Assembly (NCBI RefSeq): GCF_035487495.1
Contig: NZ_DATHMC010000181.1
Reading direction: 5' to 3' (one strand)
Length of the DNA stretch: 64,000 nt
Origin: Undibacterium sp.
GTDB lineage: Bacteria; Pseudomonadota; Gammaproteobacteria; Burkholderiales; Burkholderiaceae_D
Shown here: positions 1-64,000 of the stretch, piece after piece
How the letters are laid out: each line of letters starts with the position of its first letter
Numbering within the stretch: position 1 is the stretch's first letter
The notes under the pieces: model-generated
What the model was told of the DNA's origin: nothing
Database searches by the model: none
What the model saw: only the letters and a program-made list of their open reading frames with translations
Program-made: the position numbers and the translations under genes

Positions 1-158
1 GTGGCACAGGCAAGCACAAGGTGATGTTTGGCACCAACTTTCCCATGCTCACTCCCGCCGAGTGCCTCGCCGGTATCGACGCGCTGGAACTGACGGAGGA
101 GGTGCTTTCCTTATTCTTGGCCGGTAACGCGCGACGCGCATTCAAGCTAGATGCTTAA
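1..158 (+). CDS. Amidohydrolase family 2 protein, 3' end only (5' part outside window)
   Basis: Frame 3 reads GTGKHKVMFGTNFPMLTPAECLAGIDALELTEEVLSLFLAGNARRAFKLDA*, the typical C-terminus of this family (FGT[N/D][F/Y]P ... GNARR). Confidence 0.75.
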   Translation, partial: GTGKHKVMFGTNFPMLTPAECLAGIDALELTEEVLSLFLAGNARRAFKLDA

Positions 159-287
159 GGACCTGTTGCTCGCGACACATACTCAATCAACGACGTGGCG
201 TATTTTCCATGAGGTCACAATTGAACGCTATAGCCCCGATGCATAATGCAACACATCGCGCATACTCTACGTAACGGAGGATCCAGA

Positions 288-911
288 ATGGAACAAGCCC
301 AGTGGTACTTTGACCTTATTTCACCCTTCTCGTACTTGCACTATCACAGACTCCAGCCCTTGCGTGAACGATTGCAGATCCAGGCGGTACCGGTGCTTTT
401 CGCAGGTCTGCTGAAGCACTGGGGCACCAAGGGTCCCGCCGAAGTTCCGACGAAGCGCTTGCACACGTACCAGTACTGCGTCTGGGCTGCGAAACAGCAA
501 GGGCTAGCCTTCCGCATGCCTCCTCGCCATCCGTTCAACCCGCTCGCAAGCCAACGTCTCCTCGTTGCACTTGGCGCCACGGATGAGGTAGTGGAATCAG
601 CGTTTCACTTCGTCTACGGCGAGGGCCGCGATCCAGAGTACGAGTTTGCGGACATCGGCAAGCGGCTTGGGGCGGTCGATGCAGCTTCGCTGGTTGCCGC
701 TCCGGAAGTGAAGCAGCAACTCGCCGCGAACACACAGCGTGCAATTGCCTTGGGCGTATTCGGGGTGCCTACCCTGGTGTTCCGTGAAAGGCTCTTCTGG
801 GGAAGCGACACTATCGATTGGGTACTTCAGTTCCTTAACGAGCCGGATCTTTTTCAGCAGCCGGAATACGAAGCAGTGGCAAGGTCCGAGTTCGGCATTG
901 CCCGGACATGA
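288..911 (+). CDS. 2-hydroxychromene-2-carboxylate isomerase / kappa-class GST (DsbA-like)
   Basis: WYFDLISPFSYL N-terminal motif and GVFGVPT..FWGSD C-terminal motif; GGAGG RBS before ATG 288 (ORF track starts at 246). Confidence 0.85.
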   Translation: MEQAQWYFDLISPFSYLHYHRLQPLRERLQIQAVPVLFAGLLKHWGTKGPAEVPTKRLHTYQYCVWAAKQQGLAFRMPPRHPFNPLASQRLLVALGATDEVVESAFHFVYGEGRDPEYEFADIGKRLGAVDAASLVAAPEVKQQLAANTQRAIALGVFGVPTLVFRERLFWGSDTIDWVLQFLNEPDLFQQPEYEAVARSEFGIART

Positions 912-917
912 TTCAAC

Positions 918-1715
918 TTAGCCTTCTGCCAAAATGTAGCTGCGCAGACGTAGAACATGAACCACCAAGGAGCCCTTGCGAGGCTCACGGTGGACAAGTC
1001 CACGCTGATTGAATATTTTGATGGCCGCATTCACTCGCTGCCGGCATAGTCCGCATATCAAGGCAAGTTCGTGCTGCGGAATCGATAACTCCTGCGCGTC
1101 TCCGCCTCCGTTCTCGGCAAGCATCAAGAGTGCTCTTGCTACCCGCATCTCCGGCCCAAGCAGGCGAGATGCTGCCAGCATTCCCACAAACACACCCATA
1201 CGCTCATTCATGGTGTCGCAAAGGAAGTGGTTGAACTCGATGGACGATTGACGCAGCGTCTCAAAGGTCTTCGCAGGAACCATGCAAAGGTGGACTGGGG
1301 TAAGCGCGCGCAAATCGTACCTCAAAACCTCCCTCTTCAGCAACGTTCCGTCGCCACCCCACTCTCCCTCCCGCAGGCAATACAGGGTGGTCTCGGCACC
1401 GTCCGAACTGACGACATACATTTGCAGGAAGCCGTGCATGAGTCCGTACCAGTGGATGCAGGGTTCACCCGCTCGAGCGATATATTCCCCAGGGACAGCG
1501 GTCCTTTCAATCGCAGTTGCCAGTATCAGCGAGCGCAGCTCAAGCGACAGCACGCGATACCACGGCCATTTCTCCAGAAAATCGAGCAATTTGGCATTCG
1601 GCACTTGCTCTGCCGTCTGCATGCTCGCTGGAAAATACCGTTCATCTGCCGCACGGTGCCCTCGCGACGATACAAAAGGCGTACGTGCCACTTCAGCTTT
1701 GGCAGCATCATTCAT
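918..1715 (-). CDS. Crp/Fnr family transcriptional regulator
   Basis: cNMP-binding fold (WYGLMHG..EGEWGGDG) and C-terminal HTH (QHELALICGLCRQRVN); start uncertain, ORF extends to 1874. Confidence 0.85.
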   Translation of the reverse strand: MNDAAKAEVARTPFVSSRGHRAADERYFPASMQTAEQVPNAKLLDFLEKWPWYRVLSLELRSLILATAIERTAVPGEYIARAGEPCIHWYGLMHGFLQMYVVSSDGAETTLYCLREGEWGGDGTLLKREVLRYDLRALTPVHLCMVPAKTFETLRQSSIEFNHFLCDTMNERMGVFVGMLAASRLLGPEMRVARALLMLAENGGGDAQELSIPQHELALICGLCRQRVNAAIKIFNQRGLVHREPRKGSLVVHVLRLRSYILAEG

Positions 1716-1779
1716 CAGATTTTCTCCGCAGTGAACTCGCGCATCCGTTGCACCGCCCGCAGCGCGCCAGCCCAGTATT

Positions 1780-2820
<1,041 letters not shown>

Positions 2821-3573
2821 TTATTTTCTTCTGCGTGGTGCTTCTGTTCGATCCCCATGAGGGAGATCGGTTAAAGGGGGTGGCGCCACGGTCGTTGACG
2901 ATGCGTCCTTCTTGAATTGAGCCGCCGCCCTGGTCTGACTGCGTTGAATCAGCCCATTCATCAGGACGGAAATACATTGGTCAGCGATTTCATCGGGTCT
3001 AAGTGGGCCGTCTGGGCGATACCAGCGTCCGATCCAGCTTAACGCTCCGGCGAGGGTGAATGCGGCGACTTTCGGGTCGCACGGTGCCAGCGCTCCTTCG
3101 GCAATTCCTTGCTCTATCAGGCTGCGAAACTCGCGATCAATCTCTGCTTTCAATTTGCGGAGCTTCCTTCGACTCTCTGGCGGCAGCGGATCCTCACCGA
3201 CCCGGATGAGGCACATCCCGAAATCGAGGGTGACGATTTCCGCGTACTTGCGCATCGCTGCAATCAGCTTGGCCATCGCCGTTCCGCCAGAAGCGCTGAC
3301 CTCGGCAATCGCCTCTCGCATCATCTCGAGCCCAATGCGAACGCATTCGAACAAGATCTCCTCTTTATTTTTGACGTAGTAATACAGAGTCGGCTTCGTG
3401 ATGTGCAGCCGCTCGGCAACCTCATCCAGCGACGTAGCGTGGAAGCCCTTTTCGTTGAAGATCTGCGCTGCCGTTCGAAGCACGGCCTCGCGCTTGATCT
3501 CGCGCTCTCGCTCACGATCTCGCGATTTGCTCCAGGGTGACATCTGTGTAACGCGACTCACGTTCTCACTCAT
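2821..3573 (-). CDS. TetR/AcrR family regulator
   Basis: HTH AAQIFNEKGFHATSLDEVAERLHITKPTLYYY and a TetR_C-type C-terminus. Confidence 0.9.
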   Translation of the reverse strand: MSENVSRVTQMSPWSKSRDREREREIKREAVLRTAAQIFNEKGFHATSLDEVAERLHITKPTLYYYVKNKEEILFECVRIGLEMMREAIAEVSASGGTAMAKLIAAMRKYAEIVTLDFGMCLIRVGEDPLPPESRRKLRKLKAEIDREFRSLIEQGIAEGALAPCDPKVAAFTLAGALSWIGRWYRPDGPLRPDEIADQCISVLMNGLIQRSQTRAAAQFKKDASSTTVAPPPLTDLPHGDRTEAPRRRK

Positions 3574-3664
3574 TGCAAAATACCCTTTTCGATGCCCGGT
3601 ACGAGGGAAGCGCAACCCCTCGTCAGCCGTGACCTTCTTAACGTCTGTCGACTTGATAATAGGT

Positions 3665-3698
3665 ATAATATCTACCCATGAGTTGAATGTCTACTCAT
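3665..3698 (-). promoter_or_regulatory. Putative sigma70 promoter of tetR (TAGACA-N17-TATTAT) overlapped by a 21-bp palindromic operator
   Basis: ATGAGTTGAATGTCTACTCAT at 3678-3698; minus-strand -35 at 3688-3693 and -10 at 3665-3670. Confidence 0.55.
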
Positions 3699-3764
3699 TA
3701 GTAACATAAGAACCCCAGCAGCATATATGGCAAGCAAGTATTTTTTAACATTGAGGAAATAACT

Positions 3765-4595
3765 ATGTCGGGATATCTGCAGGAAGTCGAAAGCACGATC
3801 CGCAGCAAAGCGGTCACCATTCCGTCGCTACTGGCCATGCGCAGTGCAGATGAAAAGATTGCGATGCTGACCTGCTACGATGCCAGCTTCGCTTCACTAA
3901 TGGACCGCTGCGGCGTTGATATGTTGCTGGTGGGAGATTCGCTCGGCAATGTGGCGCAAGGACACAGCACGACATTGCCGGTCACGCTCGCAGATATTGC
4001 CTATCACACTGCGTGTGTCGCGCGCGGGAACCAAACTGCGCTGCTGGTTGCAGACATGCCATTCGGCACTTATGCCACTCCACAGTCCGCATTCGACAAT
4101 GCCGTGAAACTGATGCAGGCAGGTGCGCAGATGGTCAAACTTGAAGGCGGCGCCTGGCTGGTCGACACAGTGAAGTTCCTTACCGAGCGCGCCGTACCGG
4201 TATTTGCCCATCTCGGCCTGACGCCGCAGTACGTGCATCAACTCGGCGGATTCAAGGTGCAGGGTAAAACGGCGGAAGGCGCGGAGCGGCTGAAAGCGGA
4301 CGCACAGGCGCTCCAGGCAGCGGGTGCATCGCTTCTGCTTCTAGAGGCTATTCCGAGGGGATTGGGCAAGGAAGTGACGGATATGCTGAACATTCCGACC
4401 ATCGGCATTGGCGCAGGGCTGGACTGTTCTGGGCAAGTGCTCGTGATGCACGATATGTTGGGTGTATTTCCGGGCAAGAAGGCTCGCTTCGTACATAACT
4501 TCATGGCAGGACAGTCGAGCATTGAAGGCGCGATCCGGGCCTATATTGGGGCGGTGAAGAACAAGTCCTTCCCTGCCGTGGAGCACTGCTTTTAA
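3765..4595 (+). CDS. panB: 3-methyl-2-oxobutanoate hydroxymethyltransferase
   Basis: [24 protein letters not shown] and HLGLTPQ motifs. Confidence 0.95.
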
Positions 4596-4729
4596 ATGGA
4601 TACCGACACAATTTTTCATCTCATTCGCAAAATTCGACTGATGGACCAGTAATCCATTGATTTATATGAGGTGCATTTTCAGGTTTTATTTTTATTTTTC
4701 AGTTTTTATTTTTTCTCACACGGGTAACA

Positions 4730-5635
4730 TCACTCCGCAAATTGTTCGGCAATAAAGCCGCGCAGCCACTGGTTGCCCTCATCCTGGTTGTAACGGCGGT
4801 GCCAAAACATATTGGTCTGCAGGGACGGCAGCCGTAGCGGCGGCTTTACGTATTGCAAATTGAAGGGTGCAGCGGCCCTTTCGGCCAGTTTTTGCGGCAC
4901 CGTGACCAGCAGGTCGGTGGTGCTGACTATGTAAGGTACGGCGACGAAATGCGGTACGCTGAATTGCGACGCGGCCCTGATCCCGGCCTTTTCCAGGCTC
5001 TGGTTGATACTGTCGTACGGGCTTTCCATCGATGCGACGATCAGGTGGCGCGCCGCCAGGAAATCCTTCAGGCCCATCTTCGCGCTCGCCAGCGGATGCC
5101 CGGCCCGGAACATGCTGACATAGTTTTGCTTGAACAGGCGGCGCTGATACAGCGCGCCGGACAGGTTGTCGAACGCGCCTATCGCCAGGTCCACCCGGCC
5201 GGCCTCCATCTCTGCCTTCAGGTCTACGCTGCTGGCGCGCACCGTGCTGACCTGTATCTGCGGCGCAAACTCGCGGCACTTATCCACCAGCACCGGCATG
5301 AAATACACCTCGCCGACATCCGTCATCGCGATCGTGAAATGGCGGCGGCTGGCAGCGGCGTCAAAGTGCTCGTGCCGGTTCAATGCCTTGCTCACCTGCG
5401 CCAGCGCAGCCGCGATCGGCTCGGCCAGTTGCTCGGCAAGCGGCGTGGGCTGCATGCCCGATACGGTGCGCACGAACAATTCATCGCCGAAACTGCGGCG
5501 CAGCCTGGCCAGCGCATTGCTGATCGCCGGTTGCGACAACCCCAGTTTTTTAGCGACCGACGAGATTTGCCTCTCCTGAAACACTTCCTGGAATACCACC
5601 AGCAGGTTCAGGTCGATCTCCCTGGGCTCTATCAT
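4730..5635 (-). CDS. LysR family regulator divergent from hmgA
   Basis: N-terminal HTH DLNLLVVF..LGLSQPAISNALARLR and a substrate-binding domain. Confidence 0.92.
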   Translation of the reverse strand: MIEPREIDLNLLVVFQEVFQERQISSVAKKLGLSQPAISNALARLRRSFGDELFVRTVSGMQPTPLAEQLAEPIAAALAQVSKALNRHEHFDAAASRRHFTIAMTDVGEVYFMPVLVDKCREFAPQIQVSTVRASSVDLKAEMEAGRVDLAIGAFDNLSGALYQRRLFKQNYVSMFRAGHPLASAKMGLKDFLAARHLIVASMESPYDSINQSLEKAGIRAASQFSVPHFVAVPYIVSTTDLLVTVPQKLAERAAAPFNLQYVKPPLRLPSLQTNMFWHRRYNQDEGNQWLRGFIAEQFAE

Positions 5636-5752
5636 TTCTGCACCTATTATTCATAATATCAATGGACTACATTTTTGTATTTATAGCGTAAAAGCGCGCG
5701 GTTTGCACTAAAGTAGTGGCTAGAACTCATTACAAGGCGTGAAGGGAACTCC

Positions 5753-7093
5753 ATGAATACCGTGACCGAAGGCCGTCAGGCCGCTATATTGCAAACCGGC
5801 AAACCGGCCTATCAATCCGGCTTTGCCAATGAGTTTGCCACCGAAGCGCTGCCCGGCGCATTGCCGAAAAACCAGAATTCGCCGCAAAAAGTCGCGTACG
5901 GCTTGTATGCGGAGCAAGTCTCCGGCACCGCATTTACCGCGCCGCGCCATCAGAACCGCCGCTCCTGGCTGTATCGGATACGCCCGGCGGCGATGCACCA
6001 GCCGTTCGCGCAGATCGCCAATCGCGGCATCGTCAGCCATTTCGACCAGGTGGCGACGCCGCCGGACCAGTTGCGCTGGGACCCTTTGCCGATGCCTGCC
6101 GCAGCGACCGACTTCATCCAGGGCTGGGTGACGATGGCCGGCAACGGCTCGCCGGAGGCACAGAGCGGCTGCGCCATCCATCTGTATGCGGCCAATCGCG
6201 ATATGACCGATAGCTTTTTTTATTCCGCCGACGGCGAATTGCTGATCGTGCCGCAGCAGGGCCGCCTGCAGTTGCGCACGGAACTGGGCGTAATCGAGCT
6301 GGAGCCGCAAGAGATCGCGGTAGTGCCGCGCGGCATACGCTTCCAGGTCAGCTTGCCGGACGGCGAGGCACGCGGCTATATCTGCGAGAACTTCGGCGCG
6401 CTGCTGCGCCTGCCGGACCTGGGCGTGATCGGCTCCAACGGCCTGGCCAACCCGCGCGATTTCCAGACCCCGCACGCGTGGTATGAAGACCGCGAAGGCG
6501 CTTTTGAACTGATCGCCAAGTTCGGCGGCAACCTGTGGAGCGCCAAGATCGACCACTCGCCGCTGGATGTGGTGGCCTGGCACGGCAACTACGCGCCGTA
6601 CAAATACGACCTGCGCCATTTCAATACCATAGGCTCGATCAGCTACGACCATCCCGATCCGTCCATCTTCCTGGTGTTACAGGCACCCAGCGATACGCCG
6701 GGCGTGGACACGCTGGATTTCGTGATCTTCCCGCCGCGCTGGCTGGCAGCGGAAAACACTTTCCGTCCGCCGTGGTTCCACCGCAATATCGCCAGCGAAT
6801 TCATGGGCCTGATCCACGGCCAGTATGACGCCAAATCGGCCGGCTTCCGTCCGGGCGGCGCCAGCCTGCACAATTGCATGAGCGGCCACGGCCCCGACGC
6901 ACCCACCTTTGACAAGGCCAGCAACGCCGACACCAGCGCACCGCATAAAGTGGACAACACGATGGCCTTCATGTTTGAAACCCGCCACGTGATACGGCCT
7001 ACGCAATATGCGTTGGCATCCCCCCAATTGCAGCGCGATTATTATCAGTGCTGGATGGGCATACAAAAAAACTTTAATCCGGAGCAAGCATAA
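5753..7093 (+). CDS. hmgA: Homogentisate 1,2-dioxygenase
   Basis: [31 protein letters not shown] and [12 protein letters not shown] motifs. Confidence 0.97.
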
Positions 7094-8427
7094 TGAGTAC
7101 GCCTTTGAATGAAACCCATGATGTCGCACTGCGCAGCTGGGTCGCATCCGCCAATCTGCCGGACAGCGATTTTCCGATCCAGAATTTGCCGTTCGCGGTA
7201 TTTCGCCGTCAAGGCGACACCGGCGCTTTCCATATAGGCGTAGCGATAGGCGATCAGATCCTGGACCTGCACGCGGCACACGCAGCGAATGCGTTTGCCG
7301 GCGCCGACCGCCTGGGCAGTGAGGCCGTAGCCAAGGCGCTGGAAAGCGCCAGCCTGAATGCGTTGATGGGGCTGGGCGCCGAAGTGTGGTCGGCCTTGCG
7401 CCTGGCCCTGTCGCGCATATTGCGCGCAGGCGCGACGCAACAAGCCGGCCTGCAGAACGCCATGCTGGCGCAAGCCGATGCCGAATACGGGCTGCCGGCG
7501 CAGATAGGCGACTACACCGACTTCTATACCTCGGTGTATCACGCCACGGCGATAGGCAAGCTGTTCCGTCCGGATAATCCGCTGCTGCCCAACTATAAAT
7601 GGGTGCCGATAGGCTATCACGGCCGCTCTTCTTCCATCGGCGTGTCCGGCCAACAATTCCGCCGCCCTTTGGGCCAGACCAAGCCGCCAACCTCGGATAC
7701 CCCGGTATTCGGCCCCAGCAAGCGTATGGACTATGAGTTGGAGATCGGCATTTTTGTCGGCAAAGGCAATGAACTGGGCGATGCAGTCACGCTGGACCAG
7801 GCCGAGTCCCATGTGTTCGGTCTGTGCCTGCTGAACGACTGGTCGGCGCGTGATATCCAGGCTTGGGAATACCAGCCGCTGGGCCCTTTCCTGGCAAAAA
7901 ATTTCGCCTCCACCATCTCGCCGTGGATAGTCACGCTGGAAGCGCTGGCCCCGTACCGCCTGGCATGGCAGCGCGAGCAGGCCGATCCGCAACCGATGGC
8001 CTACCTGGACTCCGCCGATTTGCGCGCGAGCGGCGCATTTGACGTGCAGCTGCAGGTCTTGCTGCAAACCCAGGCCATGCGCGAACAGGGCATCGCGGCG
8101 CAAAGCCTGTCGCAATCCAATTTCCGCCACTCTTACTGGAGCGTATCGCAACTGGTGGCCCACCACACGGTCAATGGCTGCAACCTGCGTCCGGGCGACC
8201 TGCTGGGCTCGGGCACGCAATCCGGCCCCACCGCGCCGGAAGCCGGTTCCTTGCTGGAACTGACCGCGGGCGGGCGGGAAGCGATCGCTTTCCCTAACGG
8301 TGAAAAACGCATCTTCATCGAAGACGGCGACACTATCGTGATGCGCGGCTGGGCGCACAAGCCCGGATGCGCCAGGATAGGTTTCGGTGAAGTCAGCGGC
8401 ACGGTATTGCCGGCACGCTCGATGTAA
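7093..8427 (+). CDS. fahA: Fumarylacetoacetase
   Basis: FPIQNLPF, DYTDFY, PIGYHGRSSS, DYELE and NDWSARDIQ motifs; coupled to the hmgA stop codon. Confidence 0.97.
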   Translation: MSTPLNETHDVALRSWVASANLPDSDFPIQNLPFAVFRRQGDTGAFHIGVAIGDQILDLHAAHAANAFAGADRLGSEAVAKALESASLNALMGLGAEVWSALRLALSRILRAGATQQAGLQNAMLAQADAEYGLPAQIGDYTDFYTSVYHATAIGKLFRPDNPLLPNYKWVPIGYHGRSSSIGVSGQQFRRPLGQTKPPTSDTPVFGPSKRMDYELEIGIFVGKGNELGDAVTLDQAESHVFGLCLLNDWSARDIQAWEYQPLGPFLAKNFASTISPWIVTLEALAPYRLAWQREQADPQPMAYLDSADLRASGAFDVQLQVLLQTQAMREQGIAAQSLSQSNFRHSYWSVSQLVAHHTVNGCNLRPGDLLGSGTQSGPTAPEAGSLLELTAGGREAIAFPNGEKRIFIEDGDTIVMRGWAHKPGCARIGFGEVSGTVLPARSM

Positions 8428-8449
8428 CGCAGCGCTGAAACAAAAACCG

Positions 8450-8481
8450 AACGGCCCCTCGTTTGAGCGGGCCGTTTTTTT
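8450..8481 (+). terminator. Rho-independent terminator after fahA
   Basis: AACGGCCC-CTC-GTTT-GAG-C-GGGCCGTT followed by a T-run. Confidence 0.85.
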
Positions 8482-8553
8482 ATTTGGCCATCAAATCCGC
8501 AAAGTCTCAACACCGCTTTCACTCTAACAGTTTCAATGATTCCGTTTTCTCCA

Positions 8554-8592
8554 TATGCGGAAACCGCATATCAAACCGCGAAACTATTCGTT
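8554..8592 (+). promoter_or_regulatory. Putative CysB/Cbl-family binding site upstream of sbp
   Basis: TATGCG-N9-TATCAA-N3-GCG-N5-ATTCGTT; identical blocks and spacing recur upstream of cysT. Confidence 0.6.
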
Positions 8593-8691
8593 CTTGTTTC
8601 ATCTGCTTGGCCTTAATCTGCCTTCCTCGCATTCTATTTTAGGGAAGCTGTTCCAGCCTCCCGACCAAAACGAAAACAAGGAAAACTGCAG

Positions 8692-9702
8692 ATGAAACTG
8701 AAAAACCTGTTCTTAGCCGCATCCATCGCCGTGACCGGAAACATCTCGGTCGCGCATGCCGCCGACATCTCGCTGCTGAATGTTTCTTACGATCCTACCC
8801 GCGAACTGTACCAGGATGTGAACCAGGCATTTGCCAAACAGTGGAAAGCCAAGACCGGCGACAATGTGACGATCAAGCAGTCCCATGGCGGCTCCGGCAA
8901 GCAGGCGCGCGCCGTGATCGACGGCCTGGACGCCGATGTGGTGACGCTGGCGCTGGCCTACGATACCGACGCGATCGCTGAGCGCGGCCTGTTGTCCAAG
9001 GAGTGGCAAAAACGCCTGCCGCACAATAGCTCCCCGTATTCCTCCACCATCGTGTTCCTGGTGCGCAAAGGCAATCCCAAAGCCATCAAGGACTGGAACG
9101 ACCTGATCAAGCCGGGCGTATCTGTGATCACTCCGAATCCCAAAACCTCCGGCGGCGCCCGCTGGAATCATCTGGCAGCCTGGGGCTATGCCTTGAAACT
9201 GCCGGGCGGCAGCCCGTCCACGGCCAAAGACTTCCTGGGCAAGCTGTATAAGAACGTGCCGGTACTGGATTCCGGCGCGCGCGGCGCGACCACCACCTTC
9301 GTCGAGCGTGGCATCGGCGACGTGTTGCTGGCCTGGGAGAATGAAGCGCTGCTGGCGATCAAGGAACTGGGTCCGGACAAGGTAGAGATTGTCGCGCCGT
9401 CCACCAGCATCCTGGCGGAGCCGTCCATCGCCGTAGTCGACAAGGTAGCGGACCGGCGCGGTACCCGCAAAGTGGCCGAGGCTTACCTGAACTTCCTGTA
9501 CACCGACGAAGGCCAGGAAATCATTGCGAAAAACTACTATCGCCCGACGACAGAAAAAGCCTCGAAGAAATATGCATCGCAATTCCCTCACGTGAAGCTG
9601 TTCACGATAGACGACACGTTCGGCGGCTGGACCAGGGCGCAGAAAGAGCATTTCGCGGACGGCGGCATCTTCGACCAAATCTATCAACCCGGCAAGAAGT
9701 AA
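8692..9702 (+). CDS. sbp: Sulfate ABC transporter periplasmic binding protein
   Basis: Signal peptide; [24 protein letters not shown] and [10 protein letters not shown] motifs. Confidence 0.97.
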
Positions 9703-9825
9703 GCCCGATCCGATAAGCTAAACATAAGCGGCATGCCGCGAACATCCTGCTGCTGTCTGGAAGCTCGCCCCAGACACTGCAGCCAGCTTGCGGCCGGCGC
9801 CTGCCGCAATGAACAAGGAACAGCA

Positions 9826-10668
9826 ATGCCCTCCCCCGCACTACAAAAATACCTGACCCATCTGTATAGCACCCAGGGCGCCAGCACCAATATCTGGCTG
9901 GACGCAGAAGGCCGCGCCCGTGGCCGCTATTTCAATTCCACACTGACCAGCGCGTTCCAGCCGATACGCTCCAGCGTCAGCCGCGGGATCATAGGCTATG
10001 AGGGTTATGCACGCAGCTACGCCGTCAACGATCAGGGCCTGAACGTGTGGAAACTGCTGGATCATGCCGCCAATGACAACGAGTCGATAGAACTGGACAG
10101 ACTGTGCCGCATCCTGCACGCGATCAATTTCTACCGGCAGCCCGAGAGCCATGGCATGGACTTGTACCTGACCGTCCATACCCGCTTGCTGGCTGCGGTC
10201 GAAGGCAATCACGGCATGGCTTTCCGCCGCATCCTGGACATACTGGAATTGCCGCATCGGCACATCGTATTGCAACTGCCGCCAATCACTCCCAGCCAGC
10301 GCTGGGTGCTGAACCATGTTGCGGATAACTATCGCCGCAACGGATTTCGCATAGGGATCAACGCCGGCGACGCGCACCAGGCGCTGGACTTGCTGGAAAG
10401 GGTCAGGCCAAATGTCGTCAAGCTCAATGCCAACGGCGCGATTGCCTTGGAAGCGCATTGCAGCTTGCTGGAGCAAGCCGATCGAGCCGGCAGTCGCGTG
10501 GTGTTCAAACACATAGAAAATGAAGACAGGCTGCAGGCCTTGCTGAAAAGCCATACGGCGGCCGAATATTTCCTGCAAGGCTACCTGCTGGATTTGCCAG
10601 CAGCTGGACTTGTTGCCAAGCAAGCAAAAACCCTGGAGAGGGCCGAAACGCAAACGCAGGCTGTCTGA
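9826..10668 (+). CDS. Degenerate stand-alone EAL-domain protein
   Basis: SAFQPI..IIGYEGYAR, VVKL, KHIEN and LQGY are EAL-fold landmarks; DDFGTG and EGVE motifs are absent. Confidence 0.75.
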   Translation: MPSPALQKYLTHLYSTQGASTNIWLDAEGRARGRYFNSTLTSAFQPIRSSVSRGIIGYEGYARSYAVNDQGLNVWKLLDHAANDNESIELDRLCRILHAINFYRQPESHGMDLYLTVHTRLLAAVEGNHGMAFRRILDILELPHRHIVLQLPPITPSQRWVLNHVADNYRRNGFRIGINAGDAHQALDLLERVRPNVVKLNANGAIALEAHCSLLEQADRAGSRVVFKHIENEDRLQALLKSHTAAEYFLQGYLLDLPAAGLVAKQAKTLERAETQTQAV

Positions 10669-10817
10669 ATCGCAAAGTCTGCTTCGTCTTTGTCTTTGCA
10701 AGCGCGCAGACGGGCTCGCCAGCTCCCGCCTGTCCAGTACGCCAATGCCCCTCTATGCCGTTAAATATAGAGAAATGCGTAGCGATTGCAAAAATCCTGC
10801 CATTCCCAACTTTTGCT

Positions 10818-10856
10818 TATGCGCATTTGTTCTATCAACATGCGTAAAAATTCGTT
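10818..10856 (+). promoter_or_regulatory. Putative CysB/Cbl-family binding site upstream of cysT
   Basis: Second copy of TATGCG-N9-TATCAA-N3-GCG-N5-ATTCGTT. Confidence 0.6.
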
Positions 10857-10920
10857 TTACTTATAACCAAACGCTGCCATCATCGGCATTCCATAGTCAT
10901 ATATGTAATAAGGGCCGCGA

Positions 10921-11772
10921 ATGGCATCCAGTACCTTTCCCGCAAAATCCTCGGCGCAGCGCGTGATGCCGGGCTTTCACTTATCGCTGGGATTTACCTT
11001 GTTCTACCTGGGCCTGATTGTCCTGATCCCCTTGTCGGCGGTGTTTTTGAAGACCTTCACGATGACCTGGGAGGCCTTCTGGAACACCGTCACATCCGAG
11101 CGCGTGCTGGCTTCTTATAAGCTGACTTTCGGCGCTTCGCTGATCGGCGCTGTATTGAATACCTTCTTCGGCGGCATCGTCGCCTGGATACTGGTGCGCT
11201 ATCGATTCCCAGGCAAAAAACTGATCGACGCAGTGGTGGACCTGCCCTTTGCACTACCCACCGCCGTGGCCGGCATTACCCTGGCCGCCTTGTATTCTCC
11301 TAACGGCTGGATAGGCCGCTTGCTGGAACCGCTGGGCTGGAAGGTAGCATTTACGCCGCTGGGGGTGGTCGTCGCGCTGACCTTCATCGGCCTGCCCTTT
11401 GTCGTGCGCACCGTGCAACCGGTGCTGGAAGAAGCCGAGAAAGAGCTGGAAGAAGCAGCAATCAGCCTGGGCGCCGGCCACTGGCAAACCTTTACCAGGG
11501 TCATCCTGCCCACCATCCTGCCGGCGCTGATGACAGGCTTTGCGCTGGCCTTCGCGCGCGCCACCGGCGAATACGGCTCGGTGATCTTCATCGCAGGCAA
11601 TATGCCGATGGTGTCGGAGATCACGCCGCTGTTCATGATCACCAAGCTGGAACAATACGATTATGCCGGTGCTACAGCCATCGCGGTCGTGATGCTGCTG
11701 CTGTCGTTTTCCCTGCTGCTGGCCATCAATGCTCTGCAAGCCTGGAGTCGCAAAAAGAATGAGGCAAACTGA
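10921..11772 (+). CDS. cysT: Sulfate ABC transporter permease CysT (CysU)
   Basis: [21 protein letters not shown] (EAA loop) and GEYGSVIF motifs. Confidence 0.96.
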
Positions 11773-12686
11773 TGACGAGCGCCGCCCTTCCCCTGCCCGA
11801 AACCACGGCCCAGTCGCCGGCCCGCCGCGCCGAACCGGTGCCAGTTCTGGCCGCCACGCTGGAGCCCCGGTGGGTGCGCGCCCTGCTGATCACCGTCGGC
11901 CTGGCCTTTTTGACGCTGTTCCTGTTTGTGCCGCTGGCAGCGGTATTTGCCGAGGCCTTCAAGAAAGGCTGGCGCGTGTACCTGGCCGCGATTACCGAGG
12001 ACGACGCGCTGTCCGCGATACGCCTGACCCTGATCGCCGCCGGCATTGCGGTGCCGCTGAATCTGGTGTTCGGCGTGGCCGCCGCGTGGGCCATCGCCAA
12101 ATTCGAGTTCCGCGGCAAGAGCGTGCTGCTGACCCTGATCGACCTGCCGTTTTCGGTATCGCCGGTGATCTCCGGCCTGATCTATGTGCTGCTGTTCGGC
12201 GCGCAAGGCTGGTTCGGCGAATGGCTGCGCGACCACGAGATCAAGATATTGTTTGCGGTGCCGGGCATCGTGCTGGCCACCGTTTTCGTCACCTTCCCGT
12301 TTGTCGCGCGCGAACTGATACCGCTGATGGAGTCCCAGGGCAGCGAGGAAGAAGAGGCTGCGCTGGTGTTGGGAGCCTCCGGCTGGCGCACCTTCTGGCA
12401 CGTGACGCTGCCGAACGTGAAGTGGGGCCTGCTGTACGGCGTGATCCTGTGCAATGCCAGGGCCATGGGCGAATTCGGCGCGGTGTCGGTGGTGTCCGGC
12501 CATATCCGCGGCGAAACCAATACGCTGCCCTTGCAGGTGGAGATCTTGTATAACGAGTACAACTTCACCGCCGCCTTCGCGGTCGCCTCGCTGCTGACCT
12601 TGCTGGCCCTGTTGACTCTGGCCTTGAAAGCCCTCGTCGAATGGCGCACCAACGAATTCCGTCACCAACAAATACCTCAGGAATAA
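11772..12686 (+). CDS. cysW: Sulfate ABC transporter permease CysW
   Basis: [19 protein letters not shown] and [10 protein letters not shown] motifs. Confidence 0.96.
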
Positions 12687-12696
12687 GGCGAAAATC

Positions 12697-13767
12697 ATGA
12701 GCATTGCAGTCAATCGATTACATAAGCGCTTCGGCAATTTTGCGGCGCTGGATAATGTCTCGCTGGATTTCCCCAGCGGCGAACTCACCGCGCTGCTGGG
12801 CCCGTCCGGCTGCGGCAAGACGACGCTGCTGCGTATCATTGCCGGATTGGAGCACGCCGACAACGGCCAGGTCTTGCTGGACGGCCAGGATGCGTCGGCG
12901 CAGCATGTGCGCGAACGCCAGGTAGGTTTTGTGTTCCAGCACTATGCGCTGTTCAAGCATATGACCATCTTTGAAAACATCGCGTTCGGCCTCAGGGTCA
13001 AAGCGCGCGCTATCCGCCCTTCCGAGTCGCAGATCCGCGACAAGGTGACCAGGCTGCTGGAGCTGGTGCAACTGGACTGGCTGGCAGAGCGCTATCCGCC
13101 GCAATTGTCGGGCGGCCAGCGCCAGCGCATCGCGCTGGCGCGCGCTTTGGCGGTGGAACCGCGCGTGCTGCTGCTGGACGAGCCGTTCGGCGCGCTGGAC
13201 GCCAAGGTGCGCAAGGAATTGCGGCGCTGGCTGCGCAGGCTGCATGACGAACTGCACGTGACCAGCATCTTTGTCACGCATGACCAGGAAGAGGCGCTGG
13301 AAGTCGCCGACCAGATCGTCGTGATGAACCAGGGCAAGGTGGAGCAGATAGGCTCGCCGTCCGAGGTTTACCAGCATCCGGCGTCGCCCTTCGTGTATGG
13401 CTTCCTGGGGAATGTAAATCTGTTCCACGGCCGCGTGCATGAGGGTATCCTGGACGCGGGCGGCGCGGCTTTCGCAGCGCCCGGCCATGCCGATACCCGC
13501 GATGCCACAGGCATAGGCTATGTACGTCCGCATGAACTGGAGGTGGACCGTTATTCACCCGGCGCGGAAGGCCTGCTGGTGCAATTGAGGCGGGTCCACA
13601 GCATAGGTCCGCTGGCACAACTGGAACTGGAGCGGGATGACAACGCCGATCTGATAGAGGCGATGATTTCCAGCGAACGCTACGCCCACATGAAATTGAA
13701 GGTGGGCGAAGCTTTGGTCGTGCGGCCCAAGCGCCTGCACGTATTCGTCGATCAACCAACACAATAA
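12697..13767 (+). CDS. cysA: Sulfate ABC transporter ATP-binding protein
   Basis: Walker [14 protein letters not shown] signature, LLLDEPF and a C-terminal TOBE domain. Confidence 0.96.
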
Positions 13768-13777
13768 GATTCCTGCC

Positions 13778-14716
13778 ATGAATTTTCAACAACTGCGCTC
13801 GATACGCGAAGCCGCCCGTTGCGGCTTCAACCTGACTGAAGTGGCGAATGTGCTGTTTACATCGCAGCCAGGGGTCAGCCGCCAGATACGCGAGCTGGAA
13901 GAGGAGCTGGGCGTCGATATCTTTGAACGCAACGGCAAGCGCCTGACCGGATTGACCGAACCGGGCAAAGGCATACTGCAAATCATAGACAGGCTGCTGC
14001 TGGAGGCGGAAAACCTGCAACAAGCCGGCAATGACTACTCCGACCAGACCAAGGGAACGCTGACGATCGCCACCACGCATACGCAAGCGCGCTATGTGCT
14101 GCCGAAGGTGGTGCAGGCATTCCGCGCCGCATTCCCGGAAGTGCGCATCGCATTGCAACAGAGTTCGCCCGAGCACATCGCGGAGTGGGTGCTGTCCGGC
14201 AAGGCCGATATCGGGATCGCCACCGAAGGCCTGAGCCAGTTCAAGGACCTGGTGTCCTTCCCTTGCTACCAGTGGAACCACGTGATCGTGGTCCAGGATG
14301 GGCATCCGCTGCTGTCCAGGGATACCGTGCAGCTGGCCGACCTGGCCGCCTATCCGCTGATCACCTATGACGTCGGCTTCACCGGTCGCGGCCATATCGA
14401 TGAGGCCTTCAAACGGGCCGGCATCGGCACCGATATCGTGTTGACCGCGATGGATTCCGACGTGATCCAGCAATACGTGTCGCTGGGCTTGGGCGTGGGC
14501 CTGGTGGCCTCGATGGCGATAGAAGCACATCGCAATAACGGCTTGAAGACCATACAGGCCAGCCACTTGTTTTCACCCAATGTCACCCGCCTGGCCGTCA
14601 GGCGCGGCGCCTATCTGCGCGCCTATACGTATGACTTCATCCTGCAGTTTGCACCGGAACTGAAACGCGAGGATATCTTCAGGGCGCTGTCCGACAATGC
14701 CGAACAGGCGGCCTGA
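13778..14716 (+). CDS. cbl: CysB/Cbl-family LysR regulator (SsuR-like position)
   Basis: FNLTEVANVLFTSQPGVSRQI and TTHTQARY motifs; lies directly after cysA; cysB versus cbl orthology cannot be resolved here. Confidence 0.85.
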   Translation: MNFQQLRSIREAARCGFNLTEVANVLFTSQPGVSRQIRELEEELGVDIFERNGKRLTGLTEPGKGILQIIDRLLLEAENLQQAGNDYSDQTKGTLTIATTHTQARYVLPKVVQAFRAAFPEVRIALQQSSPEHIAEWVLSGKADIGIATEGLSQFKDLVSFPCYQWNHVIVVQDGHPLLSRDTVQLADLAAYPLITYDVGFTGRGHIDEAFKRAGIGTDIVLTAMDSDVIQQYVSLGLGVGLVASMAIEAHRNNGLKTIQASHLFSPNVTRLAVRRGAYLRAYTYDFILQFAPELKREDIFRALSDNAEQAA

Positions 14717-14812
14717 GAACCTGGTCACGATCTGTGGCGAGCGGGCGTCAGCGGGTGAAGAGCAGCGCATGAGCCCCGATCACGTCCGCGCAGTAAGATC
14801 GTGAGCAGGTTC
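14717..14812 (+). mobile_element. Miniature inverted-repeat element, family A, copy 1
   Basis: Ends GAACCTGGTCACGATCT...AGATCGTGAGCAGGTTC with TGA on both sides; homologous to 47687-47783. Confidence 0.75.
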
Positions 14813-15134
14813 TGAGGAGTACGGCCAACCGGGTAAGAATGGACCGACAACAAGCCGGGCCATTGACTGCTTGCGAAATTTCCATGCAGCAATATAATGA
14901 CCGTAAGCTCATCTTGTTCCAATGGATTAATTTGATTAATAAATAGGCATGCTTTCTGCAAATGCATGCTATGATTTATTTAACAACATGGGCTCGCTTC
15001 TGGCTGTAGGCTGAGTTGAAGGCGTGAAAGCGACGCATCTCGGCCTTTGGAAGCTGTAATAGTCACCCTCTCTTTTTGCGGCTTGCAACCCTCGCAATGG
15101 ATGAGCCCTGTTCGGCAATTTCCTAAATCAGCAG

Positions 15135-16580
15135 GTGGTTAGTGTGAAATTAACGCTACAAACCAAGATAGGCGTCAGCTTTGCCCTGGGCTTGATCACG
15201 CTGAGTTTAGCGGGATTGATGGCCTGGCGCGCCAATGACCGGCAAACCAGCGATGCCATCCAAGTGAATCATTCGCATGATGTCATCTCCGCGCTGGAGG
15301 CCTTGCGCTCCATCGTTACCGACGGCGAGGCAGGCATGCGCGGCTATGTGATCACCGGCGATCTTGCTTACCTCGACCCCTATCGGAACGATCTGAGCGC
15401 CATCGACAACAGCTACGACCATCTGCGCATCCTGACCGGCGACAATCCGGCCCGACAACAGGCACTCAAAACCCTGAAATCCTTACTGGATGACAGGCGC
15501 ACGGCTTTGATAAAAATCCTGCAGCTCAAGCGCGACCAGGACCCGGACGCGGTGCGGGAAACCTACCTGGCCAGCAAAGGCCCGGCATTGCATGAACAGA
15601 TACGCCAAACCGTCAATGCGCTGCAGCAAGGCGAGCGTAGCGTGCTGGAACTGGCTGTGGCAAAAATGGAGACCTCCAGGAAACAGGCAAGGCTGGCGAT
15701 CGCAGCAGGCATTATCCTGGGCCTGTTGATGACCACAGCCTGCTTTTTCATCATCCGGCGCGACATCCTGCACCGCAGCGTCACCGGCGAGGCCTTGCGC
15801 AAGATCAACCAGGACCTGCAGACCGCCAGCGCCCGCGCGCAGCAAGCGGATCGCATCAAATCGGCTTTCCTGGCGACCATGTCGCATGAACTGCGCACGC
15901 CTTTGAATTCCATCATCGGTTTTTCCGGCATCCTGTTCCAGGAACTGGCGGGGCCTTTAAATACCGAGCAAAAAAAACAGCTTGGCATGGTACGCGAAAG
16001 CTCCCGTCACTTGCTGGCGCTGGTCAACGACGTGCTGGATATTTCCAAAGTGGAGGCCGGCCAGTTGAAAGTACTGCAGGCACCCTTCCAGATGAGCGAA
16101 TCGCTGACCCGCTCGGTGGGCCTGGTCGCGCCGCTGGCGGAAAAAAAAGGATTGACATTGATGACCAGGATTACCGGCGACCTGGGCGAGATCGTATCGG
16201 ATAAAAGGCGGCTGGAGCAAATCCTGATCAACCTGCTCAGCAATGCCGTCAAATTTACCGAAAAAGGACAAATAACGCTGACGGCCGAGAGTGTGGACGA
16301 CTACACTCAGGATAAGGACGGCACACGGCAACAGATAATGCGCGTGCAAATCGAGGATACCGGCGTGGGCATCAGCCCGGAAGATATCCCTACGCTGTTC
16401 CAGCCGTTCCGGCAAATTGAGGACAGGGTGGACAGGCCCAACGAAGGGACGGGTCTCGGACTGGCGATCAGCCAGCGCCTGCTAACCTTGATGGGCGGCC
16501 AGATCAGCGTGGAGAGCAAAGTTGGACACGGCAGTATTTTTACCGTGATTTTACCGCGCTACGGTATTGCGGACTCATAG
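15135..16580 (+). CDS. CHASE3-domain sensor histidine kinase
   Basis: Two TM helices around a CHASE3-like domain (AETGxRGY-like GEAGMRGYVITGD); H-box SHELRTPL; N, G1 and G2 boxes; start may be GTG 15144. Confidence 0.9.
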   Translation: MVSVKLTLQTKIGVSFALGLITLSLAGLMAWRANDRQTSDAIQVNHSHDVISALEALRSIVTDGEAGMRGYVITGDLAYLDPYRNDLSAIDNSYDHLRILTGDNPARQQALKTLKSLLDDRRTALIKILQLKRDQDPDAVRETYLASKGPALHEQIRQTVNALQQGERSVLELAVAKMETSRKQARLAIAAGIILGLLMTTACFFIIRRDILHRSVTGEALRKINQDLQTASARAQQADRIKSAFLATMSHELRTPLNSIIGFSGILFQELAGPLNTEQKKQLGMVRESSRHLLALVNDVLDISKVEAGQLKVLQAPFQMSESLTRSVGLVAPLAEKKGLTLMTRITGDLGEIVSDKRRLEQILINLLSNAVKFTEKGQITLTAESVDDYTQDKDGTRQQIMRVQIEDTGVGISPEDIPTLFQPFRQIEDRVDRPNEGTGLGLAISQRLLTLMGGQISVESKVGHGSIFTVILPRYGIADS

Positions 16581-16591
16581 GAAGCTGCGGC

Positions 16592-19153
16592 ATGCCAAGA
16601 ATATTGATCGTTGACGACAGAGAAGAGAATCGCTATTTGCTGCAGGCGCTGCTACAGGGGCACGGCTATCTGGTGGACCTCGCCACCGAGGGTGCGGAAG
16701 CGCTGGCCGTCGCCCGGCAAACGCCGCCCGACCTGATCATCACAGATATCCTGATGCCGGTCATGGACGGTTTCCGCCTATGCCGCGAATGGAAAGCCGA
16801 CCACAGGCTGCAGCATATCCCGCTGGCGTTCTACACCGCCACCTATACCGACTCCAAGGACGAGGCCTATGCGCTGGGCCTGGGGGCAGACGCCTTCATC
16901 ACCAAACCGGCCGATCCGGACGATTTACTGCACCTGGTCAGCGATCTACTGCACCTGAAACAGGCGCCGGCAGTTTCCCGCTTCACATCGGATGACGCGG
17001 TGATCCTGAAAGAATACAACGCGGTCCTGATTCAGAAACTGGAGCACAAGATTTCCCAGCTGGAAGCGGCATCCTCCCGCGCATCGCAGAATGAACAGCG
17101 ATTGGCGCTGGCGCTGGAGGTCGAACAGGCAGGCATCTGGGATTGGGATCTGCTGAGCGGCGTGATCATCTGGAGCGACCGGCACGCGGCCCTGTTCGGC
17201 ATCAAACCGGAAGACTTCGACGGCCGCTATGAAAGCTTCAGGAGCCGCATACATCCCGATGACATCGGCAATGTGGAGAACGCCACCGTCACCGCGCGCG
17301 AACAGCATAGCGACTACAGCCAGGATTTTCGGGTCATCTGGCCCGACGGCAGCCTGCACTGGATCGCCGGCCGCGGGCGTTTCTTGTATGACGCCCAGGG
17401 CAAGCCCACGCGCATGTGTGGGGTCGTCGTCGAAATCACCATGCTGAAAAACAGCAAGGAACAGATGCGGCTCGCGTCCCAGGTCTTTGAAAGTAGCCAC
17501 GAGGCCATCATCATCACCGATGCGCAAGCCAATATCATTGCGGTCAACGCCGCTTTCTGCCTCTCCACAGGCTACTCCGCGGACGAAATCAGCGGCGTCA
17601 ATGCCAGTGTCCTCAGGGCGGACGGCCATGAGGCCGATGTTTTCAATACGATGTGGAGGAATCTCAGGAAGACCCGGCACTGGCACGGTGAACTGAATAA
17701 TAAACGCAAGGACGGCTCCACCTATCCGGCGCGACTGTCCATCAGCGCGGTCGGCGACGACAGGGGACAGACTACACACTACGTGGGCATCATCACCGAC
17801 CTGACCCCGTATAAGGAGGCGGAGGAACGCATCCAGTACATGGCGTATTTCGATGCGCTATCGACGCTGCCTAACCGCACCCTGCTGCGGGACAGGGCGG
17901 TGCATGCGCTCGCCGCGGCACGGCGGGACCATGACGATGTAACGATGATGTTCCTGGATCTGGACCACTTCAAAACCATCAATGATTCGCTGGGCCACTC
18001 GGTCGGCGACCAGGTATTGCAAACGGTCGCCAGCAGGCTCAAGCTGCTGATCCGCGAAGCCGATACGGTAGCGCGCTACGGCGGCGACGAGTTTAGCGTA
18101 TTGCTGGTGAATACCGGCGCCAAAGGCGCCGCCCTGGTGGCGCAGAAAATTATCGAGGCCCTGGCTGCGCCTATCGAGGCGGGTAATCATTCGCTGGTGG
18201 TCGGCGTCAGCATTGGGATCAGCTGCTATCCGGCGGATGCCGGCGATTTTGAAGCGCTGCTGAAAAATTCCGATATCGCCCTGTTCCGTGCCAAAGCCGC
18301 AGGACGCAGCAATTTCCAGTTCTTCACGCAAGAGATGAACACCAAGGCGCATAACAGGCTGGAGCTGGAAGTCGCGCTGCGCAGCGCGCTGGCAGACAAC
18401 CAGTTTCAACTGCATTACCAGCCGCAATTCGACTTGCGCAGCGGCGAGCTGCTGGGCTTTGAGGCATTGCTGCGCTGGCAGCATCCGGTGCGCGGCATGA
18501 TCCCGCCGGCCGATTTTATTCCGATCACCGAGATCAACGGCATGATCGTCCCTATAGGCACCTGGGTGCTGCGCGAAGCCTGCAGGCAGGCCAAGGAATG
18601 GCAAACCCGCGGCATCACGCATGCTATGGTTGCGGTCAACCTGTCGGCGGTGCAGATCCGCCAGGCCAACATCGTCAGCATCGTCAAGGAGACGTTGCGC
18701 GCAAGCAATCTGGATGCACGCTACCTGGAACTGGAATTGACCGAAAGCCTGCTGCTGGAAAACGTGGAATCCGTGCTGATGCAATTGCATCAATTGAAGG
18801 ACATCGGCGTCACGCTGTCCATCGACGACTTCGGCACCGGCTACTCCAGTCTCGCCTACCTGAAACGCTTCCCCATCGATACGCTGAAAATCGACAAGTC
18901 TTTTGTGCTGAACCTGAAGGAAGACGCCGACAGCCGCGCGATCGCACTGGCCATCGTGTCCATGGCCCATAGCCTGAGGCTGAAAGTCATCGCCGAGGGC
19001 GTGGAAGACGCATCGCAGGCCCATATCCTGGCGGAGATGGGTTGCGATGAAGCGCAGGGGTATTGGTACGCCCGCCCGATGCCGGCGGATCAGGTGCCCG
19101 GATGGCTGCAACGCAACCCGGCGCCGACCGCGCTGTTATCCGACCAAGCGTGA
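16592..19153 (+). CDS. REC-PAS-PAS-GGDEF-EAL c-di-GMP enzyme
   Basis: Receiver (ILIVDD, TDILMP), two PAS domains, READ I-site with GGDEF, and EAL/DDFGTGYSS/EGVE motifs. Confidence 0.93.
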   Translation: MPRILIVDDREENRYLLQALLQGHGYLVDLATEGAEALAVARQTPPDLIITDILMPVMDGFRLCREWKADHRLQHIPLAFYTATYTDSKDEAYALGLGADAFITKPADPDDLLHLVSDLLHLKQAPAVSRFTSDDAVILKEYNAVLIQKLEHKISQLEAASSRASQNEQRLALALEVEQAGIWDWDLLSGVIIWSDRHAALFGIKPEDFDGRYESFRSRIHPDDIGNVENATVTAREQHSDYSQDFRVIWPDGSLHWIAGRGRFLYDAQGKPTRMCGVVVEITMLKNSKEQMRLASQVFESSHEAIIITDAQANIIAVNAAFCLSTGYSADEISGVNASVLRADGHEADVFNTMWRNLRKTRHWHGELNNKRKDGSTYPARLSISAVGDDRGQTTHYVGIITDLTPYKEAEERIQYMAYFDALSTLPNRTLLRDRAVHALAAARRDHDDVTMMFLDLDHFKTINDSLGHSVGDQVLQTVASRLKLLIREADTVARYGGDEFSVLLVNTGAKGAALVAQKIIEALAAPIEAGNHSLVVGVSIGISCYPADAGDFEALLKNSDIALFRAKAAGRSNFQFFTQEMNTKAHNRLELEVALRSALADNQFQLHYQPQFDLRSGELLGFEALLRWQHPVRGMIPPADFIPITEINGMIVPIGTWVLREACRQAKEWQTRGITHAMVAVNLSAVQIRQANIVSIVKETLRASNLDARYLELELTESLLLENVESVLMQLHQLKDIGVTLSIDDFGTGYSSLAYLKRFPIDTLKIDKSFVLNLKEDADSRAIALAIVSMAHSLRLKVIAEGVEDASQAHILAEMGCDEAQGYWYARPMPADQVPGWLQRNPAPTALLSDQA

Positions 19154-19312
19154 CCCATCCGATGCCCGCGCAGCGCCAGTTGCGTGCAGTCGGCACTGCG
19201 CTGCCGGCGTCGCTCCCCCTTTACATCGTCTAGCCGGGATAAACCGGCAAAGATCATGAAGAAATTTTCCCACCAGCATTTCTATGGGTTTATTTCCCAC
19301 AAATAAATGATA

Positions 19313-19331
19313 TATAATGAGAATTATTATC
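19313..19331 (+). promoter_or_regulatory. Fur box
   Basis: TATAATGAGAATTATTATC matches GATAATGATAATCATTATC at 16 of 19 positions; about 100 bp upstream of the PepSY operon. Confidence 0.8.
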
Positions 19332-19427
19332 ATTTACAAATAGCAGTTTGACGAAAAGTTTGTTGCAGGCACACCGGTCCGAGTTCACTGCCGGCAGCTC
19401 TGCACCGCTTACGCGTCCCCCATCTCC

Positions 19428-20069
19428 ATGAGCGAAATAGCCGCCACAAGAAAATCCGATCAGCAGCGCCGTTCATTCTGGCTGAAGCATTTGCATCAAT
19501 GGCACTGGATCAGTTCGGCGCTGTGCATCGTCGCAATGCTGTTATTCGCCGCAACCGGCATTACGCTGAATCACTCAGCGCAGATTGAAGCGCATCCGCA
19601 GGTCACCAAAAAGACTGCGCAGGTGCCGGATAATCTGGTGTCGCAATTGACTGCACAAAAACACGGCGCCAAGGACCCCTTGCCGCTGCCGCTCAGGGAC
19701 TGGCTGGGCAAGCAGCTATCCGTCAGCGTCGGCGAACAGGCTGCAGAATGGTCCAGGGAAGAAGTCTATGTGTCGCTGCCGCGGCCCGGCGGCGATGCGT
19801 GGCTCAGCATAGACCTGGAGAGCGGCGAGCTGGAATATGAGCTCACCGACCGCGGCTGGGTGTCCTACTTCAACGACTTGCACAAGGGACGCAATACCGG
19901 CAGCGCATGGACCTGGTTCATCGACATCTTTGCCGGCGCCTGCCTGATTTTTTGCATTACCGGTCTATTCCTGTTGCAACTGCACTCCGGCAATCGCCCC
20001 ACCACCTGGCCCATCGTCGGTTTTGGCTTGCTGGTGCCGCTGTTGCTGGCCATCGTTTTGATCCACTAG
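19428..20069 (+). CDS. PepSY-associated TM helix domain protein
   Basis: LHQWHWISSA and NDLHKGR motifs (conserved His); three TM helices. Confidence 0.88.
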   Translation: MSEIAATRKSDQQRRSFWLKHLHQWHWISSALCIVAMLLFAATGITLNHSAQIEAHPQVTKKTAQVPDNLVSQLTAQKHGAKDPLPLPLRDWLGKQLSVSVGEQAAEWSREEVYVSLPRPGGDAWLSIDLESGELEYELTDRGWVSYFNDLHKGRNTGSAWTWFIDIFAGACLIFCITGLFLLQLHSGNRPTTWPIVGFGLLVPLLLAIVLIH

Positions 20070-20128
20070 CTTGCTTGTTTTTTGTTGATTTATTTGCCTG
20101 ACTAATTTACCTAATACTGAGGTTTAAC

Positions 20129-20638
20129 ATGCGTGTATTGCTCTCTGTCGCCCTAACCGGCCTGGTCGCTCCCGTCATGGCCGCCGACCTGAACCTGAAA
20201 GTCGAAGTGCCGCGTTTGAATGTGGCCGAATACCACCGTCCCTATGTTGCGATCTGGATCGAGCGCCCGGATCAAAGCGTCGCCGGCAACCTGGCGGTCT
20301 GGTATGACATGAAGAAAAAAGACAACGAGGGCAATAAATGGCTGAAGGACATACGCCAGTGGTGGCGCCGCAGCGGCCGCGACCTGCACATGCCGGTGGA
20401 CGGCATCAGCGGCGCCACCCGCCCGGCGGGCGAACATCAGCTGAGTTTCCCTTCGGACAAGGGCGCACTGGCCGCCCTGCCGGCCGGCGACTATCAGCTG
20501 GTCGTGGAAGCGGCGCGTGAAGGCGGCGGCCGCGAAGTGGTCAAGCTGCCGTTCAAATGGCAAGCCAAAGGCGAGCAAAGCGTCAAGGTGCAGGGCGGCG
20601 ACGAGCTGGGCCTGGTCTCGCTGAATATCAAGCCCTAA
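20129..20638 (+). CDS. DUF2271 family protein (predicted flavinylated periplasmic protein)
   Basis: Signal peptide; YHRPYVAIW, W(L)KDIRQWWR, DGISGATR and EAAREGGGRE motifs. Confidence 0.88.
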   Translation: MRVLLSVALTGLVAPVMAADLNLKVEVPRLNVAEYHRPYVAIWIERPDQSVAGNLAVWYDMKKKDNEGNKWLKDIRQWWRRSGRDLHMPVDGISGATRPAGEHQLSFPSDKGALAALPAGDYQLVVEAAREGGGREVVKLPFKWQAKGEQSVKVQGGDELGLVSLNIKP

Positions 20639-20655
20639 CCACCAAGGAGATTGCC

Positions 20656-21474
20656 ATGACATTGTCCGGAAAATTCACACATATTGCCCTGGTTGCCGCC
20701 GCTGCGGCGTGCATACCGCTGTCCGCCAGCGCGCACCGCATGTGGCTGCTGCCGTCGGCAACTTCGCTAGGCTCGGAACAAGCCTGGGTCACGGTCGATG
20801 CGGCAGCATCGTCCGACGTCTTTTTTCCCGACCACGTGCCGCTCAAGCTGGACAACCTGCTCATCACCGCTCCCGACGGCACGCCAGCCAAGGCAGAAAA
20901 CGCCAGCACCGGAAAATACCGTAGCACCTTCGACCTGCAATTGGCGCAAGCGGGCACCTACAAAATCGGCCTGGTGAACAATACGCTGCTGGCCAGCTAC
21001 AAGGAAAACGGCCAGCCTAAACGCTGGCGCGGCACCGCAGAAACTTTTGCCAGGGATGTGCCGGCGAATGCAGAAGACTTGCAGGTCACGCAAAGCATGG
21101 GCCGCGTGGAAACTTTCGTCACTGCAGGCAAACCCGGCGGCAAGGCGCTGGCTATCACCGGCGCCGGCCTGGAGATGCAGCCCGTCACCGCACCGACCGA
21201 CCTGTACGCCGGCGAAACGGCCAGCTTCCGCTTGCTGCTGGACGGCAAGCCGGCCGCCAACGTCAAGGTCACCTTGATCAGCGGCGGCGTACGTTATCGC
21301 AGTAAATTGAATGACATGTCGGCCACCACCGGCCAGGACGGCAAGTTCAGCGTGATCTGGCCGAGCGCCGGCATGTACTGGCTGGAAGCGTCGATCAAGG
21401 ACGACAAGGCAAGCAAACCGGCTAAGGAGCGGCGCGCCAGCTATGTCGCGACATTGGAAGTATTGCCGCAATAG
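20656..21474 (+). CDS. DUF4198 family periplasmic protein
   Basis: Signal peptide ending ASA-HRMWLLP; AGGAG RBS before ATG 20656. Confidence 0.85.
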   Translation: MTLSGKFTHIALVAAAAACIPLSASAHRMWLLPSATSLGSEQAWVTVDAAASSDVFFPDHVPLKLDNLLITAPDGTPAKAENASTGKYRSTFDLQLAQAGTYKIGLVNNTLLASYKENGQPKRWRGTAETFARDVPANAEDLQVTQSMGRVETFVTAGKPGGKALAITGAGLEMQPVTAPTDLYAGETASFRLLLDGKPAANVKVTLISGGVRYRSKLNDMSATTGQDGKFSVIWPSAGMYWLEASIKDDKASKPAKERRASYVATLEVLPQ

Positions 21475-21515
21475 GCCGCCTGTCGCAGCCCACCGACCTA
21501 TCGCTACCGACCCCG

Positions 21516-22532
21516 ATGAACCGCGTCCTGATCCCACTGACGATGGCGCCGCCGCCGTCCATTTCAACCCTCGCCCGGATAGACAGCCTGGCAGGCGCGA
21601 ACATGGGCACCAACTGGTCGGTCAAGCTGGTATGCCCGGAGCATCTGTCGCTGCCGAAAATACATGCGGGCATACAGCGGCAACTGGACCAGGTCGTCGC
21701 GCAGATGAGCACCTGGCTGGAGACCTCCGACCTGAGCCGCTTCAATCGCGCTGCGGCGGGCAGCTGGCACCCTCTGCCGAAAGAATTTTTCCAGGTGCTG
21801 GATTATGCCTTGTATGTTGCCCAGCAAAGCAACGGCGCCTACGATCCCACCGTGGGTCCGCTGGTCAACCTATGGGGATTCGGCCCGGACCGCACACCCG
21901 GCGGCACGCCCGCACCTGCCGCCATCAGTGCGGCGCTGGCGCGCCAGGGCCGGCACAAGCTGCGGCTGGACAGGGTGCAACAGCGTGCCTGGCAACCTGG
22001 CGGCGTCTATATAGACTTGTCGTCGATCGCCAAAGGTTTTGGCGTCGACCAGGTCGCGAACTACCTGCAAACAATGGGCGTGCCAAGCTATCTGGTCGAG
22101 GTGGGCGGCGAACTGCGCGGCTACGGCAGCAAGCCGGACAATGATCCGTGGTGGGTCGCGCTGGAACGGCCGCTGCCGGCAACCCCGGCTGGCGACGGCC
22201 TTGCGCCGCAAGCAAGCATCGTCGCGCTGCACGAACTGTCCGTGGCGACGTCGGGCGACTACCGGCGCTTCTTTGAGCAGGACGGCCAGCGCTATTCGCA
22301 CACTATCGATCCGCGCAACGGCTACCCGGTGCGGCACACGCTGGCTTCGGTCACGGTATTGCATTCCAGCTGCATGATCGCCGACGCACTGGCCACCGCG
22401 TTCACAGTGCTGGGTGCGGAGGAGGGAATGGACTATGCGCGCCGGGAAAACGTCGCCGCCCACTTTGCCAGCCGCACAACGCAAGGCTTTGACGAGCGGA
22501 TGAGCCCCGCATTCGAAGCGATGCTGGAATAA
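21516..22532 (+). CDS. apbE: FAD:protein FMN transferase
   Basis: MGTNWSV, DLSSIAKG(F)GVD, EVGGE, ATSGDYR, HTIDPR and ADALAT motifs. Confidence 0.93.
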   Translation: MNRVLIPLTMAPPPSISTLARIDSLAGANMGTNWSVKLVCPEHLSLPKIHAGIQRQLDQVVAQMSTWLETSDLSRFNRAAAGSWHPLPKEFFQVLDYALYVAQQSNGAYDPTVGPLVNLWGFGPDRTPGGTPAPAAISAALARQGRHKLRLDRVQQRAWQPGGVYIDLSSIAKGFGVDQVANYLQTMGVPSYLVEVGGELRGYGSKPDNDPWWVALERPLPATPAGDGLAPQASIVALHELSVATSGDYRRFFEQDGQRYSHTIDPRNGYPVRHTLASVTVLHSSCMIADALATAFTVLGAEEGMDYARRENVAAHFASRTTQGFDERMSPAFEAMLE

Positions 22533-22535
22533 GCC

Positions 22536-24161
22536 ATGAAAATCCTGCCGACCAACAAACTGTGGCTGCCCGGCCTAGCGCTGGCGGCCATCGCCACCTA
22601 CGGCATCAGCCGCAGCCAGCTGCTGGATCGGCAAGCGGGCCGTCTGTTTACTGCCGCGCTGCTGGCCCTGGCGTATCTGGCTTTTTGTTTCGTCACCTAT
22701 ATCAAGAGCCGGAACAAGCATCGCCGAGCATTGCAATTGACGGCAGCGCCTGACGGCGGCAGCGGCCAGGCGCTTACACTGGTGGCCTATGCCAGCCAGA
22801 CCGGCTACGCCGAGCAGATCGCCTTGCAAACGGCGCAGGCGCTGCAGGCGGGCGGCATGCCGGTGCAATTGCTATCGCTGGCCAAGCTCGACCGCAATGC
22901 ACTGGCGGCCGCGAGCCGCATCCTGTTCGTCGTCAGCACGACCGGCGAAGGCGATGCGCCCGACAGCGCGGCCGGCTTCGCCCGCAAGCTGATGGGCCAG
23001 CCGCTGCCTTTGGCGCAGCTGCATTACGGCATGCTGGCGCTGGGCGACCGCAGCTATGCGCAATATTGCGCGTTCGGCCACCGGCTGGAACACTGGCTGC
23101 GCCACCAGGGCGCGCAAAACCTGTTCGATACGATAGAAGTGGACAACGGCGACGAAGGCGCGCTGCGCCACTGGCAACACCACCTGGGCGTGTTGAGCGG
23201 CCACACTGAAATGGCTGACTGGAGCGCGCCCTCCTACGCTGCGTGGACCTTGGCCGAGCGCCGTCTGCTGAACCCCGGCAGTGCGGGCGCACCCGCCTTC
23301 CACCTGGGTCTATCCGCGCCTGACGGCCCGACCTGGCAAGCCGGCGACATCGCCGAAATCGGCCCGCGCAATGCGCCGCAACGGGTGCAAAAGCTGATCG
23401 CTCAGCTGCAACTGGAGGCAGTCGCCCCGGTCGTCGATGGCAGCCAGAAAATCGCGCTGGACGCGTGCCTGGCCGACCGCCTGCTGCCGCATGACGCAGC
23501 AGGCGTCGCGGCATTGCAAGGCTTCTCCGCGCAGCAACTGGCGGCTGCGCTGAAGCCGCTGCCGCATCGCGAATACTCGATCGCCTCCATCGCCGGCGAC
23601 GGCAGGCTGGAATTGCTGGTGCGCCAGACGCAACTGGCGAACGGCGAACTCGGTCTGGGCTCAGGCTGGCTGACTGAATATGCGCCGCTGGGCGGCGAGA
23701 TCGCCCTGCGCGTGCGCGAGAACCGCGGCTTCCAGCCGCCGGCCGACGACAGGGCGATGATCTTGATAGGCAACGGCACCGGCCTGGCGGGCCTGCGCGC
23801 GCATCTCAGGGAAAGGGAAAAGCGCGGCCACCGCCGCAACTGGCTGCTGTTCGGCGAACGCAGTGCGGCGCACGACTATTTCCACCGTACCGAGCTGGAG
23901 CGCTGGCTGGCGAATGGCGTGTTGCAGCGGCTGGACCTGGCCTTCTCGCGCGACCAGCAGCACAGGGTGTATGTACAGGACAGGCTCAGCGAACAAGCCG
24001 CCCTGGTGCGCCGCTGGGTCGCCGACGGCGCGGCGATCTATGTCTGCGGCAGCCTGGAAGGCATGGCCGCCGGCGCACACGCCGCGCTAACCGCAATTCT
24101 GGGACAGGAAAAACTGGAACAGATGGCGGAAGACGGCAACTACCGGCGCGACGTGTATTAG
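22536..24161 (+). CDS. Membrane-anchored flavodoxin + FAD/NAD(P)-binding oxidoreductase (CysJ-like)
   Basis: YASQTGYAE, STTGEGD, LGDRSY, REYSIAS, IGNGTGLAG, YVCG and terminal YRRDVY motifs; two N-terminal TM helices. Confidence 0.9.
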   Translation: MKILPTNKLWLPGLALAAIATYGISRSQLLDRQAGRLFTAALLALAYLAFCFVTYIKSRNKHRRALQLTAAPDGGSGQALTLVAYASQTGYAEQIALQTAQALQAGGMPVQLLSLAKLDRNALAAASRILFVVSTTGEGDAPDSAAGFARKLMGQPLPLAQLHYGMLALGDRSYAQYCAFGHRLEHWLRHQGAQNLFDTIEVDNGDEGALRHWQHHLGVLSGHTEMADWSAPSYAAWTLAERRLLNPGSAGAPAFHLGLSAPDGPTWQAGDIAEIGPRNAPQRVQKLIAQLQLEAVAPVVDGSQKIALDACLADRLLPHDAAGVAALQGFSAQQLAAALKPLPHREYSIASIAGDGRLELLVRQTQLANGELGLGSGWLTEYAPLGGEIALRVRENRGFQPPADDRAMILIGNGTGLAGLRAHLREREKRGHRRNWLLFGERSAAHDYFHRTELERWLANGVLQRLDLAFSRDQQHRVYVQDRLSEQAALVRRWVADGAAIYVCGSLEGMAAGAHAALTAILGQEKLEQMAEDGNYRRDVY

Positions 24162-24165
24162 AGCC

Positions 24166-24879
24166 TTACTTCTTTGGACTTTTCTTTTTCAAGGCCAGCT
24201 TCATGAACACCGAAGTGCCGAGTTCAGGCATTTCATCTTCCGCCGAGGCTCTCTTTTTTGCCTTCGGCGCTGGAAAGCGCAACCCATTCGCCTCCACCGA
24301 AAATTCATCGAAAGCCGAAGCCAGGCTGCAGACATCCGAAGTCGCCCTGCGCTTCACCGCACTGGCGGCCCGCCCTTCCGACAGTACCCCGGCGGCCAGT
24401 GCGAGCTCTTTGGTTTTGATTTTTTGCGCGATTTTCTTGAAGATGCCGACACCGTTATCGGACAAGGTCATTTCCAGAAAGCGCGGAGTTTGTTCGACCA
24501 CCACATACAAGCCGCTGGCTTTGGCATGGCGATTCGCGTTGTGGACGATGGAAATGAAACCATTGCGGGCGACTGCAGCGACCTCGTCCGACAAATCCAG
24601 AAAAGGGGCAAACCCCTGCTCCCACAGCACCTTCGCATCGACGCCGGGCAGGCTGTAGCCATCCACCAGCAGGCGGCGCTTGCCCGCCGCAAACAGCGGG
24701 CTGTTGGCGGCACCGCTACGCAACAGGTAACCGTCTTCCACCAATTTTGCGATCACGGTAGACGCTGCGGTGCGGCCGACGCCGAAGTGTTCGGCCAAAG
24801 CCTGCGCCAGATTGCGCGGATGTTCTACTACGGCGCGCGCTGCCCAGGTTGCCGCTTCATCAAAATCTATCTTTGCCAT
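24166..24879 (-). CDS. Winged-helix + HATPase_c-like protein, apparently degenerate or truncated
   Basis: HTH (LAEHFGVGRTAASTVIAKLVEDGYL), N-box-like HNANRH, G1 box SDNGVG and terminal GTSV strand. Confidence 0.65.
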   Translation of the reverse strand: MAKIDFDEAATWAARAVVEHPRNLAQALAEHFGVGRTAASTVIAKLVEDGYLLRSGAANSPLFAAGKRRLLVDGYSLPGVDAKVLWEQGFAPFLDLSDEVAAVARNGFISIVHNANRHAKASGLYVVVEQTPRFLEMTLSDNGVGIFKKIAQKIKTKELALAAGVLSEGRAASAVKRRATSDVCSLASAFDEFSVEANGLRFPAPKAKKRASAEDEMPELGTSVFMKLALKKKSPKK

Positions 24880-25004
24880 TGCTGTTCCGGTTTATTTATA
24901 TGGTGCGCATTGTATCGCAAACGTACATGCGTAGATGTGCAAGCAGGTCGAGTCAGCGAACGGCCACGATGCCTGGTTTATTGCAAATGGTTTATAAAAT
25001 TAGA

Positions 25005-25211
25005 AATTGCTGGCCGGGGGTGGCCCGGCGGCCACTTACTTTCTTTGCTTCGCCAAAGAAGAGTAAGCAAAGAAAGGCGACCGCAAGCCTCGCCCTTCGG
25101 GTTCCCGATTGTGCGGTACAAAAAATGGGAAATGGGCGAAACTCGCTGCGCTCAAACACACCCATTTCTGATCCATTTTCTGTACCGCACAATCGGCGAG
25201 GCTCCGAGCGG
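25005..25211 (+). repeat. About 210-bp structured intergenic repeat, family B, copy 1
   Basis: ATTGCTGGCCGGGGG...CTTTCTTTGCTTCGCCAAAGAAGAGTAAGCAAAGAAAGGCGACC...CCGAGCGG with nested hairpins. Confidence 0.85.
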
Positions 25212-25347
25212 TTGACGGTCAAAGACAAAGTCCAAACCAACGGCAACCAGATTCTCCGATATTAAAAAGAACTTGCCCCGAAAAATTGGGGTGGCTTGAT
25301 TTAGGTATTGGGGTTGCTTTGACGTTGCCGCTGCTGTTGAAGTTAAT

Positions 25348-25571
25348 CCGCTCGGGACGCGGCATTTTGTGCGTTACAGAAAATGGATCAGAAACAGACG
25401 TTGTCTGAGCGTAGCGAGTTTCGTCTGTTTCCCATTTTTTGTCATGCACAAAATGTGATGGCGCTACGCACCATCACCCGTAGGGCAAGTCTGCGGTCGC
25501 CTTTCTTTGCTCACTCTTCTTTGGCGAAGCAAAGAAAGGAAGTAGCCGCCGGGCTACCCCCGGCCAGCAAT
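25348..25571 (-). repeat. About 220-bp structured intergenic repeat, family B, copy 2 (inverted)
   Basis: Reverse complement aligns end to end with 25005-25211. Confidence 0.85.
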
Positions 25572-25627
25572 CTCAAATCACACTAACTTTTAACAAAGCC
25601 AGCAAACAACGCAATAACATCGACAAG

Positions 25628-28600
25628 CTACATATTCCTCCGATACTGCCCACCCACCTCAAACAAGGCGGTAGTAATCTGTCCCAAAGAGCAAACCCGC
25701 GCCGCGTCCATCAGCTTGGCAAATACGTTCTCGTCATGGATCGCCGCCTGCTGCAAGGCTGCCAGCGCCTGCGGCGCGACATCGGCATGGCGCTTATGGA
25801 AATCCGCCAGGCGGGTCAGCTGCGATTGCTTCTCATCGTCGGTAGAACGCGCCAGCTCTATCTTCTGCGGCGTTTCGCCGGCTTTCGGATTGCGGAAGGT
25901 GTTCACGCCGATGATGGGCAGGGTGCCGTCGTGCTTCAGGTGCTCATAGTGCATCGACTCTTCCTGGATCTTGCCGCGCTGGTAGCCGGTTTCCATCGCG
26001 CCGAGCACGCCGCCGCGTTCGGCGATGCGCTCGAATTCCTGCAATACCGCTTCTTCCACCAGGTCGGTCAGCTCTTCGATGATGAAGCTGCCCTGGATGG
26101 GGTTTTCGTTCTTGGCCAGGCCCCATTCGCGGTTGATGATCAGCTGGATCGCCAGCGCGCGGCGGACCGATTCATCGGTAGGCGTGGTGATCGCTTCGTC
26201 ATACGCATTGGTGTGCAGGCTGTTGCAGTTGTCGTAGATCGCGATCAGCGCCTGCAGCGTGGTGCGGATATCGTTGAAGTCGATTTCCTGCGCGTGCAAG
26301 GAACGGCCGCTGGTCTGGATATGGTATTTCAGCTTTTGGCTGCGGTCATTGGCGCCGTACTTGTCGCGCATCGCCACCGCCCACAGCCGGCGGGCGACCC
26401 GGCCCAGCACCGTGTATTCCGGGTCCATGCCGTTGCTGAAGAAGAACGACAGGTTGGCCGCAAAATCGTCGATATGCATGCCGCGCGCCAGATAGGCTTC
26501 GACAAAGGTGAAACCGTTGGACAAGGTGAACGCCAATTGCGAGATCGGGTTCGCGCCGGCCTCGGCAATGTGATAGCCGGAGATCGACACCGAGTAGAAA
26601 TTGCGCACCTGGTGATGCACAAAGTACTCCTGGATGTCGCCCATCACCTTCAGCGAAAATTCGGTCGAGAAGATGCAGGTGTTCTGCCCCTGGTCTTCCT
26701 TCAGGATGTCGGCCTGCACCGTGCCGCGCACGTTTTGCAAGACCCAGGCGCGGATTTTCGCCGCTTCGTCGGCGGTCGCTTCGCGCTTGTTGTCGGCGCG
26801 GAACTTGTCCATCTGCTGGTCGATCGCGGTGTTCATGAAGAAAGCCAGTATCGTCGGCGCCGGGCCGTTGATCGTCATCGACACCGAGGTGGCCGGGTCG
26901 CACAGGTCAAAGCCGTCGTACAGCACCTTCATGTCGTCCAGCGTCGCCACCGACACGCCGGAATTGCCGACCTTGCCGTAGATGTCCGGACGCAGGTCGG
27001 GATCGGCGCCGTACAAGGTGACCGAATCGAACGCAGTGGACAGGCGCTTGGCCGGCATGCCCTGCGATACCAGCTTGAAGCGCTTGTTGGTGCGGAAAGG
27101 ATCGCCCTCGCCGGCAAACATGCGGGTCGGGTCTTCGCCCTCGCGCTTGAACGCGAACACGCCGGCGGTGAACGGGAAAGAACCGGGCACGTTTTCCAGC
27201 ATCAGCCAGCGCAGGATTTCGCCGTGATCGACGAAGCGCGGCAAGGCCACCTTGCGGATCTTGGTGCCGGACAGGCTGTGCTGGGTCAGGCGGGTGCGGA
27301 TTTCCTTGTCGCGGATCTTGACCACGTATTCGTCGCCGGAGTAAGCCGCGAGCATGTCCGGCCACATCGCCAGCAGTTTCTTGGAGCCGGCGTCCATGTG
27401 GCTGTCGCGCTCGGCGATCAAGTCGTCGAAATCGGCGCTCTTGCCGGCCTTGCTCAGCATGCGCTTGCTTTCCTGCAGTTGCTGGCGCTCGCGCGCCAGC
27501 ACTACCTGCCTGCTGGTGAATTTATGGTAATGGCGCATCGTGTCGGCGATCTCGGCCAGGTAGCGGCTGCGCGCCGGCGGCACGATCACATTCTTGCCGC
27601 TGGAGAATTTCACATCCACTGCCGGCAATTTGCCCGGCTTGGCCGGCAAGCCATGCTTGGCCAGCGCCGGCAAGATGCCCTGGTACAAGGCAGTGACGCC
27701 GTCGTCGTTGAAGCGCGACGCCTGCGTGCCATATACCGGCATCTCGTCCGGCTTCTGGTTCCACAGTTCGCGGTTGCGCTGATACTGCTTGGCCACATCG
27801 CGCAACGCGTCCTGCGCGCCCTTGCGGTCGAACTTGTTGATTGCAACGAAATCGGCAAAGTCCAGCATGTCGATTTTTTCCAGTTGCGACGCGGCGCCGA
27901 ATTCCGGCGTCATCACATACATGCTGACATCCACATGCGGCACGATCGCGGCGTCACCCTGGCCTATGCCGGAGGTCTCGATGATCACCAGGTCAAAGCC
28001 GGCCACCTTGCACGCAGCAATCACATCCGGCAAGGCTTGCGAAATTTCGGAACCGGCTTCGCGTGTCGCCAGCGAGCGCATGAAGACCTTGACCTGGCCC
28101 TTCCACGGGTTGATCGCGTTCATGCGGATGCGGTCGCCCAGCAAGGCGCCGCCGGATTTACGACGCGACGGGTCGATCGAGATCAGCGCGATGTTCAGCT
28201 GGTCGTCCTGGTCCAGCCGTATGCGGCGTATCAGCTCGTCGGTCAGTGAGGACTTACCTGCACCGCCGGTGCCGGTAATGCCGAAGGTAGGGATATTGAT
28301 GGTGTCCGCTGTCTGGTGCAACTGGTGCCGCAGTTCAGCCGGTACCCTGTCGTTTTCCAAGGCAGTAATCAGTTGCGCCAGCGGCCGGTGCCTGGCCACC
28401 ATGTCGCCGTCCTGCAAGCTGGCCAGGCCGGTGGGCGCATACGCCGACAAGTCGACGTCGCAGGCCTGTATCATCGCCAGTATCATGCCGACCAAGCCGA
28501 GGCGCTGGCCGTCTTCCGGGCTGAAAATGCGGCTGACGCCATATGCATGCAGATCGGCAATCTCATCCGGTACGATCACGCCGCCGCCGCCACCGAATAC

Positions 28601-28906
28601 CTTGATATGCTCGCCGCCGCGCTGCTTCAGCAGGTCTATCATGTACTTGAAGTATTCGACATGCCCGCCCTGGTAGCTGGAAATCGCTATCCCCTGCGCG
28701 TCTTCCTGCAAGGCGGCAGTGACAATCTCTTCCACCGAGCGGTTATGCCCCAGGTGGATCACTTCCGCGCCGTTTGCCATCAGGATGCGGCGCATGATGT
28801 TGATGGAGGCGTCGTGGCCGTCAAACAGCGAGGCGGCGGTGACGAAGCGTACCTTGTTGGCGGGTTTGTATTCGGTCAGTTTCTGGGCAATCGACAGGTC
28901 GGTCAT
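25628..28906 (-). CDS. icmF: Fused isobutyryl-CoA mutase / GTPase chaperone
   Basis: B12-binding [12 protein letters not shown], MeaB-type GTGGAGKSS, and a mutase domain with RMFAGEG (Phe at the specificity position); 1092 aa. Confidence 0.96.
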
Positions 28907-29000
28907 TTGTATCCTCGATGGTGTCTCTGTAGTCTCTTTGTTATCTTCTCGGGGCGGATGCGCCCTCGCTAACGGGTTTTGACTCAGGACTTAAGGTATA

Positions 29001-29020
29001 TGACGTTTACGTAAACGTCA
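29001..29020. promoter_or_regulatory. LiuR (MerR-family)-type operator upstream of icmF
   Basis: Perfect 20-bp palindrome TGACGTTTACGTAAACGTCA, readable as two overlapping TKACGT-N2-ACGTMA sites. Confidence 0.75.
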
Positions 29021-29088
29021 ATACGAAATTAAAAAAGCGTTGATGGAGAAGGCAGGCAGGACGATCGCCATCCTGCCTTATCAAAAAT

Positions 29089-32000
29089 TTAAGCTGCGCG
29101 AGCTATCTTACCGGCAACTTTGGCTTGCAGCTTTTGCAGCAGTCCAGCTTTGTCAGCATAGTAGGTTTTCATCGCTTTTTCTTTGACATGGCCAAAGCCG
29201 CGCACTTTTTCCGGCAGGCTGGCCAGTTCGACCGCCAGTTCCAGCTTGTCCTGGCTAAAATCCTTGATCACGGACAGGATCATGTCCTGGTAATCGACGA
29301 TCATCGCGCGCTCCGCCTTACGCTCTTCGGTGTAGCCGAAAATGTCCAGCTTGCTGCCGCGCAATTTCTTGAACTTGGCCAGCAGCTTGAAGGCCTGCCA
29401 CACCCAGGAACCGTATTGCGCCTTGACCAGATGCCCCTGCGCGTCTTTTTTCGAGAACAGCGGCGGCGCCAGGTTGAATTTCAGCGAGAAGTCGCCTTCA
29501 AACTGCTGCTTCAGCTTTTCGGTGAACTGGCCGTCGGTGTACAGGCGCGCCACTTCATACTCGTCCTTGTAGGCCATCAGCTTGAACGCATACTTGGCAA
29601 CCGCGGTCGTCAGCTTATTGCCCAGGGCCAGGCCGGACTCCACCGCGCGCACCTTGCCGATCAGGTCCTGATATTGCTGCGCATACGCGGCATCCTGGTA
29701 ATCGGTCAGGAAGGCTACGCGGCGCTTGATGATGCTGTCCAGGCTTTGCGGCATTTGCACGATCACCGGCTGCGCCGGGATCGCGATTTTTTCCACGCGC
29801 TGCAAATCCACCGCGGCGCGGCGGCCCCACAGGAAGGCCTTCTTGTTGGATTCGATAGCCACGCCGTTCAATTCCACCGCACGCATCAACGCCTGCTCGG
29901 AAACCGGAATCGCACCCTTTTGGTAGGCAAAACCCAGCATGAACAGATTGGTCGCGATCGAATCCCCCATCAAGGCCGTCGCCAGCTTGGTCGCGTCGAT
30001 GAAGTCAGCGTTATTGCCGACCGATTCCACGATCAGTTGTTGCACCGCATCGATGGGAAATTCCCAATCCGGATTCTTGGCAAACGAGCCGGTCGGCTGT
30101 TGATGCGTATTGACGACCGCGCGGGTGCGGCCCGCGCGCATCTTGGAAATCGCATCGTGCGCGCCGGTGGTCAGGATGTCGCAGCCCAATACCAGGTCGG
30201 CCTCGCCGGTGGCGATGCGCTGTGCGCGCAGGCGGGCGGCATTGTCGGCGATGCGGATATGCGAAGTGACCGAACCGTTCTTCTGCGACATACCGGTCAT
30301 GTCCAGCACCGAGACGCCCTTGCCCTCCAAGTGCGCGGCCATGCCGATCAGCGCGCCGATGGTAATCACGCCGGTGCCGCCTATGCCGTTCAGCAGGATA
30401 TTGTACGGCGTGGCGCAGCCGGGAAGCTGCGGCTGCGGCAAGACGCCGAAGCCGTCGTCGGCGTTGTTCTTCGTCACACCGGCCTTGGATTTCTTCAGCT
30501 TGCCGCCTTCTACCGTCACAAAGCTGGGGCAGAAGCCCTTCACGCAGGAATAATCCTTGTTGCAGGAAGACTGGTCGATGGTGCGCTTGCGGCCGAACTC
30601 GGTCTCCAGGGGCATGATCGACGTGCAATTCGACTGCACGCCACAATCGCCGCAGCCTTCGCACACCGCTTCATTGATCACCATGCGCTGGTCGGGGTCG
30701 GGGAACTGGCCCTTCTTGCGGCGGCGGCGCTTTTCGGCGGCGCAGGTCTGGTCGTAGATCAGCACGGTGGCGCCGGGAAGCTCGCGCAATTCGCGCTGTA
30801 CCGCATCCATGTCCTTGCGGTCATGCAGGGTCACCAGCACCGGCAGGCTGGAGCGATCGGTGTAGCGCGACAAGTCCTCGGTCACCAGCGCGATGCGCTG
30901 TATGCCCTCGGCTGCCATCTGCTGCGCCATCATCGGCACGCTGATGGTGCCGTCCACCGGTTGGCCGCCGGTCATCGCGACTGCATCGTTATATAAAATC
31001 TTGTAGGTGATATTCACCTTGGCGGCCACCGCGGCGCGTATCGCCAGGTAGCCGGAGTGGAAATAGGTGCCGTCGCCCAGATTCTGGAACACGTGCGGCA
31101 GGCTGGAAAACGCCGCCTGACCTATCCACGGCGCACCCTCGCCGCCCATATGGGTGGTCAGCTTGTTGAATTCCGGGTAGATCGCGGTTGCCATCACGTG
31201 GCAGCCTATGCCGGCCAGCGCCAGGCTGCCTTCCGGCACCTTGGTCGAGGTGTTGTGCGGGCAGCCGGAGCAATAGTAGGCCGGACGCGGCGGCGTGGTC
31301 ACCGATTTGTTCAGCACTACATCCTTGGCTTCCAGGAAGGCCAGCCTGGCCTTGATCAGGTCGCTGGTGTGGAAGCGCGCGATGCGCGCCGCGATCACGC
31401 GCGCGATCTGCGCCACCGAGAAATCCGCCTTGGAAGTCAGCAGCCATTCGCCGCGCGGCGCGACCCACTCGCCCTTTTCATCGAACTTGCCGATCACGCG
31501 CGGACGCACGTCGTCGCGCCAGTTATACAGCTGTTCCTTCAATTGGTATTCAACGATCTGGCGCTTCTCTTCGACCACCAGGATTTCGTCCAGCCCCTGC
31601 GCAAACTCGCGTACGCCGTCCGGCTCCAGCGGCCACGGCATCGCCACCTTGTACAGGCGAATGCCGATCTCGGCCGCGAATTTCTCATCGATGCCGAGCT
31701 CTTCCATCGCTTCCAGCACATCCAGGTAGGACTTGCCGGACGCGATGATGCCCAGCCGCGCATGCGGACTGTCTATCGTCGTATGGTTCAGCTGGTTGGC
31801 GCGCGCATAGGCCAGCGCCGCATAAATCTTGTAGTCCTGCATCAGCGCTTCCTGCTTGCGCGCCTGTATGCCCAGCGTATCCAGCGACAGCCGCGTATTC
31901 AGGCCGCCTTCCGGCATCACGAAATCTTCGGGAACAGTGATCTTCAGGCGGAACGGGTCGGCGTCCACCGACGAGCTGGATTCCACCGTATCGGCCAGCG

Positions 32001-32700
32001 CCTTGAAGCCCACCGCGCAGCCCGAGAAGCGCGACATCGCCCATGCATGCAAACCCAGGTCCAGGTATTCCTGCACATTGCAGGGATACAGCATGGGGAT
32101 CATGCAGGCGGAAAAGATATGGTCGGACTGGTGCGGCAAGGTCGACGAATAGGCGCCGTGATCGTCGCCGGCCACCAGCAACACGCCGCCGTGTTTCGCA
32201 GTGCCGGCGTGGTTCATGTGCTTGAACACGTCGCCGCAGCGGTCGACGCCGGGCCCCTTGCCGTACCACATCGCGAATACGCCGTCGTATTTGGCCGGGC
32301 CTATCAGGTCCACCGTCTGCGTGCCCCAGACCGCCGTCGCAGCCAGGTCTTCATTGACGCCGGGCACAAACTTGACGTGGCTGGCTTCCAGCAGATTTTT
32401 GGTTTTCCACAAGGTCTCATCCAGGCCGCCCAAAGGAGAACCGCGATAGCCGGAAATAAACCCGGCGGTGTTCAGGCCGGCGGCCAGGTCGCGCTGCCTT
32501 TGTATCATCGGCAGGCGCACCAGCGCCTGTATGCCGGACAGGAAGATCGTGCCGCTGTTCGAAGTATATTTATCGTCGAGGCTGACCGGCGCTAAAGTCG
32601 GCTCGGTCTGATGGGCGATGGGGGCGGTATTGCGGGTGGCAGGTTGCTGGGCAGGCGCGGACGCCAGACCAGCAGATTCCATTGCTGCGTCGGATGACAT
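29089..32700 (-). CDS. Fused indolepyruvate ferredoxin oxidoreductase family protein
   Basis: SGYRGSPLGG, YCSGCPHN, GDGTYFHSG, CEGCGDC ferredoxin motif and GIGGTGV; 1203 aa. Confidence 0.95.
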   Translation of the reverse strand: MSSDAAMESAGLASAPAQQPATRNTAPIAHQTEPTLAPVSLDDKYTSNSGTIFLSGIQALVRLPMIQRQRDLAAGLNTAGFISGYRGSPLGGLDETLWKTKNLLEASHVKFVPGVNEDLAATAVWGTQTVDLIGPAKYDGVFAMWYGKGPGVDRCGDVFKHMNHAGTAKHGGVLLVAGDDHGAYSSTLPHQSDHIFSACMIPMLYPCNVQEYLDLGLHAWAMSRFSGCAVGFKALADTVESSSSVDADPFRLKITVPEDFVMPEGGLNTRLSLDTLGIQARKQEALMQDYKIYAALAYARANQLNHTTIDSPHARLGIIASGKSYLDVLEAMEELGIDEKFAAEIGIRLYKVAMPWPLEPDGVREFAQGLDEILVVEEKRQIVEYQLKEQLYNWRDDVRPRVIGKFDEKGEWVAPRGEWLLTSKADFSVAQIARVIAARIARFHTSDLIKARLAFLEAKDVVLNKSVTTPPRPAYYCSGCPHNTSTKVPEGSLALAGIGCHVMATAIYPEFNKLTTHMGGEGAPWIGQAAFSSLPHVFQNLGDGTYFHSGYLAIRAAVAAKVNITYKILYNDAVAMTGGQPVDGTISVPMMAQQMAAEGIQRIALVTEDLSRYTDRSSLPVLVTLHDRKDMDAVQRELRELPGATVLIYDQTCAAEKRRRRKKGQFPDPDQRMVINEAVCEGCGDCGVQSNCTSIMPLETEFGRKRTIDQSSCNKDYSCVKGFCPSFVTVEGGKLKKSKAGVTKNNADDGFGVLPQPQLPGCATPYNILLNGIGGTGVITIGALIGMAAHLEGKGVSVLDMTGMSQKNGSVTSHIRIADNAARLRAQRIATGEADLVLGCDILTTGAHDAISKMRAGRTRAVVNTHQQPTGSFAKNPDWEFPIDAVQQLIVESVGNNADFIDATKLATALMGDSIATNLFMLGFAYQKGAIPVSEQALMRAVELNGVAIESNKKAFLWGRRAAVDLQRVEKIAIPAQPVIVQMPQSLDSIIKRRVAFLTDYQDAAYAQQYQDLIGKVRAVESGLALGNKLTTAVAKYAFKLMAYKDEYEVARLYTDGQFTEKLKQQFEGDFSLKFNLAPPLFSKKDAQGHLVKAQYGSWVWQAFKLLAKFKKLRGSKLDIFGYTEERKAERAMIVDYQDMILSVIKDFSQDKLELAVELASLPEKVRGFGHVKEKAMKTYYADKAGLLQKLQAKVAGKIARAA

Positions 32701-33339
32701 GTGTACTCCAAAATTTGTGATTTAGTTTGCAAACTGACATTCGTTGCGCCGGGTAAGACGCAAGTTTGCCAATCGTGCAGGGCTGTGATGGCAGCCATTT
32801 TATTCCAATTCGCATCAAAAATAGAAATACTCATGCATCTGCAAAAGCGGGATTGCCGTGTCGCCAACACCGGGTATCGATATTTTCCGTGCAGATTGGA
32901 TGTTCAAAGGAAGCTTCGAATACGGCCGGGCATTGGGCAAAGTGCAATGTGAGCATTTGCCGAAAACCCGGTCCTAGCTGCAGCGCCTCCTCGACTCCCT
33001 TTGAAATCTGCTGTACGGCCAGTGTAGGGCTTGCCGCCGGCGCTGGGAAATATGGAATTTGAATAGGGGTATCACAAAAAGTGATGGCCGCTCAAAAATT
33101 GCCCCATCCCTCCGGCTCGCGCCTGCCCATCGCAGAGCACCTTTGCTTGCAGGCAAAATATCAGCGCATATCGGCTGCGTATCAGCGCCGCGCCATTGCT
33201 GAACGTGCTTGAAAGGCAGGAATTCAGCACCTAAGATGCAATGATCCTAATTTATTGACAAGACCACCGGTACTGCCGCGCCGCAGTCGGGGGGCGGTAA
33301 AAACAATGGGGCTATTCCAGCCCGCTTAGAGAGGCCTCT

Positions 33340-34332
33340 ATGCATTCCCTGTATATTGGATGGTCGGATAAGCGCCGTTTCGCTTTTGCTTTGCTGGCCG
33401 CACTGCTTGTCATCGCTTCCAGCCTGGCTGATGCGCAGGTTGCACGGATGGAAATTCTTTCATTCCAGTCTACAACGCTGACGGACCAGGAGTTCCTGAC
33501 AAATCGCAAAGAGGGCAAACCAGTCACGCTCGCCGGCGAATTACGCCTGCCGCGCACAGGAAATGACAAATTGCCACTGGTCATCCTGCTGCACGGCTCA
33601 GGAGGCATATCAGGTTATGTCACCGACTGGGAACAAGACTTCAACACGATCGGCGTCGCCACCTTTGTCATCGACAGCTTCTCCGCGCGCGGCATCGCCA
33701 ATACCAATAACGATCAATCCCAACTCGGCCGGCTGGCCATGATCGTCGACGCCTATCGCGCACTGGAATTGCTGGCCAGGCATCCCCGGATAGACCCGGC
33801 GCGCATCGTGCTGATGGGCTTTTCGCGCGGAGGGCAAGCGGCTCTTTACGCCAGCCTGAACCGCTTCCAGCGCATGCACGGACCGCGCGCCGCGGCCTTC
33901 TCCGCCTATATCCCGTTTTATCCCGATTGCAGTACTGCCTATTTCAACGATACTGACGTCGCCGACAAGCCTATCCGCATTTTTCACGGCAGCGCCGACG
34001 ACTATGACCCAGTCGACGTCTGCCGGCCCTACGTCGCACGACTGAAAGCAACAGGCAAGGACGCGCAACTGACCGAATACGCCGGCGCCGGGCACATATT
34101 CGACTGGCAAGCCCTGAAAACCCCGGTGAAACTGAACAAGGCGCAAACTGTCAGGCATTGCCGGCTAATGGAAGTGGATGGCGGCGTGATCGTCAATGCC
34201 GGCACCAAACAGGTTTTCACCTTCGCCGACCCCTGCGTGGAATACGGACCGACGATTGCCTATGATGAGAAATCGTCAACCGCAGCCAGAAAAGCAGTCA
34301 TGGAATTTGTCACCGGCCTCAGGCCGCAATAG
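33340..34332 (+). CDS. Dienelactone hydrolase-family alpha/beta hydrolase, probably exported
   Basis: LHGSGG, nucleophile elbow GFSRGG, HGSADDY and GHIFD motifs; hydrophobic N-terminus ending ADA-Q. Confidence 0.85.
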   Translation: MHSLYIGWSDKRRFAFALLAALLVIASSLADAQVARMEILSFQSTTLTDQEFLTNRKEGKPVTLAGELRLPRTGNDKLPLVILLHGSGGISGYVTDWEQDFNTIGVATFVIDSFSARGIANTNNDQSQLGRLAMIVDAYRALELLARHPRIDPARIVLMGFSRGGQAALYASLNRFQRMHGPRAAAFSAYIPFYPDCSTAYFNDTDVADKPIRIFHGSADDYDPVDVCRPYVARLKATGKDAQLTEYAGAGHIFDWQALKTPVKLNKAQTVRHCRLMEVDGGVIVNAGTKQVFTFADPCVEYGPTIAYDEKSSTAARKAVMEFVTGLRPQ

Positions 34333-34341
34333 ACCGCTGAT

Positions 34342-35277
34342 TCACGGCATCAGGCTGCGCGCGCCCAGCCAGCGTCCGCTGTCGCATAATCCCTGGGTCA
34401 CCTCCAGCACCAGCCGCTCTATCGCACCGGCGGCATTGGTCAGCGGTATATTTTTGGACGAACACAGGACCACGGTGCGCGATATCCTGGCGCCGCCTAT
34501 AGGCCAGGCGCGCAGCTCGCCGCGCTCGATCTCGGACAGCAAGGGCGCCACCGGCAGTATGGTCGCGCCCATATCGGCCAGCAGCGCCGACTTCAGGATG
34601 GCGATGGAATTGATGTCGATCACATTGTCTATCGACAAGCCGGCCTGGCGCACGATGTTTTCTATGCGCGGCCGCACCCCGTGCTGCAGGCCCGGCAAGA
34701 TCAGCGGCGCCTGCAAGGCCTTTTCCAAAGCGATCACTTTGCGCTTGCTGACGAACTGGGAGTCCGCGCGGGCGATGTACATCATCTCCTCCTCGATCAT
34801 GGGCTTGACAGCAAAGCCGGATAGCTGGCCATCGTCAAACAGCACCGCCAGGTTGATGCGCCCCGACTTCAATTGCTCGCTCAGGTTGCCGGTCAGCTCC
34901 TCGGTCATCTGCAAGGAAATTTCGGGGTAGTGCGCGCGCACCGCCCTCAGCAGCGGCAGCGCCAGCGCGCCGGAAGCGCTTTGCGGCAGCCCCAGCGCCA
35001 CTGTCCCGGTGGGCTTGTCGGCCGATTGCGCCACCGCCGATTTGGCGTCGCCGACCTGCTTGAGTATCGCCTGCGCATGTTCGTAAAACAACTTGCCGGC
35101 ATCGGTGGGCAGCATGCCCTGCGCAGAGCGGTGCAGCAAGGCTGCCCCCAGTTCATCTTCCAGCTGCTGCAACTGCTGGGTCAGTGCGGGTTGCACGATA
35201 TGCAGCACCCTGGCCGCGCGCGACAGCGAGCCATGATCGACGATGGCAACGAAATACCGCAGTTGGCGTAGTTCCAT
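34342..35277 (-). CDS. LysR family regulator (Nac/TcuR-like)
   Basis: MELRQLRYFVAIVDHGSLSRAA..QPALTQQ. Confidence 0.93.
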   Translation of the reverse strand: MELRQLRYFVAIVDHGSLSRAARVLHIVQPALTQQLQQLEDELGAALLHRSAQGMLPTDAGKLFYEHAQAILKQVGDAKSAVAQSADKPTGTVALGLPQSASGALALPLLRAVRAHYPEISLQMTEELTGNLSEQLKSGRINLAVLFDDGQLSGFAVKPMIEEEMMYIARADSQFVSKRKVIALEKALQAPLILPGLQHGVRPRIENIVRQAGLSIDNVIDINSIAILKSALLADMGATILPVAPLLSEIERGELRAWPIGGARISRTVVLCSSKNIPLTNAAGAIERLVLEVTQGLCDSGRWLGARSLMP

Positions 35278-35289
35278 CTCAGGCCCGGA

Positions 35290-35739
35290 TCAGTTAAGGA
35301 CAGGCTTGAGCGCGCGCCGCTCCAGCGTTGAAGACAGGATCAGCGACGTCGACGTGACGCCGCAACGGGTCAGCTCCACCAGCACCCGCTCCAGTTCCTG
35401 CACCGACGGCACGATCACCTTGACGATACTGCAATCGTCGCCGGTAATCGAATGACATTCGACGATTTCCGGCAACTGCTCGGCGATGACCGCCACCGAG
35501 CGGTAATCCGAGCGAACGGCAACACGTACAAAGGCGGTGATGCTGTAGCCCAGCGCCGCCGGGTTGACCCGGGCGTGATAGCCGGTGATGACATGGGCGG
35601 CCTCCATGCGCTTGACCCGTTCGGCCACCGCGGGCTGGCTCATATGGATGCGCCGACCGATCTCGGCCAGCGTGACGCGCGCATCCGCCTGCAATATCTC
35701 CAGGATCTTGCCATCCATCTGATCCAGTTCTATTTTCAT
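35290..35739 (-). CDS. Lrp/AsnC family regulator
   Basis: LDQMDGKILEILQADAR..SQPAVAERVKRME and ECHSITGDD motifs. Confidence 0.93.
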   Translation of the reverse strand: MKIELDQMDGKILEILQADARVTLAEIGRRIHMSQPAVAERVKRMEAAHVITGYHARVNPAALGYSITAFVRVAVRSDYRSVAVIAEQLPEIVECHSITGDDCSIVKVIVPSVQELERVLVELTRCGVTSTSLILSSTLERRALKPVLN

Positions 35740-35868
35740 GGAAAACCGCCTTTTTTTCGATTAATTCAAAAGTAATGTAACCCATTTGCCTTCGATTATC
35801 TATTCAAAATCTGTCTGCGCCAGCATACACTGGGCGTCCTACTTTGATTTTTTTGTTTCCATACCATC

Positions 35869-36765
35869 ATGCTGCGTCTGCCCAGACTCGTCCTTCTTGC
35901 CTTGCTGACCGTGTATATCGTGTGGGGCTCAACCTACTACGCGATCCACGTGGCGCTGACCTCGTTCCCGCCTTTCCTGCTGATGGGCACCCGCTTCCTG
36001 GTGGCCGGCGCGCTGTTGTTTGGCTGGCTGAAATGGCGCGGCACGGCCAATCCCAGCCTGCTGCAGTGGCGCGACGCCGGCGTGGTCGGCATTTTGCTGA
36101 TGGGCGGCGGCATGGGCCTGACCGCGGTTGCGCAGCAATACGTGTCCTCCGGACTGACCGCAGTCTTCATCGCCTGTTCGCCGATGATACTGTCTCTGTG
36201 CGTGGGCATGTTCGGCGACTGGCCGAACAAGCGCGAATGGACCGGCATACTGAGCGGTTTCGCCGGTGCCATCCTGCTGGCCGGCAGCGGCGATTTTTCG
36301 GCGCAGCCGATAGGCATCATTGCCTTGCTGGGTGCCATCTTTTGCTGGGATATAGGCTCGGTCTTATCGCAAAGGAAATTGTCCGTGGCGCCAGGTGCGA
36401 TGGGTTTTGCCAGCGAAATGCTGTTGGGCGGCCTGTTCCTGACTATCGTCGCGTTGCTAAAAGGCGAAACTTTCAGCGCGCCGATCACGGCCCCGGCCCT
36501 GCTGGCCTGGTCTTACCTGGTGGTGGCCGGCTCGCTGTTGGCATTTACCGCGTACATGTATCTGCTGTCAGCGGTGCCGCCGGCACTGGCGTCCAGCTAT
36601 GCCTATGTGAATCCGCTGATCGCTGTCACGCTCGGGGTCTTCCTCGGCGGCGAGAAAATCGGCCCGCGTGAAATGCTGGCCATGGGCATCATCCTGGGCA
36701 GCGTGCTGCTGTTGACCATGTCGCGCGCGCGCCCCACATCCGTAGAATTGAAGGAAGCAATATGA
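35869..36765 (+). CDS. EamA/DMT family exporter (YedA-like)
   Basis: VYIVWGSTY and SYAYVNP motifs; about 10 TM helices. Confidence 0.92.
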   Translation: MLRLPRLVLLALLTVYIVWGSTYYAIHVALTSFPPFLLMGTRFLVAGALLFGWLKWRGTANPSLLQWRDAGVVGILLMGGGMGLTAVAQQYVSSGLTAVFIACSPMILSLCVGMFGDWPNKREWTGILSGFAGAILLAGSGDFSAQPIGIIALLGAIFCWDIGSVLSQRKLSVAPGAMGFASEMLLGGLFLTIVALLKGETFSAPITAPALLAWSYLVVAGSLLAFTAYMYLLSAVPPALASSYAYVNPLIAVTLGVFLGGEKIGPREMLAMGIILGSVLLLTMSRARPTSVELKEAI

Positions 36766-37394
36766 GCTGGGACGCCTATCTTATTTTCATCGTCACGACC
36801 GGCGTGATCTGCCTCACCCCCGGCCCCGCCGCCCTGCTGATCGTGGCGCAAGGCATGTCCAACGGCATGCGGCGTTCTTACTGGGCGATCGCCGGCATCG
36901 CCGTGGCCAACGCGATTTACTTCGCGCTGTCGGCCACCGGCATCGCCGCCCTGATCGTCGCCAGCGGCACGCTGTTTTCCATCATCAAGTGGGGCGGCGT
37001 CGCCTACCTGTTTTATCTGGGAGTGTCGGCCCTCATGAACAAGGCCGGCGCGTTTACCGTGACCCAGGACCAGCGGCTGGCGGTGCAAGGGCCGCGCGCT
37101 TTCTGGCATGCGGTGATCGTGGAATTGTCGAACCCGAAAGCCCTGCTGTACTTCGTCGCGCTATTGCCGCAATTTATCGATCCGGCCCAGCCTATAGGGC
37201 GGCAAATGCTGATCTATGGCGTTAGCTGCATAGTCCTGGATGGAATCTCGTACAGCCTGTACGCGTGGCTGGGCAGCAAGACACGGCGCTTCACTGCCAG
37301 CACCCGGTTCGTCAAGCGCAGCAACCGCGCCTCCGGCAGCCTGCTGATTATTGCCGGCGCGTTGATGGCGGGCGTCAAGCGGGCCATCCATTAA
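36762..37394 (+). CDS. LysE/RhtB family translocator
   Basis: LTPGP, VELSNPKA and LPQFI motifs. Confidence 0.92.
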   Translation: MSWDAYLIFIVTTGVICLTPGPAALLIVAQGMSNGMRRSYWAIAGIAVANAIYFALSATGIAALIVASGTLFSIIKWGGVAYLFYLGVSALMNKAGAFTVTQDQRLAVQGPRAFWHAVIVELSNPKALLYFVALLPQFIDPAQPIGRQMLIYGVSCIVLDGISYSLYAWLGSKTRRFTASTRFVKRSNRASGSLLIIAGALMAGVKRAIH

Positions 37395-37416
37395 CGCGAT
37401 TCGCGATCGACGCCGG

Positions 37417-38472
37417 TCAAAAGAATTCGGCGGTATCGTTGGAGCGCTCTGCGTGCAGGTCGCCGCTTTCCACCAGGCTGTCGTAATAACAGGTGCGGTT
37501 GCGGCCATTGCTCTTGGCAAAATACAGCGCCTGGTCCGCGCGTCCCATGATCGCCACCGCCGGTTCGAACGGGTCTATGCGCGCAAAGCCGACGCTGACC
37601 GTGACTTTCCCGACTTGCGGGAAATGGTGCTGCTCTACATTGACGCGGAAACGATCGAAGATATGCTGGGCATCTTCCTGCGTTGTCGAGCGCAGCAGTA
37701 TCACGAATTCTTCGCCGCCGAAACGGAACAAGCGGTCAGTCGGGCGAAAAGAGGAACGCAACAGGTTGGCAATCAGGATCAGCACCTCGTCGCCGTACAG
37801 GTGGCCGAACTGGTCGTTCACCCGCTTGAAGTGGTCTATATCCAGCACGGCCAGCCAGTGTTGCTTTTCCGGTTCGTGATGGCGCCGTTCGGCGCTGCTG
37901 CCCTCGTCATTTTCGCCTTCGCCATTGTTTTGCTGCGAAGTGGCGCGCAATACCTTGGAAAAACTATCGTCGAAAGTTTTTCGATTCAAGAGGCCGGTCA
38001 GTGAATCGCGTTCGCTGTAATCCAGCAGATTCTGGAAATTGCGGTAAACGATCAGTATGCCCTCCATCACCTCCATGGTATTTTGCGTATAGGAAGCGGG
38101 ATTGGTGATTTCCAGGCAAGTGCTGACTTTGTCGTTGATCCAGATGGGCAGCCAGAGTATGCGCTTGCCATCCTCGGTGAGATCTTCGATCAGATTGGAA
38201 TGCTGCGCCAGGCCTTGCTCCAGCGCAGGATATTGGCTAACCGCTTCGCCAGTTTGCAGTGCAGCAAGGTGCTCGTCAACAGTGACAACTTTGCCGTTCT
38301 TGATCGTAATCTGCGGCTGCACAAATATTTGTTTTCCGACGGCAACAACATCCAGTGCGCGCGCATACTCGGCATGAGTCAGCTCGCCTAATGCAGAAAT
38401 CACAGAAATATTGAGGAGATCGTGATCCCGATGACCGGTGATTTCCACAAGGTGCTTGATGATTGATTCCAT
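37417..38472 (-). CDS. Diguanylate cyclase (GGEEF) with a GAF-like N-terminus
   Basis: DSLTGLLNR, DIDHFK, RPTD I-site with FGGEEF, and ADQALY motifs. Confidence 0.93.
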   Translation of the reverse strand: MESIIKHLVEITGHRDHDLLNISVISALGELTHAEYARALDVVAVGKQIFVQPQITIKNGKVVTVDEHLAALQTGEAVSQYPALEQGLAQHSNLIEDLTEDGKRILWLPIWINDKVSTCLEITNPASYTQNTMEVMEGILIVYRNFQNLLDYSERDSLTGLLNRKTFDDSFSKVLRATSQQNNGEGENDEGSSAERRHHEPEKQHWLAVLDIDHFKRVNDQFGHLYGDEVLILIANLLRSSFRPTDRLFRFGGEEFVILLRSTTQEDAQHIFDRFRVNVEQHHFPQVGKVTVSVGFARIDPFEPAVAIMGRADQALYFAKSNGRNRTCYYDSLVESGDLHAERSNDTAEFF

Positions 38473-38608
38473 ACACTCGATCTAGGGCCTGTTAACAATC
38501 AAATTGCAATCAAATTGGGCGTGCGGCCGGGCTGCGATATGGCTTGGCATTCAGCTATTAAATTCTTTGCATCACATTATATGCGAAACATATTGCCCCG
38601 ACCCATTA

Positions 38609-38622
38609 TTGATGTTCATCAA
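38609..38622. promoter_or_regulatory. FNR/Anr consensus site
   Basis: TTGATGTTCATCAA, a perfect TTGAT-N4-ATCAA in a divergent promoter region. Confidence 0.7.
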
Positions 38623-38754
38623 CTATTGTAAAACCACACTCCCTATTGGAAGATTTCCATGGGGCATTATTTCCATGGCCTGCAAAAAACGGCGGCCCGG
38701 TAGTATAGTGACGTGTTACATCGTTTCCTGGCGATAAGCTCGCTCTGCAGAAGC

Positions 38755-38920
38755 ACTAGTGTCCCGAGTTACAAATTCGTTGAAGAAAGCCGATGAAATG
38801 AACGCCATGCTTCGTTGCAAATACTCGCAAGGGGAACCACCCTTGCTGCGTTGTGCGCCTTGCCTGCCGCTCATTGCATCACCTTTCTTATTCAACGAAC
38901 TTCCAACTCAGGACACTAGT
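38755..38920. mobile_element. CTAG-flanked miniature inverted-repeat element, family C
   Basis: Left ACTAGTGTCCCGAGTTACAAATTCGTTGAA; right end reverse complement ACTAGTGTCCTGAGTTGGAAGTTCGTTGAA; internal hairpin GCAAGGG-N6-CCCTTGC. Confidence 0.8.
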
Positions 38921-38961
38921 AGCTGACCGTTACTCTCTTTTTTGGACCATCAGGTATAAAA

Positions 38962-39567
38962 ATGAATAAATCTCATCTACCGCAAGCTGCTGTTGCCGCG
39001 CTGCTCGGCGCCATGTTCGCAGCCAATGCATGCGCTAGCCTGACCGTGCAGGTGATCGACAGTGCAGGCCAGCCGGTGGCGGACGCGGTCGTCTACGCAG
39101 AGGGCTCGGCGCCATTGCTGAAATCCCCGCCGCAAGTGGAGATAGAACAGAAAGACAAGAAATTCATCCCTTTGGTGAGCGTGATCCAGACCGGCACGGC
39201 CATCAATTTCCCGAACAACGACACGGTCAGGCATCACGCCTACTCCTTCTCGACACCCAAGCCCTTCGAACTCAAATTGTATGCAGGCACGCCCGCCAAG
39301 CCGATTATTTTTGACAAAGCGGGAACCGTGGTGGTCGGCTGCAATATCCACGACCAGATGATCGCCTATATACAAATTGTCGATACCCCTTTTTTCGCCA
39401 AAACGGATGCCAGCGGCAAGGCCAGGATAAGCAACATCGTGGCCGGCAAATACGCGCTGAAAACCTGGCACTATAAACAGGCTGCGGGCGCTCCCGTCGA
39501 CGAGCAGGCCATCAACTATAAAGACGATGCCACGATTACTGTTAAACTGAGCTATAAAGCCAGCTAG
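38962..39567 (+). CDS. Exported cupredoxin-fold protein ('methylamine utilization protein' family)
   Basis: Signal peptide; QKDKKFIP, FPNNDTVRHHAYSFS and GCNIHDQM (His/Cys/His/Met type-1 Cu set). Confidence 0.88.
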   Translation: MNKSHLPQAAVAALLGAMFAANACASLTVQVIDSAGQPVADAVVYAEGSAPLLKSPPQVEIEQKDKKFIPLVSVIQTGTAINFPNNDTVRHHAYSFSTPKPFELKLYAGTPAKPIIFDKAGTVVVGCNIHDQMIAYIQIVDTPFFAKTDASGKARISNIVAGKYALKTWHYKQAAGAPVDEQAINYKDDATITVKLSYKAS

Positions 39568-39678
39568 GTGCGGTCAACAAGCCGGCGTCCCTCAACCCGA
39601 CAATAAAAATGCCTGCTCTTTTGCTTAATCACTACCAACAGACCGGCCGCGACAGGCGGTTATCGCCAAGGGTGCCAC

Positions 39679-42060
39679 ATGCGCTTCCATAGCCTGGAAA
39701 GCCGGGTCGTGGCCCTGTTCATTGTCTTAATGCTGGCTGTGCAGCTGGCGAGTTTTTTTACGATCCGCCACGCAATCCAGGCCAATGCCCGCACTTCGAT
39801 CCAGGCCGACTTGAAAGTCGGCGAGCGGCAATTCGGCAATTTGCTGGAGCAAAACGCCCAAAGACTGATCTTCGGCGCACAGGTGCTGGCGTCCGATTAT
39901 GGTTTTCGCACTGCAGCCAGCAGCAATGACCGTAAAACCATAGAATCTGCGCTGTCCAACCATGGAGAACGCATAGGTGCAACCTTGACCATGCTGATCG
40001 GCCTGGACAAGTCAATTACCGCCTCCACCAATGCCGCGCTCGCGGCCAGCCTGCAGCAATCGATCGCGCGGATGATAGCGCAGGCGGAGCAAAGCGGCGG
40101 CACCGCATCCAGCACCTCCATCGTCGAAAGCCATCCTTACCAACTGGTCATCGTGCCGCTGAAAGTACCGGCCACGGTCACCATAGGCTGGGTCGTGATG
40201 GCCATTCCCATCGACCAGAAGATCGTCGCCGACCTGCGCGAACTGTCTTCGATGCAGGTGTCACTGCTGACAAATACAAATGGCGGCCCATGGGCATCCA
40301 ACGTCTCCACGCTGGATCCCGCGGATGCCGATGAATTGACCAGGCAGTTGCCGACGACGCTGGACAAAGCCGTGTTCATACAGGACCTGGAAATAGCCGG
40401 CAACAGCTATAGCGCCCGCGTGCTGCAGCTGGCGCAAAACGCCGGCGAAAACCAGACTACAGTGCTGATTTTGCAAAGGTCGATCAGCGAAGCGATCGCC
40501 CCGTATGAGAACCTGAAACTGACCCTGCTGATACTGACCGGTGTCGGCGTATTGGTGGCGATCATCCTCAGCGTTTTTTCCGCCAGACGCATCACCGGCC
40601 CCATGCGCCAGCTGGCTGAAACCGCCAGGAAACTGGGGGCGGGCGACTACTCCGCCAGCATCGACGTCAAGGGCCAGGATGAGATAGGCGAGCTGGCGCG
40701 TACCTTTATCAGCATGCGCGACGGCATCGCCACCCGCGAGAAAGAGATACGCCATCTGGCTTACTGGGACACCCTGACCAATTTGCCGAACCGGGCCCAA
40801 TTCGCGAATATGCTGCGCGACGCGATCAGGCAGGCGGAATCCAGGGAAGAATCCTGCTATGTATTGATGATGGACCTGGACCGCTTCAAGCACGTCAATG
40901 ACGTGATGGGACATAGTTTTGGCGATCTGTTGCTAACCCAAGTCGCGGTGCGGCTTAGCGCCGAGTTGGGCCAGGGAGCAACCAAGCCTGCGCGCCTGGG
41001 CGGCGATGAGTTCGCGATACTGCTGCCCAACTCCAGCATGGCCGCCGCGCAAGAACTGGCAACCCGCATCCTGCAATCGCTGGAGAAGCCTATCTCGATC
41101 GAGGACCAGACCGTGGACCTCGGTGCGGGCATAGGTATCGCCGGCTTTCCGCAGCATGCAAAGAATGCCGAGACCCTGCTGAGCCATGCAGAAGTGGCGA
41201 TGTACGCGGCCAAGCAAAGGAACAGCGGCGCGGTGACCTATATACCCGAAATCGACAAATCCAGCCAGCAAAGCCTGTCGCTGCTGAGCGAACTCAGGGC
41301 CGCGCTGGATCATGATGCGTTCCGGCTATATGTGCAGCCCAAGGTTGCGCTGGACTCCGGCAAGGTCATTGCGGTAGAAGCCCTGGTACGCTGGGTGCAC
41401 CCAGAGCGCGGCTTTATCTTTCCGGACCAGTTCATCCCGTTTGCCGAACAGACCGGGTTTATCCGCCTGTTGACCCGCTGGGTGCTGGAGCAGGCGGCAC
41501 AGATGTGCAGCGCATGGATAGCCAGGGGCCTGCACCTGAAAATGTCGGTCAACCTGTCCACCCGCGATTTGCTGGACCAGGACCTGCCGAATAAATTTGA
41601 CGAAATCCTGAAACGCCACAATGTGACGCCCGCTTCGTTTTGCCTGGAGATCACCGAGAGCGCCATCATGGATGACCCCATTCGCGCCCAGCAAACCCTG
41701 GAACGCCTGCACGCGATGGGGGTCGATCTGTCGATTGACGACTTCGGCACCGGCTATTCATCGCTGGCCTACCTGAAGAGCCTGCCGGTCGACGAGTTGA
41801 AGATCGACAAATCCTTCGTGCTGAAAATGGAACAAGACCTGGATGATGCCAAGATCGTCCGGTCCACCATCGACCTGGGCCACAACATGGGCTTGCGGGT
41901 CGTGGCAGAAGGCGTGGAAAACCAGGATGTGATGCTGCTGTTGAAAGAAATGGGCTGCGACCAGGCCCAGGGTTATTACATCAGCAAACCCATGCCGGCA
42001 GAACAATTGCCGGAGTGGGTGATGAAGTGGGTGCCGCCGGAATTTTCGGCGGCGGCTTAG
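39679..42060 (+). CDS. Membrane Cache-like/HAMP/GGDEF/EAL protein
   Basis: Two TM helices with a periplasmic domain, HAMP (DEIGELA), RLGGDEF without RxxD, and EALVRW/DDFGTGYSS/EGVE. Confidence 0.93.
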   Translation: MRFHSLESRVVALFIVLMLAVQLASFFTIRHAIQANARTSIQADLKVGERQFGNLLEQNAQRLIFGAQVLASDYGFRTAASSNDRKTIESALSNHGERIGATLTMLIGLDKSITASTNAALAASLQQSIARMIAQAEQSGGTASSTSIVESHPYQLVIVPLKVPATVTIGWVVMAIPIDQKIVADLRELSSMQVSLLTNTNGGPWASNVSTLDPADADELTRQLPTTLDKAVFIQDLEIAGNSYSARVLQLAQNAGENQTTVLILQRSISEAIAPYENLKLTLLILTGVGVLVAIILSVFSARRITGPMRQLAETARKLGAGDYSASIDVKGQDEIGELARTFISMRDGIATREKEIRHLAYWDTLTNLPNRAQFANMLRDAIRQAESREESCYVLMMDLDRFKHVNDVMGHSFGDLLLTQVAVRLSAELGQGATKPARLGGDEFAILLPNSSMAAAQELATRILQSLEKPISIEDQTVDLGAGIGIAGFPQHAKNAETLLSHAEVAMYAAKQRNSGAVTYIPEIDKSSQQSLSLLSELRAALDHDAFRLYVQPKVALDSGKVIAVEALVRWVHPERGFIFPDQFIPFAEQTGFIRLLTRWVLEQAAQMCSAWIARGLHLKMSVNLSTRDLLDQDLPNKFDEILKRHNVTPASFCLEITESAIMDDPIRAQQTLERLHAMGVDLSIDDFGTGYSSLAYLKSLPVDELKIDKSFVLKMEQDLDDAKIVRSTIDLGHNMGLRVVAEGVENQDVMLLLKEMGCDQAQGYYISKPMPAEQLPEWVMKWVPPEFSAAA

Positions 42061-42132
42061 ACCAAAATGCGGGAAGAACGCTAGCCACTCCCCGTTCGCG
42101 CCCAAGGAGCGCAATTTGTCCGGCGGCAGCCT

Positions 42133-43863
42133 TCACACCAGGTGCAACTGATTCGACTTGCGATCCCGCTTGCGCTTGTACATGCGGCCGTCGGCGATCT
42201 TGATCAAACGGACGTAGTCGTCGCCGTCGTCCGGGAAACTGGCCCAGCCTATGGACACGCCGACGCTGACGATGGCGCCCTCCAGCGCGATCGGCTCTTC
42301 GACCAGCGCACAGATTTTTTCCACCGTGCTGCTGATGTCGATCGAACCCTTGACCTCTTTTAACAGCAGGACGAATTCGTCGCCGCCATAGCGCGCCACC
42401 AGGTCGGTATCCCGGATTGCGGCTTGCAGGCGCGCGGCAATAATCACCAATACCTTGTCGCCGGCATCGTGTCCATACGTGTCATTGATGAACTTGAAGC
42501 GATCCAGGTCCACGAACAACAGCGTGAACGCCTCCGCCTCCCTGGCATTCAGCGCGGCCTGCTTGCGCAGATAGTTAATCTGGGCAAACAGCGACTCCCG
42601 ATTGGCAACCTGGGTCAGCTTATCGAAGCGCAGCTTGTTCTCCATCTCGATAAAAGTCTGGGCTAGCGTGCCGATTTCATCGCCACGTTGTATGTCCAGC
42701 GCGGGCAAGGGTTCTCCATTGCCGAATTTTTCCGCCGCGCCGGTCAGCTTGCGGATATCCCTGACAACTCTTTCGACCATGGCCACGCCTATGGTCAATG
42801 CAATAATGATGCAGGCAATCGCAATCAGTGCGCTCTGCATAAAGCCCTGATTGATACCGCTCATGAAATCGGAGCGGGGCACGGCAACTACCGTGAGCCA
42901 GCTCAGGCCCTGCCTGTTTCCCAGCGACGATACCGCAACATCGACGGTGCCCACGCTCAACTCCAGTTGCCTGGTGGACGGAACATCCGGATTTTTTTGC
43001 AATATCTGCCTTTGCCACTCAAAGCTTTTTTTATAGGTTTCGCTGATCAGCGAAGTTTTCATTTCCGTTGCCATCATATGGACCGGCATGCCGTCCACCA
43101 TCTTCACCGGCGACTCCTGGCCGGACGTGGCAACAATATGACCTTCTGCATCCAGGATATAAGCGACGCTGTTCTTGCTGATTTCCAGGGTTTTCAAAAA
43201 GTCGGATAGCACTTTCAGCGTGACGTCGGTGGCGACTACCCCGGCCAGGCTGTGATCCTTCCGGAACACGGCCTTGGCCAGCGTAATGGTCGGATAGGCC
43301 GCGGTGAAATTATTATAGATCGCCGACCAGACCGGCTTGTCGGTCACCGAAGCCACCCGATACCAGGGTCGTTTGCGCGGATCGTAGGGTTCGGTGCGCA
43401 GCAATTTAGTCCTGTCGCCAGGGCTGGCCACGTTGTATACCTCGCGCAATCCATCCCCCGGCTCGTGCCAGAACAATTCGACAAAGTCATTCTTGATCCG
43501 GTACACCCCGACGAAACGCCCATCCTCCCCGCCGTAATACACGTAATTATTCACGTTCATGAACAGGCCGCTGGCGGCCCACAGATTGATTTCCAGCGTG
43601 CGCATGTCGTCGGAAAAAACCTGTTCCCTGGGGACAGTCCTGGGATCAGGCGAAATGGATTCCAGCGCGATCAATGCGCCTTCCAGATGCCGTTCCGTCG
43701 CATTGCTGATGCGATTCACCATGTCGGTCAGCACCCGCTGGGTCAGGGTCTGCACCGCATCGGTGCCGGCCTTCATCGACACCCAGGCGATTGCTACCGA
43801 TACCCCTATCACCAGCACGGTAACGGGGATCAGTAATTCACGGCGCAATGAAGTCCGCTTCAT
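42133..43863 (-). CDS. dCache-HAMP diguanylate cyclase
   Basis: YDPRKRPWY Cache motif, HAMP DEIGTLA, and RDTD I-site with YGGDEF. Confidence 0.92.
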   Translation of the reverse strand: MKRTSLRRELLIPVTVLVIGVSVAIAWVSMKAGTDAVQTLTQRVLTDMVNRISNATERHLEGALIALESISPDPRTVPREQVFSDDMRTLEINLWAASGLFMNVNNYVYYGGEDGRFVGVYRIKNDFVELFWHEPGDGLREVYNVASPGDRTKLLRTEPYDPRKRPWYRVASVTDKPVWSAIYNNFTAAYPTITLAKAVFRKDHSLAGVVATDVTLKVLSDFLKTLEISKNSVAYILDAEGHIVATSGQESPVKMVDGMPVHMMATEMKTSLISETYKKSFEWQRQILQKNPDVPSTRQLELSVGTVDVAVSSLGNRQGLSWLTVVAVPRSDFMSGINQGFMQSALIAIACIIIALTIGVAMVERVVRDIRKLTGAAEKFGNGEPLPALDIQRGDEIGTLAQTFIEMENKLRFDKLTQVANRESLFAQINYLRKQAALNAREAEAFTLLFVDLDRFKFINDTYGHDAGDKVLVIIAARLQAAIRDTDLVARYGGDEFVLLLKEVKGSIDISSTVEKICALVEEPIALEGAIVSVGVSIGWASFPDDGDDYVRLIKIADGRMYKRKRDRKSNQLHLV

Positions 43864-44456
43864 GCTATTGCACTTCCCGGGCGCGGCTCTGCCGTCGGCA
43901 GGGCTGCGACGTGGATTTTAAGTCGGAAATAATGCAGAGCAACATGCCCTCGTCCCCTTTTTCTTGTGTAAGACTGTGATGAAATCAACCTGAACTCGGC
44001 ACCCTGCCAGTCGCCGGCCAAGGCCGCGCGGTCAGCAAGGCGAACAGGTATTCCGGACTACAACGTCGTTTTCCTGCGGAACTACACCGACTTGCAAAAG
44101 AATGGCTTGCTCGCCAGAGTGTGCATGGCAAAGCAACAACACCAGGGCATCTTCACAACAAGCTTTAAATGTAATGGATTGCGGGCAAAGAATACTAAGG
44201 CTTTCTTTGGCTAAGTTGAACTTACGCAACAATATTTGACATAAAGAAATTACTTATTAGCAACTTCATCTTGATTTTTTTTGTTAACGTGTATTCTTGA
44301 TTGTAGCCGTGGAGAGCGGTATTTGCAGTGCTTGTTTGGTTGCCTGATTTGAAAAGTGCCTGCCCTTGAAAAACGCCTGTTTAAGCGTCGTATCGGCCAA
44401 GAGAAATTGCTTCTGCCAACCCATGCTATACGAGTTATTTTGCCCCACGGATAAAA

Positions 44457-45362
44457 ATGCCCTATCGAACATCGCTGCTTGCTGCAGCGCTGGCGCTGCT
44501 GAGCTTTGGCCTCAGCCCGCCGGCTTTCGCAGAGACTCCCTCCATGCCTGACATGGGTAAATTGACGGCGACCGGCGGCGTCAGCCAACTGGAAGGCGCG
44601 GGCGGCGGCGGCCTCACTCCGTGGGCACTGATCACCGGCTATGGAACATCTGACAGCTATGGCGGCAACGCCCACTACACCCAGGTCGGCACCCAGGACT
44701 ACGCGTTGAAAACCTATGGAGTGGCGCTGGGCATTGCCGATCGCGTCGAGATATCGCTGGCGCAACAGGAATTCAGCGGCAGCAAGGCTCCGCTGAATCA
44801 ACTCGACATCAGGCAGGATATCCTCGGCGTCAAGCTCAAGCTGGCTGGCGATGCGGTGTTTGACCAGGACAGGCTGATGCCGCAAATTGCGGCCGGCGCC
44901 ATGTTCAAGCGCAATAACGGCATAGGCGGCCTGGCGGCTTTGGGCGTAACCAAGGTCACGCAATTGGGCGCCGCCGATGATCACGGCATCGACTATTACA
45001 TCGCCGCCACCAAACTCTACCTGGACCGCAGCCTGCTGCTGAACGGCACGGTGCGCATGACCAAGGCCAACCAGATGGGCCTGCTCGGCTTCGGCGGCGA
45101 CCGGCACGACCGCTACCGGCCCATGCTGGAAGGGTCGGCGGCCTACCTGTTCAATCGCAAACTGGTCGCCGGCGTGGAATACCGGATGAAACCGCGCAAC
45201 CTCGGCGTGGATAATGAAAAGGACTATGCCGACGTATTCCTGGCCTACTTCCCCACCAAGCATGTATCGATCACGGCCGCCTATGCGACCTTGGGCGATA
45301 TCACCATCTTCAACCCGGCTACCCAGCGCGGCTGGTATCTGTCTGTGCAAGTCGGCAATTAA
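44457..45362 (+). CDS. DUF3034 family predicted outer-membrane beta-barrel
   Basis: Signal peptide; GKLTATGGVSQLEGAGGGGLTPWALITGYG; alternating beta-strands ending GWYLSVQ. Confidence 0.88.
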   Translation: MPYRTSLLAAALALLSFGLSPPAFAETPSMPDMGKLTATGGVSQLEGAGGGGLTPWALITGYGTSDSYGGNAHYTQVGTQDYALKTYGVALGIADRVEISLAQQEFSGSKAPLNQLDIRQDILGVKLKLAGDAVFDQDRLMPQIAAGAMFKRNNGIGGLAALGVTKVTQLGAADDHGIDYYIAATKLYLDRSLLLNGTVRMTKANQMGLLGFGGDRHDRYRPMLEGSAAYLFNRKLVAGVEYRMKPRNLGVDNEKDYADVFLAYFPTKHVSITAAYATLGDITIFNPATQRGWYLSVQVGN

Positions 45363-45379
45363 GCCACAGGCGCCTCCCC

Positions 45380-46015
45380 ATGAAACCATCTCTCAGGCAA
45401 TCCCACCGCATGCTGACACGCGCAGCCACCCTGGCGCTGTCGTTCGGTCTGCTATGCACGGCGCCGGTGCCCGGCTTGGCGCAGGCAAGCACCGGCCAGC
45501 TGTACCAGGCCCTCGGCGCCGAGCAAGGCATCCATCACATCGTCGACGACCTGCTGGTGCTGGTCAAGCGGGACGCGCGGATCAAGGAACAGTTCCGGGA
45601 AACCAATATGAAGAACCTGGCAAAATTGCTGAAAGAGCAGTTCTGCCAGCTGAGCGGCGGCCCTTGCACCTATACCGGCGACGACATGAAATTGGTGCAC
45701 GCGCAAATGGGCGTGACCGGGCTGCAGTTCAACGCGCTGGTGGAAGACCTGCAAAGTGCGATGGACAACAATAATATCCCGTCCTCGACGCAAAACAAGT
45801 TGCTGGCGCTGCTGGCGCCTATGCAGCGCGATATCGTGGGGCCCGCGATGCCGCAAAATAGCGGCGCAAATTCGGGCAAAAAGCCAGGCGCAGCGGCCGC
45901 TCTATCCCAATCCGGACGCTGGCGCCGGCATAAAATTCAGGTGCGCCGGCTCCCCAATTCGGCGCAACATGGTTTATGCTTGCGCCCATCTTCTTTTCAC
46001 TCGCGAAAAACATAG
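45380..46015 (+). CDS. Exported group I truncated hemoglobin
   Basis: LYQALG..GI..IVDD, GGPCTYTG, proximal His in KLVH, and FNALVEDL; N-terminal signal peptide; last ~55 aa look non-homologous. Confidence 0.9.
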   Translation: MKPSLRQSHRMLTRAATLALSFGLLCTAPVPGLAQASTGQLYQALGAEQGIHHIVDDLLVLVKRDARIKEQFRETNMKNLAKLLKEQFCQLSGGPCTYTGDDMKLVHAQMGVTGLQFNALVEDLQSAMDNNNIPSSTQNKLLALLAPMQRDIVGPAMPQNSGANSGKKPGAAAALSQSGRWRRHKIQVRRLPNSAQHGLCLRPSSFHSRKT

Positions 46016-46018
46016 CAA

Positions 46019-47686
<1,668 letters not shown>

Positions 47687-47783
47687 GAACCTGTTCGCGA
47701 TCTGTAGCGAGCAGGCGTCAGCGGGGTGAAGCGCAGCGCATGAGCCCCGATCACGTCCGCGCAGTAAAATCGTCAACAGGTAC
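47687..47783 (+). mobile_element. Miniature inverted-repeat element, family A, copy 2
   Basis: Nearly identical to 14717-14812; left flank TAA is the ettA stop codon. Confidence 0.75.
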
Positions 47784-47853
47784 CAAGGCAAAGGCCCAGG
47801 TGTGGGCGCCCGGCGCCCACACTGCTCGCAAAACCACCGACAAGAGAAACAAG

Positions 47854-48279
47854 ATGAAATTCATCCCTGCTATCCTGCTCGCCGCCTGTTGCACCGCGTC
47901 CTACGCACAGGGCGCCATGTACAAGTGCAAGGTCGGCGGCAACACCATCTATTCGGACCAGCCTTGCGGCGACAATCCGCAAAAGATACGCAAGGATGTC
48001 GCGCCTGAGGCCGCACCTGCATCGGTAACCGAGCACGTCTGCGCACAAAAAATTGGCGCTTACGTCAAATTTGATGAGCCTGATGGCATCGTTATAGAAA
48101 GCATCAAAAAGGGCAACTCCGCCGCCATAGAATATATGGATAGCAAGGTCTACGCAAAAACCTATTACCTGAAGGTGAGCGAAAAAACCGCATCGGGAGC
48201 TTATGTCAGGACGCGCAGCTACACCTGCCACGTTAGCGAGGATGAGCAAAGAATTTTAAAAATAACCGGGCCTTACTGA
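47854..48279 (+). CDS. DUF4124-like exported protein
   Basis: Signal peptide followed by MYKCKVGGNTIYSDQPC; ORF track starts at 47740 inside the repeat. Confidence 0.75.
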   Translation: MKFIPAILLAACCTASYAQGAMYKCKVGGNTIYSDQPCGDNPQKIRKDVAPEAAPASVTEHVCAQKIGAYVKFDEPDGIVIESIKKGNSAAIEYMDSKVYAKTYYLKVSEKTASGAYVRTRSYTCHVSEDEQRILKITGPY

Positions 48280-48313
48280 GCCGGCACAACAAAATACCAC
48301 GAAGGACGGAAAT

Positions 48314-48595
48314 ATGAACATTCAAAAATTGGCCAATGCCCTGCTGTTCGCGGGGATTTTGCTACTGGCGGCAGCGCTTGCCTGGTGGCTCAGTTTTTTC
48401 CAGCCTATCGTCAGCCAGCTGGGCATTAAACTGTCCAACGCCAGCAGTTGCCTGTATTCGCTGGACGGCCCTTGCGGCGCCGCCCATGGCATCGCTCAAC
48501 TGCTGGGAAAAACGCCTTACAGCCCCTACGCTTTCTGGATCGCGATCGCGGCGCTGGCGGCCGGCATCCTGCTAAGAGCGGCAAGATCGAAATGA
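48314..48595 (+). CDS. Small two-TM membrane protein of unknown function
   Basis: GAAGGA RBS; two hydrophobic helices flanking a CLYSLDGPC loop. Confidence 0.65.
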   Translation: MNIQKLANALLFAGILLLAAALAWWLSFFQPIVSQLGIKLSNASSCLYSLDGPCGAAHGIAQLLGKTPYSPYAFWIAIAALAAGILLRAARSK

Positions 48596-48622
48596 CACGC
48601 CTAATGCCGCAGCCAGGCTGAT

Positions 48623-49213
48623 ATGTACCAACTCGCAGCAAGCGCCAGCGCCGAAATAGAGATCAAGAAAAGCCGTTTCCTGGGATCCTTGCATCCTGTC
48701 AGTAGCCGCGCCGAAGCGCGCGCCACACTGACGGCAATACGCGCCCGGCATCCGAACGCGGTCCATGTCTGCTGGGTGTTGCTGTGCGAAGGCGACTCCG
48801 GCCTGGACGACGACGGCGAGCCATCCGGCACCGCAGCCAAACCGATGTACAACGTGCTGGTGCATAAGGAAGTGGCGAATGTGCTGGCAGTGGTGGTGCG
48901 CTATTGGGGCGGCATCAAACTGGGCGCCGGCGGACTGACGCGGGCCTATGGCCAGGCGATCTCGGATGCGTTCAAGGCGGCAGAATTGATCCCGGTGGAA
49001 GCCATGTGCGAACGGCGGTTCACATTGCAGTTCGCCGACGAATCGACATTGCGCCGGCTGGCGGAGCAATATGCAGCGACGGTGCTTGATGTCCGCTACA
49101 GCGATATGGTGACGCTGCAGCTGCGCTTAAAACTCAGCCAGGCCGAAGAATTCGAGCAAACTGCATTTGACCTGCTGCGCGGCTCCTTGCAGCGGCTGGA
49201 ACCGGATCGATAG
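48623..49213 (+). CDS. YigZ/IMPACT family protein
   Basis: IKKSRF, DDDGEPSGTAAKP and VVRYWGGIKLGAGGLTRAY motifs. Confidence 0.93.
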   Translation: MYQLAASASAEIEIKKSRFLGSLHPVSSRAEARATLTAIRARHPNAVHVCWVLLCEGDSGLDDDGEPSGTAAKPMYNVLVHKEVANVLAVVVRYWGGIKLGAGGLTRAYGQAISDAFKAAELIPVEAMCERRFTLQFADESTLRRLAEQYAATVLDVRYSDMVTLQLRLKLSQAEEFEQTAFDLLRGSLQRLEPDR

Positions 49214-49319
49214 CGCCAACGTAGCGCTACGGCAATATAAATGGGGGCATTTGCCGCGCAAGCGAATCTGCACTACCATTCAACGATAGGTTACGCGGCC
49301 ATTTGAAAGGAGTTGCAGC

Positions 49320-49589
49320 ATGTCAATATCTCTACTCTCTCACGCTCTTGAAAAAGAATGTCCCGAACTGGCCGACAAAATTTCCATTCTAAAAAGAGAG
49401 GATCCGCACTTCGTCCGGCTGCTGGCCGCTCACGACGATGTTGACGGACAAATCATCCGTGACGAGGCTGGAACCCGGCAAAGACTGGATGACGCTACGC
49501 TGCAGCAGTTGAAACTGCGGCGCTGCCAGTTGAAGGATGAGCTGTACAAGATCGCCTGCAACGGCAGCAGCGAAAAACCCTGCGCCTGA
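49320..49589 (+). CDS. DUF465/YdcH family protein
   Basis: DPHFVRLL..HDDVD..I and LKLRR..LKDEL; AAGGAG RBS. Confidence 0.82.
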   Translation: MSISLLSHALEKECPELADKISILKREDPHFVRLLAAHDDVDGQIIRDEAGTRQRLDDATLQQLKLRRCQLKDELYKIACNGSSEKPCA

Positions 49590-49594
49590 GGCTG

Positions 49595-50248
49595 CTAGGC
49601 GGTACGCTTCACGAAGAACAGCGCCGCCCCCACCGCCATCAGCACGCCTCCGAAGAAGCGATTTTGTCTTTTGACGGCCCGCGCGTTGCGGAACAATCCC
49701 TGCATCGTCGCGGCCGCGAACGCATAGCCATGCATGACCACCAGGTCCACCGAGCACATCGTCGCGGCCAGTATCAATAGCTGCGGCAATAGCGGCCGCT
49801 CGGCGCTGATGAACTGCGGCAGTACCGCGACCATGAAGATGATGCCCTTGGGATTGGTGGCGTTCGTCAAGAACCCCTGCAATATCCTCTTGCGCAAAAT
49901 CGGCACTTCAACTCGCGCATGGCCTTGCTCCAGCCGTTCGAGCGCAGGAACCGGGGCCGCATCGACCCTGGCGCGCCACTGGCTGATGCCGGAATAGAGC
50001 AGGTATAAGGCGCCCACCGTTTTAACGACGGTAAAAGCGGTTTCCGAAGCCAGCAGGATGGATCCCACGCCCGCACCGGCAATAAACAGCAGCAGCATGC
50101 CCCCCATCTGCAAACCCAGGATCGTGCCCGAAGTCTTTTTCACGCCATACGCCAGGCCATGCGACATGCATAGCACCGCGCCGGAACCCGGCGAAATGGC
50201 GATCAGCCAGCAGGCAACGAAGTAGGTAATCCAGGTATGGAGAGTCAT
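49595..50248 (-). CDS. LysE/RhtB family translocator
   Basis: ISPGSG and NATNPKG..LPQFI motifs. Confidence 0.92.
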   Translation of the reverse strand: MTLHTWITYFVACWLIAISPGSGAVLCMSHGLAYGVKKTSGTILGLQMGGMLLLFIAGAGVGSILLASETAFTVVKTVGALYLLYSGISQWRARVDAAPVPALERLEQGHARVEVPILRKRILQGFLTNATNPKGIIFMVAVLPQFISAERPLLPQLLILAATMCSVDLVVMHGYAFAAATMQGLFRNARAVKRQNRFFGGVLMAVGAALFFVKRTA

Positions 50249-50357
50249 GTCAAATATTTAAGTAGAGGCAAGAACGCCTGGCGCATTTTAATACAGCCGG
50301 CCGAAAGGGGCCGTATCAGGACCACATGCCTCGCTTACGCAATATATTTATCGAGTT

Positions 50358-52289
50358 CTAACGCGGCATTGGCTCCGCGCCGCCACCGGCCTGCGGCCGC
50401 AGCAGCACGCAAGCCACGAGCAGATAAAACATCAGGCTCATGCGCGGGAAATCAAACAGGCTGTCCACGATGCCAACTGTCAGAAAGGCGGTTAGCGCGG
50501 CCGCGACGGGCGGAAATGGGAATACCTTCTCGCGATAGCGCGCCAGCAGGCTGACACCGACATACAGCAATAGGCCGATAAAAATCGACAAGCCCAGCCA
50601 GCCTTGCTCAAAATAGACCTGCAGCCATAAATTCTTGAAATGCCAGGGCAAGTGGTTGTCGGCCGCGAAGAACCAGTGATCCATGCCCTGTTCAAAGCCG
50701 CCGTTGCGGATGAGTTCGGTGCCATCGGCGGCTTGCAGCGATAGCTTGTCTATCCCTATCAGCGTATTCTCGTTCAGGTTGAGCAGGGAAAGCTTGACGG
50801 TAGCGTTGGCGTACCACGGCTGCTCGCGAAATTTCCTGGTGTCGATATTGATAGAGTAGCTCTTCCATTCACCGCCGGTATCCCCAACCCTGATCACGTG
50901 CCAGATGCACGCGGTGGAATACAGCATCCACTTCCGGCATACCGGAATCGCCAGTTCGGCATCCTCGTTCCGGCTCATCAGGGATAGCTGCAGCCGGTAA
51001 TTCTGATCGCCGCGCACGTCGACAATTTGTTCAAAATAAAGCGGGTCGCCGCCGCTGAGCGCCAGATAGGTATTGTCCGGCCCGGTGACCAAATGATAGG
51101 CGGAGAGTATTTCCGCGCCGTTGTAACGGTAATAATTATAGGGCAGGCTGCCTAGCCCCATCCCCAGCATCCGGCTGCGACTATCCTGGGGCATGATTTC
51201 CAGCACCCGCGACCAGTGCGCGGTGCGTTTGGCAATATCCTTCTGCACCAGGGAAAACCGGTATTCCATCGGCGTGTCTTTCAATGCAAACCATCCTGCG
51301 CCTATGACCAGCGACAGCGCTATCGCCGCGCCGCGCAGGTGCGGCCGCCTGGAAAAGGCGCGGCGGCGAACCAGCAGGCTGAGCAGCAATATCGCCATCC
51401 CCAGCGCCAGCGCGACATATCCGCCGCGCGCATAGGTAACCAGCATCGCATAACAGCCCGCCAGAAATACGGCCGCGCCAAATACCCGCTGCCGCCATTG
51501 CCGGCTCCTCAGGGTCCACCACACGACAAAGGGCATGGCGGTCGCGAAATAGGCCTCTACGTAAGCCCCGCCGGTATGCATGCCGGAGAAAGGGCCCACC
51601 ACCCGGTATCCGCTGGAAAAATTCCACAAGCCTGGAAACGACAGCCGCTCCCACACGATCGCCAGCGCAGCTCCCAGCGTACCGAGCAGCATGCCCAACG
51701 CGATTGCCCGATAGGTCCTGGCCGCATTTTCCTGCAGCGCGGCACGCAAAAAGGGCAACAGCAACAGCGCAGACAGCATGCCTTTAGCCACACGCAAGGC
51801 GTTATACGGGCTGTAGTAATTGCTGAAGGCATTGGCATCCAGTGCAGGATATGGATAGCTGCCTAGCAGCGCGGATACGGCAATCGACGCAGCAAACAAA
51901 CTCAGCAGCACCAAGGCCGGCCGCGCAAAACGATAGCCCGCCTTGACATCCGCGCTCCGCCATCCAAGGCCGGCGACCGTCACCAGCACCAGCAGATCGA
52001 ATTCGTCGAAGAAAAAACGTCCGCTAAACGGCGCAAAATCGAGGACGGGCAGCGCAGCAATCACCGCCGGCAGCCAGGCCCTCGGCCAGCGTTGCAACAC
52101 CAGCAGGTAGCAGAACGCGGCAAGCGCCAGCCAATAGGGCCCGATTGGATAGCAAATCAATGCCCAGGCGGCAAGGCCGGCACTCAGCCATGCCAGCAAG
52201 CCAGTGCGCGCAAAGCCAGCGGCTTTGCGCGTAAGCGGAAGATGGCAGTTGCTCCTTGGGCGGCGATGCGGATCGCCATGCGCCGCCAT
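50358..52289 (-). CDS. O-antigen-ligase-like polytopic membrane protein with a periplasmic beta-sandwich insert
   Basis: FSGMHTGGA, TYARGGY and WHFKNLWLQVYFEQG (Wzy_C/WaaL HNxxL motif); NGGFEQG CBM-like segment; start uncertain (ORF to 52478). Confidence 0.75.
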   Translation of the reverse strand: MAAHGDPHRRPRSNCHLPLTRKAAGFARTGLLAWLSAGLAAWALICYPIGPYWLALAAFCYLLVLQRWPRAWLPAVIAALPVLDFAPFSGRFFFDEFDLLVLVTVAGLGWRSADVKAGYRFARPALVLLSLFAASIAVSALLGSYPYPALDANAFSNYYSPYNALRVAKGMLSALLLLPFLRAALQENAARTYRAIALGMLLGTLGAALAIVWERLSFPGLWNFSSGYRVVGPFSGMHTGGAYVEAYFATAMPFVVWWTLRSRQWRQRVFGAAVFLAGCYAMLVTYARGGYVALALGMAILLLSLLVRRRAFSRRPHLRGAAIALSLVIGAGWFALKDTPMEYRFSLVQKDIAKRTAHWSRVLEIMPQDSRSRMLGMGLGSLPYNYYRYNGAEILSAYHLVTGPDNTYLALSGGDPLYFEQIVDVRGDQNYRLQLSLMSRNEDAELAIPVCRKWMLYSTACIWHVIRVGDTGGEWKSYSINIDTRKFREQPWYANATVKLSLLNLNENTLIGIDKLSLQAADGTELIRNGGFEQGMDHWFFAADNHLPWHFKNLWLQVYFEQGWLGLSIFIGLLLYVGVSLLARYREKVFPFPPVAAALTAFLTVGIVDSLFDFPRMSLMFYLLVACVLLRPQAGGGAEPMPR

Positions 52290-52740
52290 ACAAGACGGAT
52301 GGCTGCTTCGATTTTTTCCGGCGCGCGTGCCGGCCCTCAAACCGATCCCGGCAAGGCCCGGTAGGAAAATGCAGGGCAGCGCAGTCATCACTTCCAAAGT
52401 GTCGCCATATCGAGTAACGCTTGCTTGTATTTCGTCATGTGCAGGTCGGCGCAACGGAGAAACGAGGGCGGCCTTCAATGTTCGTCGCAGGCATCGCCTA
52501 ACATTCAGGGCCTGTTAACATATTACAAGAAAAGTCGGGTTTTGCTATCGGCAAAGTCTTGCTTGCCTGGACAAAAACAGTCGTGTAAATTTTATTGCCA
52601 TGCGCCATAATGGCGAAATTGGAAATGCTGTCTTACCGCCCTACTGCGGTTGACGACATAGCGATGCGTTAAAAGACCCGGTCTTGACCAATGCCCCGAC
52701 CACACGTTCTCTTTGCTGTCATTTCACTGTCAAAGTTGCC

Positions 52741-53520
52741 ATGCATAAACTTTTTTATCTAAAAAAATCCTTTTGCCTGGCGTGTCTGGGCTTGCTGCTT
52801 GCATGTCCATTATTGGCAGCCGAGCTGTCCAGCACGATCAAAGCGGTCAAAACCTCGGTGGTCGCAGTCGGTACTTTCCAGAAAACCCGCAGCCCGGCAG
52901 TCAGTTTCAACGGCACCGGATTTATCGTCGGCGACGGCTTGACCGTCATTACCAATGCGCACGTAGTCAATCGCCCCATCAATCCGGACACTCCGGAAAC
53001 ATTGGGCATCCTGTTCGGCAAGGGAGACTCCGCAGAATTCAGGCCGGCCGTCATCGTCGCCATTGACGACGAGCATGATCTGGCCAGGCTCAAGATAACA
53101 GGCACCCCATTGCCGGCAATGACGCTAGGCGATGCCGGCCAGGTCGTTGAAGGGCAGTCCATCGCGTTTACCGGATTCCCGCTAGGCGCTGCGCTGGGAT
53201 TTCATCATGCGACCCATAGGGGGATCGTCTCCGCCATCACGCCCGTGACCAAGCCCACGCAGGATACAAGGTCGCTGGACCCCAAGGTGATTGCGCAATT
53301 GCGGCGCGCGCCCTATTTAGTCTTTCAACTGGACGCTACCGCCTATCCGGGCAACAGCGGAAGCCCCCTGTATGATCCTGAAACCGGCAAAGTACTGGGC
53401 ATCATTAATATGGTATTTGTGAAAGGCTTGAAAGAAACGGCGATCACCAATCCTAGCGGTATTACCTATGCGATTCCGGTCAATTTCATCCATGATCTGT
53501 TGCAACGCAATGTAAAGTAG
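52741..53520 (+). CDS. Exported trypsin-like serine protease (S1C, no PDZ)
   Basis: TNAHV, HDLARL and PGNSGSP catalytic motifs; signal peptide. Confidence 0.9.
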   Translation: MHKLFYLKKSFCLACLGLLLACPLLAAELSSTIKAVKTSVVAVGTFQKTRSPAVSFNGTGFIVGDGLTVITNAHVVNRPINPDTPETLGILFGKGDSAEFRPAVIVAIDDEHDLARLKITGTPLPAMTLGDAGQVVEGQSIAFTGFPLGAALGFHHATHRGIVSAITPVTKPTQDTRSLDPKVIAQLRRAPYLVFQLDATAYPGNSGSPLYDPETGKVLGIINMVFVKGLKETAITNPSGITYAIPVNFIHDLLQRNVK

Positions 53521-53801
53521 GCGTCGATTCTAACCGCTGCGCCAACGCCGGCTGCACTGGCGAACGCGGTCGCTTGATTGTCGCTTTCCCAAGCATCTGA
53601 TATATTGAACAACAAATTGGCAAATTAAAAACCTTCTGGATGTTGCCGGCGTAGTTGGATTGGGATACGCAGGCTTGCCGCTGGCGCTCGAATGCAGAAA
53701 AGACACGACCACAGGAAATGGAGTTTGCCCAGCTTACACTCGGGCCGGCCCGCGGATATTGCCCATGGCGACTCTAAAAAATATACCTACTACGACCTAA
53801 A

Positions 53802-54839
53802 ATGACCAAATATCCAGAAATCCGACAGCATTTGCAGACTCGCCAATACCGCTGGTTAATTACCGGGGTCGCCGGTTTCATCGGCTCCAATTTGCTGGAA
53901 ACGCTGCTCAAATTAAACCAGGCCGTAGTCGGCCTGGACAATTTTTCCGCCGGCCATCAACATAATCTTGACCAGGTCCGGGAGCTGGTGGGCGAAAAGG
54001 CCTGGCGCAATTTCAAATTTATTGAAGGCGACATAAGCAAGCTGGAAGATTGCCGGCTGGCCTGCGCCGGTGCCGATTACGTCCTGCACCATGCGGCGCT
54101 GGGCTCCGTACCCCGCTCGATAGAAGACCCCATCCTGTCCAACGAAAGCAATGTGAGCGGTTTCGTCAATATGCTGGTTGCGGCTCGCGATCACAAGATC
54201 AAGCGCTTCGTGTATGCAGCGTCCAGCTCTACCTACGGCGACCATCCCGGCCTGCCTAAAGTTGAATCAGTGATAGGCAAGCCGCTGTCGCCCTATGCTG
54301 TCACCAAGTATGTCAACGAACTGTATGCCGACGTCTTCAACCGCTGCTACGGCATAGACAGCATAGGCCTGCGCTATTTCAACGTATTCGGCCCACGGCA
54401 GGATCCAAACGGCGCCTATGCCGCGGTGATCCCGCAGTGGGTGGCGGCTCTGATCAAGAACCAGGCCCTGTATATCAACGGCGACGGCGAGACCACCAGG
54501 GATTTCTGCTTTGTCGACAACATCGTCCAGGCCAACCTGCTGTCGGCACTGACGGCAGACCCGGCCGCACTCAACGAGATCTACAATGTGGCGCTGAACG
54601 ATTCCACCAGTTTGAACCAGCTATACCAGATGATGCGCACGCTGCTCAAGGATGACTTCCCGCATCTTGAAAATCATCAGCCGATCTACCAGGACTTCCG
54701 GGCCGGAGACGTTCGCCACTCGCAGGCGGATATTTCCAAGGCCCAGACTCTGCTGGGTTTCGCGCCTACTCATACGGTGGACCAGGGCTTGGGCGAAGCA
54801 ATGGCGTGGTATAAAAAGAACCTGCCGGGCGCATCATAA
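53802..54839 (+). CDS. tviC: UDP-GlcNAc(A) C4 epimerase (TviC/WbpP type)
   Basis: [22 protein letters not shown] and [12 protein letters not shown] motifs; tviC versus wbpP is not distinguishable here. Confidence 0.88.
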
Positions 54840-54957
54840 GCCGGCTTGATATTATTTCAGAATCCCCATTCCACCTGACGATCATGGCAGCCGGCGACGG
54901 GCGCCCCCTGGTGCCGGCTGCCAGCCGCCACCTGTGCCCAGCCATCTCCTGCCCGCG

Positions 54958-56094
54958 ATGAAAAAGGTTTGCATCTACGACAGCTTCGACGCCCTCCCCG
55001 CAGGCTATGCGCCGCTGTTTGAAGCCGCGGAACAAGCCGGTGGCGTATTTTTAAGCCTGTCCTGGTTTCAGCACCTAGCGGCATCCGCATTCGAATCCGG
55101 CACCAAACTGCGCATCTATGGCCTGGAATCCGACACTGAAACACGCATGGTGCATGCGGCACTGGTCATGCGCTTCCAGCCGCGAGGCTCTGGATGGACC
55201 GCGCCCACCACCCTGAATGCCGCAGCCAACTATTACACCTCGCTATTCGGTCCGGTCTTGGCCCGTCCTGCCGCGGCAATCGACGACGACCTGCATAGGC
55301 TGGCACAGGCCATCAGCCATGATACGCCGCACTGGGATATGGTGGATATGCATCCCCTAGCGCTGGATTCCCCGCTGTTCGAGACATCCGTCCGCGCCTT
55401 GCGTGCCGCCGGCATGATCACGCAAAGCTATTTTTGTTTCGGCAACTGGTATCTGCAAGTGCGGGGGCGCAGCTATCAGGAATATTTTGCCAGCCTGCCT
55501 TCGCGCCTGCGCAATACTGTGCAGAGAAAATCCAGGCAACTGGAAAGTGCCGGCCGCATCGGCATCCATATCGTCCAAGACCCTGACGAGCTGGATGCTG
55601 CCCTGCTGGCCTATCAGCACGTTTATCAATCCAGCTGGAAGGGGCCGGAATCCTTTCAGGAATTTATCCCCGGCCTGATACGCATGCTGGCCGACCAGCG
55701 CAAGCTGCGACTGGGAATCGCCTATGTGGACCGGCAACCTGCGGCGGCACAGTTATGGATAGTGTCGGGGAAGACCGCATCCATCTATAAGCTGGCCTAC
55801 GACGAGCAATTTGCCGAGTTGTCGATAGGCTCCATCCTGACGGCCCGCATGATGCAGCATGCGCTCGACGTCGACAAGGTCGACGAAGTGGACTACCTGA
55901 CCGGCGACGAGGCCTACAAGCAAGATTGGATGTCGCACCGCCGCGAACGCTGGGGCATCGTTGCCTTCAAACTCGCCAGCGCTCGCGGGATGCTTGCCGC
56001 AATACAGCATATCGGCGGCCACGCAGTCAGGACGCGCGCGCGACAAATGATGCACTCAGGAAAAAATATAGTGCGAACCCTATTAGGCCAATAG
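54958..56094 (+). CDS. GNAT family acetyltransferase (Acetyltransf_6, CelD/BcsL-like), EPS-associated
   Basis: YKLAYDE..SIGSILT and DYLTGDEAYKQDW motifs; start uncertain (54934 or 54958). Confidence 0.82.
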   Translation: MKKVCIYDSFDALPAGYAPLFEAAEQAGGVFLSLSWFQHLAASAFESGTKLRIYGLESDTETRMVHAALVMRFQPRGSGWTAPTTLNAAANYYTSLFGPVLARPAAAIDDDLHRLAQAISHDTPHWDMVDMHPLALDSPLFETSVRALRAAGMITQSYFCFGNWYLQVRGRSYQEYFASLPSRLRNTVQRKSRQLESAGRIGIHIVQDPDELDAALLAYQHVYQSSWKGPESFQEFIPGLIRMLADQRKLRLGIAYVDRQPAAAQLWIVSGKTASIYKLAYDEQFAELSIGSILTARMMQHALDVDKVDEVDYLTGDEAYKQDWMSHRRERWGIVAFKLASARGMLAAIQHIGGHAVRTRARQMMHSGKNIVRTLLGQ

Positions 56095-56316
56095 CCGCCT
56101 GGCGATGCGCAGTTTTCGCCAGGATTGTTCGATTTACAGGAAATTTGGTGTAACCTTCACAAGGAATAATTTGTTCGCTAGCAAACTCGGCGAGGAACTC
56201 CGGCAGAGGCGCTGGCCGGCAGGCAAACTGGGCAATAAAAGAGACATGATTTTTGATCGCTGTAAATGAAACTTCCATCACTATAAGATTTGATCCTCCG
56301 TAAAAAGGACAGAGAT

Positions 56317-59100
56317 ATGTCAAGCAAGAGAAACAAACGCACCAGCATCGCCATGATTTCCGGCGCTGTGTTATTAATGACCAGCCTGGGAGCGTGCAAT
56401 AAATTCCAGTCAGCGGACAAACTCGTCAGTGAAGCCAGGCAATACCAGCAAAAAGGCGATGATAAGGCGGCCGTCATCCAGTTAAAAAATGCCTTGCAAA
56501 AAGATCCCAACAATATCAATGCGCGCTATATGCTGGCCGGCATCTATAATGAAACCGGCGATCCGGTATCGGCAGAAAAAGAGTTGCGCAAAGCACTCAG
56601 CCTGGGCTTGAGCGCCGACAAGGCAAGAGTCGATCTGGGCAAATCCTTGCTGATGCAAGGCCAGTTCCAAAAAGTCCTGGATGAGACCAAGACCGATGCC
56701 GGCGCCAAGCCAGACGCCGCTCTCCTGTCCCTCCGCGGGAATGCCTATCTGGCCTTGAACCAGGCTGCCGAGGCCAAGCAGTCCTTTGACGATGCCTTGA
56801 AAGTCCAGCCCAATTATGTCGATGCCTTGATCGGCTTGTCCAAGTACGCGTTCGGACAGAAAGACGTAGCGACGGCAACCCAGATTGCGGAACAAGCAAT
56901 CGCGACAAATCCCAAGAGTGCAGATGCGTGGCTATTCAAGGGTGATATTGCCAGGTCACAAGGAAAAACGGACGACGCGCTGGCGGCCTATGCTGAAACT
57001 CTGAAAATCCAGCCGGATAGCGTAGCCGCCCATTTAACCAGGGCGAACGTCGAAATCGGCTTGAGAAAATTCGACGAAGCGCAGCGTGACATTGATGCGG
57101 TGAAGAAGGTTAGCCCAGGCCATATCGTCGCGCTGTATACGCAGGCCTTGCTCCATTTCAGCCAGGGCAAAAACGCCCCGGCCCTGGAATCCCTGCAACT
57201 GGTGCAGCGCGGGGCGCCTGATTATATGCCGGGAGTACTGCTGACGGGTGCCGTGCAATTTGCATTGGGCTCCTATGAACAGGCCGAGCAGGCCGTCAAA
57301 AAATATCTGGGCGCGTATCCAAACAACCTGTATGCCCAAAAACTGATGGCGGGGATACTGATCAAGAGCCGGCAGGCAAAGCGCGCGCTGGCACTGCTGG
57401 AGCCGGCCTTGAAACAATACCCGCAGGATAATCAGCTGACGGCGATGGCCGGCGAAGCCTCCATGCAAGCCAAGGACTTTGCCAAAGCCACTGAATACTT
57501 TGAAAAAGCCAGCTCCATGGCACCGGAAAATGCCGATTACCATACCGCGCTAGGCCTGAGCAAGCTGGGATCGGGCGACAATGACAAAGCGATCGCAGAA
57601 CTGGAAAAAGCCAGCGATCTGGACGCAAAATCATCCCGGGCGGGCATTCTGCTCGTCATGACCCATTTGCGCCTGAAAGAATATGATAAGGCCATGGTCG
57701 CCGTCCAGGCGCTGGAAAAGGAATCGCCGGAAAATCCGATGATCCAGAATCTGAAAGGCGGCATCTATCTGAACCAGAAAAAATCTGCCGATGCGCGAGC
57801 CAGTTTTGAAAAAGCACTGAGCTTGCAAGCGACCTATTTTCCGGCTGCCGCCAATCTTGCCAACATGGATATGCAAGACAAGAAGGTCGACTCAGCGAAG
57901 AAACGCTTTGTCGCCATTTTGGACAAGGATAAAAAGAATATGTCTGCCATGCTGGCCCTGGCCAACATTGCCTTGATGGAAAAAAACAACGAGGAAGCAA
58001 GAAGATGGCTGGAGAAAGCCAATAACGACAATCCCTCTTCCTTCCAGCCCGCGCAATTGCTGGCCACGCATTACCTGCGCATGGGTGACAAACAAAAAGC
58101 CGTCGTTTTTGCAAAAAAAGAGCAGACGCTGAATCCAACAGTTCCTGAATTCCTCGGATTACTCGCACGCGTCCAACAAGCTACCGGCGACAATGAAGGC
58201 GCCCTCGACAGTTATGGAAAAATCGCCGCGATGCTGCCGGAATCACCGGCGGCACAATTTTCGGTCGTTCTCCCCTACCTGACTTTGAACAGGGATGCAG
58301 AAGCGCTGGAAGCGACCAAAAAAACCCTGCGACTGGACCCCAACTATCGCGATGCCCAAACGGCTCTTGCAATGCTGGAGGCCAAAAAAGGCAATTTCGA
58401 ACAATCATTGCAGGTTGCCAGACAGACACAAAAGCAGGATCCAAAATCGCCAATGGGTTATGTGACGGAGGGAAACATCCTGATGGTGCAGAAGAAATTC
58501 GGACCAGCCGTTGCAGCGTTTGAAAAAGGCCTGGCATTGGGGAAAAACTCTGAAGTCCTGATTAAACTGCATGCGGCCCTGTGGGCAGACGGCAAAACAA
58601 AAGAGGCGGATGCGAGGCTGAATCAGTGGTTGAAGGACAATCCCAGCGATTACAATGCGCGCATGTATTTGGCGACCTTCTTGCTGGCGACGCAAAAGAG
58701 TAAACAGGCCGCGATCGAGCAATTCCAGATCCTGTTAAAAACCGCCCCTCAAAACGTCACCATACTCAATAATTTGGCCTGGGCCTACGATCAGGAAAAA
58801 GATCCCAAGGCCCTTGGATATGCCGAGCAGGCCTTCAAGCTCGCGCCGGACAGTGCCGCCGTGCTGGATACCTATGGTTGGCTGCTGATACAAAAAGACG
58901 ATATCACTGGCGGCTTACCCCTCTTGAAAAAAGCCGCCGCCCTTAGTCCTACCGCAGCAGAGATACGCTTTCACCTGGCGCAGGCGCTACTCAAGTCGGG
59001 AGACAAAATCGGCGCGCGCGTCGAACTGGAGGCGACAATCGCCAACGGCAAGGGATTCGCCAGGCTGGACGAAGCAAAGACCCAGCTGAGCCGGTTGTAA
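56317..59100 (+). CDS. prsT: PEP-CTERM/XrtA system TPR lipoprotein PrsT
   Basis: Lipobox LGAC; AVIQLKNALQKDP; TPR repeats over about 930 aa; NNLAW and DTYGW motifs; EPS context. Confidence 0.9.
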   Translation: MSSKRNKRTSIAMISGAVLLMTSLGACNKFQSADKLVSEARQYQQKGDDKAAVIQLKNALQKDPNNINARYMLAGIYNETGDPVSAEKELRKALSLGLSADKARVDLGKSLLMQGQFQKVLDETKTDAGAKPDAALLSLRGNAYLALNQAAEAKQSFDDALKVQPNYVDALIGLSKYAFGQKDVATATQIAEQAIATNPKSADAWLFKGDIARSQGKTDDALAAYAETLKIQPDSVAAHLTRANVEIGLRKFDEAQRDIDAVKKVSPGHIVALYTQALLHFSQGKNAPALESLQLVQRGAPDYMPGVLLTGAVQFALGSYEQAEQAVKKYLGAYPNNLYAQKLMAGILIKSRQAKRALALLEPALKQYPQDNQLTAMAGEASMQAKDFAKATEYFEKASSMAPENADYHTALGLSKLGSGDNDKAIAELEKASDLDAKSSRAGILLVMTHLRLKEYDKAMVAVQALEKESPENPMIQNLKGGIYLNQKKSADARASFEKALSLQATYFPAAANLANMDMQDKKVDSAKKRFVAILDKDKKNMSAMLALANIALMEKNNEEARRWLEKANNDNPSSFQPAQLLATHYLRMGDKQKAVVFAKKEQTLNPTVPEFLGLLARVQQATGDNEGALDSYGKIAAMLPESPAAQFSVVLPYLTLNRDAEALEATKKTLRLDPNYRDAQTALAMLEAKKGNFEQSLQVARQTQKQDPKSPMGYVTEGNILMVQKKFGPAVAAFEKGLALGKNSEVLIKLHAALWADGKTKEADARLNQWLKDNPSDYNARMYLATFLLATQKSKQAAIEQFQILLKTAPQNVTILNNLAWAYDQEKDPKALGYAEQAFKLAPDSAAVLDTYGWLLIQKDDITGGLPLLKKAAALSPTAAEIRFHLAQALLKSGDKIGARVELEATIANGKGFARLDEAKTQLSRL

Positions 59101-59149
59101 TCGGTAGCGGGCGACAGAGCGCGGACCGGGCAAATCGGTGCGCTCTTTT

Positions 59150-59222
59150 GAGCCTGTTCACGGCCTGTAGTGAGCAGCGCATGGCCCCAATCAAGGCCGC
59201 GCAGTAAGATCGTGACAGGTTC
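59150..59222 (+). mobile_element. Miniature inverted-repeat element, family A, copy 3 (internally deleted)
   Basis: GAGCCTGTTCAC...GCGCATG..CCGCGCAGTAAGATCGTGACAGGTTC followed by TTA. Confidence 0.7.
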
Positions 59223-59313
59223 TTAGGTACTACCCGGCCTGGCTGGTAGAGATATCCTGGGGGAAATACAAACGGTTTTCGGCCAGTAACGATGCCGATT
59301 CTGCATGCCAAAC

Positions 59314-59350
59314 AAAAGCCCCGCATGTTCTAGCAACATGCGGGGCTTTT
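59314..59350. terminator. Bidirectional Rho-independent terminator
   Basis: Perfect 16-bp stem AAAAGCCCCGCATGTT-CTAGC-AACATGCGGGGCTTTT between convergent prsT and the export gene. Confidence 0.9.
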
Positions 59351-59387
59351 ACTTTCTGAACGACCGCCCGTATTGCCGGGCCGGAAT

Positions 59388-60020
59388 TTAGAAGAAGCTT
59401 TGCGGAATGACCAGCACGTCGCCGGGACGCACCGGCACGTTGGCGGAGATGTCGCCGTCCTTGATCAAATCATTCAGGCGCACACTCAATTTTTGCTGCT
59501 TGCCATCCACGGTACGGATCAGGTTGGCCTTATTGCCGGCCGCAAATTCGGTAATGCCGCCAACGGCAATAACGACATCCATCAATGACATACCCTGACG
59601 GTAGGCCAGTGCCTGTGGCTTGGCCGCTTGCCCGATTACACGTATCTGTTCTTCATAAGGGCCGGCAAACGCAGTCACGATCACAGTAACCACCGGCTGC
59701 TGGATGAATTTTGCCAGCGCCTTTTCTATGTCACGGGCCAACTGTGTCGATGTTTTGCCGTTGGCAACGATATCTTCCACCAGCGGAGTGGTGATCTTCC
59801 CATCCGGACGGACAGGAACCACCATGGAAACCTCGGGATTGCGCCAGACGATAACATTGATGGAGTCGCCGGCGCCGATGATGTAATCATTGGTTGGTAT
59901 CGCTCCCTCGGTAGGAGCAGGCGGATTCGCATTTGTTGCACATCCGCCGATGGCCAGCATGCTAACCGACATGGATAAACAGGCTAACCATTTCATCGTT
60001 GTTGTACGTAGCGTGTTCAC
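59388..60020 (-). CDS. XrtA/PEP-CTERM-type polysaccharide export lipoprotein (Wza-like)
   Basis: Lipobox IGGC; YIIGAGD, VRPDGKITTPL and GDVLVIPQSFF motifs. Confidence 0.92.
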   Translation of the reverse strand: MNTLRTTTMKWLACLSMSVSMLAIGGCATNANPPAPTEGAIPTNDYIIGAGDSINVIVWRNPEVSMVVPVRPDGKITTPLVEDIVANGKTSTQLARDIEKALAKFIQQPVVTVIVTAFAGPYEEQIRVIGQAAKPQALAYRQGMSLMDVVIAVGGITEFAAGNKANLIRTVDGKQQKLSVRLNDLIKDGDISANVPVRPGDVLVIPQSFF

Positions 60021-60083
60021 TTTAATTCCCTATAAGTGCGTGATGGAGTGTCCAGCATGGGGTGGCGCACCAGACATGCTTAA

Positions 60084-60150
60084 AAACCGATTTGATATCC
60101 TGTTGCGCGGCCGTGACCGGTATTCATGCGCGATAAATTTAAACAGGCCC
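60084..60150 (-). repeat. Family A miniature element, degenerate copy 4
   Basis: Reverse complement GGGCCTGTTTAA...GCGCATGAATACCGGTCACGGCCGCGCAACAGGATA resembles the family A core. Confidence 0.55.
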
Positions 60151-60729
60151 AAAGTTAACATTGAAGCATGATGGTAACACCAACATGGCAAATTACAACT
60201 ATCTGACGTTTATTTAGCTTGCATCATGCATGTATGCGCTCTGGCACTACAACAAAAAAACGCGGAACGCACATTGCCGTATTGTTGCAAGCTGTCGCGC
60301 CCCGTTCATGCACGTGATCAAATATATCGTTGCCTGGAAGTATTTAGGGGGGCCTTATTCCAAAGACCCTGCTTTGAATAGTTCACTTTATTAGAAAGGC
60401 TTGCAATAAAAATCCCTGCTTTTTGAAGGGCTTGGAGCATAAAAGTAAGAAATCCGTTGAAAATTTCCAACACTTTTTGGAAATTTCTGCCTAGCAGCCA
60501 AAGCAAAATTAAAGCACCAAAATCAAAATAAATTGCCGCAAGAAAATGTTTCTGTGGCAATTCACCGCTAAACCCCCGTTTTACCGCGCCCAGCGGCGGA
60601 TTGCCTTGTTTTTTTTATATCCTTGCCATATCATAGCTCGCTAAATAAACGTGCCCATATACCAGATAAGCTGGTAAGTTATAGCTTGGATTAGTGCCGT
60701 TAATTACCATTTATGGAGAGTTTGACAAG

Positions 60730-62253
60730 ATGGAGGAACTGGTAACGCAGCTACAATCCCTACTGAGGGGTGGGTGGAAATACCGTTGGTATGCCGTCAC
60801 TATAGCCTGGCTGGTCGCTGCCATAGGTTTTATCGTCGTCTACAAATTGCCGGATAACTACCAGTCTTCGGCCCGGGTATTTGTTGACACGCAAACGATA
60901 TTGAAACCCTTGCTCGCGGGCATGACCAGTATTCCCAATGTGGAACAACAGGTTTCCATCATGAGCCGCACCTTGCTAAGCCGCCCGAATGTGGAGCGGG
61001 TCATGCGCATGGTCGACCTGGACATTACCGCCAACACCGGCAAGGACAGGGAAAAATTGATAGAGGGCTTGATTAGCTCTATCAAGATAGGCGGCACCGT
61101 TCAGAACGACATCTACACTATCTCTTATAACGACGAAAATCCCAAACTTGCCAAAGACGTCGTGCAGGCTTTGCTGACTATCTTCGTCGAGGGTAGTTTT
61201 GGCGACAAGAAACAAGACTCCGCGAAGGCCATTGTCTTCATCGACAGCCAGATTAAAATTTATGAAGAAAAACTGGCAGCGGCTGAAAATGCGCTGAAAG
61301 ACTTCAAGCTGAAAAATATGATGATGCTGCCGCGCCAGGGCAGCGATTCCGGCAGCAAACTGATGGACATCACAGAAAGCTTGAATTCGGCCAAGCTGGA
61401 ATTATCGGAAGCGGAACAGGCAAGAGATGCAATCAAGAAACAGATCCAGGGGGTAGAAACACCGCAGAAATCAGACGACGCCGTCGTACTGCCGAACCCT
61501 GAACTGGATGAACGCATTCAGACCCTATCCAAGAACCTGGACTCTTTACGCTTGCAGTTCACCGAACAGCACCCGGATATCATTTCCACGAAACGGCTGC
61601 TGGCGCAATTGGAAGCACGCAAGCAAGAAGAAGCCAAAACCAGGAAGCCCATGTCGGAGTCGACGATGGCAGCCAATCCGCTGTTTCAGCAGTTGAAGGT
61701 TTCGCTGTCCGCAGCGGAGGCCAGGGTAGCGTCGATGCGGGCCAGGGTGGAAGAATACAATTCACGCAGTTCCCGCCTGAAGGCACTGAGTGTCGCCGCG
61801 CCTGAAATCGAATCCCAGTTGGCCCAGTTGAATCGCGACTACCTGATCAACAAGGAAAATTACGAGAAGCTGGTCGCCAGCCGGGAATCAGCAAAGCTGT
61901 CAGGCGACCTGAGTGCAACGACGGAAATGATGACCTTCAGGGTGATCGATCCACCTACCATGCCCCTGACCCCGGTAGGCCCTAACCGCCTGAGGCTGTT
62001 CTCCATCGTATTTGTCGCCGCCCTGATCGTCGGCATGCTGGGCGCGGTGCTGATGAGCAAGATCCGCCCAACCTTCCTCAGCCACATTGATTTGCTGGAA
62101 GCGACCGGTTTGCCGATTCTGGGCACCGTTTCCATGAACTGGACCGAAGGTGAAAAAACCCGGAGAAAGAGAAGCCTGTATGCGTTCGGCTTGTCTTCCT
62201 TCGTCTTGCTCGTCTTCTATGTTGGCGTAATGGCGACCATGTACCTCAGATAA
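60730..62253 (+). CDS. XrtA-system polysaccharide chain length determinant
   Basis: WKYRW, ARVFVDTQTILKPLL, coiled coils, FRVIDPP and a C-terminal TM. Confidence 0.92.
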   Translation: MEELVTQLQSLLRGGWKYRWYAVTIAWLVAAIGFIVVYKLPDNYQSSARVFVDTQTILKPLLAGMTSIPNVEQQVSIMSRTLLSRPNVERVMRMVDLDITANTGKDREKLIEGLISSIKIGGTVQNDIYTISYNDENPKLAKDVVQALLTIFVEGSFGDKKQDSAKAIVFIDSQIKIYEEKLAAAENALKDFKLKNMMMLPRQGSDSGSKLMDITESLNSAKLELSEAEQARDAIKKQIQGVETPQKSDDAVVLPNPELDERIQTLSKNLDSLRLQFTEQHPDIISTKRLLAQLEARKQEEAKTRKPMSESTMAANPLFQQLKVSLSAAEARVASMRARVEEYNSRSSRLKALSVAAPEIESQLAQLNRDYLINKENYEKLVASRESAKLSGDLSATTEMMTFRVIDPPTMPLTPVGPNRLRLFSIVFVAALIVGMLGAVLMSKIRPTFLSHIDLLEATGLPILGTVSMNWTEGEKTRRKRSLYAFGLSSFVLLVFYVGVMATMYLR

Positions 62254-62347
62254 TGTGTACTCCCGCCCCGATACCACCATGAAATAGATCAAACAGGTTT
62301 CACGGGGGTAATTGGCGACAAAAGCAATCAATATTTTTGGAGTTAGC

Positions 62348-63358
62348 GTGAGCATTATTGAAAAAGCGGTTGGCAGACTTGACCAAAGTAAGGGGGCGGC
62401 CGGGGCAACAGCGCCGGTCACAGAATCCCCTGTCGAGATCAAAGCCGAGACGGTAGCGGAACAGATACCTGTTGCCGTGCCAAGTCCAGCAGTAGCTGCG
62501 CCTGTCGAGGCAGCTGCGGCGCCGATCATTGCACCCGCAGAAGCGGTCGCCGGCGCGGCCCCTTCAGCCCCTCTGGATCAATCAGGCGCTACGGCTGTCC
62601 GGACCAAAAAAACCACTTCCAGGAAGATAAACATAGATCTCGCCCAATTGCATCAATTGGGCATGGTGACTCCCGACGCCGAGAGAACCATCATTGCAGA
62701 AGAATTCAGGCTGATCAAACGCCCGTTGATAGAGAAGGCTTTTGCGAAGAATGGCGGCACCGGCAAGCATCACGGCAACCTGATCATGGTTGCCAGCTCC
62801 CTGCCCGGCGAAGGAAAGACCTTCTGCGCCGTAAATCTTGCTATCAGCATCGCCATGGAACTGGATCATACCGTCTTGCTGGTGGACGCCGACGTCGCAC
62901 GCCCGTCCGTTCCGCGCTATTTGCATCTCGACCCTGCAGATACCAGCTCGGCCATCGGCCTGATGGACGTACTGCTGGACGACAATCTGGATCTGGCTGA
63001 CGCGATGCTCAAGACCAATATCGACACGCTGAGCATACTACCGGCCGGCAGGAGCCATAAGCGCGCGACGGAATTGCTCGCCAGCCAGGCCATGAGCAGC
63101 CTGCTGGATGAAATAGCCAATCGCTATCCCGACCGTATTGTCATTTTCGACTCACCGCCATTGCTGCTGACGACCGAAGCCAGGGTACTCGCCAATCAAA
63201 TGGGGCAAATCATACTGGTCGTCGAGGCTGAAGCCACTACCCAGCATGTGGTCAAGGAGGTTTTGCGTCAATTGAAATCGCACACCAATGTGAACTTGGT
63301 CTACAACAAGGCTAAAACATTCGCCGGTGGGGATTACTATGGCCGTTACTATGGTTAA
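62348..63358 (+). CDS. XrtA-associated protein-tyrosine autokinase
   Basis: EEFRLIKRPL, Walker A PGEGKT, VDAD, DSPP and terminal YYGRYYG; GTG start inferred. Confidence 0.92.
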   Translation: MSIIEKAVGRLDQSKGAAGATAPVTESPVEIKAETVAEQIPVAVPSPAVAAPVEAAAAPIIAPAEAVAGAAPSAPLDQSGATAVRTKKTTSRKINIDLAQLHQLGMVTPDAERTIIAEEFRLIKRPLIEKAFAKNGGTGKHHGNLIMVASSLPGEGKTFCAVNLAISIAMELDHTVLLVDADVARPSVPRYLHLDPADTSSAIGLMDVLLDDNLDLADAMLKTNIDTLSILPAGRSHKRATELLASQAMSSLLDEIANRYPDRIVIFDSPPLLLTTEARVLANQMGQIILVVEAEATTQHVVKEVLRQLKSHTNVNLVYNKAKTFAGGDYYGRYYG

Positions 63359-64000
63359 GCCGGAAACGGCGCCTGGGATGAGGTCAAAACCGGCACGCGG
63401 CAGGCACCGGGTGCGTGCCTTGTCCTACTGGGTTGCCGCTACTTTGCCGCCACTGGCCATGACGCTGGCTGCCGGCGCGCACGCGGCGGAATGGAAAATT
63501 ACCCCTACCGTCAACCTGACTGAGACGTATACAGACAATGTCAGGCTGGCTCCCGACAATCAAAAGCAAAGCTCGTTTATTACCGCAGTAAGTCCCGGCG
63601 TGGATTTTAGCGCGGTCGGCGCGCAGGCGCGGATGAGGGTCAGCTACCAGATGCAAAACTTGTATTACACAAGAGACGCGAACGGCATAACAACCAATCA
63701 TCTGTTGAATGCCGATGGAAATACGGCATTGGTAAAGGACCTTTTTTTTTTAGACGGTAGTGCGTCCATCACACAGCAGAATCAAAACCCTTTCGGTCCG
63801 GAAGCAAACAATAATCTTAACTTGTCGTCTAACCGTACCGAGGTAAGAACCTACCGCGCGTCGCCCTATTTCAAACATGCTTTCGACAATCAGGCATCCG
63901 CAGAATTGCGCTATACGCACGATTCCGTCACCAGCAGTACCGGCGGACTGAACGACAGTACCGGCGATCAGGTTTCCTTGAGCGTTGCCAGCGGCACTGC
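63351..64000 (+). CDS. PEP-CTERM system outer-membrane beta-barrel protein (TIGR03016-like), 5' part (not in ORF track)
   Basis: Open frame from ATG 63351: ...AHA-AEWKITPTVNLTETYTDNVRL...SFITAVSPG...; runs off the window end; exact start uncertain. Confidence 0.85.
   Translation, partial: MVKPETAPGMRSKPARGRHRVRALSYWVAATLPPLAMTLAAGAHAAEWKITPTVNLTETYTDNVRLAPDNQKQSSFITAVSPGVDFSAVGAQARMRVSYQMQNLYYTRDANGITTNHLLNADGNTALVKDLFFLDGSASITQQNQNPFGPEANNNLNLSSNRTEVRTYRASPYFKHAFDNQASAELRYTHDSVTSSTGGLNDSTGDQVSLSVASGT

Follow-up and report, generated by a model that had tools for sequence, protein, structure and literature searches.

A copper protein, a membrane transducer and a barrel-tethered haem globin as a candidate trans-envelope signalling module in Undibacterium

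Four genes in a 64,000-nucleotide stretch of DNA from Undibacterium sp. (the window; Table 1) belong to a gene set whose most likely function is to inform the cell of a redox or gas cue present outside the cytoplasm. The chances are about even that this set constitutes a trans-envelope signalling module made of two co-inherited pairs, namely a copper protein with its transducer (unit A) and a haem globin tethered to an outer-membrane barrel (unit B). The original prediction had interpreted the locus as an envelope system for O2 and redox sensing. Its conserved gene set, its view of the family label, the anchoring role of the barrel and the transducer were supported, whereas a single gene block, an output restricted to c-di-GMP, O2 as the cue and the FNR box as part of the module were not. 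All four proteins are encoded where they had been placed, but as two pairs instead of one block. The opposite-strand diguanylate cyclase gene described as dividing the set does lie between units A and B, which are separate transcription units in the window. This cyclase occurs at such a position solely in Undibacterium loci, in a layout common to the closest Undibacterium relatives, and is a genus-level insertion outside the conserved module.

Table 1. Features of the module and its surroundings in the window.
Feature	Coordinates	Strand	Basis
Cytoplasmic GGDEF protein, divergent, RxxD and GGEEF intact	37417..38472	-	ORF and domain search
Perfect FNR/CRP-type palindrome TTGATGTTCATCAA, divergent intergenic region	38609..38622	.	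Motif scan
Exported two-domain type-1 copper protein, 201 aa	38962..39567	+	ORF, ligand conservation, AF2, Foldseek, profile
Inner-membrane transducer TM1-dCache_3-TM2-HAMP-GGDEF-EAL, 793 aa	39679..42060	+	Pfam and motifs
Diguanylate cyclase dCache_1-HAMP-GGDEF, RxxD I-site present	42133..43863	-	Domain search
DUF3034 outer-membrane beta-barrel, globin-associated clade	44457..45362	+	PF11231, AF2, Foldseek
Exported group-N truncated haemoglobin, TrHbN-2-like	45380..45838	+	Bac_globin, alignment, residue statistics
Aberrant 58-codon C-terminal tail of globin ORF	45839..46015	+	Comparison with relatives

The four families had been described as recurring together in other proteobacteria without an assigned function, and they indeed represent a genuine, widely conserved and unstudied set, whose recurrence was confirmed at a level far above chance by gene-neighbourhood and co-occurrence analysis. 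No published study of the cupredoxin/sensor/barrel/globin module was found. In a sample of 400 genomes across the class, roughly one per genus, a full-length cupredoxin homologue was present in 13 of the 13 genomes with a clade-1 (globin-type) DUF3034 protein, compared with 28 of 400 overall (Fisher p = 4e-17, a statistic that ignores phylogenetic non-independence). Unit B implies unit A, and the four genes are contiguous in 10 of these 13 genomes. Among 80 named DUF3034 loci, 77 contain an adjacent globin gene and 28 have cupredoxin and sensor within about 2 kb. Where unit B has no adjacent unit A, the cupredoxin was found elsewhere in 21 of 24 genomes; in all 16 genomes fetched, the unlinked cupredoxin gene is near a same-strand dCache_3-HAMP-GGDEF-EAL gene (directly adjacent in 15). 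In the other direction, the cupredoxin pairs with the sensor alone, without barrel or globin, in 15 of the 28 sampled cupredoxin genomes; unit A thus lacks unit B in about half of its sampled genomes, and globin and barrel are therefore unnecessary for the sensor. Co-occurrence of the units spans alpha-, beta- and gammaproteobacterial families, with varying gene order and orientation. That four unrelated genes lie together by chance or mere synteny has a negligible probability: the set is interrupted in the window, which makes a single operon impossible, but the proposal is refuted by co-occurrence across families, also when the genes are unlinked, and by globin-barrel fusion in some lineages.

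The cupredoxin, which is found with the sensor alone in some genomes and with barrel and globin alone in a few loci, may be the hub of the module, with a proposed role as periplasmic co-sensor and redox relay. As predicted, it is an exported protein with a Sec signal peptide (ending in ANACA, before SL) and a full type-1 set, H91 and C127-x2-H130-x2-M133, from which copper binding is predicted. All four ligands are invariant in 27 homologues with identities down to 22%. The AF2 model (pLDDT 85.9) and its Foldseek matches, comprising amicyanin (1id2), pseudoazurin, plastocyanin and Cupredoxin_1 (4hcf) with TMt of about 0.7, identify a Greek-key beta-sandwich, and the cupredoxin is inserted within a CarboxypepD_reg/Ig-like sandwich. 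The Pfam Cupredoxin_1 score is below threshold (16.8 against a cut-off of 27 bits); when the family profile was compared with solved type-1 copper domains, it matched the C-terminal cupredoxin of NirK (6hbe, E = 4.5e-9), with its C-x2-H-x2-M aligned to the ligand loop. Classically, type-1 copper proteins carry electrons, and to our knowledge none is known as a receptor partner. Database entries name the protein 'methylamine utilization protein' or 'plastocyanin'. The former had been dismissed as a mere family label, which it probably is: mau genes are absent from the window, and the methylamine dehydrogenase light chain (PF02975) had no match in the genome, nor in the control genomes.

The transducer gene starts 111 bp after the cupredoxin gene and encodes, as anticipated, a membrane GGDEF-EAL protein with a periplasmic sensor domain between its transmembrane segments (Pfam scores of 76.7 bits for dCache_3, 58.6 for HAMP, 142 for GGDEF and 253.9 for EAL). 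Its GGDEF, EALVR and DDFGTG motifs are intact, and the GGDEF domain has no RxxD I-site; with an intact GGDEF-EAL pair, the protein is predicted to make and/or degrade c-di-GMP. Nearly all of 42 family members retain E-x-L plus a DDFGTG-like motif (degenerate in one), canonical EAL being found in 36 and GGDEF in 29. The periplasmic domain had been proposed to switch c-di-GMP output. It does belong to a conserved transducer, but c-di-GMP is just one of six outputs found on the cupredoxin-linked sensor module: GGDEF-EAL, PAS-GGDEF-EAL, Guanylate_cyc, HisKA-HATPase, Pkinase (Ser/Thr) and none. The conserved element is therefore the envelope input, and the module is homologous to its HAMP-only, kinase and cyclase versions (hhalign 99.6%, E = 4.6e-24). 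Such output swapping is the behaviour of a sensory input module. Furthermore, the cupredoxin gene adjoins a dCache_3-HAMP transducer gene in 18 of 20 and 16 of 16 loci with enough flank, usually lying directly 5' of it; some loci are reversed or have a small barrel-like gene in between.

In unit B, the predicted outer-membrane barrel was borne out by a DUF3034 match (PF11231, 330.2 bits, profile positions 1-255 of 255, above the gathering score), the signal peptide MPYRTSLLAAALALLSFGLSPPAFA followed by E, and a 12-stranded AF2 model (pLDDT 75.8) resembling KdgM (TMt 0.76-0.79) and NanC (0.72), with FapF and OmpG also matched by Foldseek. Most relatives have Phe as their last residue, whereas the Undibacterium set-1 orthologues, including that of the window, end in GN. 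The barrel had been suggested to admit or anchor a ligand or haem. It most likely anchors the globin, as judged from genera in which both proteins form a single ORF (Duganella, Pseudoduganella, Rugamonas and Janthinobacterium). This fused architecture, seen in at least 77 independently sourced protein clusters, comprises a signal peptide, an N-terminal globin passenger, a short linker and a 12-stranded C-terminal barrel, and argues for physical contact between globin and barrel. The fused proteins, and only these, show type Va topology, which could point to a Slam-like or autotransporter system exporting or threading the globin to the surface for binding of an external ligand or haem. Lipoproteins are common among the unfused globins, and the conserved Gly-rich segment at the mature barrel N-terminus (EGAGGGGxxPWA), left unplaced by AF2, could occupy the pore. 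Surface display is nevertheless improbable: the barrel lacks sequence similarity to autotransporter or Slam barrels (searching Pfam up to E = 10 gave no autotransporter match), a haem protein in its folded state makes a poor passenger, and the conserved Cys pair of the globin and its periplasmic cupredoxin partner suit a periplasmic location.

The globin itself, the exported heme protein expected after the barrel, is encoded by an ORF at 45380-46015 (+) exactly 17 nt downstream and matches Bac_globin (E = 4e-14, 53.1 bits against a cut-off of 21). It carries a Sec signal; a signal peptide or lipobox is found on every homologue inspected with readable upstream sequence. Gapless alignment to M. 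tuberculosis HbN places the proximal His107 and Phe72 (CD1), and apolar residues occupy B10 (Leu59), E7 (Leu80), E11 (Leu84) and G8 (Leu120), a pattern that recurs across the family. Among 95 homologues, the proximal His is present in all, Phe CD1 in 94 and the Cys pair (Cys89/Cys96 in the window) in 93; B10 is I, L, V or M in 89 and E11 is Leu in 86. By its hydrophobic B10, E7, E11 and G8 signature, read from sequence, the globin is of the TrHbN-2 type; haem b binding is predicted, with haem loading assumed to occur in the periplasm. In sequence it matches Shewanella benthica SbHbN and the TrHbN-2 subgroup (PDB 8tls, 7tt9, 8ugz) at E = 1.5e-12, and it shares with SbHbN membership of the group-N truncated globins, the same hydrophobic positions and a Cys at E16 (PMC11904497). 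SbHbN was crystallised as a 116-aa protein in a paper silent on export and gene context (PMC11904497), whereas the globins described herein carry a signal peptide or lipobox, have Phe at CD1 and possess a further conserved Cys seven positions beyond E16. The one studied TrHbN-2 member is unable to bind O2 reversibly (PMC11904497). O2 sensing by the globin, as originally proposed, is therefore disfavoured, since the distal pocket is apolar.

In the proposed mechanism, unit A would pair a type-1 copper protein, exported by Sec, with a cognate dCache_3-HAMP transducer in the inner membrane, while the 12-stranded barrel of unit B would hold the haem globin at the inner face of the outer membrane. 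A small redox-active molecule would enter the envelope and react with the haem, NO, sulfide, peroxide and CO being likelier candidates than O2. Haem and copper centre would then exchange an electron, the state of the copper protein (Cu(I) or Cu(II), possibly apo or holo) would alter its binding to dCache_3, and HAMP would switch the cytoplasmic output. The assignment of sensing to the globin and relaying to the copper protein, the contacts other than that between globin and barrel, the direction of signalling and the ligand are all putative. A bolder version, possible at a tentative level, is that the blue-copper protein serves as a diffusible redox co-receptor for dCache_3 sensors of varied output, fed with electrons by the outer-membrane-tethered haemoglobin, which would donate them on encountering an environmental reductant or gas. 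The outputs concerned are c-di-GMP, cAMP/cGMP, His-kinase and Ser/Thr-kinase. If true, this would be the first signalling pathway to relay an electron, rather than a ligand or phosphoryl group, across the periplasm. Within the electron-relay idea, sulfide or reactive sulfur may be the cue, given that genes of the sister DUF3034 clade (clade split support 100/99) sit in clusters for sulfide oxidation, alongside those of an SQR-like flavoprotein, DsrE and TusA. These clusters are under the control of a sigma-54 PAS activator.

The same location of the sister clade would suit a periplasmic redox enzyme system that is no sensor at all, an unlikely reading with several observations in its favour. 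Catalysis would fall to the globin, for instance in NO dioxygenation or reduction, in peroxide removal or in the oxidation of sulfide. The cupredoxin would donate electrons to it or accept them, and substrate or product would pass through the barrel, while the adjacent transducer would merely tune expression or behaviour to enzyme activity. Sets of cupredoxin, barrel and globin without the sensor exist (a second Undibacterium set and loci L035, L047, L061 and L086), cupredoxins carry electrons, and among solved structures the nearest in sequence are electron-donor domains of NirK and amicyanin. In addition, SbHbN reacts with peroxide and forms haem d (PMC11904497), and a role in O2 reduction has been proposed for the periplasmic truncated-globin domains of cable bacteria (PMC11976967). 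Yet the adjacency of cupredoxin and transducer and the swapped outputs form a pattern that characterises co-receptors rather than electron carriers in metabolism, and a conserved reductase or quinol-linked partner was not found in the neighbourhood. Less probable still is a periplasmic copper-status sensor, in which the cupredoxin, through its apo or holo state, would tell the dCache_3 transducer how much copper is available. The outer-membrane barrels would supply it as channels for copper or small solutes, and the globin would be a lineage-specific accessory. Unit A does exist without the globin, and in seven DUF3034-less loci another unannotated outer-membrane barrel-like gene (about 295 aa) adjoins cupredoxin and sensor, so that what recurs beside the cupredoxin is a barrel and no haem protein. 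However, a complete and invariant type-1 site holds copper tightly and suits electron transfer rather than reversible sensing, recurrent cop, cus or pco genes were not found nearby, and the tight coupling of globin and barrel, including fusion, stays unexplained.

The signalling module can be compared with several known systems. YfiBNR (TpbB) of P. aeruginosa and E. coli combines the OmpA-like lipoprotein YfiB and the disulfide-dependent repressor YfiR, with neither metal nor haem cofactors. Both systems have an outer-membrane component, a redox-sensitive periplasmic intermediary and an inner-membrane HAMP-GGDEF enzyme, but no component is homologous: neither YfiR nor YfiB families were matched by the four proteins (Pfam, NCBIfam), and only the GGDEF part resembles DgcN/YfiN. 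The H-NOX and NosP haem sensors are cytoplasmic, have H-NOX or FIST folds and partner c-di-GMP enzymes or kinases; the likeness is a stand-alone apolar-pocket haem protein beside a signalling enzyme of species-variable type. Here, by contrast, an exported globin is tethered to an outer-membrane barrel, and a copper protein would lie between haem protein and transducer. An H-NOX-associated c-di-GMP enzyme was rejected, as the haem protein is a globin and gave no H-NOX match. Cyc2 of Acidithiobacillus is a cytochrome-porin fusion that acts with rusticyanin, carries covalent haem c (CxxCH) and feeds respiration. It resembles the fused proteins in having a haem domain N-terminal to an outer-membrane barrel with a periplasmic cupredoxin alongside, and differs in its larger barrel (12 strands here). 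The cupredoxin here has a sensor as its partner, and the globin sequences that were read show no CxxCH motif. The nearest precedents for unit A are NspS-MbaA in Vibrio cholerae polyamine signalling (PMC8079147) and PruR-DcpA in Agrobacterium pterin signalling (PMC11194511), in which a periplasmic partner protein controls a GGDEF-EAL transducer. In both, a small exported protein is encoded beside a two-TM periplasmic-domain GGDEF-EAL enzyme, and the partner sets the balance of cyclase and phosphodiesterase from the periplasm. The partner here is a type-1 copper protein rather than a solute-binding or SUOX-fold ligand binder, and membership of the NspS-MbaA type was rejected on the former ground. 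In addition, the sensor is dCache_3, a barrel and globin pair is present, and the input is also wired to kinases and cyclases.

The FNR box upstream is perfect, as reported, and the sole perfect one in the window, but it is no conserved part of the module. It precedes the cupredoxin ATG by about 340 bp, but the divergent GGDEF gene starts only 137 bp away, and it overlaps a promoter-like site on the minus strand. Across 100 loci scanned, no perfect FNR box was found 5' of the cupredoxin or DUF3034 gene in module-bearing loci, and two near-matches 5' of DUF3034 both belong to loci without the cupredoxin-sensor pair. The box, a motif hit that is the sole hint of O2 regulation and is not conserved, is probably an element of the minus-strand GGDEF gene and not of the module. 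That gene is kept within Undibacterium and elsewhere forms no part of the module. Finally, the globin tail extends across the conserved ettA leader. The globins of U. terreum and a close MAG have 156 and 165 aa, and a 1-nt indel relative to these two shifts their TAG out of frame in the window.

The four gene families of the module, namely an exported type-1 copper protein (cupredoxin), an inner-membrane dCache_3-HAMP sensor, a DUF3034 outer-membrane barrel and an exported globin, recur together in other genomes, as the original prediction had stated. In a class-wide sample of 400 genomes, taken at about one per genus, DUF3034 was found in 22. A full-length cupredoxin homologue was present in all 13 genomes carrying the window's DUF3034 clade, compared with 28/400 overall (Fisher p = 4e-17), and in 10 of these 13 all four genes were contiguous, with touching or overlapping start and stop codons. 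The set was further resolved into two pairs, cupredoxin with sensor and barrel with globin. Among 80 named loci from alpha-, beta- and gammaproteobacteria, the globin adjoins the barrel in 77 and the cupredoxin and sensor genes lie within ~2 kb in 28; the two pairs differ in order and orientation between loci (either pair first, or divergent). Where the barrel-globin pair stands without an adjacent cupredoxin-sensor pair, a cupredoxin is encoded elsewhere in 21 of 24 genomes; this unlinked copy lies near a same-strand dCache_3-HAMP-GGDEF-EAL gene in 16/16 fetched genomes and directly adjacent to it in 15 of them. Conversely, DUF3034 is absent from 15 of the 28 sampled cupredoxin genomes, and the sensor adjoins the cupredoxin in 18 of 20 loci lacking DUF3034. 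Since the cupredoxin is kept when the barrel-globin pair is unlinked, and sensor-cupredoxin pairs occur without DUF3034, the barrel-globin pair implies the cupredoxin-sensor pair but is not required by it. Greedy ORF clustering of the neighbourhoods revealed no fifth family conserved across lineages; because spurious opposite-strand ORFs often displaced the small globin ORFs, HMM searches on stop-to-stop frames were used in its place. Altogether, it is very probable that the four proteins are functionally linked.

By its best database matches, the organism belongs to Undibacterium (family Oxalobacteraceae), and its genome has one copy each of DUF3034 and of the cupredoxin. The two closest relatives, U. 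terreum and a MAG, share exactly the gene order of the window, with both flanking GGDEF genes in place. The opposite-strand cyclase does split the set into two units, as predicted; it is genus-specific, and its position between the two pairs implies at least two transcripts in the window.

Features of the window and of loci fetched from other genomes (L-numbers)
Feature	Location	Strand	Length
GGDEF protein	window 37417-38472	-	351 aa
Region with the FNR-type palindrome inside a promoter-like site (TTTACA-16-AATAAT)	window 38575-38632	-	
Exported cupredoxin-like protein	window 38962-39567	+	201 aa
TM-dCache_3-TM-HAMP-GGDEF-EAL protein	window 39679-42060	+	793 aa
dCache_1-HAMP-GGDEF protein	window 42133-43863	-	576 aa
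DUF3034 protein	window 44457-45362	+	301 aa
C-terminal end of DUF3034 protein	window 45336-45362	+	
Bac_globin protein with signal peptide	window 45380-46015	+	211 aa
Tail of globin ORF	window 45839-46015	+	58 codons
ettA	window from 46019	+	
Barrel-like protein of loci without DUF3034 (L125, L126, L128, L130, L132, L141, L159)	e.g. L141:8025-8933	-	~295 aa
Globin-barrel fusion of Duganella hordei (Bac_globin 30-154, DUF3034 172-431)	L064:9584-10888		434 aa
Split or decayed sensor gene	L026:10481-12860		

The cupredoxin is the hub of the gene set, its partners being the sensor alone, the barrel and globin alone, or all three; the sensor is absent from the cupredoxin-barrel-globin sets of loci L035, L047, L061 and L086 and from the second set that other Undibacterium species carry. 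Its residues H91, C127, H130 and M133 are invariant in 27 homologues with identity down to 22%. The AF2 model (pLDDT 85.9) superposes on amicyanin, pseudoazurin, plastocyanin and Cupredoxin_1. The cupredoxin domain is wrapped by an additional Ig-like/CarboxypepD_reg sandwich. In addition, a sequence search with the family profile retrieves type-1 copper domains of solved structure and aligns their C-x2-H-x2-M loop; among them are the C-terminal cupredoxin of NirK (6hbe), the Nitrosopumilus purple cupredoxin (5fc9) and amicyanin. No match to the methylamine dehydrogenase light chain was obtained in the window's genome, and the control was likewise without a match. In seven DUF3034-less loci, the gene of an unannotated barrel-like protein adjoins the cupredoxin and sensor genes or lies between them. 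The protein has a signal peptide, ends in an aromatic residue and gives no more than a sub-threshold OMP_b-brl match, with no detectable kinship to DUF3034 (hhalign probability 0.2%); it may represent a further outer-membrane barrel family, unrelated to DUF3034, that partners the cupredoxin. We consider it rather likely that the cupredoxin acts as the periplasmic partner of the sensor; a rival reading is that the system senses copper status.

On the transducer side, the GGDEF, EAL and DDFGTG motifs are all intact in the window. Among 42 GGDEF-EAL-tailed family members, E-x-L and a DDFGTG-like motif are kept in nearly all, a canonical EAL in 36 and an intact GGDEF in 29. Elsewhere, the sensor module beside the cupredoxin carries a Ser/Thr kinase, a class III nucleotide cyclase, HisKA-HATPase, PAS-GGDEF-EAL or GGDEF-EAL. 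Furthermore, a 375-aa Lysobacterales protein encoded between the cupredoxin and barrel genes stops directly after HAMP and corresponds over its full length to the first 350 residues of the window sensor (hhalign 99.6%, E = 4.6e-24), a homology that required profile-profile comparison, as pairwise BLAST between the two was not significant. By these sequence comparisons, the conserved element is the sensor module and not the output. A sequence search for solved structures of the periplasmic sensor domain returned HAMP matches only. The co-receptor systems NspS-MbaA and PruR-DcpA likewise combine free exchange of output with a fixed extracytoplasmic partner (PMC8079147, PMC11194511).

In some genomes the GGDEF-EAL sensor gene is split or decayed (loci L026, L027 and L028). 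One complete genome has a 463-aa ORF of sensor, HAMP and partial GGDEF followed by a separate 294-aa EAL ORF, and mere fragments of the gene are left in L028, which suggests that the output is occasionally lost while the exported parts persist.

DUF3034 is predicted to form a 12-stranded barrel (AF2, pLDDT 75.8), and its model resembles KdgM and NanC (TMt 0.72-0.79), FapF and OmpG; no weak Pfam matches to other outer-membrane families were found up to E 10. Its most conserved stretch, a Gly-rich segment (EGAGGGGxxPWA) at the mature N-terminus, was left unplaced by AF2. The family tree comprises two clades (support 100/99), the window's associated with globins and its sister globin-less. The first-set Undibacterium proteins end in ...QVGN or ...IAQ (the window, L161, L162, L045) where outer-membrane barrels usually have a C-terminal Phe, whereas copies from the second set and from other genera end in GF.

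The globin aligns with M. tuberculosis HbN without gaps. Among 95 DUF3034-linked globins, His at F8 is invariant (95/95), Phe occupies CD1 in 94, I/L/V/M occupies B10 in 89, Leu occupies E11 in 86 and L/I/V/F occupies E7 in nearly all, a residue pattern assigned to the hydrophobic TrHbN-2 signature; a Cys pair at 89 and 96 is present in 93/95. The single characterised TrHbN-2 member, SbHbN, shows no reversible O2 binding (PMC11904497). Every inspected homologue with readable upstream sequence has a Sec signal peptide or a lipobox, the latter in at least nine lineages. Physical association with the barrel is supported by Rosetta-stone evidence, since globin and barrel are fused in one ORF in 11 of the 80 loci, including those of D. 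hordei and Pseudoduganella (L073), and the same architecture recurs in at least 77 independently sourced protein clusters (90% identity). In the fused protein, some 12 residues separate the globin from the conserved segment at the barrel's N-terminus; surface display is a rival explanation of the system. The NCBI annotation of the D. hordei fusion gives only a 285-aa DUF3034 protein from an internal Met, which would lack a signal peptide, whereas the full open frame includes signal peptide and globin, so the fusion is under-annotated in some records. The window's globin ORF owes its length solely to a 1-nt indel that sets it apart from U. terreum and the close MAG and throws their TAG stop out of frame; the resulting tail, absent from these relatives, crosses the conserved ettA leader and ends 3 nt before the ettA ATG. 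The indel could be a true mutation or an assembly error.

In the mechanism proposed here, the haem of the barrel-tethered globin would react with a small redox-active molecule and exchange an electron with the copper protein; the dCache_3 domain would then sense the state of the copper protein and relay it via HAMP to GGDEF-EAL. This full trans-envelope chain, including the haem-to-copper transfer, is offered tentatively, and an enzyme system in place of a sensor is its rival. O2, one of the three gases (O2, NO, CO) that the globin had been predicted to sense, is disfavoured as its ligand because the distal pocket is apolar, whereas NO or CO, by analogy with H-NOX, would suit such a pocket. 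Sulfide is an outside candidate, considered because the sister DUF3034 clade adjoins genes for a sigma-54 PAS activator, an SQR-like Pyr_redox_2 flavoprotein, a DsrE-like protein and TusA in 6/9 loci (L036-L038, L040-L042); this sulfide/sulfur-oxidation context may hint at what DUF3034 barrels pass.

How redox-active molecules are sensed at the Gram-negative outer membrane and periplasm, before they enter the cytoplasm, is poorly understood, and to our knowledge no signal has been assigned to most GGDEF/EAL proteins that carry periplasmic domains. The module offers this large sensor family a testable partner and cofactor chemistry, provides a first functional context for DUF3034 and the ~1500-member TrHbN-2 globin clade, and suggests that type-1 copper proteins may act in signalling. 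Because five kinds of output enzyme share this input, a result from one organism would transfer widely across carriers, which include Oxalobacteraceae, Caballeronia, Lysobacterales and Caulobacterales. No functional study of DUF3034, the cupredoxin family or the gene set was found in the full-text library searched, and searches on MauL with cupredoxin, cupredoxin with c-di-GMP, periplasmic truncated haemoglobin and SbHbN returned no study of the module. Added here are the two-pair decomposition of the gene set, the genome-level co-occurrence of unlinked pairs, the six-way output swapping, the scale of globin-barrel fusion, the alternative barrel family and the two-clade structure of DUF3034.

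The original prediction had also listed a perfect upstream FNR box with the system. The palindrome is indeed perfect and lies in the divergent intergenic region, within a minus-strand promoter-like site 28 bp beyond which a perfect TATAAT follows on the same strand. As a conserved regulator of the module it was rejected, since the other module-bearing loci show no such box ahead of either the cupredoxin or the barrel gene and the window's copy is nearer the divergent GGDEF gene, which it probably regulates instead of the cupredoxin.

Other Undibacterium species carry a second barrel-globin-cupredoxin set, absent from the window's genome. It lacks a sensor and lies immediately 3' of the first set in L045, L046, L048, L049, L052 and L068, while in L051, as far as the fetched locus extends, the second barrel and globin come without a further cupredoxin. 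In some of these second-set loci, a TPR protein gene is located 5' of the first barrel.
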